The notes under the pieces were generated by a model. The model was not told the DNA's origin, searched no databases, and worked only from the letters and a program-made list of their open reading frames with translations. DNA of 63,713 nt, counting the filler, from Calcarisporiella thermophila CBS 279.70 (Eukaryota; Fungi; Calcarisporiellomycota), in assembly GCF_041956535.1 (NCBI RefSeq). It is 8 parts of 8 records of this genome, joined end to end, with 100 filler letters (N's around TTAATTAATTAA, not from the genome) between each part and the next. Parts side by side here need not be neighbours in the genome. Positions count along the whole stretch, not along the records: positions 22,972 to 38,583 come from NW_027192200.1; 7 more parts are not named here. One strand, given 5' to 3'. This document shows positions 1-63,713 of the stretch, one piece after another (the stretch's first letter is position 1; each line of letters begins with the position of its first letter). A program made the position numbers and the translations under genes.

Positions 1-953
1 CCCAGGATTGTATTTTTCCCAAAAATACAATCTCCTGTGTATGAAATTATATACATAAAGCTTCGAAGAAATGGTAGAATATACTCTGATTAAAATTCCA
101 ACAGATTTTGTGTATTAATTTCACTGCAATTAGAACATGAAAATAGAAAAATTGAAAAGTGGGTTTCCAATCCGATATTTTAAATGAAATGTGAACACGT
201 CATTTGACTATTTGCTAAAATTTTGTATAGTTTTATAATTAATAACGTTTATTATTACGAACTAATAAAAGCGGTATCATCTAATCAATAGCAAACATTC
301 ATCGGCTGTGAATTTTTGGAAAATTATGCTTTTATAATTAATGGTTTTTACAAGGTTGCGAAAATTGTTCTAGTTATGGTTTGTATAGTCTCAGCGTCTA
401 CAGGTATTCTTGGCAAAACAATTACTCATAAGTTTAATCGGTAATTGTAATAAGGGCTATGTGTTTAATTGAAACAAGTGACATATACTGATTACCATCA
501 ATGTTTCATCTATATTTATGCAGCCTATTGAATCATAAATAAAATAAAATGGTATTAGTCATTGTATTGTCAAATATATTGTTCTTTTTTTTTTGTTTTA
601 ATCATGTACACTTATTGATCACTTTTTTACTCACTGGTTTGATTCCCGAGCATTTCACACGCTCAACTATAATTTTGCCTCACCCGATTTGGAGTGTACC
701 TGAATGCTTTGCCGGTGAATATGATGATGCTGTATAACATTATTCATTCACTACGACATTCAATTATTTGCCCGAGCTTTTCAATGGTAATTATCCGCAA
801 TTGATTATGGGAATGGGGTTCTATTTTTAACAAAGTTTCTAAATTTATTTCACACTTTATTTAGCAAGCCTTATAATACTCTTACAGATATATATAAACG
901 ACCCTTTTGACCGCTTTAATTTATTCATACAGCCCTACTAGTGATATATAACA

Positions 954-1368
954 ATGAAGAACTCGTTCCTTGCTCTTAGTCTTTTCATCCTTACTACCTG
1001 CACCGCCTCGATTGCCCAAGAAACCACTGCCACCAAATGCAATCCAACGGAACTAGATATCGATGTCTACGCTAAGCCTAATTTTGATGATTTTGAGTAC
1101 GCCAACGGCAGTCTAAAAAGCAACGAATGCTATACAATGAAGATTGACCATCATGTGGGAAGCTACAAGATTTGTAAGTCAATTCCACTTAAACGTTCAA
1201 GTTGCATAATTATTAATAGTAAAGCTGTGAATGTACATAGCGAAAGGATCGCAGATCACATTTTTCCCGGAACGTAGATGTAAAGGGAAAGCAGTCTATA
1301 GTGGGAAAGAATCTAATGCGAAGACGGATTTCACTGCCCGATCATTCAAGATCACTTGCTATAACTAA
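954..1368 (+). CDS. Small secreted protein, possibly beta/gamma-crystallin-like fold (2 exons)
   Basis: Signal peptide MKNSFLALSLFILTTCTASIA. GT-AG intron 1174-1240 gives in-frame exon 2 (SKGSQITFFPERRCKGKAVYSGKESNAKTDFTARSFKITCYN*). TATA-like tatataaa lies near 891. Confidence 0.7.
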
Positions 1369-2479
1369 CATGCTGGATTTTTGCTATTTATAACTAGTGA
1401 ATTACTTTATATCCCAGTCTCTTCAACACAGTTCAGTGCGGTTTTTAAGCCAGGAGTATTGTCTGACAATTGTGTAGCTATGAAATAAAAATGTTAAAAA
1501 TGCATTATTTACTAGATATTTTCCTATTTGTTGCATTATTTGTTCTGAAAAAAGAATCTATAATAGATAAAAGATAAAATGTTTACCAATATTTTTAGAT
1601 ATGTAAAATGGTATAAGTAAATGAATTCAAAAAGTCAAAATTACACATTTTTGAAATTCAACCACTACGTTCAATAGCCTGTGTGCCATATATTTTATTA
1701 ATAATATTCCCATCATTATTATTCAAGTGACTATTGAGCTATTGAGATTATACTGAAAATGTACACAATTTCAATCTACGTACATTGTCCGTATATCTTT
1801 GTATAACTCTCGACAAAGCACATAGCTCAGAAGTTGTTGAATGTAATAGCTCCAGTGCTTGCATCTACCAAAGTCTACCCTAAGAGAATTAGGTGTTCAT
1901 TACTATTAAATATTAAATTATTAATAGATAACAATGAATATTTTTCCTTGGTGTTTCGGATGAGGCCGAGAAAATATTACTGCAAATATTATTGTATTAC
2001 TGTTATTTAGGTTTAGGGTTAGATTAAGCCGCTTGTATAATATTACATCCATTCAGGAGAATTGAGCATTCAAAGAAAATTGATAAAACATACTGTCACA
2101 TTTTTCCCTACTTGTTTGATGTAAATTGAATCAGTCTTCAGAACTCTGTCTTCCTCTGCCTCCTTTTATCTACACATGTAAGATTTTGGAATAATCCGGG
2201 ACTATCAAAGTAAAAATTGTGAATTGTTGGAAACAATTTTCGTTTTTCACTTTCCTGATATCCTATAACATGGCTCAGTTGAAATATCACACTGCACATA
2301 TCAATCATTCTTTACATCATATACAATATGAAATTATTTATTGATGTGAATCCCTTAATGCTCGATACCAAGCAAACTGAGTTTCCCAATATGTATAAGT
2401 GTCTATCAACAATCCCTAAAAAATCTATATTCAGAGCAAAGCTTTAATTTCATTGTCCATTTGGAATGTTTGTAATAAT

Positions 2480-5240
2480 TTAGTCCTCTATGCGTTCATA
2501 GAAGAGCAGATAGGCTCTACTGTTTAATACTTCATCAAGAGAAGATGGTCTAACCAACGAATCGCTACAATATATCCATTCGTGTCTCTCCTCCGTAATG
2601 TCTTGCTCATTTTCGGTTGTTGGTCCATTCTCAGATTTTCTCGTTCGCTCCTCCTCGGGATTCGTGTGCTTGACCTCCAACTTTTTCCCCCTGTTTTTCC
2701 CACTCTTTCGTTGAGAAGAAATCTGCATTTGAGCCAGTGGTACATCTGGGATTATCTGTTGATCTTTCCCTCTAATCTTCGATGTTTTTACATATGCAAT
2801 ATAGTGTCCACCCATTAATCCACCCAAGTGTACTACAGCACCATAGAGTTGATAGCGCATGCTACCAATAGCTTTCTGCTTGATAAGCCGCTCGTCCATG
2901 GCATAGAGATTGAGGTTGTTATCCTCAACTTCGCTTCCGTTGGATCCAAGGCCAGAGTTCGCGTTGCAAAGTTTAATGGTGTCAGGCGGCGCCACGAACG
3001 CCTCTAGATCCACTGTCTCGGGTATCGCAACTGGATCTTCAATTTTCCGCATCTGGAGCCTTGGACCCATCTGTTGGAACCGTTTCAAGTGGCAGACTAG
3101 TACGGGGGGTAACTCTCGGATGAGGTAACGTTTGTAGGCACGACGTAGGATATAAGTGGGTTCGTCTTTTTGTTTTTCGGGAGAATTATTGGATGTCGTT
3201 AAATGTGGGATATCATTTCCGAAAGCGTCAGTTGTATCCCTTTCAAGCGATGCTAAAGAATCTATCGAACTTCCAAGATCCTCATCCTCCTTTTCTTCCT
3301 CCTCATCTTCGTTATCCACTATCTCTGAGCCCAAATTATCAAGAGCACTCGTCTCACTCATTTCTTTTTTTTGTACATTTTCTTCCTCTTGTTTCCTAGT
3401 TTTTTCCTTGACATCCTTTTCAATTGCCTTTGCTGGGTTCAGAATTCGCCAGCAACGCTCGCAAGCAAATCGATTATCTCCGTCAAGAATTTCCACATTA
3501 GTGAACAACTCCAGGCATGATTCGAGCGAAAGGTCGGAAGGAGGTGGAGGAGCTGGGATGTGGTCACCCAAGAGACGGCGAAGAAGTGCCAGATGTTCCG
3601 GTGTAGCCTGTGGAATTATCGGCTTATTAAGTACTTCAGATTGTGGCGTGCAAGAATCCAATCGAACAACATTCAATCCTTCCGCGAGTGATTCTTCCTC
3701 CTTTCCCGTAGCTAGCTCGGTTGCAGATTCGTTCGCATCAGGCGCGTTTCCATTATAAGTGTCCTCAGCTCTCAATGTTTCCCGCTCCTTTTCGATTCTT
3801 TTTTGCTCTTTCTTCTTCCTCTTCCATTTACCAGTACCTTCGTCTGCTAATTGTGAGGAGGACCGTATGGGTAGTGACAGATCCAGGAACTCTTCCTCTG
3901 CGACTGAAAGCCCTTTACATGAATCGCACACAATAATACTTGCCAAACGCCCTTTAAAGCATTGATCTATTACCGTCTCGTGTATTTCCCGCCCTTGTTC
4001 CTTGAATGCCCTATTCTCTTCGTCTCTCAGACCATCGAGGAGGCAGCGTAGTAATTCATGACTATCTTGTTGGCTTCTCCCTCTAAATTGCCTCCATCGC
4101 TTTCCGATTTGATTTAATAAGTCTTGCGGGCGAAAAGTACCCTCTTGTTGGTGCCGAAGGTGGGTGAAGGTTTGGGCAAATGAGGCAGTTAGTGGATTTC
4201 GTTCGAGATGTGCACGAGTCGGGGGAGAAGAGAGTAACCATAATAAAGATTTTGTTGCAACCAAAACCTATAAAAAATGCTAACATTAATGACACATAAA
4301 AATAGCAGGAACTGGTGTGAAAGATATACCTGTAAGACAGAATTAAAAAAGCATGTGTTTCCAAGGTTCATCAGACCAGGTGCAGTGACTTTGAAGTCTG
4401 GCTTCACGTTCTTGGCGAATGATTTAGATTCTAGTGCTAAGAAGATAATAGTGGTTGGCGGTGTCGATGTCACTGAGTAAATAAGAAAGTCTAAATACCC
4501 TTTGGGTTATTCCTCTCCTCCAACATTTTTCGCACTTCTGCACGAAACTCTGAAACAACCTTATATTTATTCCCTGACGGCATTACCTCACGTTCACATT
4601 CAAGACACCAGCATGCATGGGTTGAGAGATCCATAATAAGAGGATGCTTCCGCTCCGATTTTTGAAAGTGCTCAACAGCATGCTCCTTGGTGCAGTACGT
4701 AGCTACGCAGCTGAGGCATATCCATTTTCCGGATTCGCCCCTCTTCAGGGCATCAATATTGTTTTTAGCCAAATCATTCTCAAGGGCTGGTGTAGATGTT
4801 GGGGTAGCTTCATCACGGGTTGAGGAGCAGATCTAGGAAATAATTAAAAATTTTATGAGATTAGCTAGGCAGGACACAAAATAGTGAGTGATTTTCCTCA
4901 TACTTCACACTTCAGTGCTTCCGTTTTTATTACTTTGATTAGCTCGTTTCGCAGCTGTTTTGGCTTGACGAGCTTTAAATGTGTGCACTTCACGCGTTTG
5001 CGTTCTGGTGCATCCTCATTCTCCCCATAAAGTTCTGGATCTTTCAGTTGATTACTAGTTGGAGAATCTGGGACATCTGCAATGCAAATCAGTAAGGTCT
5101 AGGTAATTGTTTGATGTATGGGGATCCTTACCTGAATCAGAGTTGTCGATCTCGTCATGCTGATTGCTCTTATTCAGCTTTCTTGCTTCATTTCGCTGTT
5201 TTTGGGCCAGCTTACGCGGTTTTGTTTTCTTCTTAGGCAT
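2480..5240 (-). CDS. Ubiquitin C-terminal hydrolase with ZnF-UBP domain (USP16/USP45-like), multi-exon
   Basis: Cys box GLMNLGNTCFFNSVLQ, QQDSHELLRCLLDGL, His box YGAVVHLGGLMGGHYIAYV and C-terminal AYLLFYER. ZnF-UBP exon WICLSC..CTKEHAVEHF..CWCLECE. Confidence 0.92.
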
Positions 5241-5690
5241 TATTTTGGAATGGGAGGAACTGAGAACCTATACAAAGGTGCCTTGTTTACATGCAAAAAA
5301 AGGTTAGATGCAAAGGAGCATGACGGAAAGGGGGCGATTCTTTCAAAGACAGCTGAGAAGTGGAAGGCATCTCACCTAATAGCTAATTTCATAAACCATT
5401 TAGCTTCTGCTATGGGATGGATCCAGAGTCGAAGTCTTGTCTCCGTTAGTTCGTCATAGTGCGGTTCTCGTTTCAGAAAATCATCAAGATACCCGAACCT
5501 TTGTTCCTTCCAGAACACTGCCAAAACCAGCATTCATTCATTTCCAAAGAGGCTGACAAAAAGTAACACAGGCCATCATCAATTTTTTTTTTGAGCAACA
5601 TCACCCCCTGCCCGTAGATTTTTTGCGCTTGTTCTTTTTATTTTAGCGACAAAAAATAAAAAACAAATTCCGCAAAGAACAAACAGCATA

Positions 5691-8070
5691 ATGTCCGTCT
5701 ACAACCATCGTCCCATGGTGCCTCCGGGACGCACGCTCGATCTTCTTGATCAACTCAAGCAAGAATTCGACGCGTTAGCTCAGGAAGCCTCAGTTGGAAA
5801 GATGCGATTGGATGATTACGAACACAAGTGTAAGTAATTACGCAATAAACCCTCAAAGTGTTCATGATGTCTAGATTATTCAACGGCACATCCGAATCAT
5901 GGGAAATGATCATGAATCTCGCCACTAATGGCCATGTCGTTCCTACATTACTATCCCATAGTTGCACAACAAGTTCAAGAGATGAACTTATTTAAACAGA
6001 CGCTTATGGAACTGGAACAAGTCCACATTCGTTTCAAACAACAGTAAATAGCATTCTATCTTGATCGCTTCCCTTTGGATTTCGGATTTTTTCATAATTC
6101 ATTTTTTTTCGCTACTCAATCTAGATGTGAAGAGGAGATCATGCGTTTGCGTCGAGAGAACGAACAGCTTCGCGCAGGACATCCCGTCCCACCCTCAAAT
6201 GCCGCACATCAGCCCCCCACTGCTTCTCCGGCGAATGCACCGCGACCACCACAACTCGGTCATGGCTCCAATCTTTTTGGTTCAATTACTGGTGGATCCG
6301 GTGGACCCGGGGGAAGGCACGGTGCTGGCTTGCCACCTTCCGCTGGTGAACTCACTCCACCCACGCAACAACCTCAGCAAGGCCAACATCATCCAAATCC
6401 AGGCTCGTATGTGAATGGAAGTGGTGCTAGCGCGTTGCCCCCCCCTGTATCTCAACAGCAACCATCTGCGCAGCAACTCGGGGGAAAAAGACGAGGTGAT
6501 ATTGACGGCCCTGCTGGGCATGCTACACCGCAACCTCCGCCTGCGGCTGGTGTGCATGGAGGTGCGGCTGGTTCGCACAGTGGATATCCAGCTGCTGGGG
6601 GTATTCGTAAGTCCTATATGGTGTAATACTTTAAGTGTATTTATGAGCTGAGGCTGATTTGTTTCCTAATTTCTTTCGTAAAGCGAGTGGGCACGCTCCA
6701 CCCCCTCCTCCACCATCGAGTGGAGCCGGACCTTATCACGATATGGAACACGAATCAGTGCCGTCTGGTTTGCGGAAGGAAGGCCATGACTGGTTTGCTC
6801 TGTAAGCTATCAATAGTGTATGAGTGTTGGTGCCTCTGTAGATTGAATGATCCTTGTTTCTCTTAATTTAGATTCAATCCAAAACTTCCGAGACTACTAG
6901 ATGTGGATTTAAGGCATGTTTTGGAACATAATAGGTACGTAAACAATCCACCCTAATTCCCAGATGTAAAGCCCTTTTATCTAACGAAAGTGTTTTATAG
7001 CGTTGTATGTTGTGTTAGATTCAGTTCTAGCGGCCAATACCTCGCCACCGGTTGTAACAGGAGTGCGCAGATTTTCGATGTTCAAACTGGGAAAATGATC
7101 ACGTATGTATACTTGGCTTCTTCCTCGAGCGAATATAGTTTATATTTATACTCCCTATTTTTAATAGTATGTTAATAGATGAAACCATTGCACGAGATGG
7201 AAGTGATCTTTATATACGATCTGTATGCTTCTCTCCGAATGATCAGTTTCTAGCTACTGGTGCAGAAGACCGACAGATTAGGGTAATTGCATAATCAATA
7301 TCGATTCTACCTTATTTTAATTGACCCATTTTATTGTTCGTCAGATTTGGGATATTGGCTCCAAACGAGTGCGACAAATTCTTTCCGGCCACGAGCAGGA
7401 CATCTACTCGCTAGATTGGTCGCGTGATGGTCAGCGTATCGTTTCAGGATCTGGAGATCGCAGCGCCCGACTTTGGGACGCTGAAACTGGACAGTGCTTA
7501 CACGTTCTTACCATTGATGACGCTGGGCCAAAAGACGCTGGTGTGACAAGTGTCGCTATATCACCAGATGGTCGCCTAGTGGCGGCCGGCTCTCTGGACA
7601 AAATGGTACGGGTATGGGATGCTCAAACCGGCTATCTGCTCGATAGATTAGAAGGGCATAAGGACAGCGTGTATAGTGTTGCTTTCGGCCCAGACGGGAA
7701 ATCATTAGTATCTGGCTCGCTCGATAAGACACTGAGATTGTGGGACTTGAGTATGCGATCCAATGCTGGGTCGAAAGGGGGCGCAGCGGGAGGGGGTGGT
7801 GCAGTCTGTCGGCAGATTCTCACAGGCCATAAAGACTTCGTGCTCTCGGTTGCGATTTCCCCTTGCGGAAACTGGGTCTTCTCTGGATCCAAGGATCGTG
7901 CGGTGCAAGTGTGGGACGCAAAGACCGGCCATTCTCAGTTCATGTTGCAAGGCCATAAGAACTCGGTGATTAGCGTGGCGGTGAGTCCCAAGAGTGGGCA
8001 GCCACTATTTGCAACGGGTTCTGGTGACTGTAAAGCGAAAGTTTGGGCGTATACAACTCCAGGACCTTAA
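5691..8070 (+). CDS. TUP1: Tup1 general transcriptional co-repressor (Tup_N coiled coil, Pro/Gln/Gly linker, WD40 repeats), multi-exon
   Basis: N-terminus [27 protein letters not shown], then YEEEI-like [57 protein letters not shown] and [10 protein letters not shown]. Confidence 0.95.
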
Positions 8071-8912
8071 TTTTTTTCCCTCCCGCCTTTTCATTGTTTA
8101 TTTATTTTACTCTTCACCTTTCTTTTCCTCCCTATTTTCTTTTTTTTTCGTGTTATCCAAATATTCGTATTTTTTTTTTTCTTTTCTTTTTATATTTTCT
8201 ATTATTGAATTATCCTGCTTTTTATTTTTTTTTTTTAGGTATTTTTTTTACAAAATCTGTTAATCGGTGAGTAACCTTTTTTATATGTCATAATATGGAG
8301 TTCCTGTGTGAGTTTGTGTTTCTTTTATGTTATTTAAAATTTCAAAATGAATAAAATAGTAAATAAAGGTTACTAAGGCATATTCAAATGCTCCTAGGCT
8401 TCGAGCTACAATAATTAGTACCACTATGTACAGAGGATCCCTTTTAAATCAACCTAAGAGGATGATTTGGTTAACTCATCTCTTTTGATAGGTCATAACG
8501 ATGGCAAATGAGTTTAGGGCTTGGTTGATTTATTTTTACTTAAAACGCAGGGGATACTTGAAATCAAGCGCTCGTTTCATTTGAGTAATCAGCTTCCTAA
8601 GCCTATAAAAAATTATGCTTCCGCTTCAATAATCGAAAAAGAAATAGCACAGGTCTTTATCACTTCCCCGCCCAGGGGGGTATAATATAGAGTGGTTTCC
8701 GCTCGTGAGCGGATAGAAAATAAACAAAAGCAAGTCAACAACAAATCGAAAAAAAGAGCAAAGAATATACAAAAAACTAAATAAACAATAATAAGATCGA
8801 AATAAACGACATATAAACAGCTGTTAAGGAGAGAATTAGTAGGTCGAAGGAGGGTGATTAAAAAAAATAATAAACGATATTCCAATCTTCTACGAAAATA
8901 TTGAAACACAAA

Positions 8913-10759
8913 TTAGTTTGATCCCGACGTGACAATCCGTTTTCGCGTTGGGCAACGTCGTGGTTTCTCAGGCACAGCCAGAGCAGTCAACTTTTCGTCC
9001 TCCTCATTTCCTTCCCACCATGCCTCGGCAGCACCGAGTAGCTTAGAATTCGATTCCGCTCTGGGTGGGTGAATCAAAGCCGAAGGAGTTGAAGAAGACT
9101 TACGGTGGTGAACGTGGTGCACACGATAAGGAGACTTTTCGTGATCTGAGAGCAACCCAGCCTGGGAAAATGACGCCCTCTGTTCCTTGTTGTCGCTTTC
9201 GATGTCTACGCCATTTGACAGAGAACCATCAGCAGTGGAGTTGCTGCTCTGCGAAGAAGGCAGTGAATAAATTGAGGTTGTTTGCAAGCGCGAAACACTA
9301 GATCTTCTTCCTCTGACAGGCTGGCTCTCAGGTCCCATCAATGGAATAGCTTCAGATGTGCTCTCGCATGCACTATCTCTCCTCACCATTGATGGGACAG
9401 TACGAACAATTGTCGTTGGTACGGGTGGATGTTGAAACAACGTTTCTCCCTCATTTACAAATAGCTTGAAAAGTTTGTTGCCTATTCCCAAAGTGGGGCA
9501 GAATATAAGGCTCAAATTACTGGTGGTCATTTTGTTGTGCTCTGAGTGAGAAGCAACTCGGCGAAGATGATTACAAACATAAGCGAGAATATGGAAATTA
9601 GCCGGTGGGAGCGACGAAACAAGGTTTGCGAGATCGTCAAGGGTGTTTGAAGAAGAGGATCCTGCTACCTCATCATGGGTCGCAGAATTGTAGAATAGAG
9701 TAGCGGTGTCGTTGAATTTAGAGATAAACTGCGAAGGAATAATGGGTTCTGGCACTATAGGTATAGTTTAGAGGTTAAATTCTATTTGTTTATAAAATGG
9801 ATATATCTTTGAAACATTACATTCTCTAAGATAGGTTTTTAAAAGTGTGCTGACTGTGTGTGAATCCTGTTCACCCACGGCGAGCTCCAAATCAGATCCT
9901 ATTAGAAAAATAGAAATCAGGGTTGAGATAGATTACCAAAAACTCTTTAAAGAGGAGGTGAAGCCACCATTGTCAAAAACAGTTTTTAGTCTTGCGACTG
10001 AGGATGCGCTTCCGGATACTCTATACAATCCCACCTCGTCTAGACCTATGTATATCATTGAATAGAGCGGTTTTAGTTAAATATTCCCCATACAAAATCC
10101 CTCGCATCATGGTTACCATGCTTGTCTAAGAACTCCACGCATCGTACGACAACACCAGGGACTAACGCTTTCCCTTCAATGTACGTCATATCCAGCGCTG
10201 CTTGAAGACTTGCTCCAAACACATGGATATCTTCATCCCAGCTCTCAGTGACAATTTCCGTTGCAATCCCAGGCTGCCCGCGCTGCTCCTGCCACTTTTT
10301 CCACTTCTCAACCGCAGTGTTCTTATATCCCCTGGCAGCTTCACCCCCTTTAGCCCTCCACTCGGAGCTCTTCTCTTGTACAACAGTGCTCACTTGTGCA
10401 ATGTTGGGCGCAATTCGCTCACGGGCTATGGCAGAGAGCTTTGAGATACTTGTTCGTAAAGATGTCCGTCTATCAATGCTTCCATTTCCACGTCCGAATG
10501 GAGAACATTCTAATTCATCCTCAGCACTGTCCATAGGCAGAGTATGATGAGTCGCTCTCTGGGAGGGTATGTTCAACTCAGTGTAGCGCACGGAATCAGA
10601 AGGAGAAGTCGGATTTGAGACAGTACGATGTGGTGGCAGATCCGGTGAGAGGTCTGGGGGTCTTAAGGCTTTAAATGATTGGCCACGGGATCGTGCGGGT
10701 TTAGCAGGAGGAGTTCTTCCATTGCCACTGCTATTCAGTTGAGCTGTCGTTGCCGACAT
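8913..10759 (-). CDS. RhoGAP domain protein, multi-exon
   Basis: VFGASL..VPGVVVRCVEFLDKHG, GLDEVGLYRVSGS (Arg finger), LPEPIIP and NKMTTSNLSLIFCPTL. Confidence 0.88.
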
Positions 10760-11578
10760 GATAAGTAACACTCGATGTACACGATTGGAGACAATGCTCG
10801 TAAATGCGTATAGGAAATTATATTTATTTTTTTCGGATTTCAAAGAAAAATAAAAGAACGGATAGGATTCAAGTGACTTGTGTGGCCCCTAACATAGGTG
10901 TGACGTAAAAAAGAAATCCGCTTCACAATCCCACGAAGAAAATTAGAGCTCTACTGTAAAAATAAGAACCCGGAATCGAGGCAAACAGCATCGATTAGAT
11001 ATCTTAGCTGGCAGCTTGAATACCATCCTCGTAGCTACTCCTTTAGGCCTTGTCTGAAGAAAGTTTGTCAAGCTAAAATAACATTATCTTGGCTGCTCTT
11101 TTTTGGCTGTACCTATTTGGAAAAGTTTGTGTTCCGCGCCTCTCGCAGCACAAGCTCTTAAAGTTTCTCACGAAATTATCAAGCCCGATTCATCCGTGGA
11201 CAATGGCCAGCTGTATGCATGAGAAGTGATAGAGCCCAATTCCACGGCATAATCACATCCTATAGGTATTTTATATTATACGACAAAATCCGTTTAAGCA
11301 CAACCATGGTCTTTATTAATAATCCCATTTACAACCATAGAAAACAAAAAGCTATAATTCTCCTCTTGACGTTAAATAACAATAGGACAGCAGAGTAAAG
11401 TGAATAAATATACGACTGACTGAGATATATAGTCCAAATAATTACATAAGCGAGATCTTACAGATTGCTGGTAATCCAAAAGGTGGAAGGTGTGATAAAA
11501 AAATAGGTATGAACAGGAGGGGAGGATGGTGAAAATTGAAGGAAAATAAAACTAGGAAGAAGAGAAAATAGAATTGCC

Positions 11579-12242
11579 TCATTCGTACCGCATACCTAAA
11601 ACTACAGCAAAAACTGCGACTAGGCCCGCGAACACCAGTACTGCCGAAATGCCTACGCTTCCACGGCTCGCGGGAAAATCACCATATGCCATGCGGGTCT
11701 GGATATTAAAATAGCGTGACATTGCGAAAAAAATGAATAGAATTCCTAGGGCAACGAAAGCTGCACCCAGGGGCTTCCCCGCATTTCGTGATTCAGATAC
11801 ATCGGAAGTTTGCTGAGAGGAAGTTTGTAGGCGGAAGAGCTGAGTTATTGCTATAGCGTAATAAATATTGTCGAAGTTGAGTAATGCAATGCACATGAAT
11901 CAAAATGATTTACATGTTAGTACGTACCAACTCCAACAGTAATCAAGGATAGAGATGTACGCAGCCAGGCTAAATAAGTTCTTTCATTAGCTAATAAAAG
12001 ATATTGATGATTCAATTATAGATGCTTTCATATTCAGTCATATAAGAAAGGGCACCTAGATGATCTCTGGCAACAGAACCCTTGTTTTCTAATGAGAGCG
12101 AAAAGGAGCATTTAGAGAAGAAATCATGCATCAGAACATGTATGGGGGACAATCTCCGTTGTTTTTGAGAAATATTGCCATTTGAACAAGGGTCACGTTG
12201 GTACTCTTGCTCATCATGCTCCGTGGATGGGCCAGAAGACAT
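11579..12242 (-). CDS. DUF202/YidH-family membrane protein, multi-exon
   Basis: LENKGSVARDHL, ANERTYLAWLRTSLSLITVGV, AITQLFRL and C-terminal TM segments with FPASRG. Confidence 0.85.
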
Positions 12243-12480
12243 TATTACTAACCGCTTGATAGGAGAGATTAATAGCTTTATTTGATACAAATTGAACTCT
12301 CCAATAATAAGACATCTGATATTGACTGAATATGGATACCTACTTGGCGTGATCCGAGAATTCTGTAGCCCTAGCTATAAAGGAATTCATATTCTCACGG
12401 ATTTGTCATCGCCTTCTCAGCCATTAAGTTAGGAGGATTTGATATAAAAACACGCAATAATATTATTTGTAAAATATTTT

Positions 12481-13782
12481 ATGCTTAAATTGATATTTCA
12501 ACAAAGGCGCATCTTTTGCAGCCTATATACACGTACCTCTGCTTTAAATAATATTTCAAAGGGTCAATTCTCTACTATGTCGAATACAACTTCAAGTACC
12601 AACATTCAACAGTGGGCATCCAAGGATGGTGCCTTTCATCGTCAAGCCTCTCAATGTAAGAGCCCGATTTACCCGAAAACTGATGCAACCCCTGTTTTAT
12701 TGCTTTAATTCTTTAGTTAGAAACTTCATTAGCAGAGAACCTAATTCCAAATTCCCACCAGAAGCGTAACTATTTCTGTAGTTTCCTCCTCTTACATATA
12801 CCTAACTTTAAGTAACTGAAAGCGATCGCTATCACCTCTTTGTCTCACTTGCTTGCCCATGGGCTCATCGTACCCTAATTGTTCGTGGATTGAAGGGACT
12901 GGACTCAATAATCGGTGTGACTGTTGTAGACCCTCTTATGGAAGAAAAGGGGTGGCGCTTCAACCCAGACCTTAAGATATATGATCCAAACCCTGTTTCT
13001 GGGATTGAATATTTGCGCGAACTGTATTTAATTGCCAACCCACAGTATAATGGAAGATATACTGTGCCGGTTCTTTGGGACAAGAAACAGAAAATAATTG
13101 GTATGATTAAATATATCAACACTTTATGGCATTTATTGGAGCTGGCTCTTTTTCATGTAGTAAATAATGAATCCGCCGAAATTATTCGCATGTTCAATGA
13201 GGTTTTTGATGATATTGTTCCCAGCTCCCGTGGGCTAAACTTTTACCCCGAAAAATTGCGCAGCGAAATCGATTCCTTGAATGAGTGGATCTATGACACT
13301 GTGAACAATGGTGTCTACAAAGCTGGATTTGCTACCTCTCAGGAACAGTACGAAATTAACTGTCGTGCCCTTTTCCAATCCCTAGATAGGATTGAAGGGA
13401 TATTGGGAGAGAAAGTGTTTTTGACTGGAAACGAACTCACAGAAGCAGATATCAGATTGTGGACGACAATTGTTCGTTTTGATCCGGTTTATCATGGGCA
13501 TTTCAAATGGTAATCAAAGCCCTTCCGTTTCTGTATAGTTTTTGCAAAAAAAATGCTCACATTCTTGATATATTAAGCAACGTGAAAGGTATTGAGAAAG
13601 ACTATCCAAACATCCTACGATGGGCACGGCAGATTTATCAGTTGGATGATAGAATCGCCAACACGTTGAGTATTGAGCACATTAAGAAACATTATTACAT
13701 GTCCCATACGAATATCAACCCTACACGTGTGGTTCCCCTGGGCAATGGCCCCGATTTAACCAAGCCTATTGTCAAGAAATGA
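12481..13782 (+). CDS. ECM4: Glutathionyl-hydroquinone reductase / Xi-Omega-class glutathione transferase (ECM4/YqjG family), multi-exon
   Basis: DGAFHRQAS, RYHLFVSLACPWAHR active site, YTVPVLWDKK, VNNESAEIIRM, VNNGVYKAGFA and RFDPVYHGHFKCN. A second in-frame ATG lies at 12577. Confidence 0.92.
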
Positions 13783-14045
13783 TTCAAAAAATTGTGTAGT
13801 TAACACTGATTGTTTAGTTAATATTGTGTCTAAGAAGCTTTTAAACTGGACAGAAAAAGGACAACTTCGCCAAGGTTAAATAAAATGTTCCCAAATAACT
13901 TCAAAATTGTAGGTTATTTTTGTAGCTAATTATTTTGCGCCACTTAACTTAAATAGAGTGTGGCTTGATAAGTTCCCAGAGGTGTTTCCAGAATTACCTA
14001 ACACACACTTATTATTTTACGATTGCCTCTTTTCCTTTTGTCTTA

Positions 14046-15557
14046 ATGCCAAAAATGCTTGGAACTCTAGTGGTGGTAGTGCTAAAAGCACGCCATCTTC
14101 CAAATTTTTCTGCCATTGGCAAGCAAAGTGTCTTTTGTACTGTGGCATTAGGTGGAGATGTGCAAATGACGAAAGTAGACAAAAAGGGCGGGCAGAAACC
14201 ATTATTCGATTATCAGATGGAATTTAAAGTGAAAGAGAATGAATACAGATTATTTCTGCAGGTTTTGAGTGGAACCCACGAGAAATCGGATTTGATCGGA
14301 GAATGCATGTTAGATATTACCAGAGCGGTTGAAGAAGGCGAATGGGATGGTAAGTAAAATATGATTATTTGTGAAATTAGTTATTATACTGTGGAATGTA
14401 CCAAAAAACTATAGACTGGTTTAAGCTGGACTCAAAGGGAAGATTTGCTGGAGAATGCTTTATGGAAATGACGTTTTACGCTAGAGTAAAGTATCGCAGA
14501 GATGGTATAAGCTTTTGGGTGAATTTATCAGTGTTGTTTGCTTTTTTTTTTCAATTGCTAGGAACCTTCAAACATAGCAACTACAAATGATTCCTCTATG
14601 GTGCAGCCAACGGAAACTTCTAATGTGACACAGCTCAGTGTTTCCAATACAACGCTACTCTCTTCACAACTTCTTTCCTCAAGTACAATTATGCATGAAA
14701 ACTGGCAATTTTACAATAAGCCTTTTCCTCCCAAGCTTGCTCCCTATACACCACCTCAGGCAACTGGCACCTTTGTTAAAGTGCAAAAACCGCAGTGGAT
14801 CCCTAGCACAGCTGATTCAACTTTTTCTCAACAGAATTTCGTACAGCCTTCATCTCACTCGTTACCCTCCCCACCCCCCTTGGTCTCTTCTCAAAGTTTT
14901 GCACCTACTTCACTGTTTACGCTTACCCAGCCATTGCATCATTATGCAGCTGTCCAGAGACCTGATCAGTGGACGTCTCTTTCTCCTTCCCAATCTCCAC
15001 CCAATATTGGAGTGTATCACCAAGGTTTTATCAATGATGTGCTCCACGCAGAATCGACCAAGGAGTCTATCCCAACTTTTTCAGATATTTATTCAAGCTT
15101 CACAGCCCCTGCTGAGACATCCCAGTCCTTGTTCGAAGAATATTCTAACCCTTATCAGCAGCATCCTCAGCCACCCCCGCATCAACCACAATGGACATCC
15201 TCCGCCATCTCTCCAGAATATTACCCAATTCAACAAGAAAGTTTTCAAAACTTTAACGCAGATCAAGTTGGATATCATCATCCTAACAAAAGCCCGTTGC
15301 CCCCTCCGCCTCTCCAACCACAGACAGACTTTCTCAACCCAAGTATTCATTCGCCAATATCCGCTGCAGCTTATACCCCATACCCTCCGCCACATGATCC
15401 ATGGACTACAACTTCAAACGCTTTTACAGAAATTGGATATGCTTCCTTTCAAAAATTCTCTAAAATACGAGTGTCAAAGCGACATACTGGCTCTCCCCCT
15501 AGCCGTGTGCCTAGGAGAAGAATCTCCAAAGTCGAACTAGAACCAACCTCAGTATGA
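14046..15557 (+). CDS. N-terminal C2-domain protein with Pro/Gln/Ser-rich tail (Fic1/Inn1-like)
   Basis: GTLVVVVLKARHLPN..IGKQSVFC..TKVDKKGGQKP..DLIGEC..GEWD/DWFKL..GRFAGECFMEMTFY, then a low-complexity PxxP-rich exon. The 3' end is uncertain. Confidence 0.78.
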
Positions 15558-15920
15558 TTATTTTATATTTTTCATATTCTTTTGCAGACTTATCGCTTTC
15601 ACTATTGTATCCAATTCTTTATTATACGCTTGATCTGCATACCTCTTGTGAATAAATTTTTGGGTTATTTGAAAATACTATCCTCTCTACACAGTTTATC
15701 ACTTTAGTCCATGCTCTTTGAATCTATTCTGATAATCTCAGCCGAATGAAGTTGAAATATTATAACGCTAAGATCTCATCATAATATGAAATTTACAAAC
15801 ATTTAAATTTCCTCATATTTAAAGAAAAATGATATCAAATCACTATAAAAAAACTAAATCATATATTAATAGATTAAATTATGCTTCCATACTGCGATAG
15901 TAGCCAAAATTAAATCAAAA

Positions 15921-15992
15921 GGGCTCAACCGGGATTTGAACCCGGGACCTCTCCGACCCAAACGGAGAATCATACTACTAGACCATTGAGCC
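15921..15992 (-). tRNA. tRNA-Pro(UGG)
   Basis: Reverse complement GGCTCAATGGTCTAGTAGTATGATTCTCCGTTTGGGTCGGAGAGGTCCCGGGTTCAAATCCCGGTTGAGCCC folds as a cloverleaf with anticodon stem CTCCG/CGGAG and loop TTTGGGT. A T-run terminator follows. Confidence 0.95.
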
Positions 15993-16076
15993 AGAAGAGA
16001 CGAAAAGTTACTGGAATATTGGTATTTTGTATAGAAAGTCATAGCTGCGCCGCAAAAAATTCTCTTTTTACATATT

Positions 16077-16380
16077 GGGGAGAGGTGGTGCAGTGGTCCA
16101 CTTCAGGTGCCATAATCGAAATGGCGCGGGTTCGAACCCCGCAATCCCCACCAGCACTCGCTTCTTGAGATTGCTGTCCACTTGCCCTTTGGCTCTAACA
16201 CGACAAACACGACTTTCACGATAAACACAACAATAACGACTATTACTGACGCAATGAGCGATGCTCGTCAACATGACGTGGATAACTTACTTCGCGTCAA
16301 GCTCTTTCACGTCTGCTTCTTGTAATATTGGGAACTATTAACCTAATAAAAAGTTTCCATTGATTGATCAAAAAAAAAAA
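16077..16380 (+). mobile_element. tRNA-derived SINE-like element, copy 1
   Basis: Head has an A-box (TGGTGCAGTGG), B-box (GGTTCGAACCC) and CCA at 16151-16153. Tail is aataaaaagtttccattgattgatc-polyA. Flanked by direct repeat tctctttttacatatt. Confidence 0.75.
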
Positions 16381-16397
16381 TCTCTTTTTACATATTT

Positions 16398-16735
16398 GGG
16401 GGAGGGTTAGTGTAGTGGACTATCCCTGGGATGCCGATGAGAACGGCGTGGGTTCGAATCCCACTTCCCCCACCAACGCTTACTCTTAGTTTGTGACTGC
16501 TGTCCACTTGTTCAGAAATTGAGTCTTAATTATTGAAAGGATCCCTACTACGATAAGTACAAAGATTACATCGGTTTCACGTACATGCTATTCACGACAA
16601 CTACGATACACGCATATCGATTGAACGCCTATCAACCAAGTATCTATATCTCGTTATGTCAAGTCCATTGACATTAACTTCATGTAATATATGGAAATTA
16701 AATAAAAAGTTTCCATTGATTGATCAAAAAAAAAA
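16398..16735 (+). mobile_element. tRNA-derived SINE-like element, copy 2 (diverged)
   Basis: A-box TAGTGTAGTGG, B-box GGTTCGAATCC and CCA at 16473-16475. Shares tgctgtccacttg and the identical 3' tail with copy 1, and is followed again by ttctttttacatatt. Confidence 0.75.
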
Positions 16736-17020
16736 TTTCTTTTTACATATTTATATAAACTTTAATGCTAGATATTCTAATTCCTTTGAAATTTCTTTCC
16801 TTTTCAATGCTTTTAATTGAGAGTGCTTTGCGTTATCTTGTTATAGCTTTATTGTTATATAAGGGGAGGACTTTATTCTTCGTGAAAACAGAGGCGGATT
16901 AATTTTTGAGTATTGAGTAATAGTAGTGAAATTTGTCGTCTTATTTTCTATTTAATAAGAAAATCCCTGTTTTGTATCCTTCCGTGCAAATCTTCACGCT
17001 ATACCGCTAAATTCACGTAA
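16736..17020 (+). repeat. Left arm of ~300 bp imperfect inverted repeat (partner 18375-18705)
   Basis: For example gtatccttccgtgcaaatcttcacgctataccgctaaattcacgtaa and ctttaatgctagatat..aattcctttgaaatttc occur reverse-complemented at 18375-18675. Confidence 0.85.
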
Positions 17021-18374
17021 CAGAAAATTAAATGTCAGAATTTAGTTTTGATATAAAATTTTTCACTTTTTTTTCGACTTTGTTCTATCGCGACCCTGGA
17101 ATGCCCGGCCATAAATCAGTTTTGGCAAACGGTAGACAGCTTCATTTNNNNNNNNNNNNNNNNNNNNNNNNNNNNNNNNNNNNNNNNNNNNNNNNNNNNN
17201 NNNNNNNNNNNNNNNNNNNNNNNNNNNNNNNNNNNNNNNNNNNNNNNNNNNNNNNNNNNNNNNNNNNNNNNNNNNNNNNNNNNNNNNNNNNNNNNNNNNN
17301 NNNNNNNNNNNNNNNNNNNNNNNNNNNNNNNNNNNNNNNNNNNNNNNNNNNNNNNNNNNNNNNNNNNNNNNNNNNNNNNNNNNNNNNNNNNNNNNNNNNN
17401 NNNNNNNNNNNNNNNNNNNNNNNNNNNNNNNNNNNNNNNNNNNNNNNNNNNNNNNNNNNNNNNNNNNNNNNNNNNNNNNNNNNNNNNNNNNNNNNNNNNN
17501 NNNNNNNNNNNNNNNNNNNNNNNNNNNNNNNNNNNNNNNNNNNNNNNNNNNNNNNNNNNNNNNNNNNNNNNNNNNNNNNNNNNNNNNNNNNNNNNNNNNN
17601 NNNNNNNNNNNNNNNNNNNNNNNNNNNNNNNNNNNNNNNNNNNNNNNNNNNNNNNNNNNNNNNNNNNNNNNNNNNNNNNNNNNNNNNNNNNNNNNNNNNN
17701 NNNNNNNNNNNNNNNNNNNNNNNNNNNNNNNNNNNNNNNNNNNNNNNNNNNNNNNNNNNNNNNNNNNNNNNNNNNNNNNNNNNNNNNNNNNNNNNNNNNN
17801 NNNNNNNNNNNNNNNNNNNNNNNNNNNNNNNNNNNNNNNNNNNNNNNNNNNNNNNNNNNNNNNNNNNNNNNNNNNNNNNNNNNNNNNNNNNNNNNNNNNN
17901 NNNNNNNNNNNNNNNNNNNNNNNNNNNNNNNNNNNNNNNNNNNNNNNNNNNNNNNNNNNNNNNNNNNNNNNNNNNNNNNNNNNNNNNNNNNNNNNNNNNN
18001 NNNNNNNNNNNNNNNNNNNNNNNNNNNNNNNNNNNNNNNNNNNNNNNNNNNNNNNNNNNNNNNNNNNNNNNNNNNNNNNNNNNNNNNNNNNNNNNNNNNN
18101 NNNNNNNNNNNNNNNNNNNNNNNNNNNNNNNNNNNNNNNNNNNNNGATCCTCCAAAAATAAAATTATCGAGACCGGGCCGTCCTTGGAAGACACAGTGGT
18201 TAAGAACCCCGGAGCTTAACCGTTGTGTGCTGGATTTGATTCCTGGTGCCGGCACCAGAACTAGAGATGTGGCCGGGACATACTCTAGGAATTGAGCTAT
18301 AAGCTACTTCCAGACCCAAAATGCCGCCACAACCTTATGCTCCACATTGTCACATTTTCGTGGTAAAGTTTTAT

Positions 18375-18705
18375 TACGTGAATTTAGCGGTATAGCGTGA
18401 AGATTTGCACGGAAGGATACAAAACAAAAAATTTTCTTATTAAAAAGAAAATAAGACCACAAATTTCATAACTGATACTCAATATTCAAAACTAATCCAC
18501 CTCTTCTTTCATGAAGAGTAAAGTCCTCCCCTTATATAACAATAAAACCATAACAAAAGACAACCTCAACCTTACATACCAATAAAACTATAACAAGGTA
18601 ACGCAAAGTAATCTCAATTAAAAGCATTGAAAAGAAAAGAAATTTCAAAGGAATTAGGATATCTAGCATTAAAGATTAACATAGTGCATAAATTGGTAAA
18701 AAGAA
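18375..18705 (-). repeat. Right arm of the inverted repeat
   Basis: Reverse complement of 16736-17020 with substitutions and a ~40 bp internal insertion/duplication. Confidence 0.85.
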
Positions 18706-18803
18706 TTTTTTTTTGATCAATCGACGGAGACTTTTATTAGTTTCCGTAGCTTACAAGAGTTTAATGATTACAATGAAAAAAGAAAGGGGGGAATAAAGGA
18801 GTG

Positions 18804-19327
18804 TTTTTTTATAACAAAGGACTTTTATTGAAAAGTATCCTATCCTGTTAAAAAGGTAGGGTAGCTTCTACGTCAAAATCACCCAGGTAATGCTCCTGGC
18901 CTACCTTGCAGAATTTGGAAGCTAGGAGGAAAAAGTAAGAAAAAGAGGAAGTAAAAGATATAAGTGTTAGTGGAAGAGAGAAAAGGTGATGAGAAAAGAG
19001 CTAGGAAAGTTTGGAAACAGAAATTAGCTTAATAAAGAAGGGGAAAGGAAAATATGTGAGTGGGAGGGATAAAAAGTTGTGTGCAAGGGTATTAAGATAG
19101 GTTGCTTATGTACATGAAATAATGAAGAGAAGGGAAAGATTGAGAAAGTAAAGGAAAGAAGAGAAAAAAAAAAAAGGGAAAGATATGGAAAACGATAGAG
19201 GGAGTGGTATTAATATACAGCGGTGAAGGGTTAGGTGCAGTTCTCAGGCCGGAGTTGGGACTGGGATATGATCTTCAGAGGTGTCCTGGGTGAAAATCAC
19301 AGAATCATCTATGATGTTCACCCAGAA
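18804..19327 (-). mobile_element. 5'-truncated non-LTR retroelement 3' end
   Basis: Pyrimidine-rich 3'UTR-like sequence with AATAAA and poly(A) on the minus strand, bounded on both sides by ggggggaataaagg. Confidence 0.55.
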
Positions 19328-19344
19328 GGGGGGAATAAAGGGGG

Positions 19345-21333
19345 TTTTTTTTTCCTCTAAGGACGCGGGAACTTGCGTCCTGTGGTTTATTTAATATATA
19401 TTACAAATGTGAGATGTGCTTCCGAACAAGCTTATTAAGTACTAGAAAAACATGGGATATAATTTAAAGAGTTCCGTGCTTGGAAATGTCGGATTAAGTG
19501 TTCTTGGCTTCCTCGAAATCGAAGGCTACTTCTTGGCTGTCATCGATCCGGATTAGCGAGCTCTTTCCCCATTTTTGCTTGAACCCTTCTTCGTCTTTTT
19601 TCCTCTGTGCCTGTATCCATTGTCCGTTGATTGCTATGATAAGATCTGACAAAAAGGTACACTTGAATGCGATGTCCTCGTGTTCTTGGTTGTCTGTTAC
19701 AATTGCAATCCTGGACTTATGTATACTCCACACCATGATGTCGTGTAACAACATGGAGACTTGTCGATCTTTGCCCTGTGTCTCCTCGTGGAATCCGAAG
19801 AGTTTCTTGTACTTATGCTTGCTTGTCCAGGGCTTATCGAGGATCTTTTGATGGAGCCTGTTAAACCACCTCCACAGATCTCCAATTCTCGCACATTCAA
19901 AGAAGGCATGTTCTATCGTCTCTATCTCTTCTCGTCGACATCTCTTGCAGTTGGGGCTTGAGTGGTCGAAGTGTTGGGCAATTCTTGCTGTTATTAACTT
20001 ACGTTGAAGGAGTCGCCATCGAAGGATCTTTTGCTTTGGTTCGCTTGGGCGTCTTGGCCAGCTCTTCCAGGCTCTTCTCCACGCTCCTTCATCTGAGGTA
20101 ATGTGTGCCCATTCTCTAGTTACCGCAACTGGATCTGGTGATATCTGGTATAGTCTGCCGAACTTGATAGAGTAGAGCTTGATATTGACACCTGCTATTT
20201 TCAGGTTATGGGTGGGGAATATTCTCGAGTCTGTGAAGGCCGGCATCCTATAGGAGAGTGCTTCCCGAAGATTTAGGGCCAGGGTCAGCTGACCTAGTCG
20301 CCACATTGTGCTGAGCTTGATATAATGTTTGTAAAATCCTTCCTGGTGTTTGACGTGGATAAAACTCACCACGTAGTCCAGTGATCAGGATCGTAGAATG
20401 GCCTATATCTGTTGATATTCTGATAGTATATGAAGAAGTTACCCAGGAACGAGAGCCCATGTTGTTCTCCACGAGATTGCAGTGGTTGTCCTCTCTCGAG
20501 GGCGTATTTGTTCCTATTGATCGGTAGGGTCAAGACTTCCATTGGCGTAATTCTTCTGTCGATATCTAGCTGTCCTTCCAGCTTCCGCCACGCATGGTAT
20601 ATGCTTGGCCAGATGCCATCTCTTCTCATCAGCTTCTGTTTGCCGTAGTCGGTTGTGAGTATTCCTAGGCCTAACTGGTTCGGGACGTAGTGTTTCGTAA
20701 GAACATGGATGGCTAAGTGATACCATGGGGGCGGTATGCGTTCTCTTTGCGCATTGTGGATACTTTGGATCCAGGAAGCAAGAATGGCTGTATATTGGTG
20801 TTTTGGTTCAATTAATCCCAGACCAAAGCACTTTAGCTGTTCCAGGTGACTTCTCTCGATGTGCGAGCGGCGCCCTCCCCAGATGAATTGCTAGACTTTC
20901 CGGGAAATTCTATCAAAGAAGTCTTGTTTAATGGGAATAAGATAGGCTAAGTACTAGATCTTGGACAAAAGTCTAGAGTTGTTGGAGAACGACCAGGCAT
21001 GATCTAAGTCTGAATAGTTGTTGTGTTACGACGGTTATTTCATACTTATACAAATATGTATAAGCAAGTATCTTATCGTCATTATTAGTTATCATCTCCT
21101 ATTCTATCATATATATATAGGATGTGCTTTCTCTCTTTTGAATTCCCTTTTTGTGTGTGTTATTTTGTGTTATCCCTTCTATCTGTCTTCTTTCCTTTTA
21201 TTAATATACTCTTAATAAGATCCAACAAGAGTTAACAAGCAAAACTTTTCCTGGGAGGGATATCGAGCGTGATTTCCAGGTTTTAGCTGTTTTCTCTAAC
21301 TTCTCCAACAATTGTTTGTAGAATGACGTGGGC
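19345..21333 (-). mobile_element. 5'-truncated, degenerate Tx1/L1-clade LINE (ORF2 post-RT region plus zf-RVT)
   Basis: WKSRSISLPGKVLLVNS/RLLSKI, FIWGG..FGLGLI, then CKRCRREEIETIEHAFFEC (CCHC zf-RVT). Frameshifts and stops are present. 3' hairpin ggacgc..gcgtcc precedes poly(A). TSD ggggaataaagggg occurs at 19330 and 21334. Confidence 0.85.
20980..21227. mobile_element. Solo LTR inserted in the LINE
   Basis: 248 bp with terminal inverted TGTTGGA...TCCAACA and a 5 bp TSD agagt (20975-20979, 21228-21232). The LINE reading frame resumes across it. Confidence 0.85.
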
Positions 21334-21665
21334 GGGGAATAAAGGGGTGGGGATAGTGGGAATAGCTAGAGGATTGTCGATATAGAACCTTATTATCCGA
21401 CTGTTACGTGCAGAATTGAGAGATGTGGAGAATAGTAGCTAGAGTTACCCAAAAACTTCATTGTTTTCTTTATTCTTCTGTACTTTGTTCTTATATAGCA
21501 AAAAAGAGTTTCGATAAAGGATTTGGATGGATATATGCTAGTTGAATAAGGAGGATCGTCGCATAAAAAATAACGAAAATGCAGCTGATGCATGATAAAG
21601 ATAAGCAGATGCATAACGAAGATAGCAATTGGTACTTGACAATCGATTAGATAGCTTCAATCCCG

Positions 21666-22871
21666 TTTTTCTTTTTGATCAATGCCGAGTCTTTATTGTA
21701 TAGGAAGACTCTAAAATACAATTGTTACATTATTATAAGCAATAAAGTGAAAGGGAAGCCAAAGTTAAAGCTTTGTGTGATATCGTAGATCGAAATGATA
21801 TGTTGGTCATATCGACTTTCAGCTCAAATAGGTAAGGGAATGGTGAAACTCAACTAACTGTGGATATCGAAGGATAACATGAGAGGTGGGGTGGGGAGTA
21901 AACAAATGGAAGCAGAGGATAGGGAGGGGATAATGTAGGGATTACTGCGTTATCCCAGTATCAGTGTCGCTCTGATCGCTCCTTCTCTAACCGCGCCCAG
22001 TTTGCACCACCTTCTTTGAAACTGTTCGATTTACCGGTTTTTTCGTGCTCGGATTAGTTCGGCTCCTATCACTTCCTCAATATCTAGTTTGGCCCGGTTG
22101 ATGATTATTTCGGGTGAGGCTCGGGTGCTTTCGAAATGAGAGGCGATCCGATCTCGGTGGATTTGCCACAACACCGAGTCAAAAGTAATTCGGGCTACGT
22201 GTCTCGCTGTTCTCGAGGATTTCGTGAGGTCTCCCAGTATGAGGTTGCGAGCAGTCAGCACCGGAGTATTCTGGGGGCCTGTGATGGTGACGATACACCT
22301 CTCCCCCCATTGCCATACTGGTGTGAGTTCAGGACATTCGAAGAAAGTATGACGAATTGTGTCTCTCGAGGCGTTACATCGGGTGCACTTCGGATCGTGG
22401 CCAGGAAATGTCGAGTTAGTGATCACTCGTTCCACAAGAATCCGCCAGCGTAGTGCACGGTGTTTTGGGAGGGTGGGTCGTTTGTGGACGGAAGTCCAGA
22501 TTTTCTTCCAATCCTCGGGTGTAGATCCAGCCTCTGGCCAGGATTGAGGCACCAATATGTTCGGCTCTAGAGAGCCGTTGCGCCGGAAGTGACGTCCTTG
22601 TCGGGTGGAGTATTCTACGACAGGCCTGCCGGCCAGGTGGCAGTGATAAAGTGGGAAACGAGGGTGAGGGTGTTGTTGCGGTATATCAGTACACTCCGTG
22701 ACCTTTACAACTAAGCTCGGGGGTAAATTGAGGTAACGGAGCTCCCATCCAAGAGAACGGCTGCAGTATCGGCGGTGGCACGCGTTCCTTAGCTTTTCAG
22801 TAGGGAGCGCAGACCCTACAAAAACCCGCCTGGTGAAAACCGCTAGAAAACGTATAGGAGCATGTAGAAAA
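21666..22871 (-). mobile_element. Tx1/L1-clade LINE 3' portion (runs into gap)
   Basis: ORF 22031-22555 has W..IW..LRWRIL..CTRCNASRDTIRHTFFEC (zf-RVT). The 3' tail is aataaagactcggcattgatcaaaaa. Confidence 0.85.
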
Positions 22872-22971
22872 NNNNNNNNNNNNNNNNNNNNNNNNNNNNN
22901 NNNNNNNNNNNNNNNTTAATTAATTAANNNNNNNNNNNNNNNNNNNNNNNNNNNNNNNNNNNNNNNNNNNN

Positions 22972-25313
22972 ATTATGATGATATTAGTTGTTTGGCTTCG
23001 CTATTCACAGCCCCAAGCCACTCAGAGCATCTCTTTCAAACTCAGTTTTTGGATTGGGCTCGCCGACTCTCTGTATAGAGCAACCTATATCATTAGAAAA
23101 GCCGAGGATTTTCTCGATGATGTTGTACCCACAAATATTTGGCTTGCCAGAATTATCTTATGGTCTTTCGTCTTTTTTCCCATGTGGTTTTCTCTTCTCA
23201 CTGTGAGCATTGCTTTCGATCTCCAGCTCTCTGCTTTTCACAAAAATATTAGCGTGGTGCGGTTCCAGAGGTGGTATCTTCCGCTATCCACATTTTTAGC
23301 GTTCAGTCTATCGTCACCACAGCTATTCTGTGGTAAAGCGTGGTGGAATCCAAAAAGCGTATGTGTTGGATTACTCGATGCTACTTCACATCGTCATTTT
23401 ATGAAAGAACTCATTTTTTTAGAAATATATTGGCACCGATTGGTCACCTGAATTTGAACTTGCCACGACTGTATTGTACAATATCATTGTATTAGGCGGC
23501 ATTTTATACTCTTTTATTATTATATCTATCGGCGTTATATATGTTTTCCGGACAATTTTTGACTCACGTAGAGAACGACTTCATCATAGAAGTGAGGATC
23601 GTAATAGAGAACGACTTGTTATGATGTCAGTGATTCGACTTCTTGGATACCCTTTAGTACTCATCATAACTATGCCAGCCGAATGCATAATGAGAATAGT
23701 GTTCATTACACACAACCGATTCACTCCTTTCGGCGAAATTACTGATAGGGCGAAGGCAACTATAACTGGTATGCAAGGCATATTCAGTTTAATTATCTTC
23801 TTGTTTAACCCGACATTTTCGAGTGCACTTGGAGAATTTTCATTTTTCAAAAACCGGAATGTACACCATTCTAGCTCACAAAGCATTTCAAACGCATCCA
23901 CAAAATTAGGTGGGAGAGATTCGGCTCTTCGGTTTGAGCCACAAGAAAGTGCTGCTGTCAAATATGTTCCTAATATTGAGAAACAGCCTTTGGCATCACT
24001 TCGGAAAGTAAAATTTGAAAATGAGGGAGAAAGGAAGGATGTAGCAGAAGCTGATATTCAATTTCAACCGAGATCCTCAACAATAGCAGGTCAGCTACAA
24101 GTACTATTCTCTTCAACAGATATTCCTGATCAACAGGAAGTGGGAACCGAAAGTAAAATAATTTTTGGGAGAAAATTTTGTAACGAAAAAGGTAATTGTC
24201 GTATGATATTATATATAGACTAAGTTTTCTAAAGAATTGTATATATTAAATAGTAATACATTATATTTTGCCAAATGACGAAATGGAGATAGATCGTTTA
24301 ATAAACCAGCATTATTTGTTTCGGTCAGTATCTTTCAATTCATTTCGATACATATCGAATGAAACTCACCTTTCAGCTCGCCTTTTTTTTAGACGTCTAT
24401 TCAAGAATCATAATTTTCTCTCTCCAGTACAAATCGGTTTAAAAAATGGAGCAATGGTATTGGATGTTGGGTAAGTAATAAAAGAATATTTTCAAGATTA
24501 CCTTAAATTCACTATGAATTATTTAATAAGATGTGGCCTAGGCACCTGGACCATGGAAATGGCATCCGATTTTCCGGCCAGTTATTTTTATGGTATTGAT
24601 ATTTGTAGCACATTTCCCCTACGAATCGTACCTGAAAACTGCAGCTTCCAAGTTGCAAATATCCTTGACAAACTACCATTTATGGATGGATCACTTGACT
24701 TCATATATATTCGATGTCTGAATCTTGGCATATATCAAAGCGAGTGGCCAACTGTAATAGAGGAAGTTGTAAGGATTTTGAAACCGGGAGGATATTTAGA
24801 AATGGTAGATATTGGTACGTACTGTATATAATGATAGTCAAGGAGATCCTAAGGTCAAAACTCATATTTATTATCTATTTTTTATAGACTATGCTTTTCA
24901 GGGTGAGGGCAAAGCGTTCCAAAAATTTTCGGAAGGAAGTGAGTATATATTTTTCTCAACTTTAAAATATTGAATAAAAATCGAAATGTTTTACAATAGT
25001 TTATAATACTCTGCGTGCACGCGATATCAACCCTTCATTGGCACATAAAATTTACGAGTATTTGAAGTCAATAGGGATGGAAGAGGTACAATCTCGGCGC
25101 GTAAATCTACCAGTTGGCAAATCTTCTGGAGAACTTGGTGAACTTGGTTTGGAGAGCTGGGTGCAATTATTAAATTCTTTGAAGCCTCATCTTGCTCAGG
25201 TGATGTATATAAGCAGTGAGGAATACGACGAATTGCAACAGGATGTTTATCAAGAATTGATTGAAAATAGTACTAAAATTGAAATAGTATGTACCTATGG
25301 TAAAAAGCCATAA
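22972..25313 (+). CDS. Git3/cAMP-receptor-like 7TM GPCR fused to a LaeA-like class I SAM methyltransferase (5' end probably in gap)
   Basis: TM motifs IGLADSLY, WFSLLTVSIAFDL, RLLGYPLVLIITMP and QGIFSLIIFLFNP. In-frame introns at 23359-23422, 24192-24253, 24324-24392 and 24470-24530 give GRKFCNEK|VIHYILPNDEMEIDRLINQHYLFR, LDVGCGLGTW, FYGIDI, LPFMDGSLDFIYIR and RILKPGGYLEMVD. Confidence 0.8.
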
Positions 25314-25415
25314 ATATAAATGGATAAATTAAAGAACGTTAAATAAGAGAACATATAGAAAAAATTAGCAATTTTAATGAAAATATTTCGTTATACCAGG
25401 TTTATTTAAGTAAAT

Positions 25416-28400
25416 AATTCTTACTGAAGCCTAGCGTATGCGACGACTTAAGGGAATTGGACAAGGCAAAGTCAGCAGTCCACGCTTCACGATGATGAGG
25501 CCGATTTATTGGATAAATGAGCTGGTACAAAGAAATAAGAAATAGTAAACAAAAAAAAAATATCGTACGATTATCTGAACGCGATTTTGCTATAAATATG
25601 TTTCCTCGGCCGTCGCAAGAAGAGGGGAGGGAAATAACTCAAACAAAAAAACAAAAAAAAATTATTATAAAATTATAAAAAAAAAAGAAAATTTTGAGGG
25701 GAGGGAAGTGAAGCGTGGACTGCTGACTGCGCCTTGTCCATTTCCCTTAAGCCGTCGCATACGCTAGGCTTAAGTAAGAATTAGTCTGCGGACTTTGTCA
25801 GCAGTCCACGCTTCAGGATGATACAGAGGGACCTACTGTGTGTTTTCGCGGTCGGTCGAGAGGATCACACTGGTGATATCTACGTTGAACGCTCGATCTC
25901 TTCTGTAGAAGAGGTCGAAGGTAGATGACGATGCCCAATTTCCTAGTGTTACCACCGTGTCTACGTCGAATCCTCGTAATGCGAGCGTTGCACCCATCTT
26001 GCGTGCGTCGTGAGCGCGTAATTTGGATCCAGCAATCCCAAAGATTGACTTGATCCATTGATATAAGGTTGAAGGCTTGGCTGGAAGTCCGGTATTGGGA
26101 ATCAGAAAGATCTTTGTTGCTTCCACGAGTTTTCCTTTAGCTTGACACCTCCTACGATACTCGATGAATCACTCTACTGGGCACAAACAAGGGTCTGTGT
26201 GACGATGGAGGTGAAATTCTTTAACTACACGTTGATTCTTACTTGTCTCCTTTGGGCAATCGATTACTCCCCTCAAAGCCCTGTCGTTGATGACTATTGA
26301 CCGACAATCTATGTGATCCAAGTCTGAGACTCTTGAAAATGTGACTATTGCGAATAACCATGTCAGTTTGTACATGAGCGCGCGCAAATTAAGTGCTGAG
26401 TTTGTCGTCTTTAAAATGTTTAATGATCGGGGAGATGTCCACCGGTCTTTCAACAAGGTTGATAGGTGGTGCCTCTCTAGCTATTTCTCTATGAACCTCA
26501 ACAACCAAGGAGTCCTGATAAGAGTTTTCACCTGATTGAATTTCACTAATCGCTGAACAATAAAGTTGACAAGACTTTGCGGCTTTTCCTTGTTTGTGCT
26601 GCTCAACCAAATGGCTACTATTGCCGATGCCGGGTCTTTGAAAGGCGGGATGTAGTTTGCTACACACCACGCGATCCATTTCTTTTGCGCTGAGGAATAG
26701 TTGCGATGCTTGGCCAGTCCCCCTTTGCCTCATTGCAGCAATTCCTGTGTATCTAGAAAAGCGTTCTTTTTCCTCCACTCTTCCCTGAGATGCGCCAAGC
26801 GGTCAAATACTACGATTTGATCTTCAGTGGGTGCTTTGTCTGTGTTGTTGCCAGATGAATTGCCTTCTTCGGAATCCTGATCGGACCCTCCAGTTTCGTC
26901 TGTGGCAAAAAGGGAAACCATGGGGCTGATAGTCAATATGGAGTTATTATAGTTAGGTTCACTTGTTCCAACATCATCTTCCTAAGAACTCGTGCTCTCA
27001 TCCGTCCATGGCGGATTGGTATATTGGTTACCTTTTTTACCCAATTCTGCGCCAGAGCGTCCGTCGCTGCTGCTCCGGGCTCTGGGTATCTGGAGAAGAA
27101 CCTTAGGAAACGGTTCGTGAGCTTGTCTACGAAGAGATCGACTGTGTGGGGTCCCCATTTTTTCTCGATTCTTGAGAACACTGTCGTCTGTGAACCAAGA
27201 CTGGTTTGCCTTGATCTTTCTTGAAGCCGCGTCTGCTTCTGTGTTTAGTGATCCTGGAATGTATTCTGCTATCAGATGAATTCGCCGAGTCAAACATTCT
27301 GTCCAGATCTCTCTCGCTAGCGAATTGAGACGGGGTGATCTGGTACCACAGAAGTTGTTCACGTATGCCAACACTGTTGAGTTGTCGGTCCGAATCAAGA
27401 GAGTTATGTTCTTGAGGGCTGGAAAGGAGTGTAGACACAGCTGTATCGCCTTTAGCTCCTTCCAATTGATATGGTATTGACTCTCTGTTTCTGACCATGG
27501 CCCGCCTATGGTAAGGGATCCGAATTTCGCTCCCCATCCACTGTCTGACGCGTACGTCGTAGCGATTCCAGATGGCGCCGGAGGAAGTAATGATTTCCCG
27601 TTCCACTTTTTGAGCTCTTCTGCCCACCACTCTAGCTCCTCTAAAGCTTCCTTTGGGAGGATGAACGAGGCGTCCCAGTCTAGGTTGGTGTTCAGTGCTC
27701 TGATGTGTGCCATCATCAGTGACCTCGAAAACAGTCTTCCTGGCATTATTGCTGGAAAGGCTGCATTCAATGCTCCCAGAAATGCTGTCAATTGTCTAGG
27801 AGTTGTGAAGCCTGCATTGTGCAATCCGATGGCTGTGCAAGCAATGTCTCGTACCTTTTTCCTTGGTAACTTGAGAGATATTTTCCGCGTGTCGATGCTG
27901 AATCCCAAATGTTAGATCGTCTGGGTCGGGGTGAAGACCGATTTTTCCTGGTTAATCAGGAACCCTTATCTTTCCAACGTCTGGACTACTATCTGAGTAT
28001 GTTCCATCGCTTTCTGTCACGGGGGGGCTGCGATCAGTAAATCGTCCAGATAGCAACTCAAGCGGTCTTGTTGCCAGTGCGACTTGTTTTGCCAGGTCCG
28101 TTGTAGCGGTTCTTATGGGCAGACTTAATAAAAATAATATAGTAAATTGGTGAGGAAACATGAACAAAAACAAAGGAATTGAATAATCAGATGTTATAAT
28201 AATCAGACGATAAATTACTACGATCAGGAGATAAACGGCCTATTCAAAAACAATAAAAATATTAAGATTAAAAGATAAGATTAAATATTACTATTGAGCG
28301 AATTGGTTGAGGAAAGTTTAGGAATAACTTGAATGGTTCGTCCCGCTACATCTGACAACTATAGGTCGTGCTTCTTGGCAATTTTACTCATACAAGAGAG

Positions 28401-28925
28401 TAAAGATGAATTCATTGGGGGCGCCTCGTACCTCATTCCTTTCCTTGGAGGGTTCTCGTCACAGATCCCTTTCCATTCTTCCGAGGTCAGGTTAACATTT
28501 TCTTCGTTTGCTGATCTTTGCTCAAAACGTCCTGCAAGCTCTTGGGGACTCTTACCAATGTGTCTCGCGTATGGAAACTTTTGGAAATAGTGCGTCTTGT
28601 AGCTCCCTCACGGAATCGCTCTCTGATTCACTATGAAGAACTTCGGGTTGGGAATCCATCTTTAAACGGAAGTAACCAGCTCAAAACGGTCGAGGAATTA
28701 TCTTCAAGCCAACTCTTTTATAGTTAGAACAATCCATCTCGGATTTTCAGGTTATTTTGTACTTTATTTTTCTTCAAGTTTCTTTGGTTTTCTAGCACAC
28801 TGTTTTCTCTGTACCGGCTCATTAAACATAATAAGTTGGGCTTCGTCCTCGTGAAGCCGGGACTACTGAATTTAGCCTGTTCATTTTGCTTAAGCCGTCG
28901 CATACGCTGGGCTTAGGCAAGAAAT
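25416..28925 (-). mobile_element. Degenerate DIRS-type tyrosine-recombinase retrotransposon (gag relic, RT/RNase H, methyltransferase-like domain, YR)
   Basis: RNase H motifs ASDSGWG, HINWKELKA, RTDNSTV and NTEADAASR. MT-like WGPHTVDLF..DALAQNW..YTNPPW. YR motifs FSRVSDL, RAHDARK and GNWASSSTFDLFY. Terminal repeat at 25416-25490 and internal complementary region at 25708-25822. Confidence 0.9.
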
Positions 28926-29041
28926 ACACCAGGCTTGACATTTTCTAGTTTTGGGCATTAATACCAGGTCTCAGCCGCAGGACTGATTCTCTGGCTAACC
29001 CGTTTATTTTAAATTATCTAAGCAAAATACATAAGTAGAAA

Positions 29042-30382
29042 TTAAAAGTTGTTTGAAAATATCTTGTCTGCTTCAAGCGTCTCTAGAACGTCTGTACGCA
29101 ATGTAATAAGCACATTCAACCCACCCTCGGGCCAATGTAGTGGCGAAGGCAGGATAATTAGTGCACCTTCAAAAGGTAGAGGTGGTGTCATGACTCGTGT
29201 TGGCGTGCCGTATCCAAAGTCAACACCATAGATCGCAAATTTAGCCCAACTAGAACTCAAGACATAGCTTTCAGGAATATTTCTGGAGATTGCGGGATGA
29301 ATTATTGATTTATCCGGTTGCTTTTCTATCCATTCTAAACTTTGACCCAAGTATATGTTGTTGACTTGATTAATTGCGGAGCGAATGGATAATGCCAGGC
29401 GACCAACTTGTTCTTCACTGGAAACAATATCGGCTGGAAGCCTCGTGAGCTTGCAAATAACTAGTGATCCAAATGAGTTGGCCGGTAGTTGTGGCTCAAA
29501 TTTGGGGCGAGTATCTATTACTATTCCGCAGGTAACTTCTTGGTCGCCATCAACTCTACGCGCTCGTGTGATTGCGCTCCAAAGGTGCGCAAGTAGGGCA
29601 TCATGCGTCGATATCCAAGCTTCCTTGTCGTCTATTTTGCACGCGGCTGCGGCCTTGAGCTCTCTTAATGCTTCTTTTGAAAACACAAAGCTTCGCATTT
29701 CTAGTTTTGCTGCATTTTGTGAAACCTCTTCGGAGACTTGTGAATCCACTTCGAAATCGGGCGAGTAATCCGTGCCATCGACATTTCCTCTCGGGGTGAT
29801 AGCACTAGGGTCCCACATTATTTTGTCGTACCCTATACCACGTGTCACTTGTCCCCAAAGTTTTAGAAAGAGATCAACGGAAGAAAAATCTGCAATACGG
29901 TGGTGCATGTTGATGCCTAATGCGACGGATCCGCAAGGATAGCGTGTGAGGCGAGCAGCAAACAGAGGGGATGGCAGTTTTTGTGCAAAGAGGCCCATTG
30001 GACACAGATCTTCGGCAACTTCTGCTGGTTGAAAAGCAGAAGAACCGGCATCGGGAAAAGTTGAGGTTGTTTGTGCTACAGAAAAATGCACCCCCGGCAT
30101 AGAATTTCGCTCGAAAGAAATCTCCCAGCTATTGTCTGCGATTGCGCGGAGTAAACCACTTACAACGGGAATGATGTCGATGGTTTGCTTTAGAGAATCA
30201 AGTAGTTGCCAATGGGGCATAAACTCTTCTTTGGAGCTTAAATTCGATGGTTTCTTGAAATAGCACACAACACTAATATACATCGGAAGAGTCACAGATT
30301 CGATGCCGGTAAGCCGGATGGGCTTGGACGGGAGTGTCGTGGTGATGGAGGGCTTAATGCAGAAGTCGTGGAGGATTTTCAT
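29042..30382 (-). CDS. BAHD/transferase-family CoA-dependent acyltransferase (intronless)
   Basis: HXXXD motif (HHRIAD), DFGYG motif, ISTHDALLAHLW and SSW. Confidence 0.92.
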   Translation of the reverse strand: MKILHDFCIKPSITTTLPSKPIRLTGIESVTLPMYISVVCYFKKPSNLSSKEEFMPHWQLLDSLKQTIDIIPVVSGLLRAIADNSWEISFERNSMPGVHFSVAQTTSTFPDAGSSAFQPAEVAEDLCPMGLFAQKLPSPLFAARLTRYPCGSVALGINMHHRIADFSSVDLFLKLWGQVTRGIGYDKIMWDPSAITPRGNVDGTDYSPDFEVDSQVSEEVSQNAAKLEMRSFVFSKEALRELKAAAACKIDDKEAWISTHDALLAHLWSAITRARRVDGDQEVTCGIVIDTRPKFEPQLPANSFGSLVICKLTRLPADIVSSEEQVGRLALSIRSAINQVNNIYLGQSLEWIEKQPDKSIIHPAISRNIPESYVLSSSWAKFAIYGVDFGYGTPTRVMTPPLPFEGALIILPSPLHWPEGGLNVLITLRTDVLETLEADKIFSNNF

Positions 30383-31448
30383 TATTACAAATAATAATAT
30401 ATGTTTAATTATTCCTCGTAATCAAGGCTCATCGCTAAACCCTCTGTTTTCTTTTTATATTACAGTCGCGTAATCCGTTTCCACGGATAAATCTTTCTCG
30501 TTATCGTTTTTCTAGCATCGAGACACGATTCGGATCCAATTTTGACACTTGGGATAGATTTCTGACAAGTGTTCCAGTAGTATGAAAGCATACTCTGGTT
30601 TTCGTCTTGTACTCTCCCAAGAAAATTACTCAAAGTAGTATACTTTTATATGACTCGCTAAGTATCGAGTTAGCAGCTGAGTGTTGAAATTGCTATTGGA
30701 TAGATTTTAGGAAAATTTATGTTCATATTGAATATGACAGAGTTAACATATATGGCAGGTTTTGTTGTCATGGGTCGTGATACTTCTTTAATACAAATAA
30801 AGCAAAAAATAAAGGGAGTGATCCTCGGCTCTACAAATGAAAATACCGGACTACAATACCGTTTAAAGTACATCAAGGATTTATGGATTTGGTAATCAGG
30901 TAAGCATATGATGTGATGTGTTAAGACAGAGTCTGGGCGCTAATCAACACTTAAAAATGGGCGCATGCAAAATAACTTCCAGGGATGCTACAGTATGCAT
31001 GATTCATATTCAATGATCCGATTTATGTAAGCAGCATTGCTCCCCATTCTAAAAGTTAGATTTAAATTAGTATTATGACATTATTTGAGAATATTATCTA
31101 ATTTGAGAGTCTCATTAATACGAGTCATAGTAGTAATAGAATATATTTTCTGATAATGGAGGGGCGCTCTTCGAGAATTCGATAATAATAATGTAACGAT
31201 TTTGATAAGCAGGAATTTTGTAATTTTGAATACTATGATATTGTGTTTACCAGCAAAAGGTACTCAATAGAAGATTAGCTTTTTCCACATTATCATTATT
31301 ATTGGAAATAAATCCATAAAAATAGAGAACCTATTCTTTTAATTTTGCTTTTACCATACTCGAAATATCTAGTTGATCTTGTATATCTCTTGACAAATCA
31401 GTCCTGCATGTCCCCTTTTTTCTTATAATATTCCCTTTATATTGCGCC

Positions 31449-33434
31449 ATGAATACGTACCTTTTTATTGCTGTTCTATTGGCGTCAACATTTGTCATAG
31501 GAACCTCCAAGCTGTTAGGTGAAACGGCGGAAAAACGGATCGAAAGTTTCGGACCCGTTATATCGAATACTCAGATTTACAAAACTGAGGAAGCTTCAGA
31601 AGTGCGACAAGGCCCATATGACCTCAAACAACAGGAGGTCTTGGAAATAGCACGCCAGTTTGCATCAACAAAGCTGACCAACTCGGAGTTCTTGGTGAAA
31701 GACATCTATAAATCTCAAATAAATGGGGTTACTCATGTCTATTTGCTTCAAGTAATTGATGGAAGGGAAGTGGTTAATAGCAATATCAACCTTAACGTCG
31801 ATGCAAACGGTCGAGTTATCTCTCACGGCAACTCGTTTTTCCGCGGCAGAAACACGTTCAAAAGACAAGCTATACCAATTGACAAGGCCACTGGCGAAGT
31901 CAAGGCTCCTACCCTTGACCATTTTGGCGTCCTAAAATCGCTCGCAAAGTATCTTCATACAGAACTAGCCGACCCAGAAAATATTACTATAGAAACTGAA
32001 TACTCTCCGGATGGAAAACCAATAATGCGGCTTACCAACGTGTCCTTCGCGGTCCCTGATAGCCAAGTCCTGATGCGCCAGGTCCTGATTCAGACGGAAA
32101 ATGGTCATCAAATTCAACCTGCCTGGGAAATAGAGGTTGAGATGGAAAATAACTGGTTCCAAGCATACATTCACGAGGACAATGGAAATGTACTCTCAAT
32201 GGTTAATTGGGTGGCTGATGCTTACTACAACGTGTTCCCATTTGGGCAAAACGATCCATCAGAAGGGCCTCGAAAAATGCTTAAAAACCCACAGGATCTG
32301 ATTGCTTCACCAAAAGGCTGGCATGTTCAGGGTGACACTAAGAATTTCACTGAAACCATTGGAAACAACGTTTATGCCTATGAAAATCTTGATGGTCCAT
32401 CGTTTCCAAGCTGGAAGGGAAGACAACGGGCAAATGGGGGTGAAAATCTAATATTTGATTTCCCACTCGATCTTTCACAAAACCCAAAGACCTATCTGAA
32501 TGCATCGATTACCAATTTGTTTTATTGGACCAATCTCATGCATGACCTCTTCTATCGCTATGGTTTTGATGAGGTCGCTGGCAATTTCCAAGAAGACAAC
32601 GGAGGCCGTGGCGGCAAAGGGAATGATGCGATATTCGCAATAGCTCAGGGTGCAAGTATACCGGCCGGTACCGAGATTATACTTCCACCCGATGGTCAGC
32701 CCGCTAGGATGCGTCTATATGTATGGACCAGGCTCAGTCCATACCGTGATGGTGACCTTGACGCAGGTCTTATAATACACGAATATAGTCATGGGATTAG
32801 TAGTCGTCTCACGGGTGGTCCGAATAACGCAAATTGCCTTAACGCAGGAGAAGCAGCAGGTTTGAGTGAAGGGTGGAGCGACTTTTTTGCTACCATTCTA
32901 CGTACAACAGCCAATCACACTCGTGCTTCAGAATTTGCCATGGGTGTTTACGTGAATGGCAAAGGTATTCGTAGATACCCGTACTCTACTAGCTTCAGGT
33001 CCAATCCTGAAACTTATGGAATCATGAACAACTTATCTTATGCCGGCGCTCATCCTAAAGGCACAGTATGGGCTAACATGCTCTATGAAGTCTATTGGAA
33101 TCTGGTTGATGTGCATGGTTTTAATCCAGAATGGTTTCCACCCATTACTACGGATTGGAATGAACTGCGAAAATATATCACTTCTAAAGGCAATACGTTG
33201 ATGTTGCAAATTGTGGTAGATGGCCTCAAACTGCAACCATGTCGTCCCAATTTCACGCAAGCTCGCGATGCAATTTTACAGGCAGAAAAATTACTCACTA
33301 ATGGTAAATTTGCTTGCGATATCTGGAAAGGTTTCGCTAAGCGCGGGCTAGGCATTGGAGCTAGAGTTATTGTTGATAACGGATCCGGGCGTGAAACACG
33401 CGAGGAGAGCTTTAAGTTACCACAAGAATGTTGA
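31449..33434 (+). CDS. Fungalysin (M36) secreted metalloprotease (intronless)
   Basis: Signal peptide, FTP propeptide GVTHVYLLQVIDGREVVN, TIGNNV, YGFDEVAGNFQ, HEYSHG zinc motif, GLSEGWSDF and IWKGFAKRGLG. Confidence 0.95.
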   Translation: MNTYLFIAVLLASTFVIGTSKLLGETAEKRIESFGPVISNTQIYKTEEASEVRQGPYDLKQQEVLEIARQFASTKLTNSEFLVKDIYKSQINGVTHVYLLQVIDGREVVNSNINLNVDANGRVISHGNSFFRGRNTFKRQAIPIDKATGEVKAPTLDHFGVLKSLAKYLHTELADPENITIETEYSPDGKPIMRLTNVSFAVPDSQVLMRQVLIQTENGHQIQPAWEIEVEMENNWFQAYIHEDNGNVLSMVNWVADAYYNVFPFGQNDPSEGPRKMLKNPQDLIASPKGWHVQGDTKNFTETIGNNVYAYENLDGPSFPSWKGRQRANGGENLIFDFPLDLSQNPKTYLNASITNLFYWTNLMHDLFYRYGFDEVAGNFQEDNGGRGGKGNDAIFAIAQGASIPAGTEIILPPDGQPARMRLYVWTRLSPYRDGDLDAGLIIHEYSHGISSRLTGGPNNANCLNAGEAAGLSEGWSDFFATILRTTANHTRASEFAMGVYVNGKGIRRYPYSTSFRSNPETYGIMNNLSYAGAHPKGTVWANMLYEVYWNLVDVHGFNPEWFPPITTDWNELRKYITSKGNTLMLQIVVDGLKLQPCRPNFTQARDAILQAEKLLTNGKFACDIWKGFAKRGLGIGARVIVDNGSGRETREESFKLPQEC

Positions 33435-34139
33435 AGTTCGAGTAATGGCAAAACACATTAAAATATATAATTTACAAAGGCTTTATGGCTTAAGTGGCTA
33501 TGGTTGTAAAATATTAATACAATTATAACCAAAATTAAAAAGAGGCTCGCTCAATCCGCAAATTTTCGGTTCGTTGGAATTGCTGCGTCGCTTAAAATCG
33601 AGTATTCAGTTATTGAGCAGAAATTGCACGCAAGCGCGGGATTACTACAGAAATGAGCGTACATAAAGCTTTGCTAGATTCGATAAAGCTGTTTCTTGCA
33701 CACACAACATCCATCTTATAGTTGCATACAGCAGAGCGCACTAAATAATTATCCCAATGTTTAACTGAGTAATGCCTTTTCAGTGTCGTTTGTTTATTTC
33801 CGCCTGCATGGACGTGGTAAAATTTGAGCCTGAGAAAAACAGGTGTAGAAATAGAGTGGTAGGCATTGCATTCTGTTTGAATTTTGGCTTGGATTAATTG
33901 CCTCATTGCCACAATACTAAGTTTCGTCAAGTTAAGTAAACAATTTCAATGTAAAACATATGAATCTTCCAAACGTGTTCATATGCAGTTCTGGGAAAAC
34001 ACGAGTCATTCACAGCACCATTCCTTTGAAGCGGCTAATAATGATGAATCGCAGAGGCTCATTCTGAATGTAAATCGCTTAAGCCCGCTCCATTTTGTTC
34101 TTGCCATTGGTGTTGTGTTAACCTAGGTTGGCAGCATGA

Positions 34140-34651
34140 TATTATCTACGAGGGAACTCGAGCAATTACGGGGCCATTCCTTGCGAAAATTGGGCGCTAC
34201 CAGAGCTTAAGTTGCAATAATTACTGGAACTGATGAGGCGGTGGCTCTTGTTCTCTGTTTTTTCATAGTTTACTTGTCCAACCGAAATGGTAAGCATTAT
34301 GCACTCTTGATTGCAGAATATGCAATTACAATCGTATCGATGCCCTTTCTCTCAGTAGTAGATACACTGTGGCAAGCAGTGGTGCTGGTGATTGCTGAAC
34401 GATTTGGTAAAACAGTACAATCTCTGTCCCGTGACACGGTGCTTGCTCAAGCTGGGAGCAATCTTGGACTGGGGAGAGCATTTGCATATCATGAATCTCT
34501 CGATGAGTCGGGTGCACTTTTCGGACCACTGATCGTTGCTAGTATGATCGCGCTCTCCGGCTACCGTTTGGCATTCATTGTTCTTGCCATTCGGGATACT
34601 TGCATAACTGATGGTATTGTGAAGGAGTTTGAAAATATTAGACCCAAATAA
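34140..34651 (+). pseudogene. Truncated prokaryote-like MFS transporter pseudogene
   Basis: YEGTRAITGPFLAK..(frameshift/stop)..ERFGKTVQSLSRDTVLAQAG..GLGRAFAYHESLDESGALFGPLIVA. Only the N-terminal half is present and it has no introns. Confidence 0.65.
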
Positions 34652-35226
34652 TTATTTAATTAATTAAATTCTGTGACCTATTATATTTTAACAGAAAAAT
34701 TATGTCGAGTAGGAGACTAATAATAATGTAAACTTTACACTTGTTATCCCATATATCCCTGACATTAAACAATAATTTATGTAAGTCCCAATGCAAAATA
34801 CACTTCTAAAAAAAAAAGAGATTAAGCATTAAAAGTAACAATACAAAAATTTTTTTTGCAGGGAGGAATTATTTGAGATTGGAGATTGAGGCATTAGAGC
34901 CGACAGCATAAACATAGTCACGGATCGATATACTTTGTTAAAATTTTAACTAAGATCTTTTAAGTAACCCTTTTCGGGGGAACAGTGAAAATAGGTTGTG
35001 ATAAAACTACAGCTCTTAGACTATTTTCAGTAGTATATTAAAGGAAGAAAAACTGGTTTCCCAGGGTGCTGAGTTTGGAAATATCCATATTTATATTTTG
35101 CTGTTTTTGATTATAAGGACATTATTGAAAATTTAACTCACTTTGTTCATTTATTTGATTATTTTCTAACTCCTCATTTATTAAAACAGCTTAACCATTA
35201 CTTGTGTTTTTTAATCAAAAATAAAA

Positions 35227-35730
35227 ATGAAACCTCTTTCAAACAATATCCGCACTAGCATTATTCAGCTCGCTAAAGAGAGAGAGTCCTCTTATCAAAT
35301 CGCCAATGCATTGGTCATTCATTTCACTACCGCAGCTAAGATTGTAAGAGAAGAAGTAAATCGACCCCCCGATCTTAAAAGGCGATTCGCTGGCCGCTCT
35401 TGTATTTTGAGTAAGAGAGAAGAGAGGAAGGTAGTATCGTTGATAACTTTGGGTCAGTGCAAAAACTCAACCGATGTGAGAAAATTTTTCAAAGAGGAAT
35501 ACAACAGAGAATTGACCGCTGATACCATGAGGAGGGTAATCCAAAGAGAAAAATATTGATTCAAGTGCGCCCAAAGAAGCCTCTTCTCTCAGCTGGACAC
35601 CGTAGTCGGCGCCTGGAGTTCGAGAGAAGGCATTTAAATTGGGCTGTGAAAGATTGGAAGCGAGTGATGTTTTACGATGAGACTAAATTAATGTTTTCAA
35701 ATGCAGCAGGAAAGCAATACCAGCGCAAGT
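35227..35730 (+). mobile_element. Tc1/mariner transposase relic
   Basis: HTH region, GR-x-IL motif, then frameshifted KKPLLSAGHRSRRLEF..WAVKDWKRVMFYDETK. Confidence 0.85.
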
Positions 35731-35897
35731 GATTTTTCAAAAAAAAAAGTACCCAGTGAAACTAATATTTATCCTTTAGACTATGGTGGCATATAACTCT
35801 GAAAATCGTGTAGGGGTTGCAGTTTTATCTCAACATAGTTTCAGTTTTCCTCTGAATGAGGTAACTGAATTATTGATATTTTAACAAAGAATATCGA

Positions 35898-37070
35898 TTA
35901 GTGACTATGATTTTGCGGTCGGCTGTAAATTTTAATATTCTCAGAAACATGACTTGCTACGGTAGTGCGAGGACAGTTGAGATCGTCAGTCCATTCTTCA
36001 CTACCGACACAGTGCCAACAAGTAAACAACTCGTTTGGATCTACCATCTTTTTAATCGCTTTTAGGCGAGGATAATTATCACCAAAGTAGGATTTTTGCC
36101 ACTCTGGATCGTTCCGATCGGACTCGTTCATATAACAACCAGAATCAGGGGTAATCTCTTTAAGCAACTGGGTTGCACGTGTTGTCACATCATTACGAAG
36201 ATTTATCTCTTCTATCGTGACATTAGCTCCCCAGCTACTTCTTAAAATTACGTGTAATATCGCCCTCTGCCAGGCCGGATTAACCGAGGTGTCATTGTAA
36301 TTATTTTGTGCAACAGCATTTCCAGCGAAAAAATGACTTACTGTCAGCCGATCGATAAGAGGTGCGTTATGTACTTGCTTGAATGAGTCAGTTAGTTGAT
36401 CAAGCGATTTATTGGTTTCAAAGTTACTTTTGGGGATCAATCGTGATCCGGAAGCTGCACTGCCACCAACAGGGTCTGTGCATGAATTGTTGTTCATGCA
36501 TTTCAAGGTAAAATACCAATCGGTATACTTGGAGAAAGCAGCCATTTTTTCAAACGCAAATGTGGACCCTTTATGTCTATTCACATAATCTATCAGTGGC
36601 AAGAAGGTTGAGTTGGCATTGATCAATTGGCGCTCGGATTAAGAAAAAAGATGTCAAGGGATTCCTCTATTAGAAAGAAATAGCCTGCCCAACCGGCATC
36701 TGGCATTGATGGCAGAAGTCACAACAGTTCACGAGTTAATCCCTTGGTGCTAGCAGTGCCATTAGTTTGAATGGAATAGAAAGCAGCAGTTACCTCATTG
36801 AGTTCTTTATGGGTTTTATGCGTAACCGATACCACAAATTCAAATGTCCCGCCACCACACCGCGCAAAGCCCAAAACAAATCTTTTCTTTGACAAGAGTT
36901 GGCCATGCGAAGTTTTCCATTTGCGGCGACAAATTTAAATTCCAAGATATTATCTGCATTCAGTCCGAGGAGAGATGAAATGGCACTGTGGCCTCAACCT
37001 TGAACTTAGCCACCAGCAGCTCCCACCGTCCGTGACGAGACGCCTACCACGACTAAGCAACGTTCACCAG
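35898..37070 (-). pseudogene. FAD-linked oxidoreductase (berberine-bridge-enzyme-like) pseudogene lacking its 5' part
   Basis: TVGAAGG*VQG*GHS, GLNADNILEF and DLFWALRG carry stops/frameshifts. The C-terminal BBE region SVNPAW..GCYMNESD..YFGDNYPRLKAIKKMVDP..CWHCVGS is intact. Confidence 0.85.
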
Positions 37071-37073
37071 CAG

Positions 37074-38584
37074 TTATTGAAGGTGAGTAAGGTATGATGC
37101 ATCGATGCATTTATTTCGAAGTACCTCCTCTATAGCCTCAATAACCAATGGCTCATCCATGACCCAATAGAAGCTATTATTATCGCGGTGCAGGGCACAT
37201 AAGTTGTAAATGAATGAAACCTTGCCACGATGAAGTTTGAATGCCATAACCATGCGACAAAAAAGAGGTGCGATCTCCTTGTACTTTTCAATTTTGCTTT
37301 CAATTTCTGCAACTAGGTCCACTCTCAACAGTTGAATAGTCTGATTCATAGCTTTATCAATTAATTCTTGCTTGAATCCAGTACCAGTATCGCATAAAGC
37401 AGAGAGCTCTTTAATGACTCTGGTTCCAAATCGAGCACGTCCACTGAGCTTCTGTCGCTTGGCATCGGCAATTACGCAACCATCCAAGTTAAGATTCCTC
37501 TTTAACATTTTCTCCACAGCCTCACCATCACATGATGGGAAGTTGACAATCTTTAAAAAGTTCTCAGGCTTGCCGGTCGCCATATAGACATGGTCTGCAT
37601 TGCCAAAAGATAGTGAGGTTCCAAGGACAATTAAAGTCGCGCGTATCCTGGAAACTGATGAACACAAAGGCGTGAGAAAGCCACGACGATATATGCTCTT
37701 TAACATTAACTTGTTGTCCATTAGATCCTTCTCGCTCTTGTTGACTGCTGATGGTGCAATAAACCGACCTTTCAGGATGTATTCTTCTGCTATATGCGCC
37801 TCATCTAATGCAATTGCGAGTCCTCTATTGCCGATCTTCTCCGCAATTATGTTCTGAACTCGTCGGAACATTGCTCGAATTGTAATGTTATCATACACAC
37901 GTAGTGCTTCCACTAGTTCTCCGATTGTTGACATTCCATTAGTAGTCTGCTCGCGGAAGAACTGTTCTGGTGAGAGATCACTGTTAATGTCGAAGAGCAT
38001 CAACAGGAACAACAGGCGAGCTAGGAACTCTAGGTTGATGCGATCTTCGATTAAGCCTTTCAGCCTGCTGTCCTTGGATAATACCTGATCAAATGACTCT
38101 GGAGGCTTCTCATATACCCTGCGATGAAAATCATAGGCTTCTTTCGCGAGATTGTCAAAATTTGGATCCTGAAATCCCGGTGGTTTGCGAGAGTGTCGAT
38201 CAGTACATACAACGTACACAACAAAGTGATGTCTTGCCAAATCAACTACTGTGGCTGTTTTCCCTGATCCTGACCGAGCGATCAATGCTACAACGCAGTG
38301 GTCAGTTAACTTGCTAGCATCGCCGTTAACAATATCAAGCAAAGTTTGAGGATTATCTGAAGTTACTGTTGGGTCCATGTCCAACAACTTTCCGAGCATT
38401 GGTAGGTTGATGTCTGCCGCTGTATGGCCATATGGTAAAATGGATTTATAGAAGCGGCCGAATATTTTCTTTTGACTCTGCTCGACGCTAGCTTTATCCA
38501 CTATGTGAGCATTGTGGCTCTTTTTCGATATGGAGATGATTTGGTTCAGTGTTGCAGTAATTCGGTCATGTTGAACGAATATCN
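37074..38584 (-). pseudogene. Crinkler-type P-loop NTPase gene fragment (both ends missing)
   Basis: Walker A ARSGSGKT, Walker B IALDEAH, GTSLS, GRARF and MDEPLVIEA. It starts at a gap and stops abruptly against the BBE pseudogene. Confidence 0.65.
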
Positions 38585-38882
38585 NNNNNNNNNNNNNNNN
38601 NNNNNNNNNNNNNNNNNNNNNNNNNNNTTAATTAATTAANNNNNNNNNNNNNNNNNNNNNNNNNNNNNNNNNNNNNNNNNNNNACTGCTCTTTTCGCGTT
38701 TCATTTGACGAAATCTCAGCCAGCCGATTTTATATATATATTCGGCTGTTTCTCTCTTTTCCCTTTATTTCTATCGCTTCCTCTAATTTGCACGGCTCCA
38801 GCCAATGAGATAACTTATCCATCCGCCATTCCGCCTTTTTCCACTCTGCTTCTCGCGCATCAAAGGGACTTAGCTCGCATAC

Positions 38883-41272
38883 ATGGAGGCCACGTCCGTC
38901 CATCTCACCCCTCACTCCATCACCGACAAATCAAGACCTGCTTCCACCACCTCCAAACGCAAGATCGAGCGGTATGATGCCGAGTGGGTCGAGGCATACC
39001 GCAGGGAGATCAAGAAATACAAGTTCTACCTTGATGGGGTGGAGGACAGCGCCAAGATAAAGCTCGCAAGCCAGATTGCGCTGCTTGGAGGGGTGAGTAT
39101 TCTCCAACGGCTACGAAGGAGGAGATTTGCTGGTGCATGTTGGGTTGGGACTAACCGGAGTGGTTTTCACTGGATAGACGGTGGAGTCTTTCTTTTCCAC
39201 AAACTGCACGCACCTTGTCACAACACGCCCGTTCACTCCCGCGCCCAAGGCAAAACCCTCAGAGTCACAGGCCCCGAGCACTCGACCGTCCGACGCCATG
39301 CACAGCGACACGAGAACCCCCCGTGTGGCGAATACCCCAGCCGCGATGGACTCAGCATATGGGTCGTCGACTGCCAAAGCCAATACGGTAGGTCAGGACA
39401 TGACCCCGCTTGGGTCGAGGGGACAGGAAGGGAGGGTGTTGTTGGAGAGCTCTGTGTAAGTATTGGCTGTTTGAAGTTATGGAAGGTGAATGGCAGAATA
39501 ACGAGCACATGGGTGTTGATGCTGTAGGGTTAAGCAACGATCTCCGAGCAAGGCGCTGACAAAGGTGAGGATGCTTTTTGAGCACGGGGGGGGGGGTTGG
39601 AGCCAAGTTTAACCGATGTATGCCTCTCTCTGCTTTAGAGTTTCCCCACGCCTTATCGAGGTGTCCCCACCGAGCTTGCACAAGCTAAGGATGACATCGT
39701 CAGCAAAGCACAGACATGGGGACTTAAAGTATGGGCCTTGGACAGTGAGTATAATTCCGTGGCCATGATGATGGCGATGCACCCCGCGTTGTAGGGAGAG
39801 AGCGACTAATGGCTGATTACATGCACATAGAGCTGCACCGATTCTTGAAACCACTTCTCGCGGATCTTGTCGACCGCAACCATTTCACACTTCCCGTGCC
39901 CAAGCACGAGCTCTCACGACTGCTCGAGGAGGAGCGGATGTTTGGGCTGCGCACCAGCCAGATTCACCGCAACGACTACCACTACTTCACGGAGTACTAC
40001 ATCCTTGTCGAGGACATGTCAGGGCACTATCGGCCGATCCTGGAACGCGAGTATCCACGGTCGGGGAGAGACGAGAACGGGCGAGCACGGCCCTATCCTC
40101 GGCTGTACAATACATTGCCTGGGAAGTGTCCGTTTGCCAAGCCTGAACCGGAGGAAGACGAGGGGCGCAGAGCGAAGAGACTGAAGCTAAGCACTACTCG
40201 AAATGAGCACAAGAAAGAGAAGGGCGACGGAGAGGGAGAGGGAGAGGGAGAGGGAGAGGGAGAGGAGAAGGGAGAGGGTGAGGAGAGAGGGGAAATGGAG
40301 AAAGAGAAAGAAGGAGGAGAGGGGAGAGGGGAGGAGGGAGGCAGAGAGCAAGAGAGAATGGAGGATATAGAAGGACAGAAGAAGGAGGAGGAGGCCGAAG
40401 TAGAGCCGGGACTAGAACCAGAAGCAGAAGCATATGCGGAGGATTGCGAGGAGGAACAAGAAGAAGACGATGGAGAGGGGGAGAGCGATAAGGAGAACGG
40501 TGAGAAGGCGATGCTGGAGATGGAGATGGAGATGCAAACGGGGAACATATCGGCGGAGAAGCGAGGCACTCGAGGATATCGGCCCAGCTATGGGATGCAC
40601 TCGATAGCGTCAGGGATAGTTCCGTCGATCACCTCACTGTCAGCACAGCAGATGAACCCGACACGACCCGAGCAGCATAACCGGCAACTTGTACAGCTTG
40701 GCAAGCGGGTTCTCCGTCAGCAACACAAGGAGGAAGGGGATGACCAGCACCATACGGGACACACGACCACCCACACCACCAAGACTGGCAGCCCAGGCAC
40801 CAATGACAGCCGCAAACGCAAGCGCACTTCGTGCTCTCGTCGCGATCGCATAGTTGTCAAGAACGAGGGATACTGCGAGAATTGCCGCACCAAATTCAGG
40901 GACCTGGGCGAGCATGTGCTGACGGTGACGCATCGGCGATTTGCGACCAACGCGGAGAACTTCGAGGCACTAGACAAGGTGCTGATGAAGGTTCAACGAC
41001 CGCTGAGGAAAGGGATACGGAGGGGAGCCGTGGGCAGGAGCAGCGGCATGGAGGAGGGAACAGGAAGTGAAAGCGGAGAGGGTGGTGCAGGAGAAGGAGA
41101 CGGTGAGCTGGGAGAGGAGGACGAGGGGGAGGAATACGAGGACGAGGAGCTGGACAGGGTCAAGCTGGTGGTTGAGCGAAAGCGATGGCGCACAGGGCAG
41201 ATCAGCAGTTTCGGCGAGGTGCGGGCGGACCCGCGGTTCTTCAGCGAGTGTGCCAAGGTGTTTGTTGAGTAG
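38883..41272 (+). CDS. DBF4: Dbf4/Dfp1 regulatory subunit of Cdc7 kinase, multi-exon
   Basis: Motif N (KFYLDG..LGG|VESFFSTNCTHLVTTR; KVWALD), motif M (YILVEDMSGHYRPILEREY..GKCPF) and motif C zinc finger GYCENCRTKFRDLGEHVLTVTHRRFA. Confidence 0.88.
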
Positions 41273-44200
41273 GGGGAGACGCTAGCAAAAGAGTTTTTAC
41301 TTTGTCTTTATTGGACTTTTTACTTTCATCAATAATGATATAAGGAACAATAAATATCGAACCCAAGCTAGGATGAAGTTGAGGCTCGTCTGCAGAGAGT
41401 GATACGGGTAGAACAAAAGATCGACATACAAANNNNNNNNNNNNNNNNNNNNNNNNNNNNNNNNNNNNNNNNNNNNTTAATTAATTAANNNNNNNNNNNN
41501 NNNNNNNNNNNNNNNNNNNNNNNNNNNNNNNNAACTTTCATGAGTTTAAGCCAACCCGACGGTATGGAGGGCGAGAGTAGAGACCACTATAATCCAGCAT
41601 ATCCACAGGCTCTCGTTAGACATGGGTTTTTTATTCTGAATCGTGAAGTAGACGGCCCTTTTTGTTACATGTCTCATTTTATAAGAAGTTGAACCGGGAA
41701 GGGTCTTCAGGAGTTTTCAAGAACTATCTTATTGAATTTCTGAATATCTAGTGGAGTCCTCGAGCTGCAGTATTGTCGATGATCTCTAGGATAGAATAAC
41801 CGGTCCCACCCTTGCTCGTGGACATCCCATAGTTCCCGAGTGGCGTAGAAATATAAATTCAAACGGTGCGTCCCTTCGTCGTTATTTTCCCCACTGTGTT
41901 TCCCACAATGTTTACACGAACTGCATGCGAGAAATAAGGATTGCGCACATAATAACTCATCTCTTGTTGCGTGAAATCCACATTCTCTACTTGCTGATAC
42001 GCCAAGTCTTTCGGGTATCTAATTGCGTTTGGAGGAGCAGGAGTATCCGCAACCAAGGACAGGACTAGTTCATTTATCAATCAGCACTTGGAGACTTTGG
42101 ATTTCACGCGGTAATAGCAGAAGAGCAACTATGTGTGGAATCCTCATTTCTCGTATGAAGCTCGGGTAAACACTGCAACAAAAACAATAAGGAGTTATGA
42201 CGGCAAAAGATGGACATTAACAAAAAGCTATACTTAAAATAATTGATGGAACTGGAAGCCCTTCCTAGCTGAGCATCTGGAAAAGTGCGGCGCACAGAAA
42301 CAAACTCTGGCCATGTTTGCGAGTCTTTGATAATAATAGTACTATCATCAACCAGGGGTATTATGTTGAACATCGGAGATACAGTATACAAATGATTATC
42401 ACTTGGATTTCTTGCAATTTACCATTTTACGTACTGTGTATAAACTTGTATATAAACTAGCCGCATATTTTGAATTACTTTAATATCGATGAGCTATTGC
42501 TTTTCATTCTGTATAAAGTGGGAGTTATTATTAATAATAATAATAATAACGGTAGTGTAGGCAAAATTGAAGCACCAGTAGTCGAGAGTCTATTGACAGT
42601 TTCATCAGAGGCGATCTCCAGGAGAATAGATCTGCTTGTAGATTCTAGGCGTAAAATTTAGAAAATGATTAATGCGAATGAAAAACATTTGATCCTTGAT
42701 AGGCTAGTATCTTGTATATAATACGAGTTATGTAACAATAATAATAATAAACCACTGTGTCAAAATAAAGAGAGTTCTACTTCCTCTTTCAATGAGAAGG
42801 ACCTATTATGATTACAAGCTGAATCATATACGGTAGCTTAAGAGCGCATTTTCTGGGTAAAGGTTTGCACGACTCTTGGCGGATGAGCATTACTTGGTTG
42901 ACAATGGGTCAAGGTAGTTGATTAATAAATATTCTCGGGGCATCGAACCTACAGTATAATTGCAATCTTTACGGGAGACGAAATCTAAGAGTAAAATATA
43001 TTACTGTATATCAATAAAAAGATACCGGAAATGAAATTCTTCAATCATATAGGCAATGGGACTCCTAAATACTGTAATTATCGATATTCAAAAATAATAA
43101 AGGCATAAAGTGTAGTGAATTGTAGCTTAAGTTTCCAGATTTTGCAAACACAGTTATGCAAAACTATAGAATAACCAGCCGAGGTAATATACTGTATTTA
43201 CTCAAGAAAAAAAGAGATAGTTAAGACAAAAGTATTCGTTGTAGAGAAGCGACCAAATATCATGGTCTTGGTATCGATGGATTGCAAAAAAAAAAACAAA
43301 TAATAAAGCCAGCGATAGAGTACACTGGATTAAAATATACTATACGCAATGCGATAGAATTTCCAAGTAGAAACTATAGACAAGGGAAGAAGGTACGCTA
43401 TGACTGAATTTACACAGTAGAATGGTATAAAATACTACAAAAATAGAGTAAAATAGTATACAAAAGAAATGTAATTCACAACCTCAAAGGGTAATAAAAA
43501 ATGCATAATATACTTTAGAGCGTAAAGTATTATTTAATTTAAGAATAGCAAATGAAGAGTGGTGTATGTTAACTACAGTAATACATTAAAGTATAAAAGC
43601 AACATTATCCTAATTCTAACATTGTGATTGTCTTGTGGCTTCGTAAACAAGTTGAATCGAATGTGAAATAATTTAGTAAGTTGATAAAAAGGATAAAGCC
43701 TTGCGACAAAAATATTATTATTATTGTATTTCTAAAATATATGTAGTCAGAGTATATAGAGGGTTTACAAAATGAGGCTTTTTTTTTAATAATGTTACCA
43801 AATTTGTAGTGTACGATAACTTGAAAGTAATTCTTTGGATCATTGACAACAAAATGAGATTTTGCAGTATTTTTCAGTATTTAAGTAAATGGTTAAATGT
43901 TATAGAGTTGAGAAAATTTCATAGATTATTCCGACAAATTGTACCGTCTTCATATTGCAATTTTCTGAGCATCTTACAGTATTTTTATATTTTTACCACT
44001 CGCGTATTACTATAAGATAGAATAAGGTAAGGAAATTTGAAGTAGATTCTGAGTATACACGATGTGAGATATAATTTTTTGACGGTAGGTGGGGTAAACG
44101 GGTTTTGCAGTGTGCAAACCAATCAGGTTTTACAGCACACAGTATATGAAGTAAGTCCAGATGTCATTATTTAAGGGTATATAGAGCAAAAAAGAGACAA

Positions 44201-45059
44201 AACGTGTGACGAAAGTAATTTGCGACTTCCGGACTCCTATAGTAAAATAATAGTAAAATAAAAGAGAAAAATAGGAGTAAGGGTCAGAAAACAAATAGCT
44301 GAANNNNNNNNNNNNNNNNNNNNNNNNNNNNNNNNNNNNNNNNNNNNTTAATTAATTAANNNNNNNNNNNNNNNNNNNNNNNNNNNNNNNNNNNNNNNNN
44401 NNNATGCGGCATACTGTACCTCATGGAACGGAGGAATGATAAGAGCATTAAGAAAAACCTTGCAATTTCTCCAACATTCATGGGGCATACTGTAAGGAAA
44501 TGAACTTAGCCAAGTCCTAAGCCTATGTCCTTAGAACCTTTGCTTAGCATCGATCTTGATCCATCAAAGACCAAGCAACACCCATCCGCCAAGAACAATA
44601 CAAGCATTTACCCATGAAAACCCACTTTAGCTTAGTTATACTTTTATCCTTTTTACATTATTTAAGACACACGATCATTCGTCAGAATTGGTTTTAGGAA
44701 TCACTCAATGTCACTCTTCCCTTAGTTTTCTTTAGTCAATTTCCCTTTTTTGTCTTTAGAATAAACCTTGCCTTTATATTTCTTAGCAAAACCAAGTGTC
44801 CTTCCTTATATTCCTTATACATACTGTAATGAATGAATCGTGTCCTCACCTTATTTAAAGAATGGGGAAAGGTGAGGAGCCAAAAAATCAAGGAATTAGG
44901 AGGTATATAAAGAAGAATTCAAGAATAACAAAGCTGCATCACAAAACTAGATCGTAATTTATAATTAAATGAAAGAAATGAGTACATGTGTGTATAAAAT
45001 GTATTAAATGAATGGCGTGAAAAAAAAAAAATGGATCGGGACTCGGTCGTGTTACAACA

Positions 45060-46055
45060 TTAGGATATACATTTATTGAAACTAATATTTGTGTCTAAGT
45101 CACGCTTCATTTCATCCCAGGGTTTAAAGACTTCTTTATATTTCTGCTCTATAGATTTGTCTGTTATCTTGAAGGGCTTGATGACTCCAGTATAGTGTAT
45201 CACTTTCATTTCAGATTCAAAGCGCCTCCAGGCCAACTTTTGTCTCTCCCAGAAAGCAACGTTAAAATTATATTGCTCTGGCAGATGTATATATCGAAAA
45301 CGGAAATACTCGTTAAGAAACCCTTGTTCTGCCCAATATGCATCATAATCATCAGTTAATTTATACAGTCTCATAAGCTCTTGAAAAACACGCCGATTGG
45401 GTCTGACAACCAGAACTCCGGCGTTGAAGTCTTGCGATATAGAGCCATAGTTATCTAACGCCGAAGCGAATTCGAATCCCTCTTTGTTCAAATACGTATC
45501 TTTGTCGACCAATCTGAACAGCTCTTGTATATTGTCGCGGACGATTGTGTCAGCATCTAGATATACGAGTGCATCGAACTCTGTGGAATTCCACAAGTGC
45601 AGCTTAAGATAGTTATCTCTGAACTGCTCTTTAACGCCTCCCGTGGGGATATCGATTTCGTTCACGGGATACAATTGCCATCCAACAGAAGTTAAGCGAC
45701 ATACCACGTCGGCACTGAAGGGTTTATCTTTCTTATATATCAGATGCATGGGTATGTCGGGGTGGAATTTGCGAATCGAAAATGCTAGAACTAAAACCCC
45801 ACTTAGATAATCTGTGGTATACATGGCTGAAAAGAAAGCGTATTTTCTGCCGGCTGGCAAAGACAGATCCATGTTGTTCACGGTTATATTATCATGTTTG
45901 AAACAACTGTAAGCATCGTGGCAGGCATAGTTGGGATCAATAAGAGGTGATATATACTTAGGTTGGTAATAATAATCGATCATTTTAAGTGATATCATAC
46001 AGGTGATAATTATCATTATTATCAATATACTTCTATAAACCAAAGAGCCCCTCAT
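45060..46055 (-). CDS. Glycosyltransferase family 8, type II membrane protein (intronless)
   Basis: N-terminal TM anchor, YLSGVLVLAFSIR, KLHLWN.TEFDALVYLDADTIV (DxD), FNAGVLVVRP, AEQGFLNEYF and HYTGVIKPF. Confidence 0.92.
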   Translation of the reverse strand: MRGSLVYRSILIIMIIITCMISLKMIDYYYQPKYISPLIDPNYACHDAYSCFKHDNITVNNMDLSLPAGRKYAFFSAMYTTDYLSGVLVLAFSIRKFHPDIPMHLIYKKDKPFSADVVCRLTSVGWQLYPVNEIDIPTGGVKEQFRDNYLKLHLWNSTEFDALVYLDADTIVRDNIQELFRLVDKDTYLNKEGFEFASALDNYGSISQDFNAGVLVVRPNRRVFQELMRLYKLTDDYDAYWAEQGFLNEYFRFRYIHLPEQYNFNVAFWERQKLAWRRFESEMKVIHYTGVIKPFKITDKSIEQKYKEVFKPWDEMKRDLDTNISFNKCIS

Positions 46056-46139
46056 TTTCCTTGTCAATCTACTAATCTGTTAATCTTTTAATTATTTTTT
46101 CTTTATCCTTATATATTCCTCTGGAAGTAGCTCAAATTC

Positions 46140-46750
46140 AACCAATAAACGGCCTCATCATCGTGAAGCATGGACTTCTGACTTAGTACGCAGTTTATTT
46201 TTAAATTATATATTTTTCAGACCCCGGAGCTCAAAAAGCCCCGATAAGAAGTCGGGAATAAACCTTGTTCTTAAATTTATAGCCGAATCCACGTGTCCTT
46301 CCTTACACGAGGCAAAGCCGCGAAGTCTTGTCACATTTACCGGTCAGCAATTGGTGAGATTTAATCAGGAGGAAAGCCTCATCTGGACCCCTTGGTCGCT
46401 GAGGTCCTTAGAGAAGCAGCTATAGAGGCGCCACCTCCGCAAAGCTTTGGTTACATCTTACCCTATATAAAAAGGCAACAAACAAAGCTTTGCGGAGATT
46501 GATTGCTGCGCAATTTTAAACTTCACAAGATTATTGTTCAAAGGTTTGTATATGGCAATTTCCACAATAAATCAGACCAAAAATATATAAGGAAATAAGG
46601 ATTACGAAAATTAATTGGGCCAAACTATTTAGATATAAATTCAACACTAAGCCTAGCTTCGACGGCTTAATAAAAATGGAATAGGCAGTTAGCAGTCCAT
46701 GTTTCACGATAATGAGGCTGTTTATTGGACAAAATGAGCTGCTTTCAGAG
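46140..46750. mobile_element. DIRS terminal-repeat relics in inverted orientation
   Basis: 46142-46183 is the reverse complement of, and 46648-46745 a diverged direct copy of, the terminus at 25425-25525. Confidence 0.65.
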
Positions 46751-48360
46751 AATATCCCTACAAAACGCCTTCGTTTGGATAATTGGCTAAAACCGTTATG
46801 GGAGTTTTTAGAAAATTTCCAAATTCTATATGATTTGGCCCAAAACTGGTGTATGGAATATGAACTCTGGTCAGATGGCCCAAAATACAACCAAGACTCA
46901 GAGACTTAGCTTAGGCCTACAGAACAATTATTATGTTCCTGATTTCCTAGGTTATTTAAGCAGCCAAAAAACCTAATTTTGAGCTCCGCTGGCAAAAAAC
47001 CTTATTTGGGATCCAACCAAGCCGTCAATTTTGGGGCTTAGCTTTTATCGTATATGTCTGATATGTACAACCAGAAGAATGAGAATACATCTGAATATTT
47101 TTTGTGTTTGTCTGTAACCTACAGCCAGAAGCGTGAGAATACAACCCTATAAGAAGTCCACGTTTGGAAAATGCTTGGATTGATGTAACGATAAAATGCT
47201 TAAAAATGACACAGTGAAAATGCAAATTTCCTATGTCACAAAATACTTATTTGGAAGGAGTTTGTAGGTCCATTACACAGAGTTTCAATTAATTATGCTT
47301 GAATTAATAATATTTGATTATTTATTGAATTATTAATTAGGATCACTTTTTAATGCTCTAATAGTATTTAAATAATTAATCCACAGAATCACTCTGGACA
47401 TTACCTCATTGCATCCGGTGCTCCCCATCATTGGGTAGCTTGGGCCGCTCTTTGTAGCCACATGCGATTCTCTCGACGCTTTCTTCATTGCTGCTCATAC
47501 CGTCAAAAAATTACCTCTTCTTCATTAATTACATCAAGTAACATGACTGGAACATTCAGCACGCCGATTTTCTTTCTTGTATTCTCTGAATCTTTTTCGT
47601 CAACTCTGATTGTTTCTTTGCGGAGCGTACTCATATCCCGACTGCATGTATCTAAGGAAAATAAAGGAAGAAATTAATCGAACAATTATAGAATCCTGGC
47701 TAAGATTTTAGCAACTGAAATATGAAAAAAAAGTTTGTTATTTTTTCTAATTCACCTGTTCTTTTTAATTTTCTGAATGCACGCGTGGTCTCTGTGCCTT
47801 CTTTGTATTCAACTTGCTTAAATGGATACGAATTCTTGTCTGAGTAAAATCCCTTTGAGAATCGATTCAACGAATTTCTCTGAATGATATTCAAAATGAC
47901 AAAAGGATCTCATATTACTGCCTATATGTAGCATTATTTAATTAAAAAATGAACCATAAACTATTACTTACTTCTGTTATAATACGATTGCTTAATCTAT
48001 TCGAACATCGCCCATTCCGAGCTAGTGCCTAGAAATTTTTAAGTTCCTCATTATATTTAAAGTTTTTTATATTAGTTTGGAGTAGTAATTTAGTAGCAAA
48101 TACTGTATATCAATTTAGCTACATACCGCAACCTTGATTCTACGCATATTTTATTGAAACCGAATACTAGAGAGTAAATTTTAGAACCTTAAATTCAGTA
48201 ATACGAGTCGCTCCTTACATGCTAATAAACTCTCACGATAGCTTCTTACTAAAAAACTGGTTCGATTGATCACTGGCTGCATCCACAGATACAGTATATA
48301 TTTTTAAATAATATTAATACCATAGCAACTTTTGTTTTCATAGCCACTTTTATACAACTA

Positions 48361-48462
48361 TGGAATCGAATTGAATACACATGGGAGCACATGGATCAGT
48401 CATATATCGACAAGCTCAACGAAAGTATGCCGAGGAGGATCCGTGCAGTTTATAAAGCTAAG
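48361..48462 (+). mobile_element. Tc1 transposase C-terminal relic
   Basis: Translates as WNRIEYTWEHMDQSYIDKLNESMPRRIRAVYKAK. Confidence 0.7.
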
Positions 48463-51400
48463 TGTTAAAAAGTGAAGTGGAAATTTGCCACCACTGAAAT
48501 TTACGAATCAAGCCCTCTGTTATAAGCCTTTTTTCCTAACATAGAAATTGGATCCTAAGCCCTTCTTAAATAGTTAGCGTGGATCTAAAATTAATACCGA
48601 TCGAGTCGAGGCAATCAATTCATAGTAATCAAAGTATAGGCACACCTCCAAATACGACCTAAGTGGACCTGTAAAATTATTAGAGATTCTTCGAGTCTCT
48701 TTCTTAAAATGCTCGTATTGACACGATGCATTTATTTTTTATTCGCAAATTTCCTTGGATTCTTATTTATATCTCTTTAATGACATCACAATTTAAATTA
48801 TGTTGATTGCCTTACACCATTTATTATTCATTTACTTTCATTATAGCCCAATTTTATACTCATTACAAAAATACTAGAATCGAATTACATTCCTGTGCCT
48901 TTTACGCTAAGGAGAGTATGGCTACCGGATGAAGTTATGAACCAGTTAAGAGAGAGATCACTTCACTAACAATCGCCCTACTGAGATGATGCATACCTGA
49001 TGAAATTATAAACAGCTAGGTGTGACATAAAAGCATATAAGTGAGATTAGTAAAAACCGATTCTAATCTGGACTGACAGATTCCACTTTCTTTCGAGAAG
49101 TTGAAATGGAATTTTCAACTATGGATCTTGAAAGTCTCAAATGACTCAAGCACAAGAAATGAATCAACGGTTAAAGATTTGAGTGAGATTAAGAATATCA
49201 GATTATATTTACATCCAATAGTAATCTAATTTATCCTTTGACTAAACAGATGAATTTAGCGGAGATTGTAAAAGGTTTCGAGCTCTTAGATTGAAAAGTG
49301 AGCACAAAATTGGCGATGTAGCTATTGTTGAGTTAAGCAAAATATTTGACATAAATTAGGTGGCATTAGCTAATATCAGATGAAGGACAATTGCAACTGC
49401 AAGGTTTTGAAGTGTTAACTGATTACTGGGTTAATTGCGGTATTGTATTAAGAAGTGTGTATGCTTGTTTAGAGCAATGTCCATTTAGCAAACAACCTCG
49501 AAATACCAGCATATCATAAACCATACAAACTGGACATGGAAGATTTACCCCTTCACTTCTTCTTATCCATCGGTTTTGCAAAGTCATATCACAATTACTT
49601 GAATCAACAGTTTGTTTAATTCCGTTTTAACACTTGCTAAGTTACAGTGATAGATCATAACATGCTGAGATTTCTAATTACCTTTCGCAACCGAAGAAAT
49701 GCGTGATTACAGTTATATGAAGGTTTTGGCGGCGGAAGATGTAAAGAGTTTGCATGAGAGAGATTATTCAAATTCGCGTGATATTGGGCGCTTATGTTCT
49801 TCCAGCGGCTACCAAACTTATTGTGAGTCCGTACATTTCCCNNNNNNNNNNNNNNNNNNNNNNNNNNNNNNNNNNNNNNNNNNNNTTAATTAATTAANNN
49901 NNNNNNNNNNNNNNNNNNNNNNNNNNNNNNNNNNNNNNNNNAAAACGAGGAATAGAAGTCGAAAGAGTTGCCATAATGAAGATAAAATCACGATATAATA
50001 GGTATATAAGCTGGTATAAATTCGGTATATAATTTTTGATGAGATGAAGAATGCAAAGCAAAAGTTTTCGAGAATTATTACTTTAGTTAACGAATTTTTA
50101 AAAGATATATTAACAGTTGCAGATATTTCTGAAATCCTGATTCTACAATTTCTAAATCTAGTATGTCTGCTCAGCCTTGGAATCTCCCATATAGTTTATA
50201 CACAAACAAGTAAAAATAAAGTTTAATTAAAATACCGACAATTTCAGATTATCAGTCACGCCTGGTCGTACTACAACAATGGAGCTATCGGCGAATTTTC
50301 GGAGTAATTGATTGGTAATAAATTAGTTCAGCTCACAAAAGGTGCAATGTTTAAATGGAGACCGTATTCCAAATATTGATAATACAGTACTTCATTATTG
50401 TTCGTCCTCTGTAGCAATGATTAAAGGCTTCTGACAAAGAAATATTGGAAATAAAAATGAATCATCTTCGTGAGCTGTTACAATTTTGGACCTGAATATA
50501 CGTGTAAATATACCCATTTCATTGCCTTTTCTACCACGCATATGAATATTTTGTTCCTCTATACAACCATTCTGTATCTATCTGGATTGAACCAGTTGAC
50601 ATTTCAGCTTTCCCATTCCAATTCGCACATTGCATGCAATAGAAGGCCCATATACAATACATTATATTGGCTGTACAGTATAATTCAAAAAATTACTTCA
50701 TTGCGCTGAATAGAGGAATATCTCCATTTATTCCCACTATTTCACAATTGAATACAATGTTTCAATTTCTATTCTAGAGATCTTTACAATAAGTAATAGT
50801 ATTTGTTTTATCGAAGGTTTCCCTTCCAAATACTTATTGTTAAGTAGAATGGTTACTACATAATGTGGAATTGTGATATATACTGAAAACAAGCAATTCT
50901 CAGACTCCATTTTTAAGATATATTATTCCTTTTTGTCGTGTATAAGCGCCGCAAATCAACAATTCAATAGATTGGCTTTATATTATGCAGATGTACGATA
51001 TAATTAATTTACTTTTGTCTCTTTTTTAATCTTTTTAAAGACCTTTAAATATATTTAGCAAGTTAAATTAGTAATAGCCCAACTGTTTAGAGCCAACATT
51101 TTTACTGGTAAACTTCTGGTTATTTAAATTTGCTACGGTTACCTACTCAAAGCATACTTTGTCTTATTGGGAAAATATGAATTTTTTATCATCGATAATT
51201 TTGCACGGAGATTATGCTCAATTCAAAGAAAACATTCTTTTAATTAATATCCATAATTCAATGAAGCCAAGTGCAATCCAACTAAAAAGAAGCATTAATA
51301 CCATTCGCATTTGAGCCTTGAATAGAAGTATATATTTTATTTTCTTCCGTTATTGCTTTAAGTAGATTTTTAATGTGCCCATTTCATAAATACAATTCAA

Positions 51401-51549
51401 ATTTATCCTTTTTGTTTTTCTGGTTCTTATATTTTATCGTTCTTTTTTCGAGTTTCGGGAACTTTTCATTAAATCCATATTCCTTTGATTGTTATCATTA
51501 TTTTTTCTTTTTTAATGTTACTTAAGTTAGCTTCATTAAAAATGTAAAA

Positions 51550-52220
51550 ACCTCGGGCAGATCCTTTAACTTCCGAATTTGACACTTGAAATCCTTGTTT
51601 CAGTGATCCGATACAACCTCAATGGCCAAGCCACCAATGAGTTAATTATTACCCAAGTTGGAAATATTCCGCTCCTATCCATTCCAGCTCTAATTAAAAC
51701 CCTACGATTATATAAGAAAGCCTCCCTTTTCCAATCATGCTTCACACTGACCCTTGATCAATAATCGGACCTTCAACCTTAACTCCAAGTTTGGAAATTC
51801 GTTAAATTGCTTAAAAATAGCTTATTTTCAATTGTAAAATCGTCAAAAATCACTCTAGAAAAGCGCGATTTTTTTTCTTTTACAACTATCCATCAAGTGT
51901 TTCACTTGGGCGCATTATTAAACATGCATTCCAAGCGTAAAATATGCATAAAATCTCTAAACCATGACATTGAACCCCCGCTTCCCCATTTCCCAAATCC
52001 CACCATATTAACACCCTTCATCTCAGACGGTCAAATTGCGGTTACCTTAAGAATTCAAACTCTGCATTTAATCTCCCTTCCATAAAATCACTCCTTATCC
52101 CCCCCTTTTCTGCTCAATCATTGCAATTGTTCCTGATTCACATCTCCCACAACCTTTACATCGTCCTCAATAAACTGCTATAAAGCCTAACTCTTCTTTA
52201 CATTTAGATATCAATAAAAA
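51550..52220 (+). mobile_element. Highly degraded Tx1/L1 LINE relic
   Basis: DPL..LEILVSVIR..ALIKTLRLYKKAS resembles L1 RT. A C-rich 3'UTR-like tail with aataaa follows. Confidence 0.4.
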
Positions 52221-52612
52221 GGACCGTGAACCCCTCTAACCTAAGTTTTCGGATATTTTTACCTTACGTATAAAATCACTTGTAGAGCTTTTTACGTCTT
52301 GATCGAATCTTTAACCGAATTTCTACGAGCCGTTTTTACGTTTTTACCAACTTATTTTAGTGAAATAAACATTAGTATCTATCGAACCCTACTTGTGTTT
52401 ATTTCACCGCCCATAATTTTGGACTAAGTGACTCCTACACATTTCTGATATCCCTAATTCATTTCAGATTTCTTATATCCCCTCAACAAAAACACTTAGA
52501 AAAATATTTCATCAGCCTTTTATTTAATCCACGACCATCAAAAAAACGGTATCGCCCCTTGAGGACTCTTCCTCTGGTCATTGGAAAGCGCTGCAATGAG
52601 ACTACAACGCCC

Positions 52613-53059
52613 TTACGCTGACGTGGCCGGCTTCAGGTTCCCACTGACGCAGTACCCGCACCTATCACGCGATGAGTCGCAGTACTCGCCGTTTGCATGA
52701 TCGCAATCGTAGCCGGCCCAACAACATCCGTGGGCTTTACAATCGTCACCCCACCCTAAGTCGGGACACTTCGTTCCGCCACGTGCATTGAGCACGGTGC
52801 GGGCGCGCAAGACGCGTGATGTCTTCTTAAGGGAACTACAGTCGACACAGACACACTTAGTGCGTCCTGAGCCGGCGCCTCCACAATTGTGGATTTCAGC
52901 CTGTTGGCCGCTACACCGCGCTTTGCACAATGTGTGTGCTGACGCGTCATTCGGGATATTGGCGTCGCATCCCCAGATCTGCTCTTTGTCGCATGCCTGT
53001 CCGAGGGCGGTCCCTAGAAGCGCTATAAGAAATACACTTGAAACCAACGTGTGACGCAT
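52613..53059 (-). CDS. Secreted cysteine-rich protein with two 8-Cys modules
   Basis: Signal peptide, 16 Cys and a basic linker. The ORF is GC-rich within AT-rich flanks, with TATA-like tatatata ~80 bp upstream and AATAAA downstream. Confidence 0.8.
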   Translation of the reverse strand: MRHTLVSSVFLIALLGTALGQACDKEQIWGCDANIPNDASAHTLCKARCSGQQAEIHNCGGAGSGRTKCVCVDCSSLKKTSRVLRARTVLNARGGTKCPDLGWGDDCKAHGCCWAGYDCDHANGEYCDSSRDRCGYCVSGNLKPATSA

Positions 53060-54399
53060 CTCCTCTTCTTACGGTGTCGTATCACTAATTTATGACGCAG
53101 TGATTTTTTCTCTGAATTCAAGTTTAGGGATACATCCTATATATAATGGAATCGAGCATGGGAAAATGATTAATTAAGGTTTCAAAGCGTATTCTTGTAA
53201 CATCAACCTAAATTATCAACAAAGCCATCTCAACTGAACACAGCTTATCGTTCTACAACAGTATTTTCTTAGTTATTTCTCCTCGGTTAGCTCTTTTTTT
53301 AATATACCTCTTCGGTCAGCTATTAATTTAATCCACTTTACCGGTTAGCTTTTCTTTAGAACTCCTTCTTCAACCTGACGTTTTAGGTTTTTGAGCAGGT
53401 GGGAAAAAGTAGTCACAGATTTAGAAAAATGCTAAATTTTTGGAAGGGGACTGTAAGTCAAAAGTTGCTTGGAATATTGGGCATTGCTTAAGGAATAGTA
53501 ATACTAAAATGCTTTGCTAAGGAGTTCTCCGCTTCTTGTTTACAGAGAATAACTTAAAGTAATTTCGGTGATAATTCCTGACTGATGAAGTTTTCTGTTT
53601 CCATGAGTATTTATCTGCTTATTCAAATCTTGTATACGAAATATTGTTACATAGCGCGAGCATTTGGACTAGCAGGGGTTACCAACTAAGCTAACTTAAT
53701 GTCAACTAACTAATAAAGCTAAGACAACTGTGTTACAAGGAATGGAATAAGCTGTAGTATGACAGGATGAATGGTCTTGAGATATTTGAAGATAAGGTTA
53801 AATTTAAGGTTATACCAGGTATATTAAGGTTTCACAAGTAAACTAAAGATGTTTTACGAGGTGCATGCGAATTTAACAGTTTCAAGCAAAACTAAATTCA
53901 AAATTCCATTATGCTTAAGCGTACACGTTGATATACCTAAATGTAATCTACCTTTTTAATTGGTTCACTCTTTAATTAAGTTGAATTAGAATTCGACAAG
54001 GTTTCACCAGATTTTTTACTATTCATTTTACACCAATTCTATGTTAAAAAGTCGGATTTTGGGATTTCCTTATTTAGTACTTGGCACTTTGGTCAACGTT
54101 AATCAACTTAGGTTCAGTCAATCCTCCACTCTAAGAATACCAATTCGCGATACACTGTGAAGATAGCCCTACCCTTGTCTTAAATAACTACACGGGGATA
54201 TATATAATTCCATTATACATGGGTTATGAATCTGAAATTTGTTCCGATCATGCGCTCAATTTCTGCGCCGAACTGCTTATAAAATTTAAACACTCATTTT
54301 CTCGGAAACTAATCATTCTTTAACTAAACTAATTGTTATTTCAAGCTGCCTACATTTTCTTCTTCATTGTAATATTGTAACTTTGCTTGCTATAACCCG

Positions 54400-55210
54400 A
54401 TGAAGTAAATTCCGGGAACAGTAAAATCGAGGATAATAACATTATCTAATGAAGGCTTATCCAGCAGAGAGATCTCGCATCAACTTGGGATAAGCTACTA
54501 TGCCGTCAACAAATATCGTAGGTTATACGCTCCTGAATCTTCCAAATCAGTCCCCGGTCGTCGACGTGTTCTCACAGAGAGGCAAGAGAAAGTCCTCGTA
54601 CGAAATTTCAAGGCTGGAATCTATGAAGAAATACCAGACGCAAAGAGACATCTTAAGGAAGAATACAATGTCGATTTGTCGGTGACAGCTGTAAGGAACG
54701 TACTGAAGCGAAACCAAATGAGCTCGAGATCGTGTGGGAAAAAGCCGCTTTTGAAAGATAGGTATAGGAAAGCCCGACTGGCCTTTGCACGTAAATATCG
54801 AAGCTGGACTATCGATGATTGGAAGCGTGTTGTATGATCAGATGAGAGTATATTTAGAGTCTTCGGCACAGGTAGAAAACGATATTATTGGAAAGCACCA
54901 GGCGATCCTATACGCGAACATCACTTCAAAAAAAACAGTCAAGCACGGCAATGGGGGGGGGTTACCGTGTGGTCATGCATCACTGCTCAAGGAGTTGGCT
55001 TCATGTGCCGAATCGAGAAGGGTCTAGATGCACAGCTCTACCAGGATATTTTAGGAGATGAACTAAAGAGAACACTCGATTGGTATGACTTAGACAAGGA
55101 TCAAATTATTTTCCAGCATGATAATGATCCTAAGCACACTGCGCGTAATACAGTGGAATGGCTAGCAAAACACAATATCACCGTGCTAGATTGGCTAGCT
55201 CAGTCTCTTG
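54400..55210 (+). mobile_element. Tc1/mariner transposase pseudogene
   Basis: GRRRVL, KKPLL..RLAFARKY..WTIDDWKRVV*SDES, VWSCIT and FQHDNDPKHTA..VLDWLAQSLD, with stops and frameshifts. Confidence 0.9.
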
Positions 55211-56411
55211 ATTTTGCGCAGAATCAGCTGAAGCGAAATAATAGAAGTATAATTGAAATGCTTCAATATTGAAAATTATCTTGTGAACTCGGGTTAACTT
55301 ACGCGGTATCTTCTCACTTTCGATGAATTAAGGCCCAAATAATCCTCAACATTAATATAGTTCTTTTTTTCCAGAAGCATTGGTCTCTCGATACACCGCA
55401 TCCCATGCTTTGCGTCCTTGAAAATCCGATATTAGCTCACGCAATAAAAAGAATCACTCAAATATAACTCCACTTTACTAGAGTTATATCAATTTTTTTT
55501 CCGTCTCGATCCGTGTCCTTTATCAAATTTCTTTGATTCGTTTTGTCGGCTATCATAGTTGCCCTGAGCGTCATCGTTGAGACTCCTATTATTCTCTTGT
55601 TCAACCTTTGGTTGAATTCGTCCTATGAATTCAGAAGCAAGTGATACCCTACAAAAAACTCCAATAGAGAAAAGAGTTAAAAATCTTATAGAAATCGTAG
55701 GGATGTGAAAACATATACAATCGCGAACCTTTTACGATTTCTTATTCCATACTTCAAACTTTTCTCGACCCTTTTCTTTTCCTTATTTTTATAGATTTCT
55801 TTGTAATATTACCCATTCGTTTTAATAGCAGATTAATTAAATGGGATATTTATTTAATTATTTCGCAATTATTATGGGTTGTATATTTTACGGTAGCATT
55901 GTTCCGCTTCTTTTTCTTACAACTCTTGTCAAATATCCATTTGGCCTGCTTGCTGATTCTATCTCTTCGCTTTCACTTGCTTCATTGACACACTTCCTCT
56001 TGGCCCTTTTCCTACTCTGTTCTTCCGGCTCTGCATTCTCCTGAGGTTGCTCTCCTTTTGTAACGGGTGTCTCCTGTGTTAAATTTGCTCTAATGCTATC
56101 CAATCCCTTTCGTCGTCTAATTAGAGGTATCTCTACACGAATATATGAGAAAGATTAATGGAGGATACATGAATTGATTTATCTAAGATTTGAAATTGAA
56201 TTTATGGCGATTTATACTAATACTGTACAGTACCTTTCTCTGATGATTCTTGTTGTAATTCAGAATCTTCATAGTAGTCATCACTCACTACCACTATATT
56301 TGAGGGCATATTTTTGGATTCGTTAAACACTCGGGTTGATTGCATTCTATTTACTCTTGATTTCTCTGATTGATACGCTCCTAAGCCATCAGAGTGGTGA
56401 TAAAAGACAAT

Positions 56412-57177
56412 AGACTGCGGACTTTGTCAGCAGTCCACGCTTCAGGATGATGAAGCCGATTTATTGGATAAAATGAGCTGGTACAAAGAATAAAGAAAAA
56501 GTAAACAAAAAAAATCGTACGATAATCTGAACGTGATTTTGCTATAAATATGAACCTACCAAGGAGATGTTTCCTCGGCCGTTTTGAGCTGGATACTTCC
56601 GTTTAAGATGAGTTCCCAACCCGAAATTCTTCATAGTGGGTCAGAGAGCGATTCCGAGAGGGAGCTGCAAGACGCACTACTCCCAAAAGTTCCCATACGC
56701 GAGAGACATTGGTGGGAGCCCCCCCAGGAGCTTGCAAGACTTTTTGAGCAAAGGTTAGCACACGAAAAAAATGTTAACCTGACCTCGGAAGAAAGGCAAG
56801 TGATCTGGGACGAGAACCCTCCAAGGAAAGGAATGAAGTACGAGGCGCTGTCAGGATTTAATTTTTACTTAATTTTACATGCATCTAATTATTACTTGTT
56901 TGGGTGTATATGAAAATCCTGTTTATTGTTTTTGTTGTTATTCTTTAAATAGTTCAGCTATTTGTTTTCTGATCCTCACTCCTATTTTTCTCTTATATTT
57001 TTACTATTATTATTATAGTAAACTATAGGAGTCCGAAAGTCGAAAACTACTTTCGTTACAGGCGCCCCCAATGAATTCATCCTTACACTCTTGCATGAGC
57101 AAAACCGCCAAGAAACACGACCTATACTTGTCAGATCTGGCAAAACAAGTCGCTCTGGCAACAAGACCGCTAGAGTT
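56412..57177 (+). mobile_element. 5' portion of a second DIRS copy (terminal repeat plus gag relic)
   Basis: Begins agactgcggactttgtcagcagtccacgcttcaggatgat, matching 25783-25822 and 25470-25610. 56700-57175 matches 28060-28570 in reverse. Confidence 0.85.
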
Positions 57178-57912
57178 NNNNNNNNNNNNNNNNNNNNNNN
57201 NNNNNNNNNNNNNNNNNNNNNTTAATTAATTAANNNNNNNNNNNNNNNNNNNNNNNNNNNNNNNNNNNNNNNNNNNNAGTTCACTATAAAGTCAGGCTGA
57301 AAGCCACCAAACCCTGAGAAACGAAAAAGTGAAATTACAAGCTCCTAAGTCAATCTTCTCTCCTATCTATGTCTATGATTAAATATGCGCTGATTTCTCT
57401 CTACCAAAATTCCTCTCCGAGGGCCACTTTCGGGCTCCACCTGAATTCTATCGTTTATTTCATTCTACCAGAGCTCGTTTTTATTTCGCATATCGGCATT
57501 CCCATACTATTCCTTTCATATTTATTTATTGAAAACTGATTTAAAATAACAATAGTATGCAACAGGAATAGCGTTATTTTGTACTTAGATACATTAACAA
57601 TATCATCCTCGTTATGCCTCTACTAGTCAGTACCCCCCAATATCTAGTTTTTCAAAAAAGGATTTAGGGTGACGTATCACTATGCTACTGAATTCAAGCA
57701 AAAATAATAAGCCACCAATTTTTCGAAAAAAATTTTTTCTAAGATACGTGACCTAAATTTTTGAAAAAAAATCGAATCGGACATTTTTTCCCTATGAACC
57801 CATTATGTAAAATTCCGATAAAGATTTCTACGGTATAATTCCAGATTTTGAATACGTCATCAATTTAAAACCTTCAAAACTTTCAGGCTTTCTTTTGGGG
57901 TACGTATACAAC

Positions 57913-60025
57913 ATGCAGCTTAATTGCGTGATCAATAATGCGAGCAGATTTTCAGAGCCTTTTTCGCTCGAGATAAATGGATCGGATAGCGTCGAAGTTC
58001 TCAAGGGAAAAATTATAGAGAAAAATCCTCGCCAATTAGGAAGCGTTGATCCCTCCGAGATAATTCTATGGAAGATTGACGTTTCCTTCAAAGATCTCCA
58101 GAGATCCCTTGACCACATAGAAAAAATAAGCGAGCAAAGGCTTTCTCCCCTAGACGAAATACAGGAAATATTCCTAGAAGAGCCTGGAAAAAAGCATATA
58201 CATATTCTTGTTGAACTACCACAGAAGGGTATGTAATGTTACTAGATATTTGCAATGCCATCCAAAATTTGGTTCAGGATTTCAGTTCTAACTTACATAT
58301 TAATTTTTACCACATTGCTTACTTTTTCCTTTTCATCTTACTGCTCAATTATTGATATATCTATTGGAAATGCGATTCGATCACATTAGTTGGAGAATCC
58401 TGTAAGTTTTTCAAGATTCTATGTATGTATTTTTTTCTAATTATTTTATCTATTCTTTCGCAGCGTCCATCTCACCTCTAAAACGAGCTATCGATAATGA
58501 CGTAATTATTCCAACCTCAGGACCTGTACTGCCGAATCAAGGATTACTTATGCTTCCTATATACGAGCGGAAAAGTTTCGGGGGTCTAATTAAAGACATT
58601 AGGCAGGGAGCATCGTATATTATACATGGCCCGTACCAAAGTGGCAAGACGTCGGTTTTATTGGCTCTAAAAGAGGAATTGATGAGGCGACGAATCGATT
58701 TTGCAGTCATTGATATGACCTCGGTTTTCAACTATAGACAAGAATTCGGCCTTAGGAAGGGGTTCTATAATCTCCTATCATACCGGATCTTCCATGAATA
58801 TTTACAATTTCCTGAGTTACATTATCGTCTCGGTCTAATGGAAGGGGTTTTCTATATCCTTATCGATGAATTTCAGTGTATATTCCAAGACAATATCCTC
58901 CTTGAGGAGGCCAAACGATTCTTCAAAGAAATCACGATGCACGGCAACATTTTCTATATCGCAGCAGGAACTTTCAAACTGGTGGATTTGATGCTACCTG
59001 GAGAAAATTACCTTGAATCTCCCTTCAACAAAGCTCATTTCCTTCGAATACCATTCTTCACGACGGAAGATATGGGAAAACTTTTTCAGTGGTATAAGGA
59101 ACGCTGTAATGGAATGGGGGTCTCAGATCGTGTACAGGCAAAGATCATCTCCGAGTCTTCTGGGCATCCAGCATCTTTTATGATACTGCTGAGGCTTTTT
59201 GATGAATGCAGGCCAACCTCCGAGACCTGGAGTCTTGTATTGCAGAAGCAACTACAGAAATACATGAACGGGACTCACATCAAAATTAAACAAGCAATCG
59301 AGGCAAAAAGTAAATCTGAACGAGAATATATTCGCGAATTGACAAATAATCAGGGCTATCCTTGGAGAATTAATCTGTGTTCTCCCAGCATCATTGATAA
59401 GGAACTACTGGATATCGGTATTCTCGTCACTACAGGCGAGCGTGATGAAGTCTGCTTTACAAGCAGTATTATTTTACGAGTTTGCATGGAAGTTGTATGG
59501 CCAAAGCCGATATCTCCAAAGATAGAGGTCAATGATCCTATCGAGTTGCTAATAGATGGATTACGGCTAATCACTCCTGAAACAATCGCTGATAAGAGGA
59601 TAAGCAATAAAGGAGGTCCATCAGAAGCGGCATTCCAGGCAGCGCTTTACCATGTCTGGAACAGTCTGTTGCCCTCTCCAATGTTGTGCTTGTTCGAAGT
59701 ACACGCTAAGGGTTTGGACACACTTGATCTAATGATCGTCAAGGGGGAAGACAATTGGGCTGCCTACGAACTTAAGGTTAACAAATTGTCCGAGACAGAT
59801 TTCCGACCCTCTATCAAGCAAGCCAAAAAATACGCAGAACATTACAAGATGAAGGTGTATTTAGTCAACTTCTATTTAGAAGGTCACCAAACTCCGGTTG
59901 TCTCTGACCTTGATCCGGATGTCGTTTTAGTAAATGTCATGCATAGTGCATCGTGTAAAAGGTTTATTGTTTCTGCTCGGAATTATGCGAGAGAGGTGCG
60001 TGTTATTGAACATAATCAATCCTGA
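57913..60025 (+). CDS. Crinkler (CRN)-type protein: ubiquitin-like header, AAA/P-loop NTPase and PD-(D/E)xK nuclease
   Basis: Header LNCVI..FSLEINGSDSVEVLKGKI..LWKIDV..HIHILVELP. Walker A GPYQSGKT, Walker B ILIDEFQ, and REase SEAAFQ..LDLMIV..YELKV..QAKKYA. Confidence 0.85.
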
Positions 60026-60450
60026 TTATTGCCAGCATTGAAAAATATACCAGAATATTGAGGTTTGTTTCATATCTTGCAATAATTTTAGTTTATTATT
60101 TACCATATACAGGTTGTGCAATAATTGTTGATGTGCTAAGCCACATTTTCATTATGATTTAATAATTTAATAACTACCCTAGAATAATGATGGGAAAGGT
60201 TATTGCAAAAATATTTGGCATCTGCGCTATTTTTAGGAATACATGCAAGCCATGTGTAAAGAGGAGAAACTGAAACGCTGTGGAGGCAAAGTTGAAAAAT
60301 GCGTTGACATGCCTTATTCGGACCTCATATATATATCGACACTTTTTTCCCATCACATCATACTTGCTTCTTTATCCATAACTTTACCATCCGCCTAGCT
60401 CAATAAAAAGAACGCAGGCTTTACTATTTTATTTTGTATTTGTAATTACA

Positions 60451-60646
60451 ATGAAACCAATCACAAACAAGACTCGTGCCAACATATTCCAGTATTCCAC
60501 AGAGAGAAAGTCTTGCCGCCAAATTGCTGCACTTCTCGACATACATTACTCAACGGTTGCGAAGATCATTGCAGGAGAGAGGTGGCATCGCCCTGATTTC
60601 AAAACCCCTCCAAGTGGTCGCCCTCGAGTTTTGAGTGAGAAGCAAG
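60451..60646 (+). mobile_element. Tc1/mariner transposase 5' fragment (runs into gap)
   Basis: MKPI..SCRQIAALLDIHYSTVAKI..SGRPRVLS; similar to the copy at 35227. Confidence 0.8.
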
Positions 60647-60927
60647 NNNNNNNNNNNNNNNNNNNNNNNNNNNNNNNNNNNNNNNNNNNNTTAATTAATT
60701 AANNNNNNNNNNNNNNNNNNNNNNNNNNNNNNNNNNNNNNNNNNNNACTAAAGATATTCTAAGGAATTATTTGACCCAATCAAGTGTCGTAATTCCTATA
60801 TTCTTAAATTATAACTATTTCAAACTGGAATTGAAAAATAAATTGAATGTCCTTAGTTGCGTCGTATTTGGAGATATTCTCAACATTATAAAAGTTTTGA
60901 CTCTTGTTATTTCAAAGGATTTTCAGA

Positions 60928-63534
60928 TGCTCTCAACATAATGGATATTGATAAGCCAACGGATAGTAAAAATGAAGTGACGGTACCTTTAACGGAAGAA
61001 AGTAAAGAATCATTAAAAAATCGCCTTGCGATGATTGAAAAAGAAATAATAACATACAAGGTAAACCGAATAAGAATATTGATTAACTGTATTCATATTT
61101 TATGACTTTTTTTTGATAGCACGCATTGAGTTAGTTCAGAATTACGAAGATCCTAAAATAAAACAGACCATGATTGAGAAAAATTTGCCTGGGTATATTA
61201 AAGAGTTGGAAGAAAAAGAGGCTGAAAAAAAAACCATTGAAGGTATATATTCATTAACTATCCAATAATTTCGTTTTACCTAAGTTTACTTTTATTTGGA
61301 TAATATTTAATAGACAAAATAGCACAATCTAGCCAGCGTTCTAGTATCGATCCGAAAGTTGCCGAACAAGCATTCAACACTAGCTACAAAGATCCGCACA
61401 ACGCGGTTGATCATTTTTTATCCTACTTACAATGGTGCCATAATGAATGGCGTGATGCTGGAGACAAGGTTGCACCCTTTATTCCCATAGTACAGAGCTC
61501 AGGTTATGGAAAAACTCGAATGATCGCCCATATTGCCAGTAGCGTTTTCGTATTATATATCTGCAAACGTCCTAGATATTCAACTGGCTTTCCTCCGGCG
61601 TCCCCTCTAATTGACTGGGTTATAGGGGAGCTAGTATCTGGTGCTGATTTGGAACACTTTGCAGTGATAATGCTAGCTGCTGCAGAGGAAATTGAGGCAC
61701 TTAATAAGGAGCCTCGCGAATTTTGGAAGATGCAAATAGAAGACCGACCAAATTGCGAACAATTTTGGCTTCGTATTAGGAAGAGATATGAGAAGTAATA
61801 TCTATTCATTCTATCTAAATGGCTCTTTGCTGGCTGTTATACTTATACACATTTCAAATTTTTGAATTTTATCACAGTTATCTTAGTGACCCTTCTTTAC
61901 GAAATGCGGCTAAAGTGGCAATCGCAGATAACCATTTCATCACTAATAAATTTAGTAATGGTATCGGTGAAATTCGATTGCTATGCTGTCTCGATGAAGC
62001 GCATGAATTGATCGATGATTCAATGGGGGATTCCCGTTCTCTAAAATTCAGAATATGGCGCCGTGGCATCCGAAGTATTGAGTGGAAGGGTCTATTTTCT
62101 GTTTGCCTTAGCACAAGCGGAAAGATTAACAATTTTCATCCAAGATTTGAATTGGACCCTTCTGCACGCAGTGTGCCATTTTCACTTTTTCAGCCCTTCT
62201 TCGATGTAGCCATGATTGATGCACTTGTTTCTAATTGGCCTGAAAACCCTTCGCCAGAACAGCTTGCCCAGTATGGTCGCCCTCTTTTTGGCGCTCTAAT
62301 ATCAAAAGGCTCATCGGTTACGCGCGCAGTTGAGTTGGCAAAAATGAAACTAGTGGGCACTACTGGCGATGGAAGATTTACATCTCTAGCCCTCCTAGCA
62401 TGTTTGGCGGCAGTGAGGTTTTCACCACTTGCAACATTTGCGCAAACATTGGTTGCAGACCATATGGCCACAGTTCTTGGAGTATCGGCTGATCGTTCTG
62501 AAGTATACCTTACTTATCCTTCAGAGCCCTTCCTTGCAGCAGGAGCACTCTATGCACTTAACACAAATGCAAATTGGGTAAACTCTATTAATGTTTTGAC
62601 AGATGCAATCCGCCGTGGAGTTGCCCATGGAGGAGAATGTGGGGAAATTGCTGTTCGTCTGGTGCTATTGCGAGCAATGCAGCTATGCAGTGGATCCGTT
62701 TTTGGAGTGCCAGTGAAAATTAGCGAATTTTTTAAACGATTGTTGTGGGGCAATGGGGATTTTATGACCAAGAGGCAGAGAATGGATGGAGGGTAAATGA
62801 TGAAAATGTTCTAATTTACCCAATTTCATATTGTTAATAGTATTTCTAGCTATCCTCCCAAGATCTACCAACGGGATTGTGTTTTTATTGAAGATCCTCG
62901 GATGTTGGATGGAATATTTGGTTCATTTGGCAGTGGAGAGATAGCGTTTAATCATTTTCTTACCCTCAACGAAAGGCTATCAGCGTGTCAAATTGAGCCG
63001 AAGCTTTTTGAAGCATGCTGGAAGCGTCGTGCTGCCATTACCCTTCCAAGAAATGCTAAGTCGGTAGATCTTGTTTTACCAGTCCGTTTAACCAATGGAG
63101 GCTACTCTTGCATCGCTATTCAAGTGAAGAATTTATCAGAGGATCGACCTGGCGAAATGTCAAAAAACGCAGAAAAGATGGAGGAACATGTTGCTAGCCG
63201 GTGGTCTGTTGGCAATCTAGAGCACCTTAACCTCTATATCTCTCTTAGACGCAAACATGAAGGAGTATTTGGATATGAGTTTTCAGCGGATACCTCGTCC
63301 TCTACAAAGTTTGACAGATACCTTTTTATCAACAATTTTCGATCGTTTGCTTTCAATGAGTCTCTGTTGACTGCATTGGATCATCTCTGCACCTCTGAAA
63401 TCGGGTCTCTCCCTGATGAAGTGCTAAATATTAGCTATTATGATAGTTCAGGCAAAGCAATGAGTAAAACATCGTTCAATCGTAGATCAATGGTGGAGGC
63501 ATTTTTGAAAATTAAAGTTGCATCTAATGGGTAA
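60928..63534 (+). CDS. Crinkler-related NTPase plus restriction-endonuclease-fold protein, multi-exon, 5' end uncertain
   Basis: FIPIVQSSGYGKTR, LLCCLDEAH, YGRPLF, YPSEPFLA, GECGEIAVRL, FNHF and VDLVLPV..IAIQVKN. Confidence 0.78.
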
Positions 63535-63713
63535 TTTTTTATATCTTGTATCATTTCTTATATCATATTTCATAATCGGCGTAAGTGGGTATATATTCTA
63601 ACAAACTGCGCACGGTAATTGTATAAACATTTTATCTTTGAATTGCTATCCATTCCTCAAATACATTCGACTAAGAAGTTGAGCCCACGATGGTATAAAG
63701 TTGGCTATTAATT

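Follow-up and report, generated by a model that had tools for sequence, protein, structure and literature searches.

A predicted fusion of a GPCR-fold seven-transmembrane domain with a LaeA-like methyltransferase in the fungus Calcarisporiella thermophila

Can a receptor-like membrane domain and a LaeA-like methyltransferase be parts of the same fungal protein, and what would such a protein do? [quoted passage not shown] The question is raised by a gene of Calcarisporiella thermophila that lies on the + strand, at positions 22972-25313, of the stretch of 63,713 nucleotides that we analysed (the window), in a piece corresponding to the end of scaffold MU987573.1. The fungalysin ORF of the window has an exact match on the same scaffold, and a degenerate DIRS-like element begins about 100 bp past the stop codon of the gene. 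An initial annotation of this DNA had described a GPCR-like seven-transmembrane (7TM) receptor fused in frame to a LaeA-like SAM methyltransferase.

Gene structure and position of the domain junction

The exons of the gene, read from the sequence and checked by tblastn with its paralogues, are seven in number and are separated by six GT-AG introns of 60-73 nt (Table 1). They total 1953 nt, equivalent to 650 codons plus a stop, and the phases agree across every junction. The paralogue P0006 (704 aa) is collinear with the gene, its residues 22-679 being matched in order in a tblastn search against the window (E 2e-145), with 65.6% identity in exon 1 and 54.8% in exon 7, the latter over residues 576-679. 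An N run directly upstream of 22972 marks an assembly gap, 5' of record position 875021 of MU987573.1, that cuts the 5' end of the gene and hides the first ~21 codons and the start, and the deposited annotation of the locus is a 125-aa gene model that covers the exon 7 region alone, that is, the 3' tail. On sequence grounds, we consider the gene to be real and intact, with a predicted product of one polypeptide of ~670 aa in three parts: a GPCR-fold 7TM domain, a linker, and a methyltransferase. The single frame joined through GT-AG introns that the initial annotation proposed is thus retained, with a correction to its five ORF fragments, which were incomplete in that they missed the small exon at 24888-24938 and the in-frame intron at 24324-24392.

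Table 1. Exons and introns of the fusion gene, with the protein features that each one carries. Helix positions in exon 1 are taken from the P0006 model.
Feature	Position	Strand	Content	Basis
Exon 1	22972-23358	+	End of TM1, TM2, TM3, TM4, first strand of the ECL2 hairpin; equals P0006 residues 22-149	
Intron 1	23359-23422	+	64 nt, GTATGT..TAG, phase 0; position common to P0006 and P0144	Gene models of P0006 and P0144
Exon 2, first part	23423-23839	+	ECL2, TM5, basic ICL3, TM6 ('GYPLVLI'), TM7 ('FLFNP', 23801-23812), helix 8	7TM alignment, model, tblastn
Exon 2, middle	23840-24154	+	Hydrophilic linker, ~105 aa, free of Met and of stops	
Exon 2, end	24155-24191	+	'KIIFGRKFCNEK'; its final base opens a split codon	
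Intron 2	24192-24253	+	62 nt, GTAATT..TAG; position common to four deposited paralogue models	Deposited models
Exon 3	24254-24323	+	23 aa, 'IHYILPNDEMEIDRLINQHYLF', the LaeA-type N-terminal motif	
Intron 3	24324-24392	+	69 nt, GTCAGT..TAG, in frame and free of stops; spliced at the equivalent place in paralogue models	Paralogue models
Exon 4	24393-24470	+	26 aa; ends with the first half of SAM motif I ('VLDVG')	
Intron 4	24471-24530	+	60 nt, GTAAGT..AAG	
Exon 5	24531-24814	+	94 aa; 'CGLGTW', 'YGIDI' and 'LKPGGY' of the methyltransferase Rossmann core	
Intron 5	24815-24887	+	73 nt, GTACGT..TAG	
Exon 6	24888-24938	+	17 aa; an equal 17-aa exon occurs in paralogues	tblastn of P0018 and P0008
Intron 6	24939-24999	+	61 nt, GTGAGT..TAG	
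Exon 7	25000-25313	+	Methyltransferase C-terminal cap subdomain, with 'YGKKP' as its last residues; stop TAA at 25311-25313	

Exon 2 carries TM5-TM7, helix 8, the linker and the opening strands of the methyltransferase fold, and therefore the junction between the two domains lies inside one exon. Translation bears out what had been proposed for this region: no stop interrupts the exon between TM5 and '...IFGRKFCNEK', the linker included, intron 2 leads into '(V)IHYILPNDEMEIDRLINQH', and no Met occurs from TM7 to that motif. Retention of intron 2 would put an in-frame stop at 24221-24223. In P0006, the equivalent of the end of exon 2 is modelled as a hairpin of two short strands (E73-76 and E79-82 in model m2afba4b82b84) with which the confidently folded methyltransferase domain begins, and in the linker/methyltransferase alignment the R and F of 'GRxF' do not vary. 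The exon that ends in '...GR(R/K)F(C/L)xxxG' also holds TM5-7 in the gene of the window and in three deposited models (P0006, P0011 and P0144), and in P0018 one exon of 414 codons encodes the whole set of seven TMs, the linker and the beginning of the enzyme. As judged from these gene models, the GPCR domain and the catalytic domain share one reading frame here and in four deposited models. The linker has conserved islands, including 'VKF' and the Ser/Thr-rich 'SQSISxASTKL', and its equivalent in P0006 is modelled as disordered, with a pLDDT of about 40-45.

Fold and relatives of the two domains

The exons of the window were searched one by one, and the fold tests, as well as the test for Methyltransf_23, rest on paralogues. 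Residues 1-325 of P0006 served as the stand-in for the 7TM fold tests, and the 7TM exons of the window are 65% and 45% identical to this modelled paralogue (tblastn). Its AlphaFold2 model (pLDDT 83.6, pTM 0.81) gave 370 Foldseek matches in the PDB at E<=0.001, and all 50 of those listed are class A GPCRs, with TM scores of 0.45-0.76. In the wide VIA-align search, all 50 listed rows are GPCRs or GPCR-like domains, with Z scores from 22.5 to 19.9 that clearly exceed the background of helical bundles (about 13-14), and the Atlas shape search placed the model at TM 0.71-0.76 to 7tm_1 clusters. Among the features of the domain are an ECL2 hairpin, a third intracellular loop that is basic, and a helix 8, which in the model spans residues 280-289 and follows TM7. 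N279 and P280 of TM7 ('FNP') are nearly invariant in the 7TM alignment and would be equivalent to the NPxxY position of class A receptors; by eye, the near-invariant residues of this alignment are retained in the gene of the window. A hand count of charges in P0006 gives ~17 K+R on the cytosolic side vs ~9 outside. As modelled, the 7TM part has a GPCR fold, in agreement with the GPCR-like label that it had received.

The narrower label of a Git3/cAMP-receptor-like protein was not borne out by Pfam. No Pfam GPCR family matched the 7TM part, either in the exons of the window (up to E 1) or in full-length stand-alone paralogues (up to E 10), and Git3, GPR_Gpa2_C and Dicty_CAR were among the families for which no match was obtained in the 7TM exons or the stand-alone paralogues. 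A profile of the 7TM family found no match among PDB sequences. By language-model features, the domain scores 0.96 to fungal GPCR-like clusters, and 13% of the members of the clusters near it carry Dicty_CAR; this proximity is a lead and does not amount to membership.

The enzyme part could be assigned with Pfam. Exon 5 matches Methyltransf_25 (2.1e-11, above the cutoff) and Methyltransf_11 (1.7e-9); it is the only exon of the window scannable for Methyltransf_23, to which on its own it gives 0.043, and this family matches P0006, P0008, P0011 and P0018 at 1e-13 to 6e-12. The spermidine-synthase family is absent from the Pfam match lists of the window exons and the paralogues. SAM motif I ('LDVG|CGLGTW') and 'YGIDI' are both present, the former intact, as had been stated, though split by intron 4. 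All 14 of the near-invariant methyltransferase residues are kept in the gene of the window, and the catalytic-core and SAM-pocket positions conserved in the wider family are retained in every fused copy. The P0006 domain is modelled with a class I fold (pLDDT 84). These sequence and model data indicate that the enzyme part is an intact class I SAM methyltransferase and belongs to the LaeA-like superfamily of fungi; the Pfam matches, the relatives and the conserved residues uphold the earlier description of it as LaeA-like.

The motif GRx(Y/F)...LPND..E..RL..QH is readable on exons 2-3, and the fusion has it in common with the LaeA/LAE1 and Llm/'TAM domain' proteins ('GRxF/Y ... LPND..E..RL..QH'), which are likewise class I SAM methyltransferases. 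The closest relatives of the enzyme are methyltransferases of Mucoromycota, with 35-41% identity, followed by ascomycete 'TAM domain methyltransferase' and LAE1 proteins (E 1e-17 to 1e-18), which are only 28-34% identical; those named LAE1 show 33-34% across about half of the query. The enzyme is thus placed nearest to Mucoromycota methyltransferases and not as an orthologue of LaeA, a soluble protein of the nucleus with velvet proteins as binding partners. Its structural neighbours are mostly small-molecule methyltransferases, including phosphoethanolamine N-methyltransferases, and such neighbours would suit a role in metabolism no less than one in signalling. The complex prediction for the 7TM and methyltransferase domains of P0006 gave 0.11 (mark 0.34), a value that bears neither for nor against docking.

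Fused paralogues and their distribution

The gene belongs to a family. Four full-length fusions are annotated elsewhere in the C. thermophila genome (P0006, P0011, P0018 and P0144), and at four further loci the DNA encodes a full-length fusion although the annotation is short, so that the genome holds at least nine fused paralogues with the gene of the window included. The deposited annotation under-calls the family, with fragmentary models at the locus of the window gene and at four other fused loci. A long tblastn HSP at L002 12143-14056, considered as an intronless processed copy, was rejected; it has stops at the intron positions.

Five intron positions of the enzyme half are common to the gene of the window and the four deposited models, and intron positions agree in the four loci annotated short as well. 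In the methyltransferase tree, the fused copies form one clade (support 89/93) apart from other Mucoromycota methyltransferases, and the paralogues fall into broadly similar groups in the 7TM tree. These sequence comparisons are consistent with the derivation of the fused paralogues from one old fusion. According to the 7TM tree, many paralogues no longer have the enzyme, and therefore the 7TM domain is able to work alone. Since the paralogues are only 23-65% identical in protein, synonymous sites are saturated.

Contrary to the expectation that the architecture would occur in other early-diverging fungi, it was found only as paralogues within the C. thermophila genome, and sequence searches found no homologues of the 7TM part outside this genome. 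Because the fusion family is known from a single genome, all of the conservation evidence comes from paralogues. The Atlas search with the whole protein, which covers clusters of at least 50 members and thereby shows neither absence nor novelty, returned no cluster with the full architecture, and no published description of a GPCR-fold/methyltransferase fusion was found in the literature searched.

Possible roles of the fusion and known systems compared with it

We give an even chance to the following interpretation as a whole: the protein is a single fused polypeptide stemming from an old fusion, in which ligand sensing by the 7TM domain, transmitted via the linker and helices, controls a cytosolic methyltransferase, making it a 'GPCR-bigram' with a new catalytic partner. 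The N-terminus would be outside and the C-terminus cytosolic, a topology favoured by the hand count of charges, and this would place the enzyme under the membrane; the 7TM domain would sense an extracellular or membrane ligand, and the movement of TM5, TM6 and helix 8 could control the activity of the methyltransferase, its access to substrate or its release. Phosphorylation or cleavage of the linker may be an alternative route of control. Several observations weigh against this interpretation: the deposited 125-aa model and the start hidden in a gap at this locus, conservation seen among paralogues of one genome, a 7TM part unmatched by Pfam GPCR families and by PDB sequences, the small-molecule type of most structural neighbours of the enzyme, and the many paralogues with a 7TM domain alone. 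The more specific proposal that the GPCR-fold receptor directly gates the attached LaeA-like methyltransferase, or frees it by cleavage, and so provides a new route from receptor to methylation, is a tentative one, and we hold it to be somewhat doubtful.

The GPCR-bigrams of oomycetes and some protists are multigene families with an unknown mode of action; they comprise GPCR-PIPK (including RpkA of Dictyostelium), GPCR-INPP, GPCR-AC, GPCR-PDE, GPCR-TKL and AP-GPCR, so that the reviewed partners are lipid kinases or phosphatases, cyclases, phosphodiesterases, kinases and a protease (PMC6033456). A methyltransferase is absent from the reviewed types ('methyl' occurs 0 times in PMC6033456), whereas the fusion described here has a SAM methyltransferase, occurs in a fungus (Mucoromycota), and has a 7TM part that matches no Pfam family. 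With such a partner, GPCR-enzyme fusions would gain a new output chemistry.

A second parallel is the VapA-VipC-VapB complex of Aspergillus nidulans, which is tied to signal-dependent development and in which LaeA-like methyltransferases are kept at the plasma membrane until a signal frees them (PMC4299510). Both systems have methyltransferases of the LaeA-like superfamily at the membrane, and the fusion may be a covalent counterpart of the complex. In the latter, however, the tether is non-covalent and made through a FYVE zinc-finger protein, whereas in C. thermophila it is a covalent GPCR-fold domain, from which release of the enzyme would require proteolysis. By analogy with VapA-VipC-VapB, the family suggests that LaeA-like enzymes may act at or from the membrane; a family that ties the enzyme for good to a receptor-like membrane domain makes a natural 'Rosetta stone' for these methyltransferases, and in a thermophile it also provides a tractable system. 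No substrate has been established for LaeA-like enzymes (PMC4299510), and, if receptor gating is true, the tethered enzyme could help to find the long-sought substrates.

In its layout, the fusion also resembles NHMT (AN4663), the fungal N-terminal histidine methyltransferase for LPMOs, in which seven N-terminal TM helices are followed by a soluble seven-beta-strand methyltransferase and the TM part is required for activity (10.1101/2022.10.03.510680). NHMT is single-copy and ER-resident, its 7TM part is reported to resemble GPCRs in neither structure nor sequence and gives BLAST matches almost exclusively in Pezizomycotina, and its enzyme domain is spermidine-synthase-like (10.1101/2022.10.03.510680). 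The published description of NHMT thus sets it apart from the C. thermophila family, with its GPCR-fold 7TM, its Methyltransf_23/25-type enzyme and its multiple copies.

NHMT is nevertheless the fungal precedent for a 7TM segment that places a methyltransferase (10.1101/2022.10.03.510680), and the 7TM part of the fusion might likewise be a membrane anchor or scaffold that brings the enzyme to its substrate, such as a lipid head group, an amphipathic metabolite or a membrane protein, and not a ligand-gated receptor. The small-molecule and phosphoethanolamine N-methyltransferases among the structural neighbours of the enzyme point in this direction, as does P0027, a stand-alone member of the fused clade that begins with 'MGNVKST' and a basic run; this start resembles a myristoylation signal and suggests that membrane placement itself is important. 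An anchor would nevertheless require less than a full GPCR fold equipped with ECL2 hairpin, helix 8, the conserved TM7 'NP' and the TM3 'FDL', and the strong diversification of the 7TM family, with its many persisting stand-alone copies, is typical of sensory receptor families; we therefore rate a mere anchor as rather unlikely. A reading that we find improbable reverses the roles of the domains, the methyltransferase-like part being a SAM/SAH sensor or docking module that tunes G-protein/arrestin signalling and methylates no target. LaeA-like proteins indeed lack an identified substrate and yet require their SAM motif (PMC4299510), and the conserved Ser/Thr-rich linker could be likened to a phosphorylated GPCR tail. 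Against this, the conservation of the catalytic core and SAM pocket throughout the fused copies is expected of active enzymes, and no feature specifically indicates sensing.

Whichever role the family has, the copy in the window might not be a working fusion, either as a silent or decaying paralogue at a transposon-rich scaffold end or through retention of intron 2, which would leave a 7TM protein alone. The fusion is unannotated at the locus, where only the 125-aa model is called, the 5' end falls in a gap, the DIRS-like element follows closely after the stop, and truncated and fragmentary paralogues occur nearby. We nonetheless see little likelihood of this, given that about 650 codons are open over seven exons with six canonical introns and zero frameshifts, and that the family-conserved residues of both domains are all retained; the assembly gap explains the missing start, and a partial gene at the gap could explain the short model.

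One reading frame across receptor-like and enzyme halves

The exons of the gene, read from the sequence and the ORF list, are separated by six introns of 60-73 nt, all of them GT..AG, and sum to 1953 nt, or 650 codons plus a stop, with phases that agree across every junction. In tblastn against the window, residues 22-679 of the C. thermophila paralogue P0006 (704 aa) align collinearly at 45-66% identity (E 2e-145), and the paralogues P0011, P0018 and P0008 behave in the same way. In exon 2 a single open frame links TM5 to '...IFGRKFCNEK' across some 105 aa of hydrophilic sequence, and the last Met before the enzyme lies within TM7, with none downstream; both points of the initial annotation hold on the translation. 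SAM motif I is also intact as claimed, though intron 4 divides it. The gene structure described there was correct, except that it overlooked an exon of 17 aa and an in-frame intron. If intron 2 (from 24192) is retained, ten extra codons are followed by a stop at 24221-24223, which would yield a predicted stand-alone 7TM protein with a tail; judging from the sequence, alternative splicing of this intron could be a putative switch between fused and unfused forms.

A fungalysin ORF of 661 aa (31449-33431) matches exactly on scaffold MU987573.1 of C. thermophila assembly GCA_041956535.1, and positions 22972-38583 correspond to record positions 875021-890632, the end of the scaffold. A run of N stands in the record immediately 5' of 22972, so the 5' end of the gene is lost to the assembly gap, within which the absent start codon falls. 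The deposited annotation at the gene covers just a 125-aa product (24802-25313), which is why the window exons have no identical match among database proteins.

Coordinates of the gene under study, its neighbours and the fused loci annotated short (window positions unless a record, L002 or L003, is named)
Feature	Position	Strand	Remarks
E1	22972-23358	+	sequence reading
E2	23423-24191	+	sequence reading
E3	24254-24323	+	sequence reading
E4	24393-24470	+	sequence reading
E5	24531-24814	+	sequence reading
E6	24888-24938	+	sequence reading
E7	25000-25313	+	sequence reading
Degenerate DIRS-like retroelement	25415-28926	mostly -	begins ~100 bp past the stop codon of the gene
DIRS-like terminal inverted repeats	25415-25502 and 28839-28926		77% complementary
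DIRS-like internal complementary copy	25708-25783		93%
Tyrosine-recombinase piece	25833-26126		Phage_integrase 4e-4
Tyrosine-recombinase piece	26169-26456		weak Flp_C
308-aa ORF	26982-27908		without Pfam match; RNase H-like by eye only
BAHD-type acyltransferase ORF, intronless	29042-30382	-	Pfam Transferase 8e-49
Fungalysin M36 metalloprotease with FTP propeptide, intronless ORF	31449-33434	+	2e-143
MFS transporter fragment	34241-34651	+	7e-6, under Pfam cutoff
ORF with Sleeping-Beauty-type transposase HTH	35227-35559	+	8e-4, under cutoff
Berberine-bridge-like oxidase, C-terminal part, intronless ORF	35898-36626	-	BBE 8e-13
475-aa ORF	37074-38501	-	without Pfam match; annotated as 441-aa protein (L005 15626-16951)
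Fused locus	L002 5598-8040		annotated 337 aa; tblastn: whole 7TM-linker-methyltransferase
Fused locus	L002 12143-14603		annotated 528 aa; tblastn: as above
Fused locus	L002 19174-21124		annotated 454 aa; tblastn: as above
Fused locus	L003 6491-9000		annotated 357 aa; tblastn: as above

With the exons of the window gene searched one at a time, exon 5 by itself exceeds the Pfam thresholds for Methyltransf_25 and Methyltransf_11, and the paralogues match Methyltransf_23 too, in agreement with the Methyltransf_23/25 assignment first proposed. In a 44-row family alignment, the window gene keeps 14/14 near-invariant methyltransferase residues. Outside the species, the enzyme half is closest to Mucoromycota SAM methyltransferases (35-41% identity); ascomycete proteins called 'TAM domain methyltransferase' or 'Secondary metabolism regulator LAE1' come next at 28-34%. 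The model of P0006 residues 330-704 (pLDDT 84.4), standing in for the window gene, is disordered to about residue 385 and folded from the 'KW..GRRF' hairpin on, which locates the start of the folded enzyme on the receptor exon, where it had initially been placed. The structures nearest to it are class I methyltransferases, the majority with small-molecule or phosphoethanolamine substrates.

Fused paralogues and their history

A phmmer search with exon 2 against 1.84 billion representatives matched 22 proteins, all from C. thermophila except one weak, repetitive match, and a profile search for relatives beyond this species reached no other organism; the same architecture in other early-diverging fungi, as raised initially, was thus not recovered. 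The 7TM part, the linker and a Pfam-recognised methyltransferase domain occur together in four annotated proteins: P0006, P0011 (743 aa), P0018 (764 aa) and P0144 (674 aa). Four more (P0026, P0147, P0008 and P0029) are shorter as annotated, and their loci are full-length fusions at the DNA level, with a possible frameshift in the L003 locus, between P0006-equivalent residues 215 and 229. The genome holds at least nine fusions, window gene included, and the deposited record annotates the family incompletely.

When deposited proteins were mapped onto their own loci, all within this single genome, the enzyme half was split at the same five positions in every mapped paralogue (exons of 23, 26, 94 and 17 aa, then the last exon), and the window gene has the identical pattern. 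The exon with the terminal 'GR(R/K)F' stretch always codes TM5-7 as well; in the P0018 gene (L007 1501-2742) the 7TM-half introns are lost and one 414-codon exon holds the whole 7TM part, the linker and the initial methyltransferase strands. Since TM5-7 and the enzyme start share an exon in all mapped models, the receptor/enzyme junction is never an intron. The fusion is a conserved architecture and not an accident of the window locus. Linker identity among paralogues is only 23-41%, yet the alignment contains conserved islands such as 'S-x-S-I/V-S-x-A-S-T', 'V-K/R-F' and 'F-S-x-x-D-I/L-P'.

Maximum likelihood places the fused methyltransferase domains together in one clade (support 89/93), to which neither the other Mucoromycota methyltransferases nor two further C. 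thermophila methyltransferases belong. Three short gene models also fall in this clade, at least one beginning within the linker. A stand-alone methyltransferase, P0027 (VTP21DRAFT_11468), lies inside the clade as sister to P0018. The grouping of paralogues in the 7TM tree is broadly similar, with stand-alone 7TM copies nested among the fused ones. Both trees suggest a single ancient fusion, after which copies were duplicated and the enzyme half was lost repeatedly, as exemplified by the tandem pair P0002/P0006.

Fold, topology and possible role of the receptor-like half

The 7TM half gave no match in Pfam or, even as a profile, among PDB sequences. An AlphaFold2 model of residues 1-325 of P0006, taken as a stand-in for the window gene and built on an 18-row family alignment (pLDDT 83.6, pTM 0.81), has seven helices, with a beta-hairpin separating helices 4 and 5 and a short additional helix following helix 7. 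Foldseek returned 370 PDB matches at E<=0.001, the best 50 of which are all class A GPCRs; each of the 50 matches listed by the VIA-align exhaustive scan (Z 22.5 to 19.9) is either a GPCR or the GPCR-like LYCHOS domain, and the ESM Atlas shape search points the same way, as do language-model features. On this concordance, the modelled fold is GPCR-like, as the initial annotation held, whereas its Git3/cAMP-receptor assignment was not borne out, there being no Pfam match. Near-invariant residues in the family alignment include 'FDL' in TM3, 'YP' in TM6 and 'F..NP' in TM7. With hydrophobic cores marked by hand on P0006, the side that bears ICL1-3 and the tail has about 17 Lys+Arg, nine of them in the TM5-TM6 loop, and the other side has about nine; this bias and the GPCR fold together predict an N-out, C-in topology with the enzyme in the cytosol.

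The gene is one reading frame with both domains intact, in an old architecture kept across many paralogues, and we infer that the methyltransferase would be controlled by, or tethered to, the receptor domain. The fusion belongs to a known class, the GPCR-enzyme fusions. GPCR-bigrams join a GPCR domain to a PIPK, INPP, AC, PDE, TKL or aspartic protease domain (PMC6033456), a set without the methyltransferase partner found in C. thermophila; full-text literature searches, Calcarisporiella literature included, found no description of a GPCR-methyltransferase fusion, and among ESM Atlas clusters of 50 or more members none has the 7TM-linker-methyltransferase architecture. In the Aspergillus VapA-VipC-VapB system, the plasma membrane retains LaeA-like methyltransferases until signal-triggered release (PMC4299510). 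The main rival, that the 7TM part is simply a membrane anchor for the enzyme, seems to us rather unlikely, at perhaps one chance in a few; it has a precedent in NHMT, a 7TM histidine methyltransferase similar in layout but unrelated (10.1101/2022.10.03.510680). Residues 1-15 of P0027, 'MGNVKST' and then a basic stretch, look like an N-myristoylation and polybasic membrane-targeting signal, and may provide a putative alternative route to the membrane. Such a signal hints that the fused clade needs to be placed at the membrane, which is compatible with receptor control and with anchoring only.

Neighbours at the scaffold end

The gene adjoins a degenerate DIRS-like element with broken ORFs, and this scaffold end is transposon-rich. 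Also at this end, neighbouring the gene cluster, lie the acyltransferase, fungalysin and BBE-like ORFs; the MFS transporter fragment and the ORF with the transposase HTH are probably gene and transposon remnants.
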